From an uncultured Dysgonomonadaceae bacterium (lineage in GTDB: Bacteria; Bacteroidota; Bacteroidia; Bacteroidales; Dysgonomonadaceae), in assembly GCA_964542545.1 (NCBI GenBank), contig CAZIUT010000001.1, positions 1 through 46,260 on the forward strand: DNA of 46,260 nucleotides, given 5' to 3'. A program made the translations under genes and the position numbers. Of this stretch, positions 1-46,260 are shown one piece after another; the stretch's first letter is position 1, and every line of letters begins with the position of its first letter. The notes below the pieces were generated by a model. That model did not search any database and was not told the DNA's origin. It worked only from the letters and a program-made list of their open reading frames with translations.

Positions 1-1034
1 TGAATAAATATATAAGCGAGAGTGGTTTGTGCTCTCGTAGAGAAGCTGATAGGTTCATTGAATTGAAAAATGTAACTATCAATGGAAAGACTGCAGTTTT
101 GGGCGACCGTGTTGGGCCCAAAGACAAAGTAAGGGTGAATGGTATTTTGGTGGAGCCGCGCGCAAAAGAGGATGAAATATACATTCTTTTCAACAAGCCT
201 GTGGGCATTACTAGTACAACCGACTCATCGGACAAAGACAATATAATTGACTATATCAGATATGGCGAGCGCATTTTTCCTGTGGGAAGATTAGATAAAG
301 ATTCGCAAGGTTTGATTATTCTTACCAGCAATGGTGATATTGTGAATCAAATTCTTCGTGCGGGCAACCAAAACGAAAAGGAGTATGTGGTAACAGTAGA
401 CCGACCCATTACAGATAAATTTATTGAAGGGATGGCTTCTGGTGTTCCTATTTTAGGTGTAAATACTAAGAAATGTAAGATACATGCCGAGTCGAAGTTT
501 GTTTTCAGAATTACCTTGATTCAAGGAATGAACAGACAAATTAGAAGAATGTGTGAATACTTTGGCTACGATGTGCTGAAGCTTGAGCGTGTTCGTATTA
601 TGAACTTGAGTTTGAAAGGAATTCCGATAGGCGATTATCGTGAGATGAAGCCAGTAGAGTTGGCGGAGTTAAAAGAGATGATTAGATTCTCTGAAAAAAC
701 TAAAGATCCGCTTAAAATGACAAAGACTCCAGGATTGAAAGATGCTGAGAGATCAATGCACATTGCCCGTAGTCTTCAGCGCAAAACAGCTCCTACTGAT
801 GAGGAAGCTATCAAAACACATAAAAAAATATCTCCAATAGTAAATCCTAAAAGCAAGTCTAATAGGAAGAATGCTACTCCTAAAAGAGGAGGGGAGTCAT
901 TTAAAGGTAGAGGTACAGGTGGGGGAAGACCGGGAGGTGGTCGTCCGGGCGGAGGACGTGCTGGTGGCAAGCCAGGTGGACGTGGCAAGCCAGGTGGACG
1001 TGGCAAAGCTGGTGGTAGAGGTGGTAAGAGATAG
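1..1034 (+). CDS. rluF: 23S rRNA pseudouridine synthase, RluF-like; 5' end lies upstream of the window; Gly/Arg/Pro-rich C-terminal tail
   Basis: The frame is open from nt 3 ([19 protein letters not shown], the start of an S4 domain), so the TTG at 27 is internal and the true start is a few codons upstream. [12 protein letters not shown] catalytic-Asp motif and [13 protein letters not shown] match the RsuA/RluF family. Stop TAG at 1032-1034. Confidence 0.9.
966..1019 (+). repeat. 18-nt in-frame tandem repeat: two perfect copies plus one degenerate copy, encoding GKPGGR units
   Basis: ggcaagccaggtggacgt at 966-983 is repeated exactly at 984-1001. A degenerate third copy, ggcaaagctggtggtaga, is at 1002-1019. 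This is a locally GC-rich patch in an AT-rich window. Confidence 0.85.
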
Positions 1035-1086
1035 ATAGAATCTTCTTAACTTTACATTGAAGATTTTAAAACTCACTTAGATATAT

Positions 1087-1130
1087 AATCGCCCCTATTT
1101 TGTGTTGTTAAGCACAAAATAGGGGCGATT
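1087..1130. terminator. Perfect 18-bp hairpin between convergent genes; likely bidirectional terminator
   Basis: aatcgcccctattttgtg (1087-1104) is the exact reverse complement of cacaaaataggggcgatt (1113-1130), with an 8-nt loop. It sits between the rluF stop (1034) and the stop of the minus-strand LLM gene (1185). Flanks are AT-rich but there is no long U tract. Confidence 0.6.
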
Positions 1131-1184
1131 ATTTAATTACTATTTATTACTATCATTGATAGCATCTTTGACAGTTGTGCAAGA

Positions 1185-2201
1185 TTACTTCAATTTAAAA
1201 GCTGAAGACAATAATTCATATGAACGAAGTCGTGCTTGATGGTCTGTCATCATGTCTTGAATAATAATTTCATCCACTGAAAGATCTTTTCCCAATTGGG
1301 TTAACTGTTGATGTACTTGCTCAGGATTTCCTGCAATGAATCTGGGAGGTATTCCTGAGCCAGGAGCATATTTTCCAATGGTTGGTAGTCCACCTAGTTC
1401 TTTGATTGCATCATCTGGTGTGGGTAAAGGAATGTCTATAATACCTTTTGAAAGATTTCTATACATTACACGCACAGGAGCAGTTTGTCTGTGTGCTTCT
1501 TCTTCGGTATCAGCACACACTACATGAACCGCAAGTGATACTTGAGGAGATTTTATTCCACTTGGTGTATCAGATGGTTTAAAGTCTGATCGGTAGCTAT
1601 TGATTATTTCAGGTGTCCCTTTTTGATTGATAAATCCTGCAAATACATAACGCAGACCTAAATGCGATGCGGCAGATGCACTCCAAGAACTAGACCCTAG
1701 CAAGTGTAATTCTGGTAAGCTATCAATGGTATGTATGCGGGTTGCGGCAAATGGATGATCTCCAGGGAAACTATTATCGAGCCAGGCTGTCAACTCTAAT
1801 ATTTGTTGATTAGAATCACTCTGAAATTGCTTGCTTCTATCTTGTTGTAGAGCAAAGTCTGTTGTTGGACCTGTTGTTGCTCTGCCAATACCCATGTCTA
1901 TTCTGTTAGGATAAAGTTCGTTGAGTGTGCAAAAAGTTTCCACCACCTTAAAAGGGCTATAATGATTGAGTAAAACAGAGCCTGACCCTACTTTAATGGT
2001 GGAGGTTTTTGCTGCTACAGCAGCAATCATAATCTCAGGAGCGCGTCCAGCAATTGAAGCGCTTCCATGATGTTCAGCAAACCAGATTCTTTTAAAACCT
2101 AATTTTTCTATATGTTGAGCAACTTCTATGCTGTTCATTAAAGTTTGATGTCTGGTCTGTCCTGGAATTACGGTTGATAAATCTACAAGTGATAATTTCA
2201 T
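1185..2201 (-). CDS. LLM-class flavin-dependent oxidoreductase (luciferase-like monooxygenase, YhbW/MsnO8-like)
   Basis: 338-aa ORF. The N-terminus MKLSLVDLSTV...FKRIWFAEHHGS...LNHYSPFKVVETF...IDMGIGRA is typical of luciferase-like monooxygenase family proteins. Confidence 0.8.
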   Translation of the reverse strand: MKLSLVDLSTVIPGQTRHQTLMNSIEVAQHIEKLGFKRIWFAEHHGSASIAGRAPEIMIAAVAAKTSTIKVGSGSVLLNHYSPFKVVETFCTLNELYPNRIDMGIGRATTGPTTDFALQQDRSKQFQSDSNQQILELTAWLDNSFPGDHPFAATRIHTIDSLPELHLLGSSSWSASAASHLGLRYVFAGFINQKGTPEIINSYRSDFKPSDTPSGIKSPQVSLAVHVVCADTEEEAHRQTAPVRVMYRNLSKGIIDIPLPTPDDAIKELGGLPTIGKYAPGSGIPPRFIAGNPEQVHQQLTQLGKDLSVDEIIIQDMMTDHQARLRSYELLSSAFKLK

Positions 2202-2341
2202 ATTCTAACTCTTCTTTATGTCTTGAATTAATGTAAAATTCTTATTTAATTAATACGTGGATACTCACATATAACAAATGAGGTGCAAATAGTTCATTTA
2301 AAATACTATAGACCCAAAAGAAAACTAGTTTATAATTCTTT

Positions 2342-3778
2342 CTATTGTAGCTCTCTTTTCTTGCCTTTAGCCAATTTCTTCAACATACCTCCAAATATAA
2401 TGCCATGTACTGGGAGTAAAAAATACCAATACATTCTACCTAATAATCCTAGTGGGCGAAAGGTAGCAGTTTGTATTAGCTCATTGCCAACAATTTTAAA
2501 TTCTAACCAAGCCTCTCCAGGCACTTTCATTTCGGCAAATAGTAGTAGGCGACCATTTGCTTTATCAGCAAAGAGCACCCTCCAGAAGTCTAGTGCATCG
2601 CCTGTGTTCAGGGTGTTAGGATTTGTACGCCCACGTCTGAGACCAACACCGCCCACAAACTTATCCATCACACCACGTATTTGCCACAAACCATCGGCAT
2701 AGTACCATCCGTTTGCACCACCAATGCTCCATATTCTATTAATGCAATCTTCGCGCTTGTCAAACGTGGTTTTGCGTGAATCGGTGAGGCAGCCAAATTG
2801 TGGGAAATTGATGAAATCGGAAATATTTATATTTATACCACTGCTCACATAAGCATCTTTCCAACTAGAAACTATCTCATTGTTTTCTATCTTGCTAAAT
2901 GCGCGTTTCAGAGATTCTTGATAACTCATAGGCTCAATATCAAGCATATACTTAATAGCTGTGTCTCTACACACTACTTCAACTTTCATGCTGTCTACTA
3001 AAGATACGGCCAACTTGTAGGATGTAGAGGTTACAAAGTATAACCAATAAGAGGATAGGCGAGGGGTCATGACAGGAACAATGTATATACGCCTTGATAA
3101 TTTGCGTGCTTTGCTAAAGCCCAATAGCATGTTTTTATAATTGAGTATATCAGGACCTCCAATGTCGAAACTTTGATTAAATGTTTGCTCATTAAATAAA
3201 GCTTTTGATAAGAATGCAATCACATCGGCAATGGCTATGGGTTGGCATTTTGTTTGAAGCCACTTGGGGGCAACCATTATAGGTAGCTTTTCTACTAAAT
3301 CGCGAATAATCTCAAATGAGGCACTTCCGGAGCCAATAATGATGCCAGCACGTAGTGTAGTAAAATTATAGTTTCCTTTGCCCAACTCTATTTCCACATT
3401 TTTTCTAGAAGCTAGATGTGTAGAGAGGTTGTTATCGTTGATTATTCCGCTCAAATATATTACATGCTTTATATTGGTCTGCATCATAGCATTTCTGAAA
3501 TTAACTGCGCTTTCATGCTCCAGTTTTTCATATTTGGTGCTTGCAGACATGGAGTGTACAAGATAATATGCACCATCTATATCTATGGGGATATTACTCA
3601 ACGTAGTTTTGTCTAATAAATCTAATTGGATGATGGAGATGTTTTTCTTTAGAGATTCTGGCGGATTAAATCGGTTGAGGTCTCTTACACAACACACCAC
3701 ATGGTGTCCTGCTTCTACCAAAACAGGTAGAAGTCTTTTGCCAATGTAGCCTGTAGCACCGGTAAGTAATATTTTCAT
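2342..3778 (-). CDS. NAD(P)-binding SDR/NmrA-like oxidoreductase fused to a C-terminal DUF2867-like domain
   Basis: 478-aa ORF. N-terminal Rossmann motif MKILLTGATGYIGKRL. The long C-terminal extension (WYYADGLWQIRGVMDKFVGGVGLRRGR) resembles DUF2867. Confidence 0.75.
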   Translation of the reverse strand: MKILLTGATGYIGKRLLPVLVEAGHHVVCCVRDLNRFNPPESLKKNISIIQLDLLDKTTLSNIPIDIDGAYYLVHSMSASTKYEKLEHESAVNFRNAMMQTNIKHVIYLSGIINDNNLSTHLASRKNVEIELGKGNYNFTTLRAGIIIGSGSASFEIIRDLVEKLPIMVAPKWLQTKCQPIAIADVIAFLSKALFNEQTFNQSFDIGGPDILNYKNMLLGFSKARKLSRRIYIVPVMTPRLSSYWLYFVTSTSYKLAVSLVDSMKVEVVCRDTAIKYMLDIEPMSYQESLKRAFSKIENNEIVSSWKDAYVSSGININISDFINFPQFGCLTDSRKTTFDKREDCINRIWSIGGANGWYYADGLWQIRGVMDKFVGGVGLRRGRTNPNTLNTGDALDFWRVLFADKANGRLLLFAEMKVPGEAWLEFKIVGNELIQTATFRPLGLLGRMYWYFLLPVHGIIFGGMLKKLAKGKKRELQ

Positions 3779-3842
3779 ATTGCAATATTTGTTAGGTGTG
3801 TTATGTGAGAAAAGAATGATTTTGTCTGTTTTGTTTTTCTAG

Positions 3843-4541
3843 CTATTTCTTAATGGTTGAATATCCTACATCCACATGTATAACTTGGCCAGTAATCCAA
3901 ATGGCTTTATCTGACAATAAAAATTCAGCCATATTAGCAATATCAGCTGCTTCACCGTTTCTCTTTAGCGGATTATTTGCAGCATTGGCCTCTTTTTTTC
4001 GTCAGTGCTGAGGAGGTTTGCAGCAAGGGGAGTATCTGTTAAAGATGGAGCAATACAATTTACTCTAATCTTTGGAGAAAACTCTGCTGCTAATGCTCTT
4101 GTAAAACCCTCTATTGCGCCTTTAGATGCCGAGACTTGTGAATGGTAATGAAACCCATTTTGTACAGCAATCGTAGAATACAAAACAATAGAGGCTTTGC
4201 CCCTTTAGCGCAGTTTTGCAAACTGAGATTGAATCACCTTTATGGCTCCTACTACTTGCAGGTTGTAATCATCCATAAAATCATTGGGAGTTATTCTTCC
4301 GAAAGGGCGCAAGTTGATAGAGCCTGGACAATAAGCAATTCCATCTAGCGTATCTGATAAGAAATCGAGGGTTAATGTTTCGTCTAGCACATTTAACTGA
4401 TGATAGGAGAGTGAATTGTTGGTGGTACTTGCTTCTGTACTGTTATATGTTCCGTACACCCTGTTTCCTGATTCAACTAATTGAGTGGCCAATTGTTCCC
4501 CCGATGCCTGAAGAAGCTCTTATTATTAGGTAGTTTGCCAT
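3843..4541 (-). pseudogene. Decayed classical short-chain dehydrogenase/reductase (three disruptions)
   Basis: SDR-like sequence is split over three reading segments. (1) ATG at 4539-4541 gives MANYLIIRASSGIG, then a frameshift at the C5 run 4498-4502; removing one base restores GIGEQLATQLVES. (2) In-frame TAA at 4202-4204, before GKASIVLYSTIAVQNGFHYHSQVSASKGAIEG (the YxxxK region is present as SASK). (3) Frameshift at the T7 run 3993-3999; the other frame continues [42 protein letters not shown] to a stop at 3843-3845. The TGxxxGxG motif reads IRASSGIG. Confidence 0.8.
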
Positions 4542-4637
4542 GTTGTATAGTTTTTTTTGTTTATAGTTTGCTTTCTATTATTTAACAAACTACTTGTAAA
4601 GGTTGTTCTTTTTATTGTGGGAAAAGATAAAGGGTTC

Positions 4638-6245
4638 TTAGAAATCTTCTCTAATAATCTCCTCCATGCAGTACTCAGCCAGAGCTGTAATAGTAAGAAA
4701 AGGATTCACCCCAATAGAGGCCGGGACCAATGCGCCATCGGTTACATACAGATTCTCATACCCTTTAACACGTCCAAACAGGTCAGTTGTTTTCCCTAAA
4801 ACAGATCCTCCCAGTGGATGATAGCAAATATCTGCGCCATAAGCATTCTTCCAGAGTAAACTAGCTGGAGTACCACCATTGACTTTAATCATCTTTTTAA
4901 TAAAAAACTTAGCATTTTCGATGGTGTGTTCGTAGTTTTCTTTCTCCCAATGGATATCTATTCTGTCTTTCTTTTCATTATAGGATATACGACCAGGGGT
5001 TGGTACTTTGTTTATAACCAAATAGAGTGCTGTATATACTTCCATACCCATGGGTAGTGGTGATATTTCTGCAAAGAAAGCATTGTCTTTATCGTTCCAA
5101 TTATCTACACCTGCCACAGGGATTGTAGATTGCTTAGTTCCCGTACCTGGTTGATAATTATCTCCAGAATCTTTTTCAACGCGATTAAAAAGAGTATTCA
5201 CCATATTTCGCCCAGTCATGATATTGCCATTGTTACCCCAGAAACTACCAAGACTATGATCAAAATTGTTGAGTTGAGCTTTTGTTTGCGATGCTAAAAG
5301 TAGTTGTGTAGTGCCTAAGCTTCCTCCGTTGAGGAATAGTTTCTTACAAGCAATAGTCTTTTTTGCTATCGTATCTCCATCACTATCAATAATATCAACA
5401 AAGACTTTGTATCCTGTATTGGTCTTTTCAAAGTAGATAGCTTTGTGCATATCTTTGATTGTCAACAGGCCTGTATCTTTTGCTTTTTTCAAATAAGTCT
5501 TGTCTACACTCTTTTTGCCATAGTTGTTGCCATAGATAACTTCTTTTGCTAGAGCCGACTTGGGCACATCGCCCGCTTCCTCCTTTTTCATATAGTCGAA
5601 AGAATATACATTGGGAACTCTTACAGTTTTAAATCCTGCTTTGTGTGCTTCGTTTTCTCCTACTCTTGCAAACTTATAATAGTCTGATTCTTGATAATAT
5701 TCGTCTGAAATTTCATTTACTTCCAATTCCTTTTTCGCCAAAGGAAAGTAGGTGCTCCAAAATACTTCGGTGTTGAGATCAGGAAATATTTCACGGAAAT
5801 ATTCTTTCTGAGGCTGTACTGCCATACCTCCATTCACTAATGAGCCTCCACCAACTCCACGTCCTGCATATACTTTTACATTGTCGAAGTCCATTCTATC
5901 AAGCACTCCAGTAAACTTTTTGCTAAAAGAAGCAATATTCATCATGGGTGCTTGTGTCTTTTTGTTGAGCCAAGTAGAATTACTTTTGGGAGTAATTAAG
6001 TTGGAGAAAGGTTTATATTTACCATTGTCCTTTTCCCAATCTAGGCCCATTTCAATCATCATCACTTTGTGTCCTGCTTTGGTTAGCCTGAGAGCTGCAA
6101 CTGCCCCGCCGTATCCTGAGCCAATAATAAGATTATCTACTGCTTCATTCATTACTTTCAATTTAAAGTTGTTGCCAAATGCTTTAGATACTAATATACC
6201 TGCACTTAAAGCGGTTGCTGTTTTTAAAAATCTTCTTCTTTCCAC
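4638..6245 (-). CDS. GMC-family FAD oxidoreductase (cholesterol-oxidase-like) with twin-arginine signal peptide
   Basis: 535 aa. N-terminus MERRRFLKTATALSAGILVSKAFG is a Tat-type signal. FAD-binding motif IIGSGYGGAVAALRL. The C-terminal HPLGG motif is typical of GMC oxidoreductases. Confidence 0.8.
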   Translation of the reverse strand: MERRRFLKTATALSAGILVSKAFGNNFKLKVMNEAVDNLIIGSGYGGAVAALRLTKAGHKVMMIEMGLDWEKDNGKYKPFSNLITPKSNSTWLNKKTQAPMMNIASFSKKFTGVLDRMDFDNVKVYAGRGVGGGSLVNGGMAVQPQKEYFREIFPDLNTEVFWSTYFPLAKKELEVNEISDEYYQESDYYKFARVGENEAHKAGFKTVRVPNVYSFDYMKKEEAGDVPKSALAKEVIYGNNYGKKSVDKTYLKKAKDTGLLTIKDMHKAIYFEKTNTGYKVFVDIIDSDGDTIAKKTIACKKLFLNGGSLGTTQLLLASQTKAQLNNFDHSLGSFWGNNGNIMTGRNMVNTLFNRVEKDSGDNYQPGTGTKQSTIPVAGVDNWNDKDNAFFAEISPLPMGMEVYTALYLVINKVPTPGRISYNEKKDRIDIHWEKENYEHTIENAKFFIKKMIKVNGGTPASLLWKNAYGADICYHPLGGSVLGKTTDLFGRVKGYENLYVTDGALVPASIGVNPFLTITALAEYCMEEIIREDF

Positions 6246-6271
6246 ACTAGTTCAATTTAGAGTATATTATC

Positions 6272-7342
6272 TTAAGGTTTTGCTCTTTTATACTGATTGG
6301 GCCATTCTATATCTTCTCCCAATTTATCGGCAGCCATTAAGGCAAAATAAGGGTTGCGCAACATCTCTCGTCCTAGAAGGATAAGATCAGCTTTGCCTTC
6401 CTGTAATATCTCTTCTGCCTGCTGTACATCTGTTATTAAACCAACTGCTCCTGTGGCAATATTTACTTTGCTCTTTATTTGAGCAGCAAAAGGTACTTGG
6501 TAATTTTTCTCAGCTAGTACTTGTTGCTCTTTTATTACTCCACCGGATGAGCAATCAATTAGATCAATACCACTTTCTTTCAATAGCTTTGCTACTTTCA
6601 CAGAATCTTCAATTGTATGTCCATCTTCTGCCCATTCATGAGCCGATATTCTTACAAGTAGTGGCATTTCATTAGGAATTACTTTATGTATTGCACGTGT
6701 TACCTCTAATAATAAGCGAACACGATTTTCAAAGCTTCCTCCGTATTCATCGGTTCTTATATTGGTAAGCGGCGACAAAAACTGATTGATTAGATATCCA
6801 TGCGCTGCATGAATTTCTATGGTGTCGAACTGTGCTTCAACTGATCGTTTTGCACCCGCTACAAAATCATCGATAACTTTTTGTATTTCATCTGTAGTTA
6901 ACTCTTTTGGTGGATTATCATCTTCATTAAAAGGAATAGGGGAAGGTGCTACTGTTTGCCATCCTCTATTTGTAACATCTACTTGGTATCTGCCCTCCCA
7001 TGGTGGAGCAGTGCTTGCCTTTCTTCCAGCATGTGCCAATTGAATTGCCGATTTAGCACCTTGTTCTCTGATGAAAGATGTGATTCGTTTCAATGGCTTT
7101 ATATGTTTGTCTGCCCATATACCTAAGTCATTGGGAGATATTCTTCCTTCAGGCGAAACTGCTACGGCTTCTGTCATAATGAGCCCAGCACCGCCAACGG
7201 CACGCGATCCGAGATGTACTAAATGCCAATCGTTGGCCATGCCATCTACTGAACTGTACTGGCACATAGGCGAAACAACTATTCTATTGTGAAGGGTAAG
7301 ACCTTTAAGTTTTATTGGTGAGTAAAGTAATGATTTTGACAT
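6272..7342 (-). CDS. NADH:flavin oxidoreductase, Old Yellow Enzyme family (NamA/YqjM-like)
   Basis: SPMCQYSS, HLVHLGSRAVGGAGL and HAAHGYLINQFLSPLTN motifs. I place the start at the internal ATG 7340-7342 (MSKSLLYSPIKLKGL). The 17 extra N-terminal residues of the longest ORF (to 7393) do not look like part of the family. Confidence 0.85.
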   Translation of the reverse strand: MSKSLLYSPIKLKGLTLHNRIVVSPMCQYSSVDGMANDWHLVHLGSRAVGGAGLIMTEAVAVSPEGRISPNDLGIWADKHIKPLKRITSFIREQGAKSAIQLAHAGRKASTAPPWEGRYQVDVTNRGWQTVAPSPIPFNEDDNPPKELTTDEIQKVIDDFVAGAKRSVEAQFDTIEIHAAHGYLINQFLSPLTNIRTDEYGGSFENRVRLLLEVTRAIHKVIPNEMPLLVRISAHEWAEDGHTIEDSVKVAKLLKESGIDLIDCSSGGVIKEQQVLAEKNYQVPFAAQIKSKVNIATGAVGLITDVQQAEEILQEGKADLILLGREMLRNPYFALMAADKLGEDIEWPNQYKRAKP

Positions 7343-7376
7343 AAGTGTATGTAAGGTGTGTTTTGTTATATATATT

Positions 7377-7419
7377 AAAAAAGGGCATGTCAAACGGAAA
7401 GCTGTCTGATATGCCTTTT
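7377..7419 (-). terminator. Hairpin plus U tract downstream of the iron-ADH gene
   Basis: ggcat (7384-7388) pairs with atgcc (7411-7415), and flanking A/T runs extend the stem. On the minus strand the stem is followed by T6 (A run 7377-7382). It lies 58 nt after the stop at 7477. Confidence 0.5.
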
Positions 7420-7476
7420 CTATTATCTGTTATCTGTTATTGTTTGTGAGCGATCAATTGAATGTTTTCTAAAAAT

Positions 7477-8637
7477 TTAATAGCTCATTTCAACTATTTT
7501 TCTAGCATCTTCGGGTTTCAGCGATCTGTGTTCACCCAGTCCAATCCATCTTCTTTTTGTGAATCGTTTAGCTATCTCTTCGGCTGTCCCCAAATATTTG
7601 TCGGTATATTCAGACAGTTTTGTTTTAATTCCTAAAGAGTGGAAAAACTCTTCGGTCTTTTGTATAGCAACTTTTGCCTTTTCGTCTTCAGTTCCTTCTG
7701 ACACATTCCAAACACGTTCGGCATATTGAGCCAACTTGGTTTTTTTTGTTTTAATGTTGTATTGAAAGTGACTAGGTGCTAAAATAGCCAATGTGCGTGC
7801 ATGATCTATTCCGAATAGGGCTGTTAATTCGTGTCCCATCATATGTACAGCCCAGTCTTCTGGCACTCCTTTGCTGATTAATCCATTAAGAGCCATAGTG
7901 CAACTCCACATATAGTTGGATGCTGCTTTGTAGTCCGATGGATCTTTCATAATGGCAGGTGCTACTTCAATTAATGTTTGGAGAATAGCCTCAGCTAATC
8001 TATCTTGTAGAAGCCCCCCCATGGAATAGGTCATGTATTGTTCCATTACGTGCATAAAAGCATCGGCAACTCCGTTTGCTAATTGGTGTTGAGGAATAGA
8101 TTTTACAACTTCAGGATCAAGTATTGAGAATTGTGGAAAATATATAGGTCCGCCTGATGATAGTTTCTCCTTTGTTTCTTCTCGTGTAATTACAAAGCCT
8201 GCATTCATTTCTGAGCCTGTTGCAGGTAGTGTCAACACCGTCCCAAATGGCATTCCTTTATCCACAGTTTTACCTTTGGTTAATATCTCCCAAGGGTCCT
8301 TTCCATCATAGTAGGCTGCACCGGCTAGGAACTTTGTTCCATCAATTACCGAGCCTCCACCAACTGCAAGCAAGAAATCTATCTTTTCTTTTTTAATTAC
8401 TTTCAAAGCTTCCATCAGTACACTGTACTCAGGATTGGGGGGGATACCCCCAAACTCTACCACTTTGTATTTTGATAACGCACTCATCACTTGTTTGTAC
8501 ACGCCGTTTTTCTTAATGCTTCCACCGCCGTAGAGTAAAAGTACGTTTGCACCTTTCGGAACTTCTTGTGAAAGCTTCTTTATTTGCCCTTTGCCAAAAA
8601 GGATTTTGGTGGGGTTTTTAAATTCGAAGTTGTTCAT
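7477..8637 (-). CDS. Iron-containing alcohol dehydrogenase (YqhD / butanol dehydrogenase-like)
   Basis: 386 aa. MNNFEFKNPTKILFGKGQI, LLLYGGGSIKKNG and AVGGGSVIDGTKF are typical group-III Fe-ADH motifs. Confidence 0.85.
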   Translation of the reverse strand: MNNFEFKNPTKILFGKGQIKKLSQEVPKGANVLLLYGGGSIKKNGVYKQVMSALSKYKVVEFGGIPPNPEYSVLMEALKVIKKEKIDFLLAVGGGSVIDGTKFLAGAAYYDGKDPWEILTKGKTVDKGMPFGTVLTLPATGSEMNAGFVITREETKEKLSSGGPIYFPQFSILDPEVVKSIPQHQLANGVADAFMHVMEQYMTYSMGGLLQDRLAEAILQTLIEVAPAIMKDPSDYKAASNYMWSCTMALNGLISKGVPEDWAVHMMGHELTALFGIDHARTLAILAPSHFQYNIKTKKTKLAQYAERVWNVSEGTEDEKAKVAIQKTEEFFHSLGIKTKLSEYTDKYLGTAEEIAKRFTKRRWIGLGEHRSLKPEDARKIVEMSY

Positions 8638-8657
8638 TGTATGTTTTTTTGTTGAGT

Positions 8658-9653
8658 TTATACTTTTACTATCATCTTACCTGTGTTCTTCCCAGTGAAA
8701 AGATCAATAAAGGCTTGAGGGATGTTATCAAATTCTTCTATAACCGTTTCCTCATAAGTCAGCTTACCTTCCTTTAGCCATTGGCCTAACTGTTGAGCTC
8801 CTTCAGCAAACTTATCAGAGAAATCGCTCACAATAAAACCTTGCATGAGCACACTTTTTTTGATTAGCAAACCTTCCACTCTTGGCCCTAAGGGTAGTTC
8901 GGTGGCATTGTAAAGTGATATTGCACCACACACAATAACTCTAGCAAACTGGTTGAGGTTTGTATGTACAGCATCGGATATAGGGCCTCCCACATTGTCA
9001 AAGTAAACATCTACACCTTTAGGTGAAGCGTCTGCAATTGCTTTGCTTATATCTTTAGTGGTGTTGTAGTTGATGGCTTCGTCAAAACCAAATTTCGATT
9101 TCAGCATTTCCACTTTGTCATCCGAGCCGGCTATACCAATAACACGACATCCTAATATTTTACCAATTTGCCCAACAACGCTTCCTACTGCACCAGCTCC
9201 ACCAGAGACAACGATAGTTTCGCCCGCTTTTGGTTTGCCTATTTTGGTCAAGCCCATGTAAGCAGTCATTCCTGTCATTCCAACTATACCTAAGTAAACT
9301 GATAGGGGTTGTATAGATGGGTCTAATTTTTGCAATCCTACGCCTGTAGATGTTTGATACTCTTTCCACTCCAGTAGGTTGGATACGAAATCTCCTTTTT
9401 TGAAGTTCTCATTTTTAGACTCTACCACTTCGGCTACAATGCCTGAGCTAACAGGTTTGTTTAGTTCAAATGGTGGCACATACGATTCAGCATCACTCAT
9501 TCTGCCACGCAGGTAAGGGTCAACCGATACGAATAGAGTTTTCAATAACACCTCTCCTTGCATCACTTCGGGCATCTTTTCGTCGATAGACTTAAAGTCT
9601 GAAAGTTTAGGTATTCCTTTTGGGCGGCTTTTTAAAATAATTGCTTTATTCAT
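8658..9653 (-). CDS. NADP-dependent oxidoreductase, medium-chain dehydrogenase family (YncB/CurA / alkenal-one reductase-like)
   Basis: GGAGAVGSVVGQIGKILGCRVIGIAGS nucleotide-binding motif, with family-typical N- and C-termini. Start set at ATG 9651-9653 (MNKAIILKSRPKG). Only 20 nt separate its stop from the downstream ADH start, so co-transcription is likely. Confidence 0.8.
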   Translation of the reverse strand: MNKAIILKSRPKGIPKLSDFKSIDEKMPEVMQGEVLLKTLFVSVDPYLRGRMSDAESYVPPFELNKPVSSGIVAEVVESKNENFKKGDFVSNLLEWKEYQTSTGVGLQKLDPSIQPLSVYLGIVGMTGMTAYMGLTKIGKPKAGETIVVSGGAGAVGSVVGQIGKILGCRVIGIAGSDDKVEMLKSKFGFDEAINYNTTKDISKAIADASPKGVDVYFDNVGGPISDAVHTNLNQFARVIVCGAISLYNATELPLGPRVEGLLIKKSVLMQGFIVSDFSDKFAEGAQQLGQWLKEGKLTYEETVIEEFDNIPQAFIDLFTGKNTGKMIVKV

Positions 9654-9917
9654 AATATGTTTTACTGTGTTTTGTTTGTTATTTATATGTCTATTAAGAG
9701 CTGGCGACATCCTTCAGGAGTTGTCACAATACCTCTTATTAACTTAGAATTTTAAACTGTATTGTTAAAACGCTTGGTGGGGTGAATTGTTTAAATTGTT
9801 ATCTGAGTAGAGAAAGTCAATGTATTCTGAAATATTAAGAGTAGATTCGGACAAATATTTATTATTAGTGAGTAGGAAAGCACATTCAAGAACAACAATA
9901 AAGAATATTTATCTGAT

Positions 9918-10508
9918 ATGGGAAAAATAATAACTTCTGGTGAGGTGATGTTAAGACTGTCTACTCACGATTACAAAATCAATCAGACACATTCATTTGT
10001 AGTAAACTATGGTGGAGTTGAGGCCAACGTAGCAGTTACGATGTCGCATATGGGGCATGATACTTATTTTATGTCTAAACTACTTCCTAGTCAATTAGAC
10101 GATGATTTTAAGAAGACTACATTATCTGAATAAAGAAGAAATGTATTTCCTAAAATGGCTACTAAGTATAACTTGAGTTATATTTTTGAATCTGATAGGG
10201 TTGTGTTTTCTGCTTCAGAAAACTCCTTAGCAGACTATTATTTTAGATTGTTGAATAATAAACTTTCATGGGAGTTAACAGATCCTATAAGATTTAATAT
10301 TCATGATAGAATTGGTGGTGGAGATGCATTTGTTTCTGGAGTTATTCATGGTCTCTTGAAAGATTTTAATAATCTTAAGTATGCTGTGAGGTATGGTTTG
10401 AACACTTCTGTTTTAAAGCGTGCTATTCAGGGAGATGCATTCCTATTGTCATGCGAAGATGTTGAAAACTTTATGGTTGCAAATGGAAAAGCCGAAGTGG
10501 AGAGATAA
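9918..10508 (+). pseudogene. kdgK: Remnant of 2-dehydro-3-deoxygluconokinase (PfkB family): in-frame stop plus large internal deletion
   Basis: The N-terminal piece MGKIITSGEVMLRLS...YGGVEANVAV and the C-terminal piece IHDRIGGGDAFVSGVIHGLL...AIQGDAF...VENFMVANGKAEVER are in the same frame, separated by TAA at 10131-10133. Total length is 196 codons against roughly 340 aa for intact KdgK, so the central part of the fold is missing. Confidence 0.7.
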
Positions 10509-10559
10509 GAAGGCGTTTTTATTAATTTAAGATTTGAGACTACATGAAAATAGATTTGA

Positions 10560-11837
10560 TTACTCATCAAGCATAGCTTTCACTTTTAAATGCAAGCTTA
10601 CTTGCTTTAGCAAATCCAAATCTCCTGCATAGCTAATTGCAAGTTCTGCTCTTTCGTATGCTTCGTGTGCACTTTTTAATACTACCTCTTTCACATCGTC
10701 AGGTACAAAAGAGTAAATAGATGTAAGTGCTTTCTGCATGCGTATCATCACTTCTATATTGCCAGCTCCATCTCTTGAAATGGGGCGAAAGGCATCTTCG
10801 AAAATGTCTGAAGCTTCAATTTCAGGAACTTCTATACGCTTGTATTTCACATCGGGTGATGGATCATTATCGTTTTTCTTAAACCATAGGTGAAACAATC
10901 TTACGTAGCTGTTGATAATAGATAGAGCTGTGCCAGGATCGTTGATGCCTGGCGATAATGCACGACTAGCTATTTCGCTTAGTGCGATAAGACCAAAGCG
11001 AGGGTCAGCATAGTACGAACGCGATTTACCAATAATAAAAGCTTTGCTTAGTTTCTCTTTATCATCGATAGGCATTTCTTCATTTGCCGATACAACATAA
11101 GCAATCACTCTATCGGGTGAAACAAATGTTCCTGGCATACAGTTGAGGGTAATAATTACTTTTAGTTGTGTGGCCACTTCTTGTAGTCTCTCCATGTTGA
11201 GGTATAGAATATAGCCAATTTCATCACTATAAATAGGTAGGCCTTTGTTCTCTCTATCAATTATAGGTGAGCCACCCATACGACGCACTTTTATTCGTTT
11301 CTCAAATGTTTTTGTAGTTATATCTTCAACCTTTTGAATGGTATGCTCCAATCGGCCGAGTTTTGAGATTCTTTCAACCCATCTAATAAAAGTGATAATC
11401 ACCAATAAGAAGACCGCCATGGTGAGTAGAAACAAAACAAAATGTCCTGCTTTGCCATAATATCCATTTTTGAAAGCAACCGAAGCTACAATACTAAATA
11501 TGAAAGAGCCAATGTAAATGGAAAGTGCGTTTTGCGATACATCGTCGGCCACAACTAGCTTGAAGGATCGGGGAGTGGCTGTTGAGGTTGCTGCAGCAAA
11601 AGCAGATATCATAGAGCCAACTGCAAATATGGCTATTACCAACATGCTGTTGGAGAGCGTGCTGAGCAAATCGTCTAGCGATTCATCTTTAATGTCTGGT
11701 ACAATGTCTGTTAAGAAAGTGTCATCGGCCAATTCTGCAACTAGAGCTCCCAAAATGGAGAGAATGCAGAATATTAGAGGTTTAAACCAGAGCTTATCGG
11801 AGAGTTGATTGTAATAGAATATGATGTTTTGGCGCAT
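10560..11837 (-). CDS. DUF2254-family membrane protein
   Basis: 425 aa. The N-terminal third has about four hydrophobic helices (LWFKPLIFCILSILGALVA and others), followed by a soluble C-terminal domain. The architecture resembles DUF2254. Function unknown. Confidence 0.6.
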   Translation of the reverse strand: MRQNIIFYYNQLSDKLWFKPLIFCILSILGALVAELADDTFLTDIVPDIKDESLDDLLSTLSNSMLVIAIFAVGSMISAFAAATSTATPRSFKLVVADDVSQNALSIYIGSFIFSIVASVAFKNGYYGKAGHFVLFLLTMAVFLLVIITFIRWVERISKLGRLEHTIQKVEDITTKTFEKRIKVRRMGGSPIIDRENKGLPIYSDEIGYILYLNMERLQEVATQLKVIITLNCMPGTFVSPDRVIAYVVSANEEMPIDDKEKLSKAFIIGKSRSYYADPRFGLIALSEIASRALSPGINDPGTALSIINSYVRLFHLWFKKNDNDPSPDVKYKRIEVPEIEASDIFEDAFRPISRDGAGNIEVMIRMQKALTSIYSFVPDDVKEVVLKSAHEAYERAELAISYAGDLDLLKQVSLHLKVKAMLDE

Positions 11838-11931
11838 GGCAGCTCTTATTTAGATTTATTGCTAAATAGATATTGAAGTATTAACAACGAAGTCATTCTT
11901 TAAGTTGACTTTATTATACATCTTTTCTCTA

Positions 11932-13308
11932 TTACATTATTTTCTTTATCCATTTAAAGTGTTTAAATGGTGGGTACTTAAGTGGAATGTCTATCCATGT
12001 AGGAGAGAACACAACTGCTCTTTGATTGCTAAATGCCAAGAAACTTCTATATCCATGATAGCTTCCCATACCACTATTGCCAACACCCCCAAAGGGTAGG
12101 TGATGGTTGGCCACGTGCATAATGGTGTCGTTGATGCAAGCACCTCCCGATGTTGAGCTTCTGAGGATATCTTTGGCTTTATTGTTACTACCAAAATAGT
12201 AGAAAGCCAAAGGTTTTTCGTTCTTGTTTATATAAGTGAGAGCCTCACTGATAATGTCAAAAGTCATAACGGGTAGAATTGGGCCAAATATCTCTTGTTG
12301 CATTATTTTGTGTTCTTGCTGCACATCGTCAATAATAGTGGGCGCAATGTATCGCTTTTTATAATCAACTTCGCCTCCAAAATATAATGTGCCCTCATCC
12401 AGCAGGCCTGCCAATCGGCTCATAGCGTCAGTATTTACAATGCAGGGATAGAATCGGCTTTTCTTTATGTCATCGCCATACATTTGTTTGATATGAAACA
12501 CAATCTTATCTAGCAATTCATCTTTGATGGAGCTGTGTGCAATCAAATAATCTGGTGCAATGCATGTTTGCCCAGCATTTATAAATTTGCCAAAGACAAT
12601 ACGTTTGGCGGCAATATCAAGATTGGCATCTTTGTCTACTATGCACGGGCTTTTACCACCCAATTCAAGCACAACGGGAGTTAAATGTTCGGCAGCTGCT
12701 TTCATTACCACCTTTCCTACTTTGGGGCTTCCTGTAAAGAAAATTAAATCGAAGCGTTGTTTAAACAGATGTGTGTTGGTTTCTTTGCCTCCTTGAACAA
12801 GGGCAATGTAGTTAGTTGGGAATGTTTTGGCTATCATCTCTTCCATCAGTTTTGCAACAGAGGGGGTATCGGGCGATGGCTTTAGTATTGCACAGCATCC
12901 TGCCGATATAGCGCCTATGAGCGGATTGAAGAGTAACTGAAAAGGATAGTTCCAAGGCGATACAATAAGCGCAACGCCAAGTGGTTCATATAATATTTTA
13001 CTAGATGAAGGGCGTAAATAGAGTGGGGTGGACACACGTTTTGGTTTGGCCCATTTCTTTAGATGTTTTATGTGATTGTCAATCTCACTTAATACAATGC
13101 TTATTTCTGTTAAGTAAGCTTCTTCGGGCGATTTATGTAAATCGTCCCATAATGCATGTTGAATCTTTTCTTGATACTCAACAACAACCCTTTTTAGCTT
13201 GCTTAGTTGTTGCAGCCTGAAGGCTACGTCCTTTGTTTCACTGCTTGCAAAGAAAGCTCTTTGGCTATCTAGATGCTGTGCAATTATGTTTTCTTCCGTT
13301 TCTTTCAT
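11932..13308 (-). CDS. Aldehyde dehydrogenase, ALDH3-like family
   Basis: 458 aa. VSPWNYPF, FTGSPKVGKVV, ELGGKSPCIV and catalytic-Cys region NAGQTCIAPDY. Confidence 0.9.
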   Translation of the reverse strand: MKETEENIIAQHLDSQRAFFASSETKDVAFRLQQLSKLKRVVVEYQEKIQHALWDDLHKSPEEAYLTEISIVLSEIDNHIKHLKKWAKPKRVSTPLYLRPSSSKILYEPLGVALIVSPWNYPFQLLFNPLIGAISAGCCAILKPSPDTPSVAKLMEEMIAKTFPTNYIALVQGGKETNTHLFKQRFDLIFFTGSPKVGKVVMKAAAEHLTPVVLELGGKSPCIVDKDANLDIAAKRIVFGKFINAGQTCIAPDYLIAHSSIKDELLDKIVFHIKQMYGDDIKKSRFYPCIVNTDAMSRLAGLLDEGTLYFGGEVDYKKRYIAPTIIDDVQQEHKIMQQEIFGPILPVMTFDIISEALTYINKNEKPLAFYYFGSNNKAKDILRSSTSGGACINDTIMHVANHHLPFGGVGNSGMGSYHGYRSFLAFSNQRAVVFSPTWIDIPLKYPPFKHFKWIKKIM

Positions 13309-13370
13309 AGGATTCTTTGTTTGTGTTGGTTCATCTTTTGTAGGCGCACAGCAGTTTATCTCTACTGTGC

Positions 13371-14231
13371 TTAACTTTTAGTTCTAAAAATTACTCCTGC
13401 CGCCACTCCTAATTTATCTAAGTTTTTATAAGCCACTTCTGCCAAGCTAGAAGTTTTCTCCATCTTCTCAATCTTTTCCAAGTTGCTTGTTTCATAAATA
13501 CGATCTAATGCTTGCTTGGTATTCTGGTTAGTTGCAAATATCTCGAAGCGATTTGCAAACGCCGTTATGTTGCTATCTGGAGCTAATAGTTTTTGTGTTG
13601 GTTGATAAAGCATCCATGTTCGACATGTGAAGGCTTTGTAGTTGTGTTCTGGGAAATAAGTGGTAAAGAACTCATGCGCTAATTTAAAAGACTCTTCAAC
13701 CTTTTCTGGCCGCAAGTCTGCATTGGTAGTAATGTGAACATTGATTATTGGTATTCCTTCCGGGAAACGTTTTTTCATTTCATCTGATAGGAGCATATAG
13801 TCATAATCAGCTCGTTCAATTTCGGCATAAGAGAAGTGAAATTTCTGAAACCTAAGCGAGCCTAAATCAAATATCTCACACTTGTATATAAAGCGCAACC
13901 ATAGCGCATCGCGCTCGCTCAATCCATATTCTTTGTGTAGGCCGTAGTAGCGATTGATGCGAAAGTTGAGGTCTTCTATGCTCTTGTAGAAAATAGAGCT
14001 GGGGATATTTTTACTGGCAAACACTTCTCTCAGAGGAATCAATTCGTACAGCAGTGTAAACAACCTATCCCTTACAGATAAATCCTCCAAAGGGTTGTTG
14101 GGGAAATCATATTGGTAGGGACTTTCGATGAATGGTGTAAAGCTTTCAGGGAAATCATCTTTAATGTATTCAACAAAATCTTTGTTGAAGTCGGCTTTAG
14201 TTATTATCTCAATAATCTTAGGTTTCATCAA
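13371..14231 (-). CDS. Hypothetical protein; possibly an acyltransferase-like (NAT_N / GNAT_C-type) protein
   Basis: 286-aa ORF with ordinary protein-like composition, 62 nt upstream of the ALDH gene on the same strand. I recognise no diagnostic motif. The acyltransferase suggestion rests only on a vague resemblance to Bacteroidales proteins annotated that way. Confidence 0.55.
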   Translation of the reverse strand: MMKPKIIEIITKADFNKDFVEYIKDDFPESFTPFIESPYQYDFPNNPLEDLSVRDRLFTLLYELIPLREVFASKNIPSSIFYKSIEDLNFRINRYYGLHKEYGLSERDALWLRFIYKCEIFDLGSLRFQKFHFSYAEIERADYDYMLLSDEMKKRFPEGIPIINVHITTNADLRPEKVEESFKLAHEFFTTYFPEHNYKAFTCRTWMLYQPTQKLLAPDSNITAFANRFEIFATNQNTKQALDRIYETSNLEKIEKMEKTSSLAEVAYKNLDKLGVAAGVIFRTKS

Positions 14232-14278
14232 CTTAGTTCAGCTTTTATTAGTTTCGTTTTGCTCTTATGAAGATATAA

Positions 14279-14286
14279 CAAATTTA
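14279..14286 (-). promoter_or_regulatory. Bacteroidota -7 box (TAnnTTTG) for the 13371-14231 gene
   Basis: The plus strand reads caaattta, which is TAAATTTG on the minus strand, 48 nt upstream of the start at 14231. Confidence 0.45.
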
Positions 14287-14523
14287 TTGTTCCATCAAAT
14301 ATTATTTTGAAGAATTGCAAGTAACTTTTTATTGCTAATCTGGAGTGTATTATTTAAAAACATGTTGCAGGGAATCTCTGCAAAACTAAGTTCATTCCAA
14401 ACAGCCTGTAAGGAATCTCCCGAGAGTTTCAATGGTTAATACAAGTTCAAACTTTGCATAATTCTATTTGAGAATGCACCTACATGTTTATTGATCTAAG
14501 GTTGCAACTTTAATATTTATGTA

Positions 14524-14560
14524 AAAAAGCGTATCCCAACTAAAAAGGGATACGCTTTTT
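14524..14560 (-). terminator. Intrinsic terminator downstream of lpdA
   Basis: gcgtatccc (14529-14537) pairs with gggatacgc (14547-14555), extended by flanking A/T pairs. On the minus strand it is followed by T6. It lies 22 nt after the lpdA stop. Confidence 0.75.
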
Positions 14561-14581
14561 ATAATATTTTTTTCTAAATGA

Positions 14582-15943
14582 CTATTTAAATTCGCTAAAG
14601 ATTACCTCCTTAAATATTTCGCTCACTGTTGGGTGTGGGAATATTACTTTCTTCATCTCCTCTAGTGTCATCTCTTGCTCAATGGCCATGCAAGCACCAT
14701 AAATCATTTCACTGCTTGGGTTGCCTAATATGTGCACACCCAATATTTCGCCATACTTCTCGCCAATCAAAACTTTGCACAATCCACTGAAACGTTCGTT
14801 TTCTATTGCAAATCGTCCGGCATAGGTCATGGGCAATTTTGCTACTTTATAGGCAAGACTTTTTTCTTTGGCTGTCTCTTCTGTTTCGCCCACACCTGCC
14901 ACCTCAGGATTAATATATACTACCCCAGGAATGGCTTTGTAACTCATTTTATCGTCTTCACCCGCTATGTTGTTTACAACTACCTCGCCTTCGCGACTAG
15001 CAGTGTGTGCTAGCAATGAAAAACCTGTAACATCCCCCGCTGCAAACACATTGGGCACGTTGGTGCGCATTTTCTCATCTACTTTAATGCCGCCTCTGTC
15101 CAACTCTATATTTAGATTTTCTAGACCAACACCTTTGGTTACTGGGCGACGTCCAACGCTTAATAATATTTTATCGCCTTCAACGGTTTCTTCCTTTCCA
15201 TCTTTCTCAAAGGTTACTTTGTTTCCATCTACTTTTGTTACTTTGGCTTCAATGTGGAAATCAATTCCTTTTCTTGCAAAGTGACTTCGAGTCATAGCAG
15301 CTATCTCTCCATCAACTCCACCCAATATTTCGGGAAGCATCTCTATTACCGTTACCTTTGTACCCAATCCTTGATAGAAGCATGCAAACTCCATTCCGAT
15401 AACTCCACCACCAATAACAACTAACGACTCGGGACATTCTTTCATTTCCAAAATTTCGCGATTGGTCAAGATTATATCACCTGCTTCTTTCAATCCTGGT
15501 ATAGGCGGAACAGATGCTTCCGAACCGGTAGATATCATAACATTCTTGCCCTTGTATTTTTCGCCATTGCAACTAACCACTACTCCCTCGTCAGTGCGAC
15601 TTTCAAGAATAGCTGCGCCTTCAATAACTTCAACTTTGTTTGATTTCATTTTCATGTTCACACCAGCAACTAGCTTGCGAACGATTTTATTTTTTCGACC
15701 AACCATTTTTTGGTAGTCAAAGTCTACATTATCGGCTTTCACACCAAACTTATCAGCTTCTAATGCATCTTCATACATTTTGGCACTATAAAGCAACGCT
15801 TTTGTAGGAATACATCCTTCGTTGAGACATACACCACCAATTGTTTTCTTTTCAAATAAAACAACTTTCAATCCTTTGCTACCTGCGCGTTCTGCTGCAA
15901 CGTAACCGGCTGGACCTCCGCCAATAATCATCAAATCAAACAT
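14582..15943 (-). CDS. lpdA: Dihydrolipoyl dehydrogenase
   Basis: 453 aa. MFDLMIIGGGPAGYVAAERA FAD motif, redox-active disulfide GGVCLNEGCIPTK, and C-terminal HPTVSE motif. Confidence 0.92.
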   Translation of the reverse strand: MFDLMIIGGGPAGYVAAERAGSKGLKVVLFEKKTIGGVCLNEGCIPTKALLYSAKMYEDALEADKFGVKADNVDFDYQKMVGRKNKIVRKLVAGVNMKMKSNKVEVIEGAAILESRTDEGVVVSCNGEKYKGKNVMISTGSEASVPPIPGLKEAGDIILTNREILEMKECPESLVVIGGGVIGMEFACFYQGLGTKVTVIEMLPEILGGVDGEIAAMTRSHFARKGIDFHIEAKVTKVDGNKVTFEKDGKEETVEGDKILLSVGRRPVTKGVGLENLNIELDRGGIKVDEKMRTNVPNVFAAGDVTGFSLLAHTASREGEVVVNNIAGEDDKMSYKAIPGVVYINPEVAGVGETEETAKEKSLAYKVAKLPMTYAGRFAIENERFSGLCKVLIGEKYGEILGVHILGNPSSEMIYGACMAIEQEMTLEEMKKVIFPHPTVSEIFKEVIFSEFK

Positions 15944-16325
15944 CTGTTTTTTCGTCTTTTAGGTTGTCAAATTTCAATAGAATGCTCTTTCTGGTTTTTA
16001 CCGTGGAGCATCATCTGTTTTTTATTATTCTTAAAGATGCATTATTACTCTAAAGTAAGCATCATTATATAAAGCAGTTTGGTTAAAAGCTTGTTGTTTG
16101 TGCATAGGCTAAATACCTAGTTACAGTTTAAAATCTTTTCAACTCACACTGCTTGAGAATTACTTGAATTCTTGCTTATCAACAAATTAATATGGCAATC
16201 TGTTCAAATTAGGTGAGCTTTTGTCAATTGCGAAGGGTGAGTGTGTGTAAAAGGTAGGTGTAATAAGGAGGTAGTTATTTATTTCGTGCTTCTTTCTTTT
16301 ATCTAAACCAGTTAATGACAAACAG

Positions 16326-16355
16326 AAAAACCCACTGAACAAAATCCAGCGGGTT
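16326..16355 (-). terminator. Intrinsic terminator downstream of the DUF2795 gene
   Basis: aacccactg (16329-16337) pairs with cagcgggtt (16347-16355). The single mismatch is a G-U wobble only in the minus-strand RNA. The minus strand is followed by a U5 tract (A run 16326-16330). Confidence 0.55.
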
Positions 16356-16455
16356 ATATTGTAGTTACTCTTGACTTTTTATTTAATTAAAAAAAAGCGC
16401 GAGTAAAAAATTAAATCGATACTGTGTTAGTAGATTATACTAAATGATATATACC

Positions 16456-16677
16456 TTAATATTCATCTTCATTAAAGAAAAAGTCCTCCTTTGTCGGGTA
16501 GTCGGGCCATATATCTTCAATCGATTCAAATACTTCTCCCTCATCCTCTATCTCTTGCAAGTTTTCTACTACTTCCATGGGAGCTCCTGAGCGTTGAGCA
16601 AAATCAATAAGCTCATCTTTAGTAGCTGGCCATGGGGCGTCCTCTAATTTTGAAGCTAATTCAAGTGTCCAATACAT
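16456..16677 (-). CDS. DUF2795 domain-containing small acidic protein
   Basis: 73 aa. WPATKDELIDFAQRSGAPMEVVENLQEI matches the DUF2795 pattern. The C-terminus is acidic. Confidence 0.75.
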   Translation of the reverse strand: MYWTLELASKLEDAPWPATKDELIDFAQRSGAPMEVVENLQEIEDEGEVFESIEDIWPDYPTKEDFFFNEDEY

Positions 16678-16758
16678 ATTATATAATCCTTTCTTTTCAA
16701 TATTTTGTTAATTCCTTGTTTTGCGCAAATGTAACAATAAAAATCAATATTGCACTAT

Positions 16759-17310
16759 TTAATGTTCCCAATACATCTCTTTTCCAGTTTTTTGGCATTC
16801 AAAGCGAGCTACTAAGAAGAAAAAGTCGGATAATCTATTCAGGAAAATTAGAATGTTATCTTCTATTTCAAATTCATTTGCAACTTTGTATGTGTTTCTT
16901 TCTGCTCTACGACAAACTGTGCGGCAAATATGCGCACGTGCTGCCGATTTGCTTCCTCCAGGTATAATGAAGCGGTTTAGCTTGGGCAGTTGTGCATCTA
17001 GCTTGTCCATAATTTGTTCTATGACTTCAATGTCACTATCTGTTATTATTAAGGGTGCCTCTGGGTTGAGTGCTTCGGTTTCGGTAGCTAAGTACGAACC
17101 CACTACAAATAGTTTATTCTGAACAAACAGTAAAAAGTCTTTCAACTCAGTATCTGTTACCTCACAAACTAATAGGCCAATAAAGCTGTTTAGTTCGTCA
17201 ACTGTGCCATAGGCATCAAGTCTTACATGCGTTTTATTTACTCGTTTACCACCTACTAATGAGGTTTTTCCTTTGTCGCCCGTTTTAGTATAAATAGAGC
17301 TTTTCTTCAT
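16759..17310 (-). CDS. pduO: ATP:cob(I)alamin adenosyltransferase, PduO type
   Basis: MKKSSIYTKTGDKGKTSLVGG...RLDAYGTVDELNSFIG is the canonical PduO-type N-terminus. Start set at ATG 17308-17310 rather than the longest ORF (17364). Confidence 0.88.
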   Translation of the reverse strand: MKKSSIYTKTGDKGKTSLVGGKRVNKTHVRLDAYGTVDELNSFIGLLVCEVTDTELKDFLLFVQNKLFVVGSYLATETEALNPEAPLIITDSDIEVIEQIMDKLDAQLPKLNRFIIPGGSKSAARAHICRTVCRRAERNTYKVANEFEIEDNILIFLNRLSDFFFLVARFECQKTGKEMYWEH

Positions 17311-17347
17311 CTTTGTATTTTCTTTGTTTTTTATTTTTTTACTATGA

Positions 17348-18016
17348 TTAAAAATATAGGTCATAGTTTAATTTTGGAAGCGATGGTTTGAAAAACCCTA
17401 TACCAATTGCTCCTAAATCGAAACTCATTGTAAGTGTATCTAGCTGAAGTATCGTTTGCCACACTTCTTTGTTTTTACTCCCTTTGTTTATGTGGTTTAT
17501 TACCACAAACCCATCAGGCTTGATTGTTTTGTTAATTGTTTCTATTACTTTTTCTTTAGCGTGTGGATATTGCTCCAAGTTCCAAACAATGGCATCAAAG
17601 ATGCTTTCCTCTCTAGGTAACACATTAGTGAATATAATGTTTTCTAACTTGTCTGCAAATAATGTTTGAGCAATCTTGACTTTTTCTTTGTTGTGCTCTA
17701 CGCAAGTTACTGTAGTTTGCTTTGAGTGAGGGCTTAAATACAAAGTGTTTACTCCAAAATTTGAACCAATCTCAAGTATGTTTTTTGAGTTAAATCTATT
17801 GATTAATCTAAACAGCAACTCTGCATATTTTAGGTTGACCTCTTTGATGAGTCCCAACTGTTGTATCTTACTTTTATTGTCTTGGTAGATGTAGTAGCTG
17901 TGAGGAGTATGTATGGTATCCATGATTAACTCGAAGGCGAATTGCGAATGCACACCATGTCCGGCAGCATGTCTTTTGCGATGAATACAACGGAATAACT
18001 TCTTGTTTTTTCTCAC
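17348..18016 (-). CDS. Class I SAM-dependent methyltransferase
   Basis: 222 aa. ILEIGSNFGVNTLYL fits the SAM-binding motif I region. The apparent start is GTG at 18014-18016, so the exact start is uncertain. Confidence 0.65.
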   Translation of the reverse strand: MRKNKKLFRCIHRKRHAAGHGVHSQFAFELIMDTIHTPHSYYIYQDNKSKIQQLGLIKEVNLKYAELLFRLINRFNSKNILEIGSNFGVNTLYLSPHSKQTTVTCVEHNKEKVKIAQTLFADKLENIIFTNVLPREESIFDAIVWNLEQYPHAKEKVIETINKTIKPDGFVVINHINKGSKNKEVWQTILQLDTLTMSFDLGAIGIGFFKPSLPKLNYDLYF

Positions 18017-18039
18017 AGTATAAAGATAGTTTTAGTTGT

Positions 18040-18519
18040 TTACAATTTATGTATCAGTGCAACTACATAGGCAGATATGCCTTCTTCTCGACCCACAAAG
18101 CCCATCTTCTCAGAGGTTGTAGCTTTTACAGAGACACAGTCGAAATCAATATTTAAAATACTGCTCAATGTTTCTTGCATTTGCGGAATATGTGGGTTTA
18201 GTTTGGGCTGTTCGGCACAAATAGTTGCATCGATATTACCAATTGAGTAGCTTCTGCTTTTCAGAAGATTACTAGTTTGTTTTAGCAATATCTTGCTATC
18301 GATATTATGATAAGCATCATCATTGTCGGGGAAGTTATGTCCAATATCTCTTAGGTTGGCCGCACCTAATAGTGCATCGCAAATGGCATGGATGAGCACA
18401 TCGGCATCTGAATGGCCTACTAGCCCTTCTGGGTGCTCTATTTTGATGCCCCCAATCCAAAGCTCTCTATTGTGTTGAAATCGATGCATGTCATATCCAA
18501 ATCCTACTCTTATGTTCAT
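18040..18519 (-). CDS. ispF: 2-C-methyl-D-erythritol 2,4-cyclodiphosphate synthase
   Basis: 159 aa. RVGFGYDMHRF, GHSDADVLIHAICDALLGA and ATTSEKMGFVGREEGI motifs. Confidence 0.95.
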   Translation of the reverse strand: MNIRVGFGYDMHRFQHNRELWIGGIKIEHPEGLVGHSDADVLIHAICDALLGAANLRDIGHNFPDNDDAYHNIDSKILLKQTSNLLKSRSYSIGNIDATICAEQPKLNPHIPQMQETLSSILNIDFDCVSVKATTSEKMGFVGREEGISAYVVALIHKL

Positions 18520-18601
18520 ATGGTTGATATTTTAGTTATTAACAAAATGAATCGTGCAAATATCTGCTTTCTTTTGGTGATTTTTGTGACCGTTGTTTTT
18601 C

Positions 18602-19216
18602 TCATCTAATATTGAAATCGAGCAGTTTTTTGTTTCCTAAATATCCTTCCAAATGGTCGTCTATTTTCACAGAACCAACTCCGGCAGGTGTGCCTGTGAA
18701 AATAAGATCGCCTATTTTTAATGTGAAGAATTGACTTACATAGGCAATTATTTCGTCAACAGAATAAATCATATTGCGTGTATTCCCTTGTTGTACTTTT
18801 TTTGAGTTGATGTCGAGGTGGAAGTTGATATCTTGAACACTCTTAAATGTTTCTTTAGAGATAAAGCTACCTATAGCAGCTGAGCTGTCGAACCCTTTGG
18901 CTATTTCCCATGGAAGCCCTTTTTCTTTTAGGTTACGCTGTAAGTCGCGTGCAGTGAAATCGATACCTACTGTTAGTTCTGTGTAGTAGCGATGTGCAAA
19001 CTTTTCGTCAATGTTTTTCCCAAGCCGATTGATTTTTACAACCATTTCTGTCTCGTAGTGTATTTCGTTTGAGAAATCGGGAATAAAGAAGGGCTTACCA
19101 TCTTTTAATTGTGCAGACTCGGGTTTCATGAAAACAACAGGCTTGCTGCTCTGAAAAGTTCTTTCCATTTCCACGTTGTGCGACTCGTAATTAAGTCCTA
19201 TTGCTAATATCTTCAT
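18602..19216 (-). CDS. Fumarylacetoacetate hydrolase (FAH) family protein
   Basis: 204 aa. MKILAIGLNY...HYETEMVVKI...FTARD...WEIAKGFD...GDLIFTGTPAGVG is typical of small FAH-family hydratases/isomerases. Confidence 0.85.
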   Translation of the reverse strand: MKILAIGLNYESHNVEMERTFQSSKPVVFMKPESAQLKDGKPFFIPDFSNEIHYETEMVVKINRLGKNIDEKFAHRYYTELTVGIDFTARDLQRNLKEKGLPWEIAKGFDSSAAIGSFISKETFKSVQDINFHLDINSKKVQQGNTRNMIYSVDEIIAYVSQFFTLKIGDLIFTGTPAGVGSVKIDDHLEGYLGNKKLLDFNIR

Positions 19217-19248
19217 AATTTGTGTGTTACTATAAACTAGAGAAGATG

Positions 19249-19908
19249 TTACTTTTTATTGTTGCTAGCGTTTACTGATAAGCGATTGAACATTACAGCT
19301 AAGTGTGCATAAAGAGAAGTGTTTTGCAATACTGTGTGTTCTGGAACTCTAATTCTGAAAGGGGTAAAGTTCCATATTGCACGAATGCCATTTTTAATTG
19401 CAAAGTCTGCAATTTCTTGAGCATTGTCTGGTGGAACTGTAAGTATGGCAATGTCGGCGTTTATTTCTTTATTGTACTCGCCAAAATTATCAATATTATA
19501 GACAGGTATATTGTTAATCTTGCTGCCAATTACATTCTCGTTTACATCAAACCCTGCAAATATTTTCAGTCCAAACTGTTCGAGCCCTGAGTCGCTTAAG
19601 AGCGCTCCTCCTAAGCTGCCAACACCTAGCACGACAGCTTTGTGCTGAGATGTGAATCCAAGAAATTGCTCCAGTACATCTATGAGCACATCTATTTCGT
19701 ATCCTACACGTGTTTTCCCCGACACTTTCACGTAAGATAAATCCTTTGCAATTTGAGTGGAAGAAACATTTATCTTCTTTGCAATTTGTGTAGAAGAAAC
19801 GTGTGTTTGACCTTTTTTCTTTAGCAGTTTTATATAGGACAAATACCACGGTAGTCTTCTTAACGCAGGTTCGGGCACATTCCAATTTGGTATGGAGGAG
19901 CTGGACAT
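19249..19908 (-). CDS. rex: Redox-sensing transcriptional repressor Rex
   Basis: 219 aa. LRRLPWYLSYIKLL, the HTH region ending KDLSY, and Rossmann motif VVLGVGSLGGAL. Confidence 0.88.
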   Translation of the reverse strand: MSSSSIPNWNVPEPALRRLPWYLSYIKLLKKKGQTHVSSTQIAKKINVSSTQIAKDLSYVKVSGKTRVGYEIDVLIDVLEQFLGFTSQHKAVVLGVGSLGGALLSDSGLEQFGLKIFAGFDVNENVIGSKINNIPVYNIDNFGEYNKEINADIAILTVPPDNAQEIADFAIKNGIRAIWNFTPFRIRVPEHTVLQNTSLYAHLAVMFNRLSVNASNNKK

Positions 19909-19948
19909 AATAGGGAACTCTTAATTTTTTTATTTCTTAGTACTGATT

Positions 19949-19956
19949 GCAAAGTT
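19949..19956 (-). promoter_or_regulatory. Bacteroidota -7 box for rex
   Basis: The plus strand reads caaagtta, which is TAACTTTG on the minus strand, 41 nt upstream of the rex start. Confidence 0.45.
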
Positions 19957-20163
19957 ATTGATTTTTGTCGAACTTGATTCTATTAAAAGAAATATTTCTT
20001 TAATTGAATGATTATTGTGACTTACAGTGAGGCCTGTTTTTGCTTTTACTAATATATATCGTTTTCTTTTCTAGCACTGTTTATATATTCTAAGATGCAA
20101 AAACGAAGCTTAGTGAAAAGTGTTTTGTGTAATTATTTTAACTTGAAAACAGCGACGTTTTTT

Positions 20164-20171
20164 TATCTTTG
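20164..20171 (+). promoter_or_regulatory. Bacteroidota -7 box immediately upstream of the UDG-family start codon
   Basis: TATCTTTG matches TAnnTTTG. Only 4 nt separate it from the ATG at 20176. Confidence 0.4.
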
Positions 20172-20175
20172 TATT

Positions 20176-20775
20176 ATGAACAAGACTTTTAATGATAAAA
20201 GAGAAAAACATCCATTGAAACCATTCATCTCGTCTAAAGTGAAAGTAATGATGATTGGAAGTTTCCCCCCTGCTCGCTCCAAATGGAATATGGAGTTTTA
20301 TTATCCCAATTTTCAAAATGATATGTGGCGAATATTTGGATTGGCCTTATTTGACAATAAGGATTACTTTTTGGGAGATGACAAAAAGTCTTTTAACTTA
20401 GCTCTTTTGAAAACTACACTTACTGATAAAGGTATTGGTGTTGGAGACATGGGGCAAGAGGTAATTCGTTTGAAAAATAACGCCTCTGATAAGCACTTAC
20501 AAATAGTGAAATCTTTAAATGTGTCAGATCTTCTTCCTCATATTCCTTTGTGCAATACTTTTATAACAGCTGGCGACAAAGCAACAGAAACATTAAGGCT
20601 TCATTTTTCCGATAAAATAAAACATCCTCCTTCTGGAGGATGTGTATTGTTTCAATATAAAGATCGAGAGTTTAAATTGTATCGTTTGCCGTCGTCATCG
20701 CGTGCCTATCCAATGACATTAGACAAGAAGTCGGAAATGTATAAGCAATGCTTTAAAGATATTGGATTGTTGTAA
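20176..20775 (+). CDS. Uracil-DNA glycosylase superfamily protein
   Basis: HPLKPFISSKVKVMMIGSFPP and LPSSS motifs resemble the UDG-superfamily proteins common in Bacteroidales. Start set at ATG 20176. The longest ORF (20095) adds 27 residues that do not resemble the family. Confidence 0.7.
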   Translation: MNKTFNDKREKHPLKPFISSKVKVMMIGSFPPARSKWNMEFYYPNFQNDMWRIFGLALFDNKDYFLGDDKKSFNLALLKTTLTDKGIGVGDMGQEVIRLKNNASDKHLQIVKSLNVSDLLPHIPLCNTFITAGDKATETLRLHFSDKIKHPPSGGCVLFQYKDREFKLYRLPSSSRAYPMTLDKKSEMYKQCFKDIGLL

Positions 20776-20826
20776 TTTTATATGATAGTAAAGGAGTATT
20801 TAGGGTCTTTACGTTGCAAAAAACTA

Positions 20827-21234
20827 CTACATCATTATCCCTAAATTATTTATAGGAGTTAGCTTTAATATTTTCTGTTTTTTGATAAGTGAAGGTAGTT
20901 TTTTAGTTACAATTTCCTTAAAGTAAGAAGCTTTATTATGAGCATCAAGTGCTACTTCATTTTCGTAACATTCGTACAAGTAAATTGTGTTTGGTTCTTC
21001 ATTGCTCACCAATATATCGTAGGCTATGCAACCTTCTTCATGTTCAATGGTTTGATTTTGCACTTCAGTAAGTAAATCTAATGCAAAGTTCATATTTGCA
21101 GCTTCAAATTGGAACTCTACAAAAAGAGCAACAGGTTCTTCGTTGTTGCTTGATTTCTGTTGTTGAGCAATTAAGTTGTTTGATATAACCATCATGATTG
21201 ATATTGTAATTATGTTTAATATATGTTTGTTCAT
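20827..21234 (-). CDS. ABM (antibiotic biosynthesis monooxygenase-like / quinol monooxygenase-like) domain protein with N-terminal signal peptide
   Basis: 135 aa. Hydrophobic N-terminus MNKHILNIITISIMMVISNNLIAQQ. ABM-like core: EEGCIAYDILVSNEEPNTIYLYECYENEVALDAHNKASYFKE. Confidence 0.65.
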   Translation of the reverse strand: MNKHILNIITISIMMVISNNLIAQQQKSSNNEEPVALFVEFQFEAANMNFALDLLTEVQNQTIEHEEGCIAYDILVSNEEPNTIYLYECYENEVALDAHNKASYFKEIVTKKLPSLIKKQKILKLTPINNLGIMM

Positions 21235-21255
21235 AAGCTGTTTGCTTTTTTGAGA

Positions 21256-22065
21256 TTAATTTAGCGGATGTTTATTGCCTGAAAAATCCTTTAGAACAGA
21301 GCGCATTTCACCCACTTTTAGATTAGTGTAAATTTGAAGAGGTAGTTTATTTTCGTCATTTGTTATCCAAACTCTCATAGCTTCTTCTTGGTCTACAAAA
21401 GCTTTATCAAGTATCATGAGTGAAAGCTCAACTGCTTCATAAGTTTTTCCATTATTGACTTTTAATTTTGAAATTCCCTTGTATCTTATGTACATATTCA
21501 CTAATCGCTTGCCTGTTACAAATTGCACTTGAGTGTTGTCACCTCTTTTCATTTTAGAGAAGTTTAAAGTGCGAGCAAAAGCTAGTATTGATAACATGTC
21601 GTAAGTACAATGCTTGGTATTTATGATTTCATCAAATCTGAACTCTCCATTTTTATACCGTATGGTCCGTATAGTGGTATCACCATCTTTGTACGAATAT
21701 ATATATCGTTCACGGGTGTAATCGCCACCTTCATTAGCTCCTTTTACAAACAGCTGAGGGACCAGTTTTTTATCCATATAGCTTGTAAGGGTGTCATCCA
21801 CTGAAAAGAAGCTTCCTACTATTCCTCTAGTTGAAGCATGAAGTGTTATTTTGTAGGCATCTTTACCATCGTAAGCTGTGGTTTCAGTGTTCAAAGTGGC
21901 TTTACCACCTTTCATATTTAAGATACCATATTTGTAGTATAAATCGTAAGTTAGTTCTTCTCCTGCTTCAAAGGCATTGTTTTTTAATGTCTTTTGTGCA
22001 CTTAGTGAGTAACTAAATAGAGAAATCAACAAAGTAATAACTGTAAGTGTTTTTTTTATTCTCAT
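21256..22065 (-). CDS. DUF3108 domain-containing exported protein
   Basis: 269 aa. Signal peptide MRIKKTLTVITLLISLFSYSLSAQ. FEAGEELTYDLYYKYGILNMKGGKATL resembles the DUF3108 N-terminal signature. Confidence 0.7.
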   Translation of the reverse strand: MRIKKTLTVITLLISLFSYSLSAQKTLKNNAFEAGEELTYDLYYKYGILNMKGGKATLNTETTAYDGKDAYKITLHASTRGIVGSFFSVDDTLTSYMDKKLVPQLFVKGANEGGDYTRERYIYSYKDGDTTIRTIRYKNGEFRFDEIINTKHCTYDMLSILAFARTLNFSKMKRGDNTQVQFVTGKRLVNMYIRYKGISKLKVNNGKTYEAVELSLMILDKAFVDQEEAMRVWITNDENKLPLQIYTNLKVGEMRSVLKDFSGNKHPLN

Positions 22066-22139
22066 TATAATCTATTTTATTCTATTCTAATTTAAAAAGC
22101 AATGAAGAGTTTCAGTAGGTAGTGAGAAGAGTTTATATG

Positions 22140-24092
22140 CTATCTTCTGTTTTGCTGCATTCCTGCTGCATTACCAAGTCCCCTAGATTGACTTGACGAA
22201 CCTTGAGCTCTTCTTTTATCTCTCTCCTCTTCATTTCTATTTCGTTTTTTCTTCTCTTCTGGCTTGTTTTTGGTTATCTCTAGTGGTTTCTGTTTATCAA
22301 AAGTGCGTTCATTCAAATCCCACGACTCTTCGTGATTGGTGAATGCTCTAATCTCATACCACTTTGGATTGTAGTAAACTGTTTCTGGCATCCGTTTGAG
22401 TTTGTAGTCTCCAGTTGTCCACTCACCATCTTCATTTTCATCTATGAAAAGGCGTGCGTAAAGTTTACCAGGGTTTAAATCCATAAACAAAGCTTCGTTG
22501 CCTTTGACAAGTGTTTTCCTAAAAGGTTTATCTTGTGCATCTAGTAGTTCTACATAAGCTGTCTTCCCTATTGGTAAACCGCTAATTATAAACATTAAAT
22601 TGCCGTATTGCTCCAAAGTCTTTACAGTAAACGTTTTTTCTAATGTGTTGTTGTGAAGGCCATACTCGCTAATAAAAGCGGCCGAATCTATTAGCAATTT
22701 GTATTTCTCTCCTGGTTCCCATTTGTGTTTGATTCGATATCTTCTTTCATTTAAAGTATCTGATAATAAAGTGTAATTAATTGGATTGAATATTGAATCA
22801 ACTTCATGTTGAAGTTGTATTTTAGTTGAGTCAAAGTTTGCAAGAGGTTGTTCAAATTCAAGGAATAGGTTATTGTAAATTTCGTGTGATGATTGAATGT
22901 TGTCTCTAATATTAAAATGTCTTATTTTTATTTCCTCTTCTTCACCTTCTCTTTTCTTGTCGGGCTTGCTTTCTTTTGCTCTGCTACCTCTGAGTGTGAA
23001 ACTTAATGTATCTGTGTTTATAACATGATTATTTAATGTATCTGTGCGTAAATAATCAACTTTTAGCTTTACTGTATCGGCTTTGTATATAAGTGAATCG
23101 GTTATCCAAATAGAAACACTGTCGTTGGTAATACTGCTTTCTTTCACATACCATTTGTCGGATACCGTTGTGGGTTTAAGTAATGTAAACTGTACAGCTT
23201 GGGTTGGAGCTGCAAAAAATAGGTCTAGTTTGTGCGGGAGGTTTCTTTCGTGCTTTTGTAAATATTGTCTTTCAAAACCCGACTCGAATGATTTTAATAG
23301 TATGTCATCTGGTGTAAAACGTGTGTACTCTGTGTTGTATATTGTATCAATGGTGAGACTGTCTATAAAAACAGTGTCATTGCGCATAGCAGGCTCGAAA
23401 GAAGGGATAAAAATAGAGTCCAAAAAAGCTATCTCCTCTTGTGGGTTGTCATAACTGTAACTTCGATTTAAATCGGCCAAGGCATAAATTTTATATTCTC
23501 CTTTTGCAATACCCTTGATGGTAAATTTACCACGTGAATCTGTTCTTGATATTCTTTCGAATGGCAAATGGGTAAATGCTGTATCGTTTAAGTTAGAGTG
23601 TACTCCTACATATATACCTTGTGCTGGCTCTAGGTTCTCGGCCTTGAGCACAGTCCCCGATACTGCAAGTGTGTCAATGTGGTCGCCGGTGGAAAAGGAA
23701 TAAGAGAAGTTCTCTAGTGTGTTGCCTTCATTATTATCCACAATTGCATCTGTGAAGTCTATTGTGTAGGTGGTGTTAGGTAGTAGTTCATCTTCTAGCT
23801 CAACAACAGCTTTTCTCCCTTGAGCTTTTATAATGGGGAATTTTTGTTGGGGTGGGGCTATTATTACTTTGTCCATTGGTTTCTCTATCTTGATGTTCTC
23901 ATCAAAAACAATTTCTATTTTTGACTTAGTGTTATTCAAAGCATTGAAATCTGGAGTTGCCTTTACAACTTTTGGTGGATCCACATCGTACAGTCCTCCT
24001 GTAGGAGTTGCAATATTCGCGCAAGCATGGAGTATTAGCAAGCTGCATAAAGAGGCGAGTATTTTGTAAATAAATTTATTACTTAAGCACAT
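22140..24092 (-). CDS. Ig-like (SbsA_Ig/Big_5-type) domain lipoprotein with a highly charged C-terminal tail
   Basis: 650 aa. Lipobox-like LLILHAC. PPKVVKATPDFNALNN...TTYTIDFTDAIVDNNGN-like Ig domain. The last ~50 aa are rich in K/R/E/Q. Confidence 0.65.
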   Translation of the reverse strand: MCLSNKFIYKILASLCSLLILHACANIATPTGGLYDVDPPKVVKATPDFNALNNTKSKIEIVFDENIKIEKPMDKVIIAPPQQKFPIIKAQGRKAVVELEDELLPNTTYTIDFTDAIVDNNEGNTLENFSYSFSTGDHIDTLAVSGTVLKAENLEPAQGIYVGVHSNLNDTAFTHLPFERISRTDSRGKFTIKGIAKGEYKIYALADLNRSYSYDNPQEEIAFLDSIFIPSFEPAMRNDTVFIDSLTIDTIYNTEYTRFTPDDILLKSFESGFERQYLQKHERNLPHKLDLFFAAPTQAVQFTLLKPTTVSDKWYVKESSITNDSVSIWITDSLIYKADTVKLKVDYLRTDTLNNHVINTDTLSFTLRGSRAKESKPDKKREGEEEEIKIRHFNIRDNIQSSHEIYNNLFLEFEQPLANFDSTKIQLQHEVDSIFNPINYTLLSDTLNERRYRIKHKWEPGEKYKLLIDSAAFISEYGLHNNTLEKTFTVKTLEQYGNLMFIISGLPIGKTAYVELLDAQDKPFRKTLVKGNEALFMDLNPGKLYARLFIDENEDGEWTTGDYKLKRMPETVYYNPKWYEIRAFTNHEESWDLNERTFDKQKPLEITKNKPEEKKKRNRNEEERDKRRAQGSSSQSRGLGNAAGMQQNRR

Positions 24093-24134
24093 AGTTGAAA
24101 TATGAATTAAATGAATTGAAAATTATTCATCATA

Positions 24135-24142
24135 CAAAAATA
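24135..24142 (-). promoter_or_regulatory. Bacteroidota -7 box for the Ig-like lipoprotein gene
   Basis: The plus strand reads caaaaata, which is TATTTTTG on the minus strand, 43 nt upstream of the start at 24092. A second identical match is at 24177-24184. Confidence 0.4.
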
Positions 24143-24210
24143 CAACGATTTAGATAGTATTGTAAGAAAAGGGAGACAAAAATAAGTAAAACGTCTGTTT
24201 TATTATTTTT

Positions 24211-25500
24211 TTAAAGTTTCTCTATGTTGCCTGAAAGTATTTGATAGCCGATCTTACAGTACAAGCATTTGTGGTGGTCACAATATTCTTTTCTTAGTTG
24301 TATAAGGGCTTGTGTGTCGGCGGCATTAATAGGATTAATGCCATGTTTCTTAAATTCAGTGATGATGTTATTTCTTTCTGGTTTCAACTCTTCTAGTATT
24401 GCTAATGCTTGAATACAGTATTTCTCAATATTGTTCTTCTTGCCATATGCAAATAGTATAGGTGCAACTGTGTTAATAAGTATTGTGTTGATGGATGAGT
24501 CTCCTGGGAATCTTGTTTTCTCTTTAGACAATTTTCCAAAGGTGTAGTGAGTTTGCCAGTATTCTGACGCATTGATATGGAAAAATAGGCGTAGAAGATT
24601 CAAATCTTCTTTTTCTAAAACTTGAGAAAACAATCGTTTCGATTGTTGTAAAACAGCTGCTAATTGTGCAATACGTACTTGAGGAAATCCTTGTGGACGT
24701 ACTCTTAATGACTTGAATAGGACCCTATCTAAATTATTGAGCGTGTATTTTTTTCTTAGAAATTGGTATTCTTTCTTTAACTGAATAAAGTAGTCGTCAA
24801 GAAGTGTGTCAGTTTCAAGAAGTCCGGCTTGGCCAAACAAAAGGGCTTCTACTTGAAAAATACTATCACTGTGCTTTTGGATGTAAAAATAAGGGAGGCT
24901 TAAAGCTAAACGCTCAAAAATATCAGAGTTTAAACCAAATCCAAAATTTCTTGATAGGAGTACGTAGAATGTCTCGTCCCAAGAGTTGTTGAATTTATCT
25001 AACAGCGTGTATATATCATTAGTTTTTCTTTCAAGCCTTTCAATAAGCAAAGTGTAAATCCAATTGTTTACATGAATTTTGGGAATACTCCTCAACCTTT
25101 TAGTACACGGTATAGTGAGGTTTGATGTCAAAAGCTCTGTGTAGTTGCTTGCAACTGTATTGGGTATTTCAATAGTTATTTGTGGTATTTTTCTTTCATC
25201 TTGTGTATATACATCGCAATCTAAATTCTCTACTACGTGTAGTATTACTGAGTTGTAGGCCGAGTCGGTGTGATGTTTATGTTTTTTCCAATCAGAAGAA
25301 GATTTGTGAATCTCTATGTTCCCTGCCCATGTTTTATCACCTATCTTTATTTTCGAGTTAAAGAAGTCAGGTCCAGCATTACTATTCAACATGCCAGCAT
25401 CTAAAACCTCAACTTCATCTCCGTCCGATAAGATGAAGGTAGAATTGTTGTAAAGCTTATATTTCCAAATGTAATGAAGTAGTTGTTCAGGATAATTCAC
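24211..25500 (-). CDS. DUF2851 family protein
   Basis: 429 aa. EQLLHYIWKYKLY...VLDAGMLNSNAGPDFFNSKIKIGDKTWAGNIEIH...DW..H.H is the characteristic DUF2851 N-terminus. C-terminal CxxHxCxxC-like motif (CDHHKCLYC). Apparent GTG start. Confidence 0.8.
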   Translation of the reverse strand: MNYPEQLLHYIWKYKLYNNSTFILSDGDEVEVLDAGMLNSNAGPDFFNSKIKIGDKTWAGNIEIHKSSSDWKKHKHHTDSAYNSVILHVVENLDCDVYTQDERKIPQITIEIPNTVASNYTELLTSNLTIPCTKRLRSIPKIHVNNWIYTLLIERLERKTNDIYTLLDKFNNSWDETFYVLLSRNFGFGLNSDIFERLALSLPYFYIQKHSDSIFQVEALLFGQAGLLETDTLLDDYFIQLKKEYQFLRKKYTLNNLDRVLFKSLRVRPQGFPQVRIAQLAAVLQQSKRLFSQVLEKEDLNLLRLFFHINASEYWQTHYTFGKLSKEKTRFPGDSSINTILINTVAPILFAYGKKNNIEKYCIQALAILEELKPERNNIITEFKKHGINPINAADTQALIQLRKEYCDHHKCLYCKIGYQILSGNIEKL

Positions 25501-25620
25501 AGCATTTATATTTATACCGTCAAATATATAACTTTCTTTTTTAATTGCAAAAAATAACTAAACATTTAGGGCTCGGTATCTGTTTTGGAGGCAGATGCAG
25601 TTTTATTCATTCACTTTGTG

Positions 25621-25628
25621 TAAATTTG
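25621..25628 (+). promoter_or_regulatory. Bacteroidota -7 box for the UPF0597 gene
   Basis: TAAATTTG, 48 nt upstream of the ATG at 25676. Confidence 0.5.
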
Positions 25629-25675
25629 TAGTTATCTGAAATATAAGATCAACCACTTTAAATAACAAAGCACCT

Positions 25676-26956
25676 ATGCTGTCTTTAACAGAACGTAAAG
25701 CAATTAAGCACTTAATGGAACAGGAGATTGTTCCAGCAATAGGATGTACTGAACCTATTGCAGTTTCTTTGTGTGTTTCAAAAGCTACAGAATTATTAGA
25801 GCATAGACCAGAAAGAATAGATGTTTTTTTAAGTTCAAATGTTATTAAAAACGCTATGGGTGTTGGAATTCCAGGTACTAAAATGATTGGTCTCCCCATA
25901 GCAATTGCTTTAGGGGCTTTGATTGGTAAATCGGATCTTGGGCTTGAAGTGTTGCGTGATTTTGACTCAGAGGATTTAGCTCAGGCAAAGCAGTATATTA
26001 AGGAAGATAGGATAAACATTGCTGTAAAAGAGAATATAACCCACAATCTCTATATAGAGATTGTGGGTTATGCTAAGGGAAGTATGGTAAAAACTATTAT
26101 AAGTGGAGCCCATACTTTTTTTTCATACATAGAAAAAGATGGACAGGTTTTGTTCTCAAAGGAATTTGAGGAGCTAGATACGAATGACGTTATAGTTTCA
26201 TTAAATATGAGAAAGGTTTATGACTTTGCTCATGAAACACCAATTGAAGACCTGAATTTTATTCATGCTGCAGCAAAAATGAATAAAATTGTATCAGAAG
26301 AAGCCCAAAATGATATTTACGGGCACAATGTATCTCAGATATTAGGTGGCAAAATGGGGTTTTCTGTGTTTGGTAATAATCCACACTCAAAGATGCTTAT
26401 AGCTACTTCTGGAGCATGTGATGTGCGCATGGATGGAGCTAAATTGGCTGTGATGAGTAATTCGGGAAGTGGCAATCAAGGTATTGCTTCCACCTTACCT
26501 ATTCTTTCTTACGCAGAAGAAATAGGAGCTGATGAGCAAACTCTTATACGTGCTTTGGTATTAAGTAACTTAGCAGTCATTTATATAAAACAACATTTGG
26601 GCAGATTATCTGCTCTTTGTGGTTGTGTAGTAGCCTCTACTGGTTCAAGCTGTGGAATTACTTATCTAATGGGAGGTACTTATGAGCAGATTACTTTTGC
26701 AACCAAAAATATGATTGGCAACATTACTGGTATGATTTGCGATGGTGCTAAACCTAGTTGTTCACTTAAAATTACAAGTGGTACTTCTACTGCATTGCTT
26801 TCTGCTCTTATGGCAATAGAAAAAGGAGTAATTAGTGAGCAGGAAGGAATTGTTGACGAAGATGTAGATCAAACAATTCGGAATATGGCCAGAATTGGAA
26901 AAGAGGGTATGCTTGAAACTGATAAAGTAGTACTTGATATAATGACCAGTAAATAA
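25676..26956 (+). CDS. UPF0597 / L-cysteine desulfidase family protein (serine dehydratase alpha-like)
   Basis: 426 aa. EIVPAIGCTEPIAVSL, MSNSGSGNQG and MICDGAKPSCSLK motifs are typical of the UPF0597/YhaM family. Confidence 0.82.
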   Translation: MLSLTERKAIKHLMEQEIVPAIGCTEPIAVSLCVSKATELLEHRPERIDVFLSSNVIKNAMGVGIPGTKMIGLPIAIALGALIGKSDLGLEVLRDFDSEDLAQAKQYIKEDRINIAVKENITHNLYIEIVGYAKGSMVKTIISGAHTFFSYIEKDGQVLFSKEFEELDTNDVIVSLNMRKVYDFAHETPIEDLNFIHAAAKMNKIVSEEAQNDIYGHNVSQILGGKMGFSVFGNNPHSKMLIATSGACDVRMDGAKLAVMSNSGSGNQGIASTLPILSYAEEIGADEQTLIRALVLSNLAVIYIKQHLGRLSALCGCVVASTGSSCGITYLMGGTYEQITFATKNMIGNITGMICDGAKPSCSLKITSGTSTALLSALMAIEKGVISEQEGIVDEDVDQTIRNMARIGKEGMLETDKVVLDIMTSK

Positions 26957-26989
26957 TAAGAACTTTTTTAATTGTAAGCAGTTAAATTT

Positions 26990-27017
26990 AAAGCATTTTC
27001 TTTGATTAATGCTTTTT
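26990..27017 (+). terminator. Weak AT-rich hairpin plus T tract after the UPF0597 gene
   Basis: aaagcatt (26990-26997) pairs with aatgcttt (27008-27015), followed by additional Ts. It lies 34 nt after the stop. Confidence 0.4.
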
Positions 27018-27161
27018 ACAATGTGTAGATAAGCAAATTGTTTGAAGAATAGATTGCAAGCTTGATGTGTGTGATACATTTTTTGATTTCAATAAATATA
27101 ATCCGCAATCCTTTTTGAAAATACTCTTATTGTAGACATTGAAAATAAATAGAAATATATA

Positions 27162-28523
27162 TTGAGACCAACTAGAGAAATAGAACTAGAAACAAAAAAA
27201 ATAAGCAAGCTTGTATGGGACTATGCATTGCCAGCGATTGTTGGTACAATGGTAAACGCCACGTACAACATTGTTGACCGTGTTTTTATAGGACAAGGAG
27301 TGGGAGCACTTGCTATATCTGGCTTGGCTGTGACATTCCCGGTGATGAATCTTATCGCTGCATTAGGTATGCTTGTTGGAGCGGGAGCGTCTAGCAGAAT
27401 ATCAATTAATTTAGGAAAAAAAGATCCTGAAAGAGCTGAGAAGATACTTGGAAACTCATTCCTGTTGACGATTGTTCTCAATCTGATTTTCATTACGTTA
27501 TTGATGATTTTTCTTGAACCTATTCTTATGGCTTTTGGAGCTAGTGAGGAAACTTATCCTTATGCAAGAGACTATCTGAAAATTATATTACCAGGTAATA
27601 TATTTGTAACCATGACCTATAGCTTCAATAGTATGATGCGTGCCTCAGGTTATCCTCAAAAGGCTATGTATACAATGCTTATAGGAGCTGCACTAAATAT
27701 TATTTTAGACCCGATTTTTATTTTCGTCTTCGGTATGGGAATTGCCGGAGTAGCATGGGCTACCGTTATTTCTATGTTCATAGGAATGCTTTTTGTGATG
27801 TATCATTTTACGCGAAAGTCCACATCACTAAGACTCCGGAAAAAAAATATTCGATTTGAAAAAAGTATTCTTATTGCAATAATTTCAATTGGACTTTCAC
27901 CTTTCTTTATGCAAGTAGCAGCCTCGGGTGTTGCGGTATTAATGAACACATCGCTGAAGAGTTATGGAGGTGACTTGGCTATTGGTGCTTATGGAATACT
28001 TGTGTCATTAATTATGCTTATCACTATGTTTGTCATTGGTTTAAATCAAGGTCTACAACCTATAATAGGTTATAATTATGGTGCAGAGAAATACGATCGT
28101 GTTAAAGCTGCCTTTTATTATGGGGTTAAAATTGCAACTGTTGTAACTACAATGGGATTTGTATTTGGAGTGTTTTTTCCAAGAGTGTTTGCACGAGCAT
28201 TTACCTCGGACCTTAAATTATTAGATCTAGCAGAGAATGCTATGCGTATTAGTATTGTTGCGTTTCCGCTTGTTGGTTTTCAAATTGTAATGTCAGGCTA
28301 TTTTCAGAGTATTGGACAAGCAAAGAAATCTATTATTTTAAGTTTGAGCCGACAACTTATTTTCTTAATACCCAGCATTATTATTTTGCCTCGTTTATTT
28401 GGTCTTAATGGAGTGTGGGCAGCTACACCTGTTTCAGATTTCTTGGCTTCTTTATTAGCATTAACCTTTTTCATTCGTCAGCAAAAAGTTTTGAACCAAT
28501 TGACAAACAAACGAAGAATGTAA
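27162..28523 (+). CDS. MATE family efflux transporter
   Basis: 453 aa. LPAIVGTMVNATYNIVDRVFIGQGVG, with about 12 hydrophobic segments. The only in-frame start after the upstream stop (27150-27152) is TTG at 27162. Confidence 0.85.
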   Translation: MRPTREIELETKKISKLVWDYALPAIVGTMVNATYNIVDRVFIGQGVGALAISGLAVTFPVMNLIAALGMLVGAGASSRISINLGKKDPERAEKILGNSFLLTIVLNLIFITLLMIFLEPILMAFGASEETYPYARDYLKIILPGNIFVTMTYSFNSMMRASGYPQKAMYTMLIGAALNIILDPIFIFVFGMGIAGVAWATVISMFIGMLFVMYHFTRKSTSLRLRKKNIRFEKSILIAIISIGLSPFFMQVAASGVAVLMNTSLKSYGGDLAIGAYGILVSLIMLITMFVIGLNQGLQPIIGYNYGAEKYDRVKAAFYYGVKIATVVTTMGFVFGVFFPRVFARAFTSDLKLLDLAENAMRISIVAFPLVGFQIVMSGYFQSIGQAKKSIILSLSRQLIFLIPSIIILPRLFGLNGVWAATPVSDFLASLLALTFFIRQQKVLNQLTNKRRM

Positions 28524-28565
28524 CTTATAGTTTTAATAATAAAAAAGCATGATTATTTAATTTGT

Positions 28566-28573
28566 TAATTTTG
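28566..28573 (+). promoter_or_regulatory. Bacteroidota -7 box upstream of the gpmA pseudogene
   Basis: TAATTTTG, 65 nt upstream of the ATG at 28638. Confidence 0.35.
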
Positions 28574-28637
28574 TACGCTCAAGAAGTTGCTAAACAACAA
28601 AGTAATTATATTAGAAATAAGCTTTAATTTGACAAGT

Positions 28638-29380
28638 ATGAAAAAAATAGTATTAATTCGTCATGGACAAAGTACATGAAACAATAAAAATAAGTTTACA
28701 AAATGGACAGATGTTGACTTAACTGAATTTGGAAAACAATAAGCAGCTAAAACAGGTGAGCTATTAAAGAAAGAGGGATTTTATTTTGATAAAGCTTATA
28801 CATCATATCTGAAAAGAACCGTTAAAACATTGAACATTGTTTTAGATGAAATGGACTTAGATTGGATTCCTGTTGAAAAATCATGGAGACTCAACGAAAA
28901 GTCATACGGTATGTTGCAAGGTTTAGATAAAGCTGAAACAGCTAAGAAGTATGGTGAAGAGCAGGTGCTATTTTGGCGCAGAAGTTATGATGTGCCTCCT
29001 GCAGTATTAGATGAAAATGATGAGCATTCTCCTTTCATGGACAAGAGATACTCAAAAGTTGACAAAAAAGACTTGCCTTTAACTGAGTCATTAAAAGAAA
29101 CAGTTGAACGAATTCTTCCATATTGGAAAAGTGAAATTTTGGAAAGCTTAAAGGATAATGACGAAATCATTGTTGCTGCTCACGGAAACAGCTTGCGTGG
29201 TATTGTAATGCATTTAAAGAATATTTCAGAAGAAGATATTCTAAAATTGAATATACCAACAGGTATTCCTTATGTGTTTGAGTTTGACAAAGAGTTGAAT
29301 GTAACAAAGGATTACTTTTAGGTGATCCTGAGGAAATTAAAAAGCTAATGGATGTAGTTGCTAATCAAGCAAAGAAATAA
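28638..29380 (+). pseudogene. gpmA: Decayed 2,3-bisphosphoglycerate-dependent phosphoglycerate mutase
   Basis: The ATG at 28638 opens MKKIVLIRHGQST. TGA at 28677-28679 sits exactly where the conserved Trp of RHGESxWN belongs. In-frame TAA at 28740-28742. A T4 run at about 29316-29319, where T5 is needed, shifts the frame; the corrected frame reads [23 protein letters not shown] to the stop at 29378-29380. The conserved NERHYG is NEKSYG and FTGW is FTKW. The track ORF 28830-29321 is only the central fragment. Confidence 0.85.
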
Positions 29381-29405
29381 TCATTGGTAGATACATTATT
29401 AAAGC

Positions 29406-29431
29406 AAACATATAAAGTTTTTATATGTTTT
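29406..29431 (+). terminator. Perfect 11-bp AT-rich hairpin plus T after the gpmA remnant
   Basis: aaacatataaa (29406-29416) pairs with tttatatgttt (29420-29430), with a 3-nt loop. Confidence 0.5.
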
Positions 29432-29491
29432 ATGTAATCTTGAAAAGAGTTTCAGGTCTCTTGTCTTTATTCAGATAGAAAGATAAAATAG

Positions 29492-29526
29492 AAAAAAAGG
29501 GAGCTAATTGTATTTCACTCCCCTTT
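29492..29526 (-). terminator. Intrinsic terminator downstream of trxA
   Basis: gggag (29499-29503) pairs with ctccc (29518-29522), with flanking A/T extension. The minus-strand RNA ends in U7 (A run 29492-29498). Confidence 0.6.
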
Positions 29527-29568
29527 ATTACTACTTACTAATAAACTAATTGAATTAGATTAATTCAT

Positions 29569-29883
29569 TTATACGTGCTTTTCTAGTTTTTCAACAAACA
29601 CTTTCTTAGATCCTGCACCTACAATTTTATCTACAATTTCACCGTTTTTGATAAAGATTGTGGTAGGAATGTTTCTTATACCATACTTTGATGTAGCCTC
29701 GTCGTTGTTGTCTACATCAACTTTTCCAACAACTGCCTTTTCGCTATATTCTTTAGCTAATTCATCGATAATTGGGCCTACCATTTTGCAAGGTCCACAC
29801 CATTCTGCCCAAAAGTCTATAACTACAAGTTTGTCTGTTTTTAGAACATCTTCTAATGTTGCATCTGTTATTTCAAGAGCCAT
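29569..29883 (-). CDS. trxA: Thioredoxin
   Basis: 104 aa. FWAEWCGPCK active site. Confidence 0.95.
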   Translation of the reverse strand: MALEITDATLEDVLKTDKLVVIDFWAEWCGPCKMVGPIIDELAKEYSEKAVVGKVDVDNNDEATSKYGIRNIPTTIFIKNGEIVDKIVGAGSKKVFVEKLEKHV

Positions 29884-29927
29884 AATTGTACTGTTTAAAT
29901 TGGTTTTATAAAATATTTATTTTTGAA

Positions 29928-32900
29928 TTAATTCACTTTAAATTTGATTGCTTCATTACCTTTTAAGTAATTCACTAGCTTGCTAGTTACAGCAATTTTG
30001 GAGTTTCGTGCGAAGAGCTCGAGGTTTAAATGTGGCTCAGCTCCGTGAACGTGGAAATATAACAATGTATTACCTGAATTGTTTTTTAGCAATGCTGATA
30101 AATCTTGAACTGACTCTGTGGTTATTTCTGTTAGCGGCATTTGTATTGTTAATTTCTCCAATAGACTATCCTTTACATCAGTAAGTAGCTGTATACTGTT
30201 TATTTTAAATTCAAATTGAGATTGGTCGTATCTTCTAGTTTGAACTCTTCCTTTAATGAAGAGTGATAGCCCTGGGCGCGCAAACTTACCATAGTTGATG
30301 CTGTCATCTCCAAATAGAGCAATTTCGAAGCTACCGCTATAATCTTCTATTTTAAATATAGTGAAGGGCGATCCACGTCTTGTTTGACCCTCTCTGGTAG
30401 AAGAAACCATTCCTCCAAATGTTACTTCTCTACCGTTCATCTTGTCTAAATCGGCTAAGTCAGAAGTGGAAGTATTACATACATATTTCAAAATTAACTC
30501 ATAGTCATCTAGTGGATGAGCTGAGAGGTAAATCCCTATTAAATCGCGCTCCTTGTTTAGTTTTTCTAAATCTGTCCAAGGTGTAGCAGTAGGAATTTGA
30601 GGTGTCTCTATTTGCATTGAGAAGTCATCGCCAAACAATGAATTCATTGTTGTGTTTTGGTCTTCTTGAAACTTGCTTCCGTATCGAATGAGTGTATCAA
30701 TAAAAGTTTCGTCTTTATCATTAGTTGCAAAAAATTGTTCTCTAGTAATATCCGACAGTGAGTCAAATGCACCTGCAAGTGCCAATGATTCGAGGGTTTT
30801 TTTGTTACATGCAGAAACTGGTACACGCTCAACAAAGTTAAAAACATCTGCGAAGTGCCCGTTCTTTTCACGTTCTTCAATTATAACTTTTACAGCACTA
30901 TTACTTACACCTTTTATGGCAGCTAGTCCAAAACGCAAGTCTTTTTCTTTATTTACGGAGAACTTAAAAAACGACTCGTTCACATCAGGGCTTAATACAT
31001 TCATCCCCATAGAACGACACTCGTCCATAAACTTGGTTATTTCTGTAATATTGTTCAGGTTGTTTGATAAAACAGCAGCCATATATTCCGATGGAAAGTT
31101 CGCTTTAAGCCAAGCTGTCTGATAAGCAATCCATGAGTAGCAAGTAGCATGAGATTTGTTAAAGGCATATGAAGCAAATTTCTCCCAATCTGACCATATT
31201 TTAAGCAACACCTTTCCTTCATGACCATTTTTCCGACCACCTTCAAGAAACTTTTCCTTAAGTGTATTCATTTGGTCGATCATCTTTTTACCCATTGCTT
31301 TGCGCAACTCATCCGATTGACCTCGTGTGAAATCTGCAAGCAATCTCGACAGAAGCATGACCTGTTCTTGATAAACTGTAATACCATATGTCTCATCAAG
31401 GTACTCCTTCATTATTGGAAGGTCGTAGGATATTTCTTCGCGTCCATGCTTTCTGGCCACAAATGAAGGTATGTAATCCATGGGGCCTGGTCGGTAGAGA
31501 GCGTTCATTGCAATTAAGTCTTCAAACTTTGTTGGTTTTAGCTCCTTTAGGTATTTCTGCATACCAGCTGACTCAAATTGAAACGTTCCGCTAGTTTTTC
31601 CTTGACTATAGAGTTCGTAAGTTTTTGCATCTTCTAGGTCTATCTTGTTGATGTCAATTCTATCTCCCGTAGTGTGTTCAATATTTTCAATAGCAGACTT
31701 GATGATGGACAATGTCTTAAGTCCTAAGAAGTCCATCTTTATTAGACCTGTTTCCTCAATAACCGAACCGTCATACTGGGTTACTAATAGCTTTTCTTTG
31801 GTTGTTTTATCGTTTGCTGTGCTCATAGGCACAATATCCGAAATATCTGTTTGAGATATAATTACACCGCATGCGTGAACTCCAGTACTGCGCACATTTC
31901 CTTCAAGCATCTGTGCATATTTCAATGTGTCGCGAACTATAGGGTTGTCACTTCTTGTAGCAGCTTTTAGTTCTGGAACATACTCAATCGATGTTTTTAA
32001 GTTTACTTTTTTTCCAGGAATTCTCTCGGGTATAAGTTTTGTAAGCCTATCGGCTTCGGCTAATGGTAACTTCTGAACCCTAGCAACATCTTTTATGGCC
32101 GACTTTGTGGCCATAGTTCCGTAGGTGATAATACGTGCTACATTTTCCTTTCCATATTTATTAGTTACCCAATGCAATACGGTGTCTCTGCCCTCGTCGT
32201 CAAAGTCCACATCGATATCAGGCATCGATACTCGGTCGGGGTTTAAGAAACGTTCGAACAGCAGGTTGTACTTTATAGGGTCTATATCAGTTATGCCTAA
32301 ACAGTAGGCTACTGCAGATCCTGCTGCAGAACCTCTACCAGGTCCTACGGCAACATCCATTTTGCGAGCAGCATTTATAAAATCTTGAACAATTAAGAAG
32401 TATCCAGGGTATCCCATTGTCTTCATTGTTTCAAGTTCAAAGTCAAGTCGCTCTTTTATATCATTTGAGAAGTTTTCGCCATATCGTTTTTTTGCACCTA
32501 TGTAAGTTAGGTGAGCAAGGTAATCAGATTCTAGTTTAATTCTGATAACTTTATCGTATCCTCCAAGTCTTTTAAATACTTTCTTGCCAAACTCTTCTAT
32601 TAAGCTTTCTTCGCAGTATCTTGTTTTATACTCTTCTTCAGTACCAAATGAATCTTCAATAGGGAAAAAAGGCATTAAAGCATCGTGGTCAATAGAGTAA
32701 TGCTCAATTTTTTCTGCTATTTCTAGTGTGTTCGACAATACTTCAGGCATATCAGAAAACACTTGATTCATTTCAGCGGTTGTTTTCAACCACTCTTGTT
32801 TGGTATAGCGCATGCGATTAGGATCATCGAAGTCTTTACCAGTACTCAAACAAATGAGTCGGTCGTGTGCGTCGGCGTCTTCTTCATTTACAAAGTGAAC

Positions 32901-33668
32901 ATCATTGGTGGCAATAATCTTTACATCTAGCTTTTTAGCTATTCTTATGAGCTCTTTGTTTACACGCTCTTGTTTTATATATGTTGTGGCATCTGCATCG
33001 GGTCTGTTTGTCTTGTGACGTTGTAATTCAAGATAGTAGTCGTCTCCAAAGACAGATTTGTACCATTTCACTGCTTCCTCAGCCTCCTCTATTTCGCCGT
33101 TGTCAACTTTCCTTGAAATCTCTCCACCCAAACAGGCTGAGCTAATAATTAACCCCTCGCTGTGCTTTTCCAACAGTTCTTTATCAATACGTGGACGATA
33201 ATAGAAGCCCTCTGTCCAACTTTTAGATACTATCTTGATAAGATTTTGATAACCTTTAAAGTTTTTTGCCAAAACAACCAAGTGCCATCCACTACTGTCA
33301 ACTCTGTCTTTTTGTTGAAATCTATCTCTGCGTGCAAGATAGCATTCACAGCCAATAATTGGTTTGAAAAGACTCTTCTGTTCAAGTGCAAGTTTATCTG
33401 TTAGTAGTTGTTGTTTTGTTTTATCTGTGTTGTCTTGTTGAATCTTTTTCAGTTCGTTTTTTATTTTTTTTATTTTAGATTTAACAGGACCGTTTTTCTT
33501 GTTTACATAGTTCACAAAATCCTTCACACCGTACATAACTCCATGGTCTGTAAGAGCCAAGGCAGTCATACCATCATCTATGGCTTTGTCTACCAAGCGT
33601 TTTATGCTTGCTTGACCATCGAGTAGAGAGTATTGAGAGTGAACGTGAAGGTGTACAAATGGCTGCAT
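29928..33668 (-). CDS. dnaE: DNA polymerase III subunit alpha
   Basis: 1246 aa. PHP domain FVHLHVHSQYSLLDG. Polymerase core PDIDVDF, GLIKMDFLGLKTL and RPGPM motifs. Confidence 0.97.
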   Translation of the reverse strand: MQPFVHLHVHSQYSLLDGQASIKRLVDKAIDDGMTALALTDHGVMYGVKDFVNYVNKKNGPVKSKIKKIKNELKKIQQDNTDKTKQQLLTDKLALEQKSLFKPIIGCECYLARRDRFQQKDRVDSSGWHLVVLAKNFKGYQNLIKIVSKSWTEGFYYRPRIDKELLEKHSEGLIISSACLGGEISRKVDNGEIEEAEEAVKWYKSVFGDDYYLELQRHKTNRPDADATTYIKQERVNKELIRIAKKLDVKIIATNDVHFVNEEDADAHDRLICLSTGKDFDDPNRMRYTKQEWLKTTAEMNQVFSDMPEVLSNTLEIAEKIEHYSIDHDALMPFFPIEDSFGTEEEYKTRYCEESLIEEFGKKVFKRLGGYDKVIRIKLESDYLAHLTYIGAKKRYGENFSNDIKERLDFELETMKTMGYPGYFLIVQDFINAARKMDVAVGPGRGSAAGSAVAYCLGITDIDPIKYNLLFERFLNPDRVSMPDIDVDFDDEGRDTVLHWVTNKYGKENVARIITYGTMATKSAIKDVARVQKLPLAEADRLTKLIPERIPGKKVNLKTSIEYVPELKAATRSDNPIVRDTLKYAQMLEGNVRSTGVHACGVIISQTDISDIVPMSTANDKTTKEKLLVTQYDGSVIEETGLIKMDFLGLKTLSIIKSAIENIEHTTGDRIDINKIDLEDAKTYELYSQGKTSGTFQFESAGMQKYLKELKPTKFEDLIAMNALYRPGPMDYIPSFVARKHGREEISYDLPIMKEYLDETYGITVYQEQVMLLSRLLADFTRGQSDELRKAMGKKMIDQMNTLKEKFLEGGRKNGHEGKVLLKIWSDWEKFASYAFNKSHATCYSWIAYQTAWLKANFPSEYMAAVLSNNLNNITEITKFMDECRSMGMNVLSPDVNESFFKFSVNKEKDLRFGLAAIKGVSNSAVKVIIEEREKNGHFADVFNFVERVPVSACNKKTLESLALAGAFDSLSDITREQFFATNDKDETFIDTLIRYGSKFQEDQNTTMNSLFGDDFSMQIETPQIPTATPWTDLEKLNKERDLIGIYLSAHPLDDYELILKYVCNTSTSDLADLDKMNGREVTFGGMVSSTREGQTRRGSPFTIFKIEDYSGSFEIALFGDDSINYGKFARPGLSLFIKGRVQTRRYDQSQFEFKINSIQLLTDVKDSLLEKLTIQMPLTEITTESVQDLSALLKNNSGNTLLYFHVHGAEPHLNLELFARNSKIAVTSKLVNYLKGNEAIKFKVN

Positions 33669-33708
33669 GTCAGTATTTTATATAAGTAGTTGTTGTTTTT
33701 AATTCATA

Positions 33709-33716
33709 CAAATATA
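33709..33716 (-). promoter_or_regulatory. Bacteroidota -7 box for dnaE
   Basis: The plus strand reads caaatata, which is TATATTTG on the minus strand, 41 nt upstream of the dnaE start. Confidence 0.45.
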
Positions 33717-33908
33717 AGTTTTTTATTGCTACTTTCAGACTAGATTTTCAAATTACTTGTTAACATGCTACTATCAGTTATGGACTCTCTTAGTTGTGAG
33801 AGTTTTAGGTAGGGACTGTTTTTTTAGGGCTGTTTAAACAATAAAAAGGGCTGACTCTTTCAAGCCAACCCTTTTCTTGTAACGAAATAGTGTCTACATT
33901 TAAAATAG

Positions 33909-35450
33909 TTATGCAGAAACTCTCTCAAGCCATTTCAACATAAATAACATTGTAAACATTGATATGAGACATGCTGCAACAAATACCATCCATGTAGCCC
34001 AGATTGGGATGCTTTCATAAAATATTGTTCCAAATATTAATAATTGGTTGCCTAGTGCTGTAGCACCAAGCCATGCACCTTGCATAATACCTTGATATTG
34101 TGGGGGAGCAACTTTTGAAACAAATGAAAGGCCTAGCGGACTAATAAATAGCTCAGCTACTGTGAGTATAAAATAAGTTCCAATTAGTAATAAAGGAGTA
34201 ACCCTTTGAGCAGTGTCTAGTCCTCCCATTGCAGTAACTTCTGATGCACTTGGCAAGCCTAAAGAACCTAATGCCATAACCGCAAATGCACTTGCGGCAA
34301 TGCCCATTCCTATAGCAATTTTCTTAGGTGTGGAGGGCTCCATGCCTTTAGCTTTTAGCCAACCAAATAAACCAATAATAATAGGTGTTAAGAAAACAAC
34401 AAAGAAAGGATTGAAGAACTGAAATATCTCAGCACCTTGAATAGAAGTAAAGCCTAGATCGATATTGATCATGCTTAGGTTGGTATAGTCATTCGCGAAA
34501 AATGTGAGTGTAACTCCATTTTGATGAAACGAGAACCAGAAGAAAATAACCACTGCAAAAACTGCAAATAGAGCATATAGTCTTTGACGAACTTCGTCAG
34601 TGCTCATTTCTACAATTACAGGTTCATCTTTTGTTCTTGCTTCTTTAATAACTTTTTGTGCTGGATCGGGTAAGTCTTTTTTATTTTTAAGCCACACTAC
34701 AATCGAAATCAACATGGCGAAAATAGCTATGCCAAACGCATAGTGGAATCCTTTGTTAAAGACGTCAAGGTATTGGTTAGCAAAAGACATTAGGTCATTT
34801 TGGACAGTGGTGCTAACAGTCGTAGAGAGTTCTGCAAAACGAGCTCCTGCTTCAGGAGAAAGAGTCCCTTTGATGTATCCGTGGCATAAGGCAGGCAGAT
34901 CTGGGTTGTATGCAAAGCCATTGCGTTGCACCCACCAGTTACGAATTCCAACTGCCAATAGAGGAGCAAAAAGAGCCCCTACATTAATAAACATATAGAA
35001 GATTTGAAAACCTGTATCTCGTTTGTCTGCATATTTTGGATTGTCGTACATTTGACCAACAACAGCTTGCAAGTTCCCTTTAAACAGACCATTACCAAAC
35101 GCAATAACAAAAAGTCCAAAACAGGTCATTGCTAAGTAAACAGCAAAGTGGGGCACAGGCGTTGGTGAGGGGATAGCAATTAAGGCGTATCCAACGGTCA
35201 TCATAATAAGACCTGCCAGAATAGTTCCTTTATACTTCTTAGTTTTGTCGGCAATAAGTCCGCCAACAAGTGCTAAGAGATAAATTAAGGCATAAAAAAC
35301 TGAATAGATAATGGTTGCAGGAGTTTTTTCCAAACCAAACTTTGACATAAGGAATAGCGAAAGAATCGCCATCATTATGTAAAATCCGAAGCGTTCGCCC
35401 ATGTTTGAAAGGGCAGCTCCAACTAATCCTTTAGGATGATTTTTAAACAT
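33909..35450 (-). CDS. Proton-dependent oligopeptide transporter (POT/PTR2 family, MFS)
   Basis: 513 aa. GERFGFYIMMAILSLFL and GGLIADK POT signatures, with about 14 hydrophobic segments. Confidence 0.88.
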   Translation of the reverse strand: MFKNHPKGLVGAALSNMGERFGFYIMMAILSLFLMSKFGLEKTPATIIYSVFYALIYLLALVGGLIADKTKKYKGTILAGLIMMTVGYALIAIPSPTPVPHFAVYLAMTCFGLFVIAFGNGLFKGNLQAVVGQMYDNPKYADKRDTGFQIFYMFINVGALFAPLLAVGIRNWWVQRNGFAYNPDLPALCHGYIKGTLSPEAGARFAELSTTVSTTVQNDLMSFANQYLDVFNKGFHYAFGIAIFAMLISIVVWLKNKKDLPDPAQKVIKEARTKDEPVIVEMSTDEVRQRLYALFAVFAVVIFFWFSFHQNGVTLTFFANDYTNLSMINIDLGFTSIQGAEIFQFFNPFFVVFLTPIIIGLFGWLKAKGMEPSTPKKIAIGMGIAASAFAVMALGSLGLPSASEVTAMGGLDTAQRVTPLLLIGTYFILTVAELFISPLGLSFVSKVAPPQYQGIMQGAWLGATALGNQLLIFGTIFYESIPIWATWMVFVAACLISMFTMLFMLKWLERVSA

Positions 35451-35806
35451 AGATTGTGACTTAATTGGTTATTAATTCTGTTAATCTCTACTGTTATTGT
35501 CTTTGTTTCTGTACAAGCCTATTGATTTATTGAGTGTTTAAAACAATATTCAGGTATGTATACTCAAAGATTGAAAAGCTGTAGCTCTCTTTTCTTTTTT
35601 AATTAGTTGCAAATATAAAAATAATTTAATGATTTTCACTGAGTTTTCATCTTTTCTGTTCTTTACACAGTATCAAACTGGGTGTATAAAAGAACTGTCA
35701 ATTTATTTTGAACCAAGTTGGTTAAAGGGTTATGCAGAATAATACTAAAAAATGGCTTTTTGAGAGCTTTTTATTACATTTTGTTGTTGTAAATCAAAAA
35801 AAAGAC

Positions 35807-35814
35807 TACATTTG
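35807..35814 (+). promoter_or_regulatory. Bacteroidota -7 box for the aromatic amino-acid operon leader
   Basis: TACATTTG matches TAnnTTTG. A possible -33 TTTG is at 35780-35783. The predicted transcription start is about 25 nt before the leader ORF. Confidence 0.5.
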
Positions 35815-35843
35815 CAGAGATTATTCACAAAAAAACAGCTGAA

Positions 35844-35909
35844 TTGAAACATTTATTTTCTGCATATAATATCTATTTTTATTTTTACTTTTATTTTTTT
35901 ATAAAGTAA
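35844..35909 (+). CDS. Candidate leader peptide (21 aa) rich in Phe and Tyr codons
   Basis: TTG AAA CAT TTA TTT TCT GCA TAT AAT ATC TAT TTT TAT TTT TAC TTT TAT TTT TTT ATA AAG TAA encodes (M)KHLFSAYNIYFYFYFYFFIK. 11 of the 20 residues after the start are F or Y, including nine consecutive F/Y codons (35874-35900). There is no in-frame ATG, so the TTG start is assumed. Confidence 0.5.
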   Translation: MKHLFSAYNIYFYFYFYFFIK

Positions 35910-35970
35910 GACAGGATTAGATATGCGAAAGTGAAAATATAAACATACATCATACTATTTAAATCCTGTC
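35910..35970 (+). promoter_or_regulatory. Candidate antiterminator pairing of the attenuator
   Basis: gacaggatt (35910-35918, starting directly after the leader stop codon) is the exact reverse complement of aatcctgtc (35962-35970), which is part of the left arm of the terminator. Confidence 0.5.
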
Positions 35971-35993
35971 GAGTATCTCGGCAGGATTTTTTT
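35961..35993 (+). terminator. Attenuator terminator 32 nt upstream of pheA
   Basis: aaatcctgtcgag (35961-35973) pairs with ctcggcaggattt (35977-35989): 13 bp including one G-U, loop tat. It runs into a T7 tract (35987-35993). The pheA ATG is at 36026. Confidence 0.7.
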
Positions 35994-36025
35994 ATATGAC
36001 TCATACAATATAAAGAACAAACAAA

Positions 36026-36871
36026 ATGAAAAAGGTAGCTATTCAAGGAGGTCTAGGAGCTTATCACGATATAGCAGCTCGAAATTATTTTTCTGACTAT
36101 GAGGTAAGCATCTTGCCTTGTATTACTTTCCGTGATATTTTTGCTGAAGCAGAAAAAGATCCTTCATTAATTGGTGTCATGGCTATTGAGAATACTATTG
36201 CAGGAGGATTGTTGCCGAATCATGATTTGTTGAAATTAAACAACTTGTGGATTGCAGGTGAATGTAAACTTCGCATATCGCATTGTTTAGCAGCTCTTCC
36301 TTCCCAGTCCCTCTCAGACATTAGAGAGGTTACTTCACATCCAATGGCACTTATGCAGTGTGATAGTTTTTTGGATACTATGGTCAACATTAAGATAGTT
36401 GAGCACGAAGACACAGCGCTTGCGGCTAAAGAAATATCCGAAAATAATTTACTGGGAGTTGCAGCTATATGTAGTGATTATGCGGCCAAGCTTTATGGAT
36501 TAAATGTGTTGACCACAGAAATTGAAACTAACAAACATAACTATACTCGTTTTCTAGTTTTGGCGCAAAAGGAAATGCTTGCCGATTTGCAGAAAGAATG
36601 TAAGATAAATAAAGCATCGCTCGTTTTTGTGCTTCCTCATAATCAGGGTAGTCTGTCGCGGGTGCTTTCTGTGTTATCATTTTACGATATTAATCTCACT
36701 CGCATACAGTCACTTCCTATTATTGGGCGAGAGTGGGAATATCAATTTTATATAGATCTCGTATTTTCTGACTATAACAGATACAAACAGTCAATTGAAG
36801 CAATAATGCCGTTGGTTGCAGATTTGAAAGTGCTTGGTGAATATAGCAAGGGTAAGAACATAGATATTTAA
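36026..36871 (+). CDS. pheA: Prephenate dehydratase
   Basis: 281 aa. PDT domain (IENTIAGGL, NYTRFLVL) plus a C-terminal ACT-like domain (GSLSRVLSVLSFYDINLTRIQS). Confidence 0.88.
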   Translation: MKKVAIQGGLGAYHDIAARNYFSDYEVSILPCITFRDIFAEAEKDPSLIGVMAIENTIAGGLLPNHDLLKLNNLWIAGECKLRISHCLAALPSQSLSDIREVTSHPMALMQCDSFLDTMVNIKIVEHEDTALAAKEISENNLLGVAAICSDYAAKLYGLNVLTTEIETNKHNYTRFLVLAQKEMLADLQKECKINKASLVFVLPHNQGSLSRVLSVLSFYDINLTRIQSLPIIGREWEYQFYIDLVFSDYNRYKQSIEAIMPLVADLKVLGEYSKGKNIDI

Positions 36872-36883
36872 TTTTTTAAAAAA

Positions 36884-38062
36884 ATGATACATAATAAGTC
36901 AATAGAACCAGCAGACCATGTTAAAAATATTTCTGAATATTACTTTTCTGTTAAGCTGAAAGAAGTTGCAAGAATGAATGCAGCGGGAGAAGATGTAATT
37001 AACTTAGGAGTAGGGAGTCCTGATTTACCCCCTTCACAGGATGTAATAGATGAACTATGTGAAGCTGCTTCATGTATTGATAATCATGGATATCAACCAT
37101 ACACAGGAATTCCTGAATTGAGAAAGGCTTATGCAAGTTGGTACGGTAGGTCGTACAATGTTGAGCTTTCCATTTCAGAAGTGCTTCCTCTCATTGGCTC
37201 CAAAGAAGGAATTATGCATATTTCTCTTGCATTTCTTAATGCAGGCGATGGTGTTTTAGTTCCCAATCCTGGTTATCCAACCTATACATCAGTTTCTAAA
37301 TTGGTGGGTGCTAATGTAATCTCTTATGATTTAGTTGAATCGAATAACTGGATGCCTAATTTTGAAGCATTAGAGAAAATGGATCTTTCCGGTGTAAAGC
37401 TTATGTGGGTAAATTATCCAAATATGCCTACTGGTGCTAATGCAAGTATTGAACTATTTAAAGAATTAGTAGCTTTTGGTAAAAGACATTCTATTATAAT
37501 CTGTCACGACAATCCGTATAGTTTTATTCTTAACGATAAACCTTTAAGTATATTACAAGTGGAGGGAGCAAGAGATATTTGTATTGAATTGAACTCTATG
37601 AGTAAATCTCACAATATGGCCGGTTGGCGAATGGGTATGCTTGCTTCTAATGAACAGTTTGTTGAGTGGGTGTTGAAGGTGAAAAGCAATGTAGATAGCG
37701 GTCAGTTTAGACCAATGCAAATGGCAGCCATTAAGGCTCTAGAAACTCCTAAACAATGGCACGACAATATGAGCCTGCTGTATGATCAGCGGAGACTTTG
37801 GGCATTCAAAATAATGAATATTTTGGGTTGTAAATATAAAACAAATCAAGTTGGTCTATTTGTATGGGCTAAGATTCCAGATTATGAAACAAGTAGTGAG
37901 GATTTGATAAATGGCATATTAAAAAATGCACGTGTTTTTATCACCCCAGGTTTTATCTTTGGGAGTAACGGAAGGAGATATATTCGTATATCATTAGGCA
38001 GTTCAGCTATCAAAATTAAAGCGGCTTATGAAAGAGTTGCCGATTATTTAGTAAGTAGATAA
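36884..38062 (+). CDS. Class I/II PLP-dependent aminotransferase (probable aromatic/prephenate aminotransferase, from context)
   Basis: 392 aa. NPGYPTY and NSMSKSHNMAGWRMG (PLP-Lys motif). It is 12 nt downstream of pheA. Confidence 0.82.
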   Translation: MIHNKSIEPADHVKNISEYYFSVKLKEVARMNAAGEDVINLGVGSPDLPPSQDVIDELCEAASCIDNHGYQPYTGIPELRKAYASWYGRSYNVELSISEVLPLIGSKEGIMHISLAFLNAGDGVLVPNPGYPTYTSVSKLVGANVISYDLVESNNWMPNFEALEKMDLSGVKLMWVNYPNMPTGANASIELFKELVAFGKRHSIIICHDNPYSFILNDKPLSILQVEGARDICIELNSMSKSHNMAGWRMGMLASNEQFVEWVLKVKSNVDSGQFRPMQMAAIKALETPKQWHDNMSLLYDQRRLWAFKIMNILGCKYKTNQVGLFVWAKIPDYETSSEDLINGILKNARVFITPGFIFGSNGRRYIRISLGSSAIKIKAAYERVADYLVSR

Positions 38063-38077
38063 CCAATAATAAAAAAT

Positions 38078-39163
38078 ATGAAAATAAAATCAATTTTACT
38101 ACCAGGTGTAGATGAAAAACGTCCACTTATTATAGCCGGACCGTGTAGCGCAGAAACAGAAGAGCAAGTAATGCAGGCAGCCAGAGAGCTTGCGTCAAAC
38201 GGAGTTATGATGTTTAGAGCAGGTATTTGGAAGCCACGTACTAAGCCTGGAGGTTTTGAGGGAGTTGGATTACCTGGGCTAAAGTGGCTGCAACGTGTGA
38301 AAGAAGAAACAGGAATGTATGTAGCTACTGAAGTGGCTACAGAAAAGCATGCATATGAGGCACTTAAACATGGTGTTGATATGCTTTGGATTGGTGCTCG
38401 CACCACAGCCAACCCATTTGCTGTGCAGGAAATTGCCAATACATTACAGGGTGTGGATATCCCCGTATTTATCAAAAACCCTGTAAATGCTGATTTGGAG
38501 CTTTGGATAGGTGCTTTTGAGCGTCTTAACAATGCTGGTATAACCCGCTTAGGGGCTATTCATCGTGGTTTTAGTACAGCTGACAAGAATATTTACCGCA
38601 ATCTTCCGCAATGGCATATTCCAATAGAGTTAAAAAGACGTTTTCCCAATCTACCCATTCTTTGCGATCCTAGTCACATTGGAGGTGCTCGTGAGTTGAT
38701 AAAAACAATTTCGCAACAGGCAATGGATTTAAATTTTAAGGGTTTAATCATTGAGTCTCATTGCAATCCTGAAGATGCATGGAGCGATAGCAATCAGCAA
38801 ATTACTCCACAAGAGTTAAAGAGGGTTTTGCAGTCACTTGTCATTAGAGAGACTACGCAATCAACAGAAGATTTGTCGGACTTGCGTGATCAAATTGATG
38901 AAATAGATAACAGTCTGTTGGAGTTGTTAAGCAAACGTATGCGCGTATCACGCGAAATTGGCACATATAAGATAGAGCATAAGATGCCAATCTTACAAAC
39001 TGGCCGTTATGATGAGATTTTGACTAACAGGGTAACCCAAGCTGAGAATATGGATATGTCAGGCAGTTTTGCAAAGAAGTTTCTTGAAGCTATTCATGAG
39101 GAGTCTGTACGTCAACAAATGGAGGTAATGCATTCAGAAAACCAAAATGATATTCTAGACTAA
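38078..39163 (+). CDS. Bifunctional 3-deoxy-7-phosphoheptulonate (DAHP) synthase, type I-beta / chorismate mutase type II
   Basis: 361 aa. N-terminal AGPCSAE...RAGIWKPRT...CDPSH DAHP/KDO8P-synthase motifs. C-terminal LRDQIDEIDNSLLELLSKRMRVSREIGTYK is a chorismate mutase helix. Confidence 0.85.
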   Translation: MKIKSILLPGVDEKRPLIIAGPCSAETEEQVMQAARELASNGVMMFRAGIWKPRTKPGGFEGVGLPGLKWLQRVKEETGMYVATEVATEKHAYEALKHGVDMLWIGARTTANPFAVQEIANTLQGVDIPVFIKNPVNADLELWIGAFERLNNAGITRLGAIHRGFSTADKNIYRNLPQWHIPIELKRRFPNLPILCDPSHIGGARELIKTISQQAMDLNFKGLIIESHCNPEDAWSDSNQQITPQELKRVLQSLVIRETTQSTEDLSDLRDQIDEIDNSLLELLSKRMRVSREIGTYKIEHKMPILQTGRYDEILTNRVTQAENMDMSGSFAKKFLEAIHEESVRQQMEVMHSENQNDILD

Positions 39164-39239
39164 CATTTGAAAAGCAGTAAAGGCTATTTGCCTGAAAAAA
39201 AGAGAGCAAACTGCTAAGTAAATCATAATAACATTAATA

Positions 39240-40013
39240 ATGAAAATACTAATAATAGGGGCTGGTAAGATGGGGTCATTTTTTGCTGATCTGTTGAGCT
39301 TCGATCACGAGGTTGCTTTGCTAGATACCAATCCAAGGAAGTTGAGATTTATCTACAATACTCAACGAATGACTTTGGCCGAAGAAGTAGAGGTTTTTGA
39401 CCCAGAAATGGTTATAAATGCTGCGACTCTAAATTATACCATCGAGGCTTTTGAATCTGTTTTGCCTTATATATCTCAAACATGCATCTTGTCGGATATT
39501 GCATCGGTAAAAACCGATTTGAAAATGTTTTACACCAATGCGAAACGCCCTTTTGTTAGCACTCATCCTATGTTTGGACCTACCTTTGCTAGTCTCAATG
39601 ATTTAAGCACACAAAGTGCCATTATTATTTCAGACTCTGATCATATGGGGAAGGTTTTTTTTAGAGATTTATATAGTCGCATCAAGCTCAATGTATTTGA
39701 ATACTCATTTGAAGAGCATGATGAGACAATTGCTTATTCTCTATCTATCCCTTTTGCATCTACACTGGTGTTTGCTTCAGTTATGAAGCATCAAGATGCT
39801 CCAGGTACAACTTTCAAACGACACATGAGTATTGCCAAAGGCTTGCTATCAGAAGATGACTATTTGCTTTCCGAGGTTCTATTCAACCCCTACACATATA
39901 GTCAGGTGGAGTGTATTCGGGAGAAATTGAAAGAGTTGCTCCATATTATAAAAGAAAAAGATAGCGAAAGCATGAAGCTGTTTCTTACAGATGTTAGAAA
40001 GAACATTGAGTAA
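39240..40013 (+). CDS. tyrA: Prephenate dehydrogenase
   Basis: 257 aa. MKILIIGAGKMGSFFADLL Rossmann motif and STHPMFGP motif. Confidence 0.8.
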   Translation: MKILIIGAGKMGSFFADLLSFDHEVALLDTNPRKLRFIYNTQRMTLAEEVEVFDPEMVINAATLNYTIEAFESVLPYISQTCILSDIASVKTDLKMFYTNAKRPFVSTHPMFGPTFASLNDLSTQSAIIISDSDHMGKVFFRDLYSRIKLNVFEYSFEEHDETIAYSLSIPFASTLVFASVMKHQDAPGTTFKRHMSIAKGLLSEDDYLLSEVLFNPYTYSQVECIREKLKELLHIIKEKDSESMKLFLTDVRKNIE

Positions 40014-40025
40014 ACCTTGCTTTAG

Positions 40026-40709
40026 CTATACTATACACCCTCTCAATATTTCTCTTTTGCCTGGAGGTCCAGGTAGTCTTTCCATAGTGAAGCCTGCTGA
40101 TTGGAGCATTCTCCTTACCTCACCTTTAGCGCAATAGGTAGTGATAATGGCGTTTTTATTGCAAAGCGAAAATAGTTTGTCAAATATCTGCTGGGTCCAC
40201 ATTTCCGGTTGTTTCTCAGGTGCAAATGCATCAAAATAGATTACATCAAAACGTGAGTCGGTCTTTAGATTATCAGGGTTGCTAAAATCTGTTTTTATCT
40301 TATGCAAAGTAAACATAGAAGTTACATCAACAGCCTCACCCCATGCAGCTTGATGCAAAGCCAGAAACTGTGTAGCATTGTCATCTTTGGTTAGTTGTTG
40401 AACATAGTTTAATTGTTTTGTCCTCTTTATGCATAGAGGATATAGTTCCAGCGAGGTGTAATGTATTTGCTTCTCATTATTTTCAGATTCTAACAGTGTT
40501 AGAAAAGCGTTGAGCCCAGTGCCAAATCCTATTTCTAAAACATTTATTTTTTGCAGTTCGCAAGCATTAAGTCCTGCGTTGATATAGACATGACGCGACT
40601 CTTGAATAGCTCCGTGAGTAGAATGATAGTGTTCTTCTAGGTGAGGTACATAAAAAGAGTGCGAACCATCTTCTGTTGTAATCAGCTGTGTGTGTAATTG
40701 TGCATTCAT
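40026..40709 (-). CDS. mnmD: tRNA (5-methylaminomethyl-2-thiouridine)(34) methyltransferase, stand-alone MnmC methyltransferase domain (MnmD-like)
   Basis: TEDGSHSFYVPHLEEHYHSTHGAIQESRHVYI...ILEIGFGTGLN...YFDAFAP motifs. Start set at ATG 40707-40709 rather than the longest ORF. Confidence 0.8.
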   Translation of the reverse strand: MNAQLHTQLITTEDGSHSFYVPHLEEHYHSTHGAIQESRHVYINAGLNACELQKINVLEIGFGTGLNAFLTLLESENNEKQIHYTSLELYPLCIKRTKQLNYVQQLTKDDNATQFLALHQAAWGEAVDVTSMFTLHKIKTDFSNPDNLKTDSRFDVIYFDAFAPEKQPEMWTQQIFDKLFSLCNKNAIITTYCAKGEVRRMLQSAGFTMERLPGPPGKREILRGCIV

Positions 40710-40738
40710 AAATGAGTGTTTTTTGAAGAAATAAAAAA

Positions 40739-40746
40739 CAAATGTA
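40739..40746 (-). promoter_or_regulatory. Bacteroidota -7 box for mnmD
   Basis: The plus strand reads caaatgta, which is TACATTTG on the minus strand, 30 nt upstream of the start at 40709. Confidence 0.4.
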
Positions 40747-40787
40747 CAAATTTCTACTATATACATTGCCGAAAGTATAATCTTTGC

Positions 40788-40795
40788 TAAATTTG
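40788..40795 (+). promoter_or_regulatory. Bacteroidota -7 box for the metal ABC transporter genes
   Basis: TAAATTTG, 40 nt upstream of the ATG at 40835. Confidence 0.5.
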
Positions 40796-40834
40796 CAACT
40801 TGCTACAAACACAAATAAACAAACTAGGTTTTCA

Positions 40835-41713
40835 ATGAAACATTATATATTTCTTCTCACTCTGTTGTCTTTTATTGGTTGTAATTTGGCAGACAACAAT
40901 AAATCAACAGTATCTGTTACAATTGAGCCACAACGTTATTTTGCGGAAAAGATTGTTGGCGACAACTATAACGTAAATACTATTGTACCTCCAGGAACAA
41001 GTCCTGAAACTTACGACCCAACTCCATCGCAAATGGTGGCGCTAGGAAAAAGTGATCTGTATTTTAAGGTGGGATACTTAGGTTTTGAAAACGCATGGGG
41101 AGAGACTCTTGCAGAGAATAATACAGGAGTTGTAGTTGTGAATACATCAAACGAAATTCCTCTTATAGAGGGAGAAAATCTTGAGAATGTAATAGGTGGA
41201 CACCAACATCATGATGGACACAACCATCAAGGTGTAGACCCTCATGTATGGAGCTCGCCCAAAAGTGCCCTCATTATGGCTGAAAACATGCTTAACGCAG
41301 TGGTGATGGCTGATGTTGAGAATCAAAAGCTATATCGGAAAAATTTCAAGACGTTGCAATCAGAAATAGTAGAAACTGACAAAATAATCACTTCATTGTT
41401 GGAGAATGCTCCAGTGAAGTCTTTTATTATTTATCATCCTGCATTGGCTTATTTTGCACGCGACTACAATTTGACTCAATATAGCATTGAATTTGAAGGA
41501 AAAAGTCCATCGCCCCAACAGCTGAAGCAGATGATTGACTTTGCACGCGAGCAAGGAGTTAAAAATATATTTGTGCAAAAAGGTTTTGATACAAAAAATG
41601 CTGAGTCGCTTGCCAAAGAGATAGGAGCTTCCATTCACTCTATCGACCCTCTATCGTATAATTGGAGCGAAGAATTGATAAATATTGCAGAAATACTATC
41701 TAAAAATGAATGA
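40835..41713 (+). CDS. znuA: Metal ABC transporter substrate-binding lipoprotein (TroA/ZnuA cluster A-I) with His-rich loop
   Basis: Lipoprotein signal MKHYIFLLTLLSFIGC. His-rich insert GGHQHHDGHNHQGVDPHVW, typical of zinc-specific ZnuA. Start set at ATG 40835. Confidence 0.8.
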   Translation: MKHYIFLLTLLSFIGCNLADNNKSTVSVTIEPQRYFAEKIVGDNYNVNTIVPPGTSPETYDPTPSQMVALGKSDLYFKVGYLGFENAWGETLAENNTGVVVVNTSNEIPLIEGENLENVIGGHQHHDGHNHQGVDPHVWSSPKSALIMAENMLNAVVMADVENQKLYRKNFKTLQSEIVETDKIITSLLENAPVKSFIIYHPALAYFARDYNLTQYSIEFEGKSPSPQQLKQMIDFAREQGVKNIFVQKGFDTKNAESLAKEIGASIHSIDPLSYNWSEELINIAEILSKNE

Positions 41714-42473
41714 AATTCTAAACATAGATAATGTATCTGCAGGCTATGATACCAACCCACGCATAATTAAAAATATATCGTTTTCGGTGTATCATAAAGA
41801 TTTCCTTGGTATTATTGGGCCTAATGGAGGAGGAAAGACTACATTGTTGCGCACTATAATGGGATTGATTAAACCCACAGAGGGTAAAGTATCATTCTAT
41901 GATGAGGGGGGCAAAAGTGTGTCGAAAATAAATATTGGCTATCTACCTCAGCTTAATAAAATAGACAGAAAGTTTCCTATCACGGTGCACGATGTTATTT
42001 TGTCGGGATTATCAAAGGACAGCAAGTTTTTCTCATTTACATTTTCTGCTAAGTTTAAGCAGAGAGTACAACAAGTAGCAGAGCAGATGGGGGTGAGCAA
42101 CTTGCTGAATAGGCCAATTGGTGAATTATCAGGAGGCCAATTGCAGCGGGTGCTCTTAGGGCGTTCTATTATAGATAATCCTGTGTTGTTGATATTAGAC
42201 GAGCCCATATCTTACGTAGACAAACTTTTCGAAACTAACTTCTATAAAATTTTGGATGAAATAAATAGTAGAATGGGTATTGTCTTGGTTTCTCACGATA
42301 TTGGAACTATTCTCTCAACAGTGCGGAATGTGTTATGTGTAAACGAAACTGCGCATTACCATTGTGGCACTGATATTTCACAAGGTTGGTTAGATAAAGC
42401 TTACGATTCGTGCCCGTTTGAAATTGTGGGTCATGGCGATGTTCCACATAGGGTCTTGAGGAAGCATCACTAA
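41706..42473 (+). CDS. znuC: Metal ABC transporter ATP-binding protein
   Basis: Walker A GPNGGGKTT, signature LSGGQLQR, Walker B LILDEP. The start ATG at 41706 overlaps the znuA stop by 8 nt (ATGAATGA), which suggests translational coupling. Confidence 0.85.
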   Translation: MNEILNIDNVSAGYDTNPRIIKNISFSVYHKDFLGIIGPNGGGKTTLLRTIMGLIKPTEGKVSFYDEGGKSVSKINIGYLPQLNKIDRKFPITVHDVILSGLSKDSKFFSFTFSAKFKQRVQQVAEQMGVSNLLNRPIGELSGGQLQRVLLGRSIIDNPVLLILDEPISYVDKLFETNFYKILDEINSRMGIVLVSHDIGTILSTVRNVLCVNETAHYHCGTDISQGWLDKAYDSCPFEIVGHGDVPHRVLRKHH

Positions 42474-42573
42474 GAGATTTCGCTATGAAGTTTCAAATCT
42501 TTTTCGTAAATATAGATATAAACATCCATTCTGTAGGTAAACTGCTTTACTTAGTATTCATCATCTTATTTTG

Positions 42574-43068
42574 ATGTGCGATTTTATGTTAGAACCTTTA
42601 TTAATTACTTTAGCTGTTATCTTACTCATTTCAGGTGTTGCCGGCTCGGTATTGCCTGTGTTGCCTGGTCCTCCACTTTCGTGGTTGGGTTTGTTGGTGC
42701 TAAAGTTTATCCCCACCGTAAGTTATCATCTTTCTTGGTTGGTGATTATAGTTGTAGGATTAGTTACACTTGTTGTATTCATCCTCGACAATTTCTTGCC
42801 GATATGGAGTACTCAAAAGATTGGTGGCAGCAAAGTAGTTGTATGGGGTGCAGGTTTAGGGTTTGTTGCTGGGTTTTGGTTTGGTCCATTAGGTATCATT
42901 TTAGGCCCATTTGTAGGAGCATTAGTAGCAGGGATTATATCGGGCGCGCACATTAAAGCTGCATTGAAGCATGCTTCTGGAGCATTCATTGGATTCTTTG
43001 CAGGAATTGTTCTTAAGTTTATTAATCTGGGTATTATTGTCTACTGGTTTGCAAAGGTGCTTATCTGA
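42574..43068 (+). CDS. DUF456 domain-containing small membrane protein
   Basis: About 160 aa, four hydrophobic segments, LPVLPGPPLSWLGLL motif, Gly-rich helices. The start is ambiguous (TTG 42571, ATG 42574 or ATG 42586). Confidence 0.7.
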   Translation: MCDFMLEPLLITLAVILLISGVAGSVLPVLPGPPLSWLGLLVLKFIPTVSYHLSWLVIIVVGLVTLVVFILDNFLPIWSTQKIGGSKVVVWGAGLGFVAGFWFGPLGIILGPFVGALVAGIISGAHIKAALKHASGAFIGFFAGIVLKFINLGIIVYWFAKVLI

Positions 43069-43275
43069 GATTAATGAGCATTTAGATTTAAGCTAGAGTT
43101 TTTTTTGTTGTTTTGTAATTGTTCCTTCAAGAATATATTGATATCTGCTGTGCAAACCTCTTGAATTAATAGCCTGTATCTGCGGGGGGGGTGAGGTCAC
43201 AACATCTACTCAAAGCTAAGAATGTGAATAATATGGATTAAGATAGTGGTCTTTATCATTTACAGTATATGTTAC

Positions 43276-43326
43276 AAAAAAGACGCAAGCATCTCATATA
43301 AGAAAGCTATGCGTCTTTATTTTTTT
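43276..43326. terminator. Hairpin with A and T tracts between convergent DUF456 and asd genes
   Basis: aaagacgca (43279-43287) pairs with tgcgtcttt (43310-43318), plus an inner agc/gct. T-rich sequence follows on both strands. It lies 44 nt after the asd stop. Confidence 0.7.
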
Positions 43327-43369
43327 AGGAGTAATAATAGACTAATTCTTAATCTGAAGTTTTAGCTAT

Positions 43370-44380
43370 TTACTTCTGAAATTCCTTCTCTAAAATATAC
43401 TCAGCAATTTGCACAGCATTCAAAGCAGCTCCTTTTTTTATTTGATCAGACACACTCCAGAAAGTTAGTCCATTTTCATTGCTTAAATCCTTTCTGATGC
43501 GTCCTACAAATACTTCGTCTTTGCCTTCAAGAAATAGTGGCATTGGGTATTCTTGTTTCTCAGCATTGTCCATCAGTATCACTCCAGGAGCATTGGCAAA
43601 AGCCTTCTTTGCTTCTTCTACTGATATGGGACGTTCAGTTTCAAGCCACACCGACTCTGAGTGTGCTCTTAATACAGGTACACGTATACACGTTGCGCTT
43701 ACCTTAATGTTAGAATGCATAATCTTGCGTGTTTCGTAATACATTTTCAACTCCTCTTTTGTGTATCCGTTGTCTGTAAAGGAGTCTACTTGAGGGATTA
43801 AGTTGTAAGCCAGTTGATATGCAAACTTAGACACTGTTGGCTCTTCGCCACGCTCTATTTCGGCATATTGTTCTTTCAACTCGTCCATGCCCGAAGCCCC
43901 TGCACCCGATGAGGCTTGATAGGTAGATACATGAACTTTTGTTATATGCGACAGATCTTCAATTGCTTTGAGCGATACAACCAATTGTGTAGTAGTGCAG
44001 TTTGGGTTGGCAACAATGTTGCGTGGGCGATTCAGAGCATCTTCAGCATTCAATTCAGGAACTACCAAGGGTACATCGTCGTCCATGCGGAAAGCACTTG
44101 AATTGTCAATCATTATAGCACCGTGCTTGGTTATGGTTTCAGCGTATTCTACAGATATGCTGCCTCCAGCCGAAGCGAAAACTATATCAATGTTTTTAAA
44201 ATCGTCGTTGTGTTGAAGTTCCAACACTTTTATATCTTTTCCTCTAAAGGTGTATACTTGTCCTGCGCTACGAGCTGAACCAAAAAGCTTCAACTTTTCC
44301 ACAGGAAAGTTTCTTTCGGTCAATACGCTTAAAAGTTCTTGTCCAACGGCTCCGCTGATACCTACAATTGCTATTTTCAT
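43370..44380 (-). CDS. asd: Aspartate-semialdehyde dehydrogenase
   Basis: 336 aa. [14 protein letters not shown], active-site region IVANPNCTT, and RVPVLRAHS. Confidence 0.95.
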
Positions 44381-44436
44381 ATTAAAGGGGTTTATTATTT
44401 GGATTTGGTGAATACTTTTTTTGTTTATTCTAATTG

Positions 44437-44444
44437 CAAAAATA
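44437..44444 (-). promoter_or_regulatory. Bacteroidota -7 box for asd
   Basis: The plus strand reads caaaaata, which is TATTTTTG on the minus strand, 57 nt upstream of the asd start. Confidence 0.45.
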
Positions 44445-44561
44445 AGAAGTTTTGCTTAATATATGCATAATATGTTAGATTTATTGGTTGATGTGTGTCA
44501 CTTTGTAAGTATAAAGGTTTATAGATGAGCCTAAATAGTTATTTAGTTAGATGAATGAAAG

Positions 44562-45476
44562 TTATAGTTCAATTATTTTGCCCTCATAAGCCAATTCCGT
44601 ATTGGGGAATGCAGCTTTGGCCTCTTCTAATAACGGATTCAAGTCTTTGTAGCGCGAAGAGTAATGTCCAATAACTAATTTCTTAACTTCTGCCAGTTGC
44701 GCTATTTTTCCAGCTTGTCTTGCGGTGGAATGTCCTGTTTTCTTTGCTCTTTCAATCTCCGTCTCTGCAAAGGTTGCTTCGTGATATAATAGGTCTACTT
44801 CTTTTATGTGAGGAACTATTGATTCATCGTAAGCTGTGTCAGAGCAGTAAGCATAAGAGCGAGAGGGGGTGGGTGGGGTAGTTAACCGTTCGTTGGGTAT
44901 TATTTCTCCTTCGGATGTAGTAAAGTCTGCTCCACTTTTCACATTATTTATTTCGCAAATGGGGATATTATAGAAATCAATCATCTCTCGTTTAATGTGC
45001 CTCAACTTTTCTTTCTCTTTGAAAAGAAAGCCTGAAGTGGCTATTCTATGTTTTAGAGGAAATGAGTAAATACAGATTGATCGGTTTTCATAAATTAAAT
45101 TGTATCCTTTCCTTCTTATTAGTACTAAGCGTACTTTATATGAAAGTTGTTTGCAGAAGAAGTTGAGCATAGGAGTTAGAAACTGTTCTAGTTCTTGGTG
45201 CGCATAGATAGTTAAGTCTGCAGTGCGGCCCAATAAACCAAGTGTTGAAATAAGTCCAGGAAGTCCAAATAGGTGGTCGCCATGCAGATGAGATATAAAT
45301 ATACTGTGTAGTTTCCCCAGTCGTGCTCCAACCTTTCTCACTTGCAACTGTGTGCCTTCTCCACAGTCTATCATAAACAGTTTACCGTTTACTTCTACCA
45401 ATTGAGACGAAGGATTGTGTTTAGTGGTGGGCAAAGCTGAACCACAGCCAAGTATTTGGACTTTAAATGTTGTCAT
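44562..45476 (-). CDS. rnz: Ribonuclease Z
   Basis: 304 aa. ILGCGSALP and metallo-beta-lactamase motif ISHLHGDHLFGLPGL. Confidence 0.92.
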   Translation of the reverse strand: MTTFKVQILGCGSALPTTKHNPSSQLVEVNGKLFMIDCGEGTQLQVRKVGARLGKLHSIFISHLHGDHLFGLPGLISTLGLLGRTADLTIYAHQELEQFLTPMLNFFCKQLSYKVRLVLIRRKGYNLIYENRSICIYSFPLKHRIATSGFLFKEKEKLRHIKREMIDFYNIPICEINNVKSGADFTTSEGEIIPNERLTTPPTPSRSYAYCSDTAYDESIVPHIKEVDLLYHEATFAETEIERAKKTGHSTARQAGKIAQLAEVKKLVIGHYSSRYKDLNPLLEEAKAAFPNTELAYEGKIIEL

Positions 45477-45646
45477 TGTTTATTATTTTTATTTTTGGGG
45501 TGTGTCAATTAGTTTGTCTACTTGTATACTCTGTAACAGGCCACACAGAGAAAATTGTACTCTCTTTGGTTACTTTACATATAGTTGTTTGCAACTAAAA
45601 GAGATAAAAATGAACAATCTAACTTATTTAAACAAGAAGTACGGGG

Positions 45647-46260
45647 CTATTGTTCTGTGAGGTAGGTTAAAACCGGATAGTGGTCGGAGTATTTCACCCT
45701 ATCTATCGTGGTTTTGTGTGCCTTCAGGTTATTGCTGTGCAATATATAATCTATTCTAAAGAGAAACATATTTTCGTAGTAGGTTATTCCGGGTCCAAGT
45801 CCTGTAGATGTGTAAGCATCTGTGAGGCTACCTTTCATTTTTTTGTAAGCATAAGAAATGGGCATATCATTGAAGTCGCCACAAACCAATAGTTTGTCAT
45901 ATTTTTGATGGTTAATATAGTCAGATATTTGTTGTACTTGTGTAGCTCTTTTGCTGTAACCCCGTCCCATGCGCTTTTTTATGTTTGAGGTAACTTTTAA
46001 TGCTGTTGGGGAGTCTCTTTTTGTAAGGAAATCACTGTACAGTTTTTTGTCCGATGATGATATTTTATTTGATTCCAGGTGATTGTTCGAAACTAAATAT
46101 GTTTCTCCATTCACGTCTATTGTGTATACTACTGCACCGTTGTATGAAGATTTAAAAGTAAATTCGTGCGTGTTAGTAATAGGGTATTTTGAAAAACACG
46201 CAAGCCCATAAGTATGATATTTACCCGAGTATTCTAGTCCAGTGATAGAGCGATAGGGAT
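45647..46260 (-). CDS. Endonuclease/exonuclease/phosphatase (EEP) family protein; N-terminus lies beyond the window
   Basis: The frame stays open from 46114 to the window edge (…PYRSITGLEYSGKYHTYGLACFSKYPITNTHEFTF…). C-terminal GDFND, IDYIL and SDHYPV are EEP motifs. Confidence 0.75.
   Translation of the reverse strand, partial: PYRSITGLEYSGKYHTYGLACFSKYPITNTHEFTFKSSYNGAVVYTIDVNGETYLVSNNHLESNKISSSDKKLYSDFLTKRDSPTALKVTSNIKKRMGRGYSKRATQVQQISDYINHQKYDKLLVCGDFNDMPISYAYKKMKGSLTDAYTSTGLGPGITYYENMFLFRIDYILHSNNLKAHKTTIDRVKYSDHYPVLTYLTEQ

Follow-up and report, generated by a model that had tools for sequence, protein, structure and literature searches.

In an uncultured Dysgonomonadaceae bacterium, the pheA-aminotransferase-DAHP synthase/chorismate mutase-tyrA operon is very probably linked to the availability of charged tRNA-Phe and tRNA-Tyr by a ribosome-mediated leader-peptide attenuator. 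This reading was obtained from sequence, and both comparative and structural results argue for it. The window, i.e., the whole stretch of DNA analyzed, comprises 46,260 nucleotides and has a G+C content of 36.9%. Related sequences were taken from 79 pheA loci of Dysgonomonadaceae, Proteiniphilum, Dysgonomonas, Tannerellaceae, Paludibacter and Azobacteroides. The whole leader region was contained in 77 related loci, and counts are given over 78 sequences. The search for PheA homologues covered close relatives only (at least 71% identity).

Operon and promoter

The putatively regulated operon (36026-40013, plus strand) was delimited using Pfam assignments and consists of pheA, encoding prephenate dehydratase (36026-36871), a class I/II aminotransferase gene (36884-38062), a DAHP synthase/chorismate mutase gene (38078-39163) and tyrA, encoding prephenate dehydrogenase (39240-40013). 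All four genes had been named in a preliminary description of this DNA, with which Pfam agreed. Their order was kept in 80/80 related loci, as far as the DNA reaches. The upstream neighbour, a POT transporter gene (33909-35450), lies on the minus strand, divergent from pheA. Two terminator-like sites were observed in the region 35400-36200 versus 0.2 expected; across 36000-40200, such sites were not commoner than in shuffled sequences.

A -7 promoter box of the Bacteroidetes type (TAcaTTTG; consensus TAnnTTTG) was read directly at 35807-35814 of the plus strand, where it had been placed previously. In 77/78 sequences, a TAnnTTTG box preceded the start codon of the leader by at most 80 nt; the median box-to-start distance was 28 nt (29 nt in the window).

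Leader ORF

The leader ORF (35844-35909, plus strand) comprises 21 codons and a stop, (M)KHLFSAYNIYFYFYFYFFIK, starting with TTG at 35844 and ending with TAA at 35909. Nine consecutive Tyr/Phe codons (YFYFYFYFF), read directly at 35874-35900, form the putative regulatory run, and further F/Y codons are found inside the ORF at 35856 and 35865. ORF and run thus occupy the positions first reported for them. It had also been remarked that TTG is the sole start in the F/Y frame. This is right for the window, while the same alignment position carries ATG in 59/78 and GTG in 14/78 sequences. Including the five with TTG, the F/Y frame was opened by a start codon in 78/78 sequences; ATG occurred in each of the two other frames in 1/78 apiece. 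Substitutions at the start position of the alignment were restricted to ATG, GTG and TTG. The TTG of the window itself is a weak start codon.

Start codon and in-frame F/Y-rich ORF were conserved in 77/77 related loci with the whole leader, the modal length being 18 codons (52/78). Runs of 5-10 F/Y codons were present in all relatives, in 18 distinct patterns built from TTT, TTC, TAC and TAT; given these patterns with their synonymous codons, the F/Y amino-acid identity is kept while the nucleotides vary. The N-terminus of the leader peptide is free to vary, and conservation is confined to F/Y codons and spacing. A single Trp codon was found in the leader of 17/78 sequences. In many lineages even the nucleotides of the FYFYF core hardly vary, so that conservation of RNA sequence and conservation of codons are inseparable there.

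Alternative RNA structures in the window

An intrinsic terminator with a 13-bp stem, a 3-nt loop and a U run is predicted at 35961-35993 (plus strand, as are all structures below). The hairpin covers 35961-35989, has a folding energy of −18.3 kcal/mol and runs into seven T residues (35987-35993), followed after 32 nt by the pheA start (36026). Hairpin, T run and distance to pheA confirmed what had been described before, as did gacaggatt (35910-35918), the segment that directly follows the stop codon and is fully complementary to aatcctgtc (35962-35970). In 13/20,000 shuffles, the 140 nt upstream contained nine consecutive nucleotides perfectly complementary to the 5' arm of the terminator. The 9-bp antiterminator proposed from this complement stood, but its extent required revision, since the helix continues with 35919-35925 paired to 35953-35960, using the 3' arm of a further helix, P1. 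Segment 2, the antiterminator 5' arm, accordingly spans 35910-35925, with core GACAGGAUU (35910-35918) and an extension (35919-35925) that overlaps the P1 3' arm. Segment 3 (35953-35973) combines the antiterminator 3' arm (35953-35970) with the terminator 5' arm (35961-35973).

In the minimum-energy fold, P1 is formed by segment 1 (35852-35867), located within the leader ORF immediately before the F/Y run, and the P1 3' arm (35921-35935; AUAUGCGAAAGUGAA), which according to the folds is common to the extended antiterminator. Inner pairings of this 1:2 structure involve the stop-codon region and segment-2 GGAU (35903-35917) on one side and U-rich F/Y codons plus AUCU (35871-35885) on the other. 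P1 would act as an anti-antiterminator, the layout as deduced from sequence corresponding to the classic 1:2 / 2:3 / 3:4 scheme. The leader fold had a z-score of −4.66 compared with dinucleotide shuffles. At equilibrium, the full transcript always folded into the terminator; the choice between structures must therefore be kinetic, and full-length energies are uninformative on regulation.

Conservation and covariation

The element was detected in 79/80 related pheA loci with one copy per locus, and no second copy was found there or in the window. Its carriers include culturable bacteria, namely Dysgonomonas, Proteiniphilum acetatigenes and Seramator thermalis (loci L034, L013, L057 and L063). 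Compensatory changes were obtained for both helices named in the preliminary description, antiterminator and terminator, and additionally for P1. In P1 (alignment columns 42-51 versus 111-121), 87.8% of cells were paired and double changes were seen at 7/10 pairs, e.g., 46:116 (GC 39 / AU 22) and 51:111 (UA 40 / CG 18). Two P1 mismatches each were noted in three close relatives (L005, L006 and L043). The antiterminator covaried at 100:175 (AU 30 / GU 27 / GC 21), 102:173 (AU 69 / GC 6) and 99:176 (GC 37 / AU 6). P1 and antiterminator together had 88.1% of cells paired and 12 pairs with double changes, which was matched by 0/500 shuffles; these covariations among related sequences represent a handful of independent events, not 78. 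Slid controls for the same two helices gave 35-54% paired cells. For P1 and terminator together the value was 93.5%, and for the terminator helix 98.3% (78 sequences). Double changes in the terminator were seen at 169:195, 175:189, 176:188 and 177:187. Covariation was also three-way: in the 21 sequences with C at column 175, G was found in both the segment-2 and the segment-4 partners, and likewise for the six sequences with C at column 173.

Mean energies were balanced, amounting to −16.5 kcal/mol for the antiterminator, −16.4 kcal/mol for the terminator and −18.4 kcal/mol for the 1:2 structure. The antiterminator core was contained in the minimum-energy fold of the stretch from stop codon to segment 3 in 77/78 sequences. 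With the antiterminator formed, three or more of the six core nucleotides of the P1 3' arm paired with the stretch immediately 5' of segment 3 in 59/78, and in folds of the naked leader the segment-2 core nucleotides were mostly paired in 78/78. Coexistence of P1 and antiterminator as a pseudoknot was considered and rejected, as the AUAUG/GUAUGU nucleotides are common to both in most per-sequence folds. A small hairpin, P2 (UUUAC with GUAAA), was predicted across the alignment by RNAalifold, with one-sided changes only; it probably belongs to the 1:2 structure.

Metagenomes were scanned with the query TTTTAYTTYTAY...GGGATT...AATCCC. Two genuine further examples were obtained, L147 and L165, with PheA proteins 55% and 59% identical, respectively. 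Most matches were discarded as GGGGATT/AATCCCC repeat arrays, many of them on contigs of closely related record series; these arrays resemble eukaryotic (ciliate-type) telomeres and may be of such origin. Another match (L142) was attributed to chance.

Ribosome geometry and proposed mechanism

The stop codon precedes the segment-2 core by 1-3 nt in 67/78 sequences, and the remaining 11 have an ORF that extends through segment 2. The core begins 13-16 nt past the last F/Y codon in 76/78. Folding was repeated with a 30-nt ribosome footprint masked. With the ribosome stalled at the first F/Y codon, the antiterminator core formed in 77/78 sequences, and with a mid-run stall in 76/78; with the ribosome at the stop codon it formed in 1/78, an outcome that is partly built in by the spacing. 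The masked folds report geometry and not occupancy. Spacing and comparative tests both support the original suggestion that a ribosome at the stop codon would cover 35910-35918 and a stalled one would leave it free.

In the proposed mechanism, transcription would start at approximately 35821, about 7 nt past the TAcaTTTG box, and a ribosome would initiate on the 21-codon leader ORF. With Phe-tRNA and Tyr-tRNA plentiful, it would proceed to the stop codon and place its footprint over segment 2 (35910-35918 and beyond). Segment 3 would then pair with segment 4, giving rise to the terminator (35961-35993), and transcription would end before pheA. When either charged tRNA is scarce, the ribosome would stall in the F/Y run (35874-35900), leaving segment 1 and the U-rich codons unpaired from segment 2. 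The leading edge of the stalled ribosome would stay short of segment 2, which could pair with the newly transcribed segment 3 (35910-35925 with 35953-35970). Following formation of the antiterminator, no terminator would arise and RNA polymerase would continue into the operon. If no ribosome translates the leader, segment 2 should stay bound in the 1:2 structure (P1 with the inner pairings), and transcription would terminate by default. Thermodynamics does not settle this default, since the antiterminator core appeared in 43/78 sequences when the naked transcript up to segment 3 was folded at equilibrium. We infer leader translation, stalling, a premature 3' end and a response to Phe/Tyr from the arrangement described above.

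Two extensions of this mechanism were considered. The leaders might constitute one phylum-wide, uncurated Bacteroidota family in which the interleaved F-Y(-W) array is a single multivalent sensor for the whole aromatic pathway, a tentative proposal that we regard as rather doubtful. Were it true, one control would govern the Phe branch, the Tyr branch and the DAHP synthase/chorismate mutase of the common pathway, and the strict conservation would point to tight transcription-translation coupling in a phylum without Shine-Dalgarno-led initiation. A less likely extension is that the invariant FYFYF-x-[KR] C-terminus serves as a nascent-peptide element modulating stalling or release, and not as a pure codon counter.

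Alternative explanations

Alternative helices alone do not reveal what sets a switch, and it is conceivable that a real switch is set by an RNA-binding protein, a small-molecule ligand or T-box-like tRNA binding, with the short ORF incidental to U-rich sequence. The T-rich tract, with a core UUUUACUUUUACUUU that is almost nucleotide-invariant in many lineages, could provide the binding site. This explanation is very improbable given that the F/Y frame has a start codon in 78/78 sequences (ATG in 59) against ATG in 1/78 in each other frame, and that the stop codon sits 1-3 nt ahead of the segment-2 core. Moreover, F/Y codons interchange and are replaced by synonyms (18 patterns), which is unexpected for a sequence-specific binding site, and T-box, riboswitch and other Rfam families gave no match even at E up to 10. 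We likewise assign little probability to the view that the terminated transcript or the 20-residue peptide is the main product, a small RNA or small protein with a function in trans, and that pheA attenuation is secondary. The peptide N-terminus varies freely, F/Y codons and spacing alone being conserved, and every locus has a single copy of the element, always immediately in front of this operon. The leader would yield a stable terminated RNA of ~170 nt (fold z-score −4.66), and there is precedent for products of attenuators, small RNAs as well as leader peptides, that function in trans (PMC6614838, PMC7298713), as do rnTrpL and peTrpL of Sinorhizobium. No target or partner is indicated for the pheA leader, and such a role would add to attenuation and not replace it.

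The least probable explanation is a chance arrangement, in which an ordinary terminator or an unconditional structured 5' untranslated region happens to lie beside a T-rich stretch. It is favored by the low G+C content (36.9%) and by the richness of the tract in Phe codons whichever of the three frames is read. It is brought close to refutation by the conservation of the element over several families with compensatory changes. The low frequency of the 9-nt complement in shuffles (13/20,000) also argues against it, and since the upstream POT transporter gene is divergent on the minus strand, the hairpin terminates no upstream gene.

Comparison with known systems

No Rfam family reached its gathering score anywhere in the window, where the T-box covariance model also gave no match. 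Within 33000-41000, no match to the leader families Phe_leader (RF01859), Leu-phe leader (RF01743) and Bacteroid-trp (RF01692) was found at E up to 10. A weak match to SpF11 at 35915-35992 (E = 1.2) was dismissed as terminator resemblance only. Neither prephenate nor FYFYF was found in the supplementary material of the transcriptome paper on B. thetaiotaomicron, and literature searches for a Bacteroides/Bacteroidales pheA leader yielded the Flavobacterium psychrophilum supplement only.

In that supplement, the 5' region of F. psychrophilum pheA is annotated as a leader-peptide attenuation element (Guerin 2021, ISME Commun, PMC9723704, SI D9, Table S7), and the preliminary statement that no characterised Phe/Tyr leader was known needs qualifying to this extent. 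Read-through of the F. psychrophilum leader is condition-dependent, with expression highest in minimal medium, which indirectly supports a premature termination that amino-acid starvation would relieve; the transcription start was mapped 20 nt before the homologous leader ATG and, according to the authors, there is no Rfam match (PMC9723704). Both systems share the phylum, the start of the operon (pheA, then aminotransferase) and a short ORF with tandem aromatic codons (MNTNNTFYSNNSFYFYWNIGRDCYMVI). Segments 2, 3 and 4 are the same as here (GGGAUUGU..., ...ACAAUCCCGUC and GGCGGGAUUUUUUU, respectively). Using a profile of the 78 sequences, the published 170-nt sequence aligned over segment 2 through the terminator (E = 1.4e-5), and no alignment of its 5' (ORF) half was obtained by profile HMM. 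It forms an equivalent antiterminator of −16.2 kcal/mol. F. psychrophilum belongs to the Flavobacteriales and not to the Bacteroidales as here, and its ORF has 27 codons, including one Trp codon, and reads through segment 2. The report covers one species with a remark on conservation in Flavobacteriaceae, without alignment, covariation or alternative-structure model, whereas 79 Bacteroidales loci and three covarying helices are described here.

The E. coli pheL-pheA leader (Rfam Phe_leader RF01859; PMC3082878) shares with the present one a Phe-codon leader ORF upstream of pheA, a terminator/antiterminator pair and a ribosome sensing charged tRNA. The window leader differs in alternating Phe and Tyr codons, in preceding a four-gene operon and in having a Bacteroidetes promoter and no Shine-Dalgarno sequence, and there is no detectable similarity in sequence or structure (no Rfam match, E up to 10). 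In E. coli, DAHP synthase/chorismate mutase and tyrA are in units separate from pheA. Multivalent attenuators are known from the same species, the thr operon using Thr and Ile codons and ilvGMEDA using Leu, Val and Ile codons. In these leaders too, codons for several amino acids that depend on the operon are mixed, and shortage of any one should relieve termination; the present leader differs by its Phe and Tyr codons in strict FYFYF alternation and shows no homology. The Bacteroid-trp leader (RF01692) is a predicted leader-peptide attenuator of a Bacteroidetes aromatic amino-acid operon (Weinberg et al. 2010, PMC2864571). This leader has Trp codons and is located in front of trp genes, and the window contains no match to it.

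Bacteroidota have unusual promoters and lack Shine-Dalgarno-led initiation. Leader-peptide attenuation needs ribosomes close behind RNA polymerase, and the conserved, nucleotide-precise spacing is therefore indirect evidence of transcription-translation coupling in this phylum. The leader offers a concrete, testable mechanism by which Bacteroidales, in which such control has been little studied, would regulate the synthesis of aromatic amino acids. It could also be used as an expression switch responding to Phe/Tyr when gut and digester Bacteroidales are engineered. Alignment and three-helix model are ready for an RNA family absent from Rfam. The principle is that of a textbook mechanism, with a homologue already pointed out in Flavobacterium, and the pheA leader is a well-supported further case of it and not a new mechanism. 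New compared with the known systems are the distribution in Bacteroidales, the predicted 1:2 / 2:3 / 3:4 architecture backed by covariation, and the conserved spacing of the putative ribosome footprint.

Leader region and operon in the window

A −7 promoter box of the Bacteroidetes type (TAcaTTTG) is located at 35807-35814 on the plus strand, as are all features of the leader. It is followed by a leader open reading frame (ORF), from TTG at 35844 to TAA at 35909, which encodes (M)KHLFSAYNIYFYFYFYFFIK and contains nine consecutive Tyr/Phe codons (the F/Y run) at 35874-35900. The stop codon abuts GACAGGATT (35910-35918), to which AATCCTGTC (35962-35970) is the exact complement. The latter forms part of the 5′ arm of a 13-bp hairpin (35961-35989), which runs into a T tract, and pheA starts at 36026. 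All of these details, on which the preliminary description of a Phe/Tyr attenuator was built, were confirmed in the window sequence. Using Pfam, the four genes downstream were identified as encoding prephenate dehydratase, a class I/II aminotransferase, a DAHP synthase-chorismate mutase fusion (DAHPS/CM) and prephenate dehydrogenase. The upstream neighbour, a POT-family transporter gene, is divergently oriented, and therefore the hairpin ends no upstream gene.

These features exceed chance level. The leader folding z-score was −4.66, two terminator-like sites were seen in 35400-36200 against 0.2 expected, and, of 20,000 shuffled versions of the 140 nt upstream, 13 contained nine consecutive nucleotides fully complementary to the terminator arm.

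At 35780-35800, 17-23 nt 5′ of the −7 box, a T/G-rich stretch (tttgttgttgtaaat) is followed by an A run, both shared with the closest relatives (loci L005 and L006); this stretch may be a −33 TTTG promoter element. Elsewhere, both strands of 33741-33974 weakly match GibS (RF04182), a family of Bacteroides small RNAs with a gathering score of 115 (minus strand: 34.5 bits, E = 0.071; plus strand: 23.3 bits). What aligns is chiefly a G+C-rich hairpin with a U run, located between a 1246-aa ORF and the POT transporter gene. The region looks more like a bidirectional terminator than like a GibS homologue.

Distribution among relatives

PheA relatives were sought in one genome per species, yielding 80 loci (PheA identity 57-87%) from Dysgonomonadaceae, Proteiniphilum, Fermentimonas, Petrimonas, Dysgonomonas, Tannerellaceae, Paludibacter and Azobacteroides. 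Searched with a leader profile, 79 of these 80 loci each contain exactly one copy, immediately 5′ of pheA; no second copy exists in the window or in the related loci. Two of the 79 are cut by contig ends; the whole leader is held by 78 sequences. All loci share the order pheA, aminotransferase, DAHPS/CM, tyrA over the stretch of DNA that each covers. The sole related pheA locus lacking the element, L030 of an uncultured Petrimonas, lies at a contig end with only 150 nt of upstream DNA, which looks unrelated to the leader; the absence may reflect insertion, rearrangement or genuine loss. The element is also present in two metagenomic loci, L147 and L165, with PheA only 55-59% identical.

A pattern scan of metagenomes gave L081-L199, mostly GGGGATT/AATCCCC repeat arrays, many of them on contigs from closely related record series. 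By appearance these look like eukaryotic (ciliate-type) telomeres; they were rejected as leader examples, being unrelated and an artefact of the chosen search pattern.

Leader ORF

At the homologous position, the frame holding the F/Y run has a start codon in 78/78 leaders (ATG 59, GTG 14, TTG 5), so that the F/Y-rich ORF is conserved in frame; an upstream in-frame ATG occurs in either other frame in 1/78 each. As first described, the tract in the window is T-rich and TTG is the only start in its F/Y frame; ATG takes its place in 59 of the 78. A TAnnTTTG box precedes the start codon in 77/78 leaders, at a median of 28 nt. The commonest ORF length is 18 codons (52/78), and the peptide consensus is M-x4-F-[AT]-[YF]-x-F-x-FYFYF-x-[KR], with residues near the N-terminus varying freely. 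The aromatic run takes 18 distinct patterns in the 78 sequences, among them FYFYF, YFYFYFYF, YFYYYFFYF and YFFFFYFYF, written in a mixture of TTT (273), TAC (164), TAT (58) and TTC (37) codons; nucleotides thus vary without loss of amino-acid identity. Judged from the sequences, these are the marks of a putatively translated ORF with regulatory codons and not of a U-rich binding site.

In 17/78 leaders, all from the Proteiniphilum/Fermentimonas group, a Trp codon immediately precedes the run (FWFYFYF; loci L008, L009, L017, L018, L020, L022, L027, L028, L034-L036, L038, L039, L041, L042, L044 and L080). The window leader has no Trp codon.

Helices, covariation and folding energies

Three helices were assessed by pair counting in the alignment of the 78 leaders, which are related by descent, so that the covariation counts represent a few independent events. 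The terminator (columns 166-177 with 187-198) is paired in 98.3% of cells, with double changes at 169:195 (AU 52 / GC 18), 175:189 (UA 47 / CG 21), 176:188 and 177:187. The antiterminator (columns 98-110 with 166-177) is paired in 88.3% of cells and covaries at 100:175 (AU 30 / GU 27 / GC 21), 102:173 (AU 69 / GC 6) and 99:176 (GC 37 / AU 6). Both helices initially proposed thus show compensatory changes.

A third helix, P1, was absent from the preliminary description. In the window it joins 35852-35867, ORF codons just 5′ of the F/Y run, with 35921-35935, just past the core (35910-35918) of the antiterminator 5′ arm (segment 2). Pairing reaches 87.8% of cells, with changes at 46:116 (GC 39 / AU 22) and 51:111 (UA 40 / CG 18). 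Because the G-to-A change at column 46, which replaces Ala by Thr in the peptide, is matched in the non-coding partner, it argues for P1 being held by RNA pairing. P1 contains two mismatches in three close relatives and has a different sequence in L147. RNAalifold added P2, a small hairpin in which the last F/Y codons pair with the region of the stop codon; its changes are one-sided only.

Column shuffles attained the observed pairing in 0/500 cases for both composite structures (P1 with antiterminator, P1 with terminator), and in slid controls pairing fell to 35-54%. Where column 175, in the shared arm (segment 3, 35953-35973), is C (21 sequences), the partners in segment 2 and in the terminator 3′ arm (segment 4) are always G; the same holds for both partners of column 173 (C in 6 sequences). 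Such three-way covariation is predicted for two mutually exclusive helices on one strand.

Mean energies were balanced (antiterminator −16.5, terminator −16.4, ORF-to-P1 structure −18.4 kcal/mol). Folded per sequence, the stretch from the stop codon to segment 3 forms the antiterminator core in 77/78. In the window, the antiterminator pairs 35910-35918 with 35962-35970 and then 35919-35925 with 35953-35960; in Dysgonomonas it is a continuous helix of ~17 bp taking in the P1 3′ arm, and, of the six core nucleotides in that arm, the antiterminator uses three or more in 59/78. Segment 2 of the naked leader is mostly paired back onto the ORF in 78/78. Comparison of the two structures first described gave −18.3 (terminator) and −14.0 kcal/mol (antiterminator) in the window, with −20.4 kcal/mol for the 1:2 structure; the full-length minimum-energy fold is P1 with the terminator. 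As modelled, the layout is the classic scheme of 1:2 anti-antiterminator, 2:3 antiterminator and 3:4 terminator.

Ribosome position

Measured to the segment-2 core, the distance is 1-3 nt from the end of the stop codon in 67/78 leaders and 13-16 nt from the start of the last F/Y codon in 76/78. In the remaining 11/78 (L040, L057, L060, L063, L064, L066, L067, L071, L072, L075 and L077) the ORF, of 24-26 codons, continues through segment 2 and has its stop within or close to the P1 3′ arm. Although the release point differs there, the attenuation model would hold, since a finishing ribosome would still cover segment 2.

The ribosome was simulated as a 30-nt masked footprint on a transcript folded as far as the 3′ end of segment 3. 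With the ribosome at the first codon of the run, 77/78 leaders formed the antiterminator core; the figures were 76/78 mid-run and 41/78 at the last F/Y codon. At the stop codon the core formed in 1/78, a result that largely follows from the spacing, which is itself a conserved observation. Naked RNA formed the core in 43/78; as these folds are ambiguous, default termination without translation would rest on co-transcriptional folding order.

Mechanism and alternatives

The best-supported reading, and very probably the correct one, is ribosome-mediated attenuation in which Phe-tRNA and Tyr-tRNA would be sensed together through the translating ribosome. The observed sequence, conservation, covariation, frame and spacing form its basis, supporting and extending the original proposal; we infer transcription start, translation, stalling, a premature 3′ end and a physiological response. 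Dual sensing fits an operon in which the Phe (pheA) and Tyr (tyrA) branches accompany an aminotransferase common to both and DAHPS/CM, the enzymes of pathway entry and of the branch point.

Were the switch set by a protein, a ligand or a tRNA, the ORF would be incidental; the start codon specific to the F/Y frame, the interchange of F and Y codons, the placement of the stop codon and the lack of a T-box or riboswitch match argue against this. An extra role as a trans-acting small RNA or peptide is conceivable, though nothing points to it, and conservation effectively excludes a chance arrangement. Acting by ribosome-mediated attenuation, the leader would point indirectly to coupling of transcription and translation in Bacteroidota.

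Comparison with known systems

Vitreschak and co-workers reportedly mentioned attenuators in Bacteroidetes/Chlorobi in 2004. No Rfam family matches the leader, which therefore lies outside Phe_leader (γ-proteobacteria), Leu/phe leader and Bacteroid-trp, although these work similarly. It constitutes an uncurated family backed by covariation, of moderate value. The literature search turned up no such pheA leader reported in Bacteroides or in Bacteroidales generally.

The mechanism itself is a textbook one, with a homologue of the leader already pointed out in Flavobacterium psychrophilum, the only direct precedent in the literature searched (Guerin et al. 2021; PMC9723704). The transcription start of that pheA leader was mapped, read-through occurred in specific conditions, expression was highest in minimal medium, and the element is conserved in other Flavobacteriaceae, likewise without an Rfam hit (PMC9723704). 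As in the 11 loci described here, its ORF passes through segment 2. Its run ends with Trp (FYFYW); given also the FWFYFYF leaders, Trp-tRNA may be sensed in addition in some lineages, and thus all three aromatic amino acids. The 3′ half of the published sequence aligns to the leader profile (E = 1.4e-5) and the sequence folds into an equivalent antiterminator (−16.2 kcal/mol), so that the F. psychrophilum and Bacteroidales elements are homologous, in a family that covers at least two orders of Bacteroidota.
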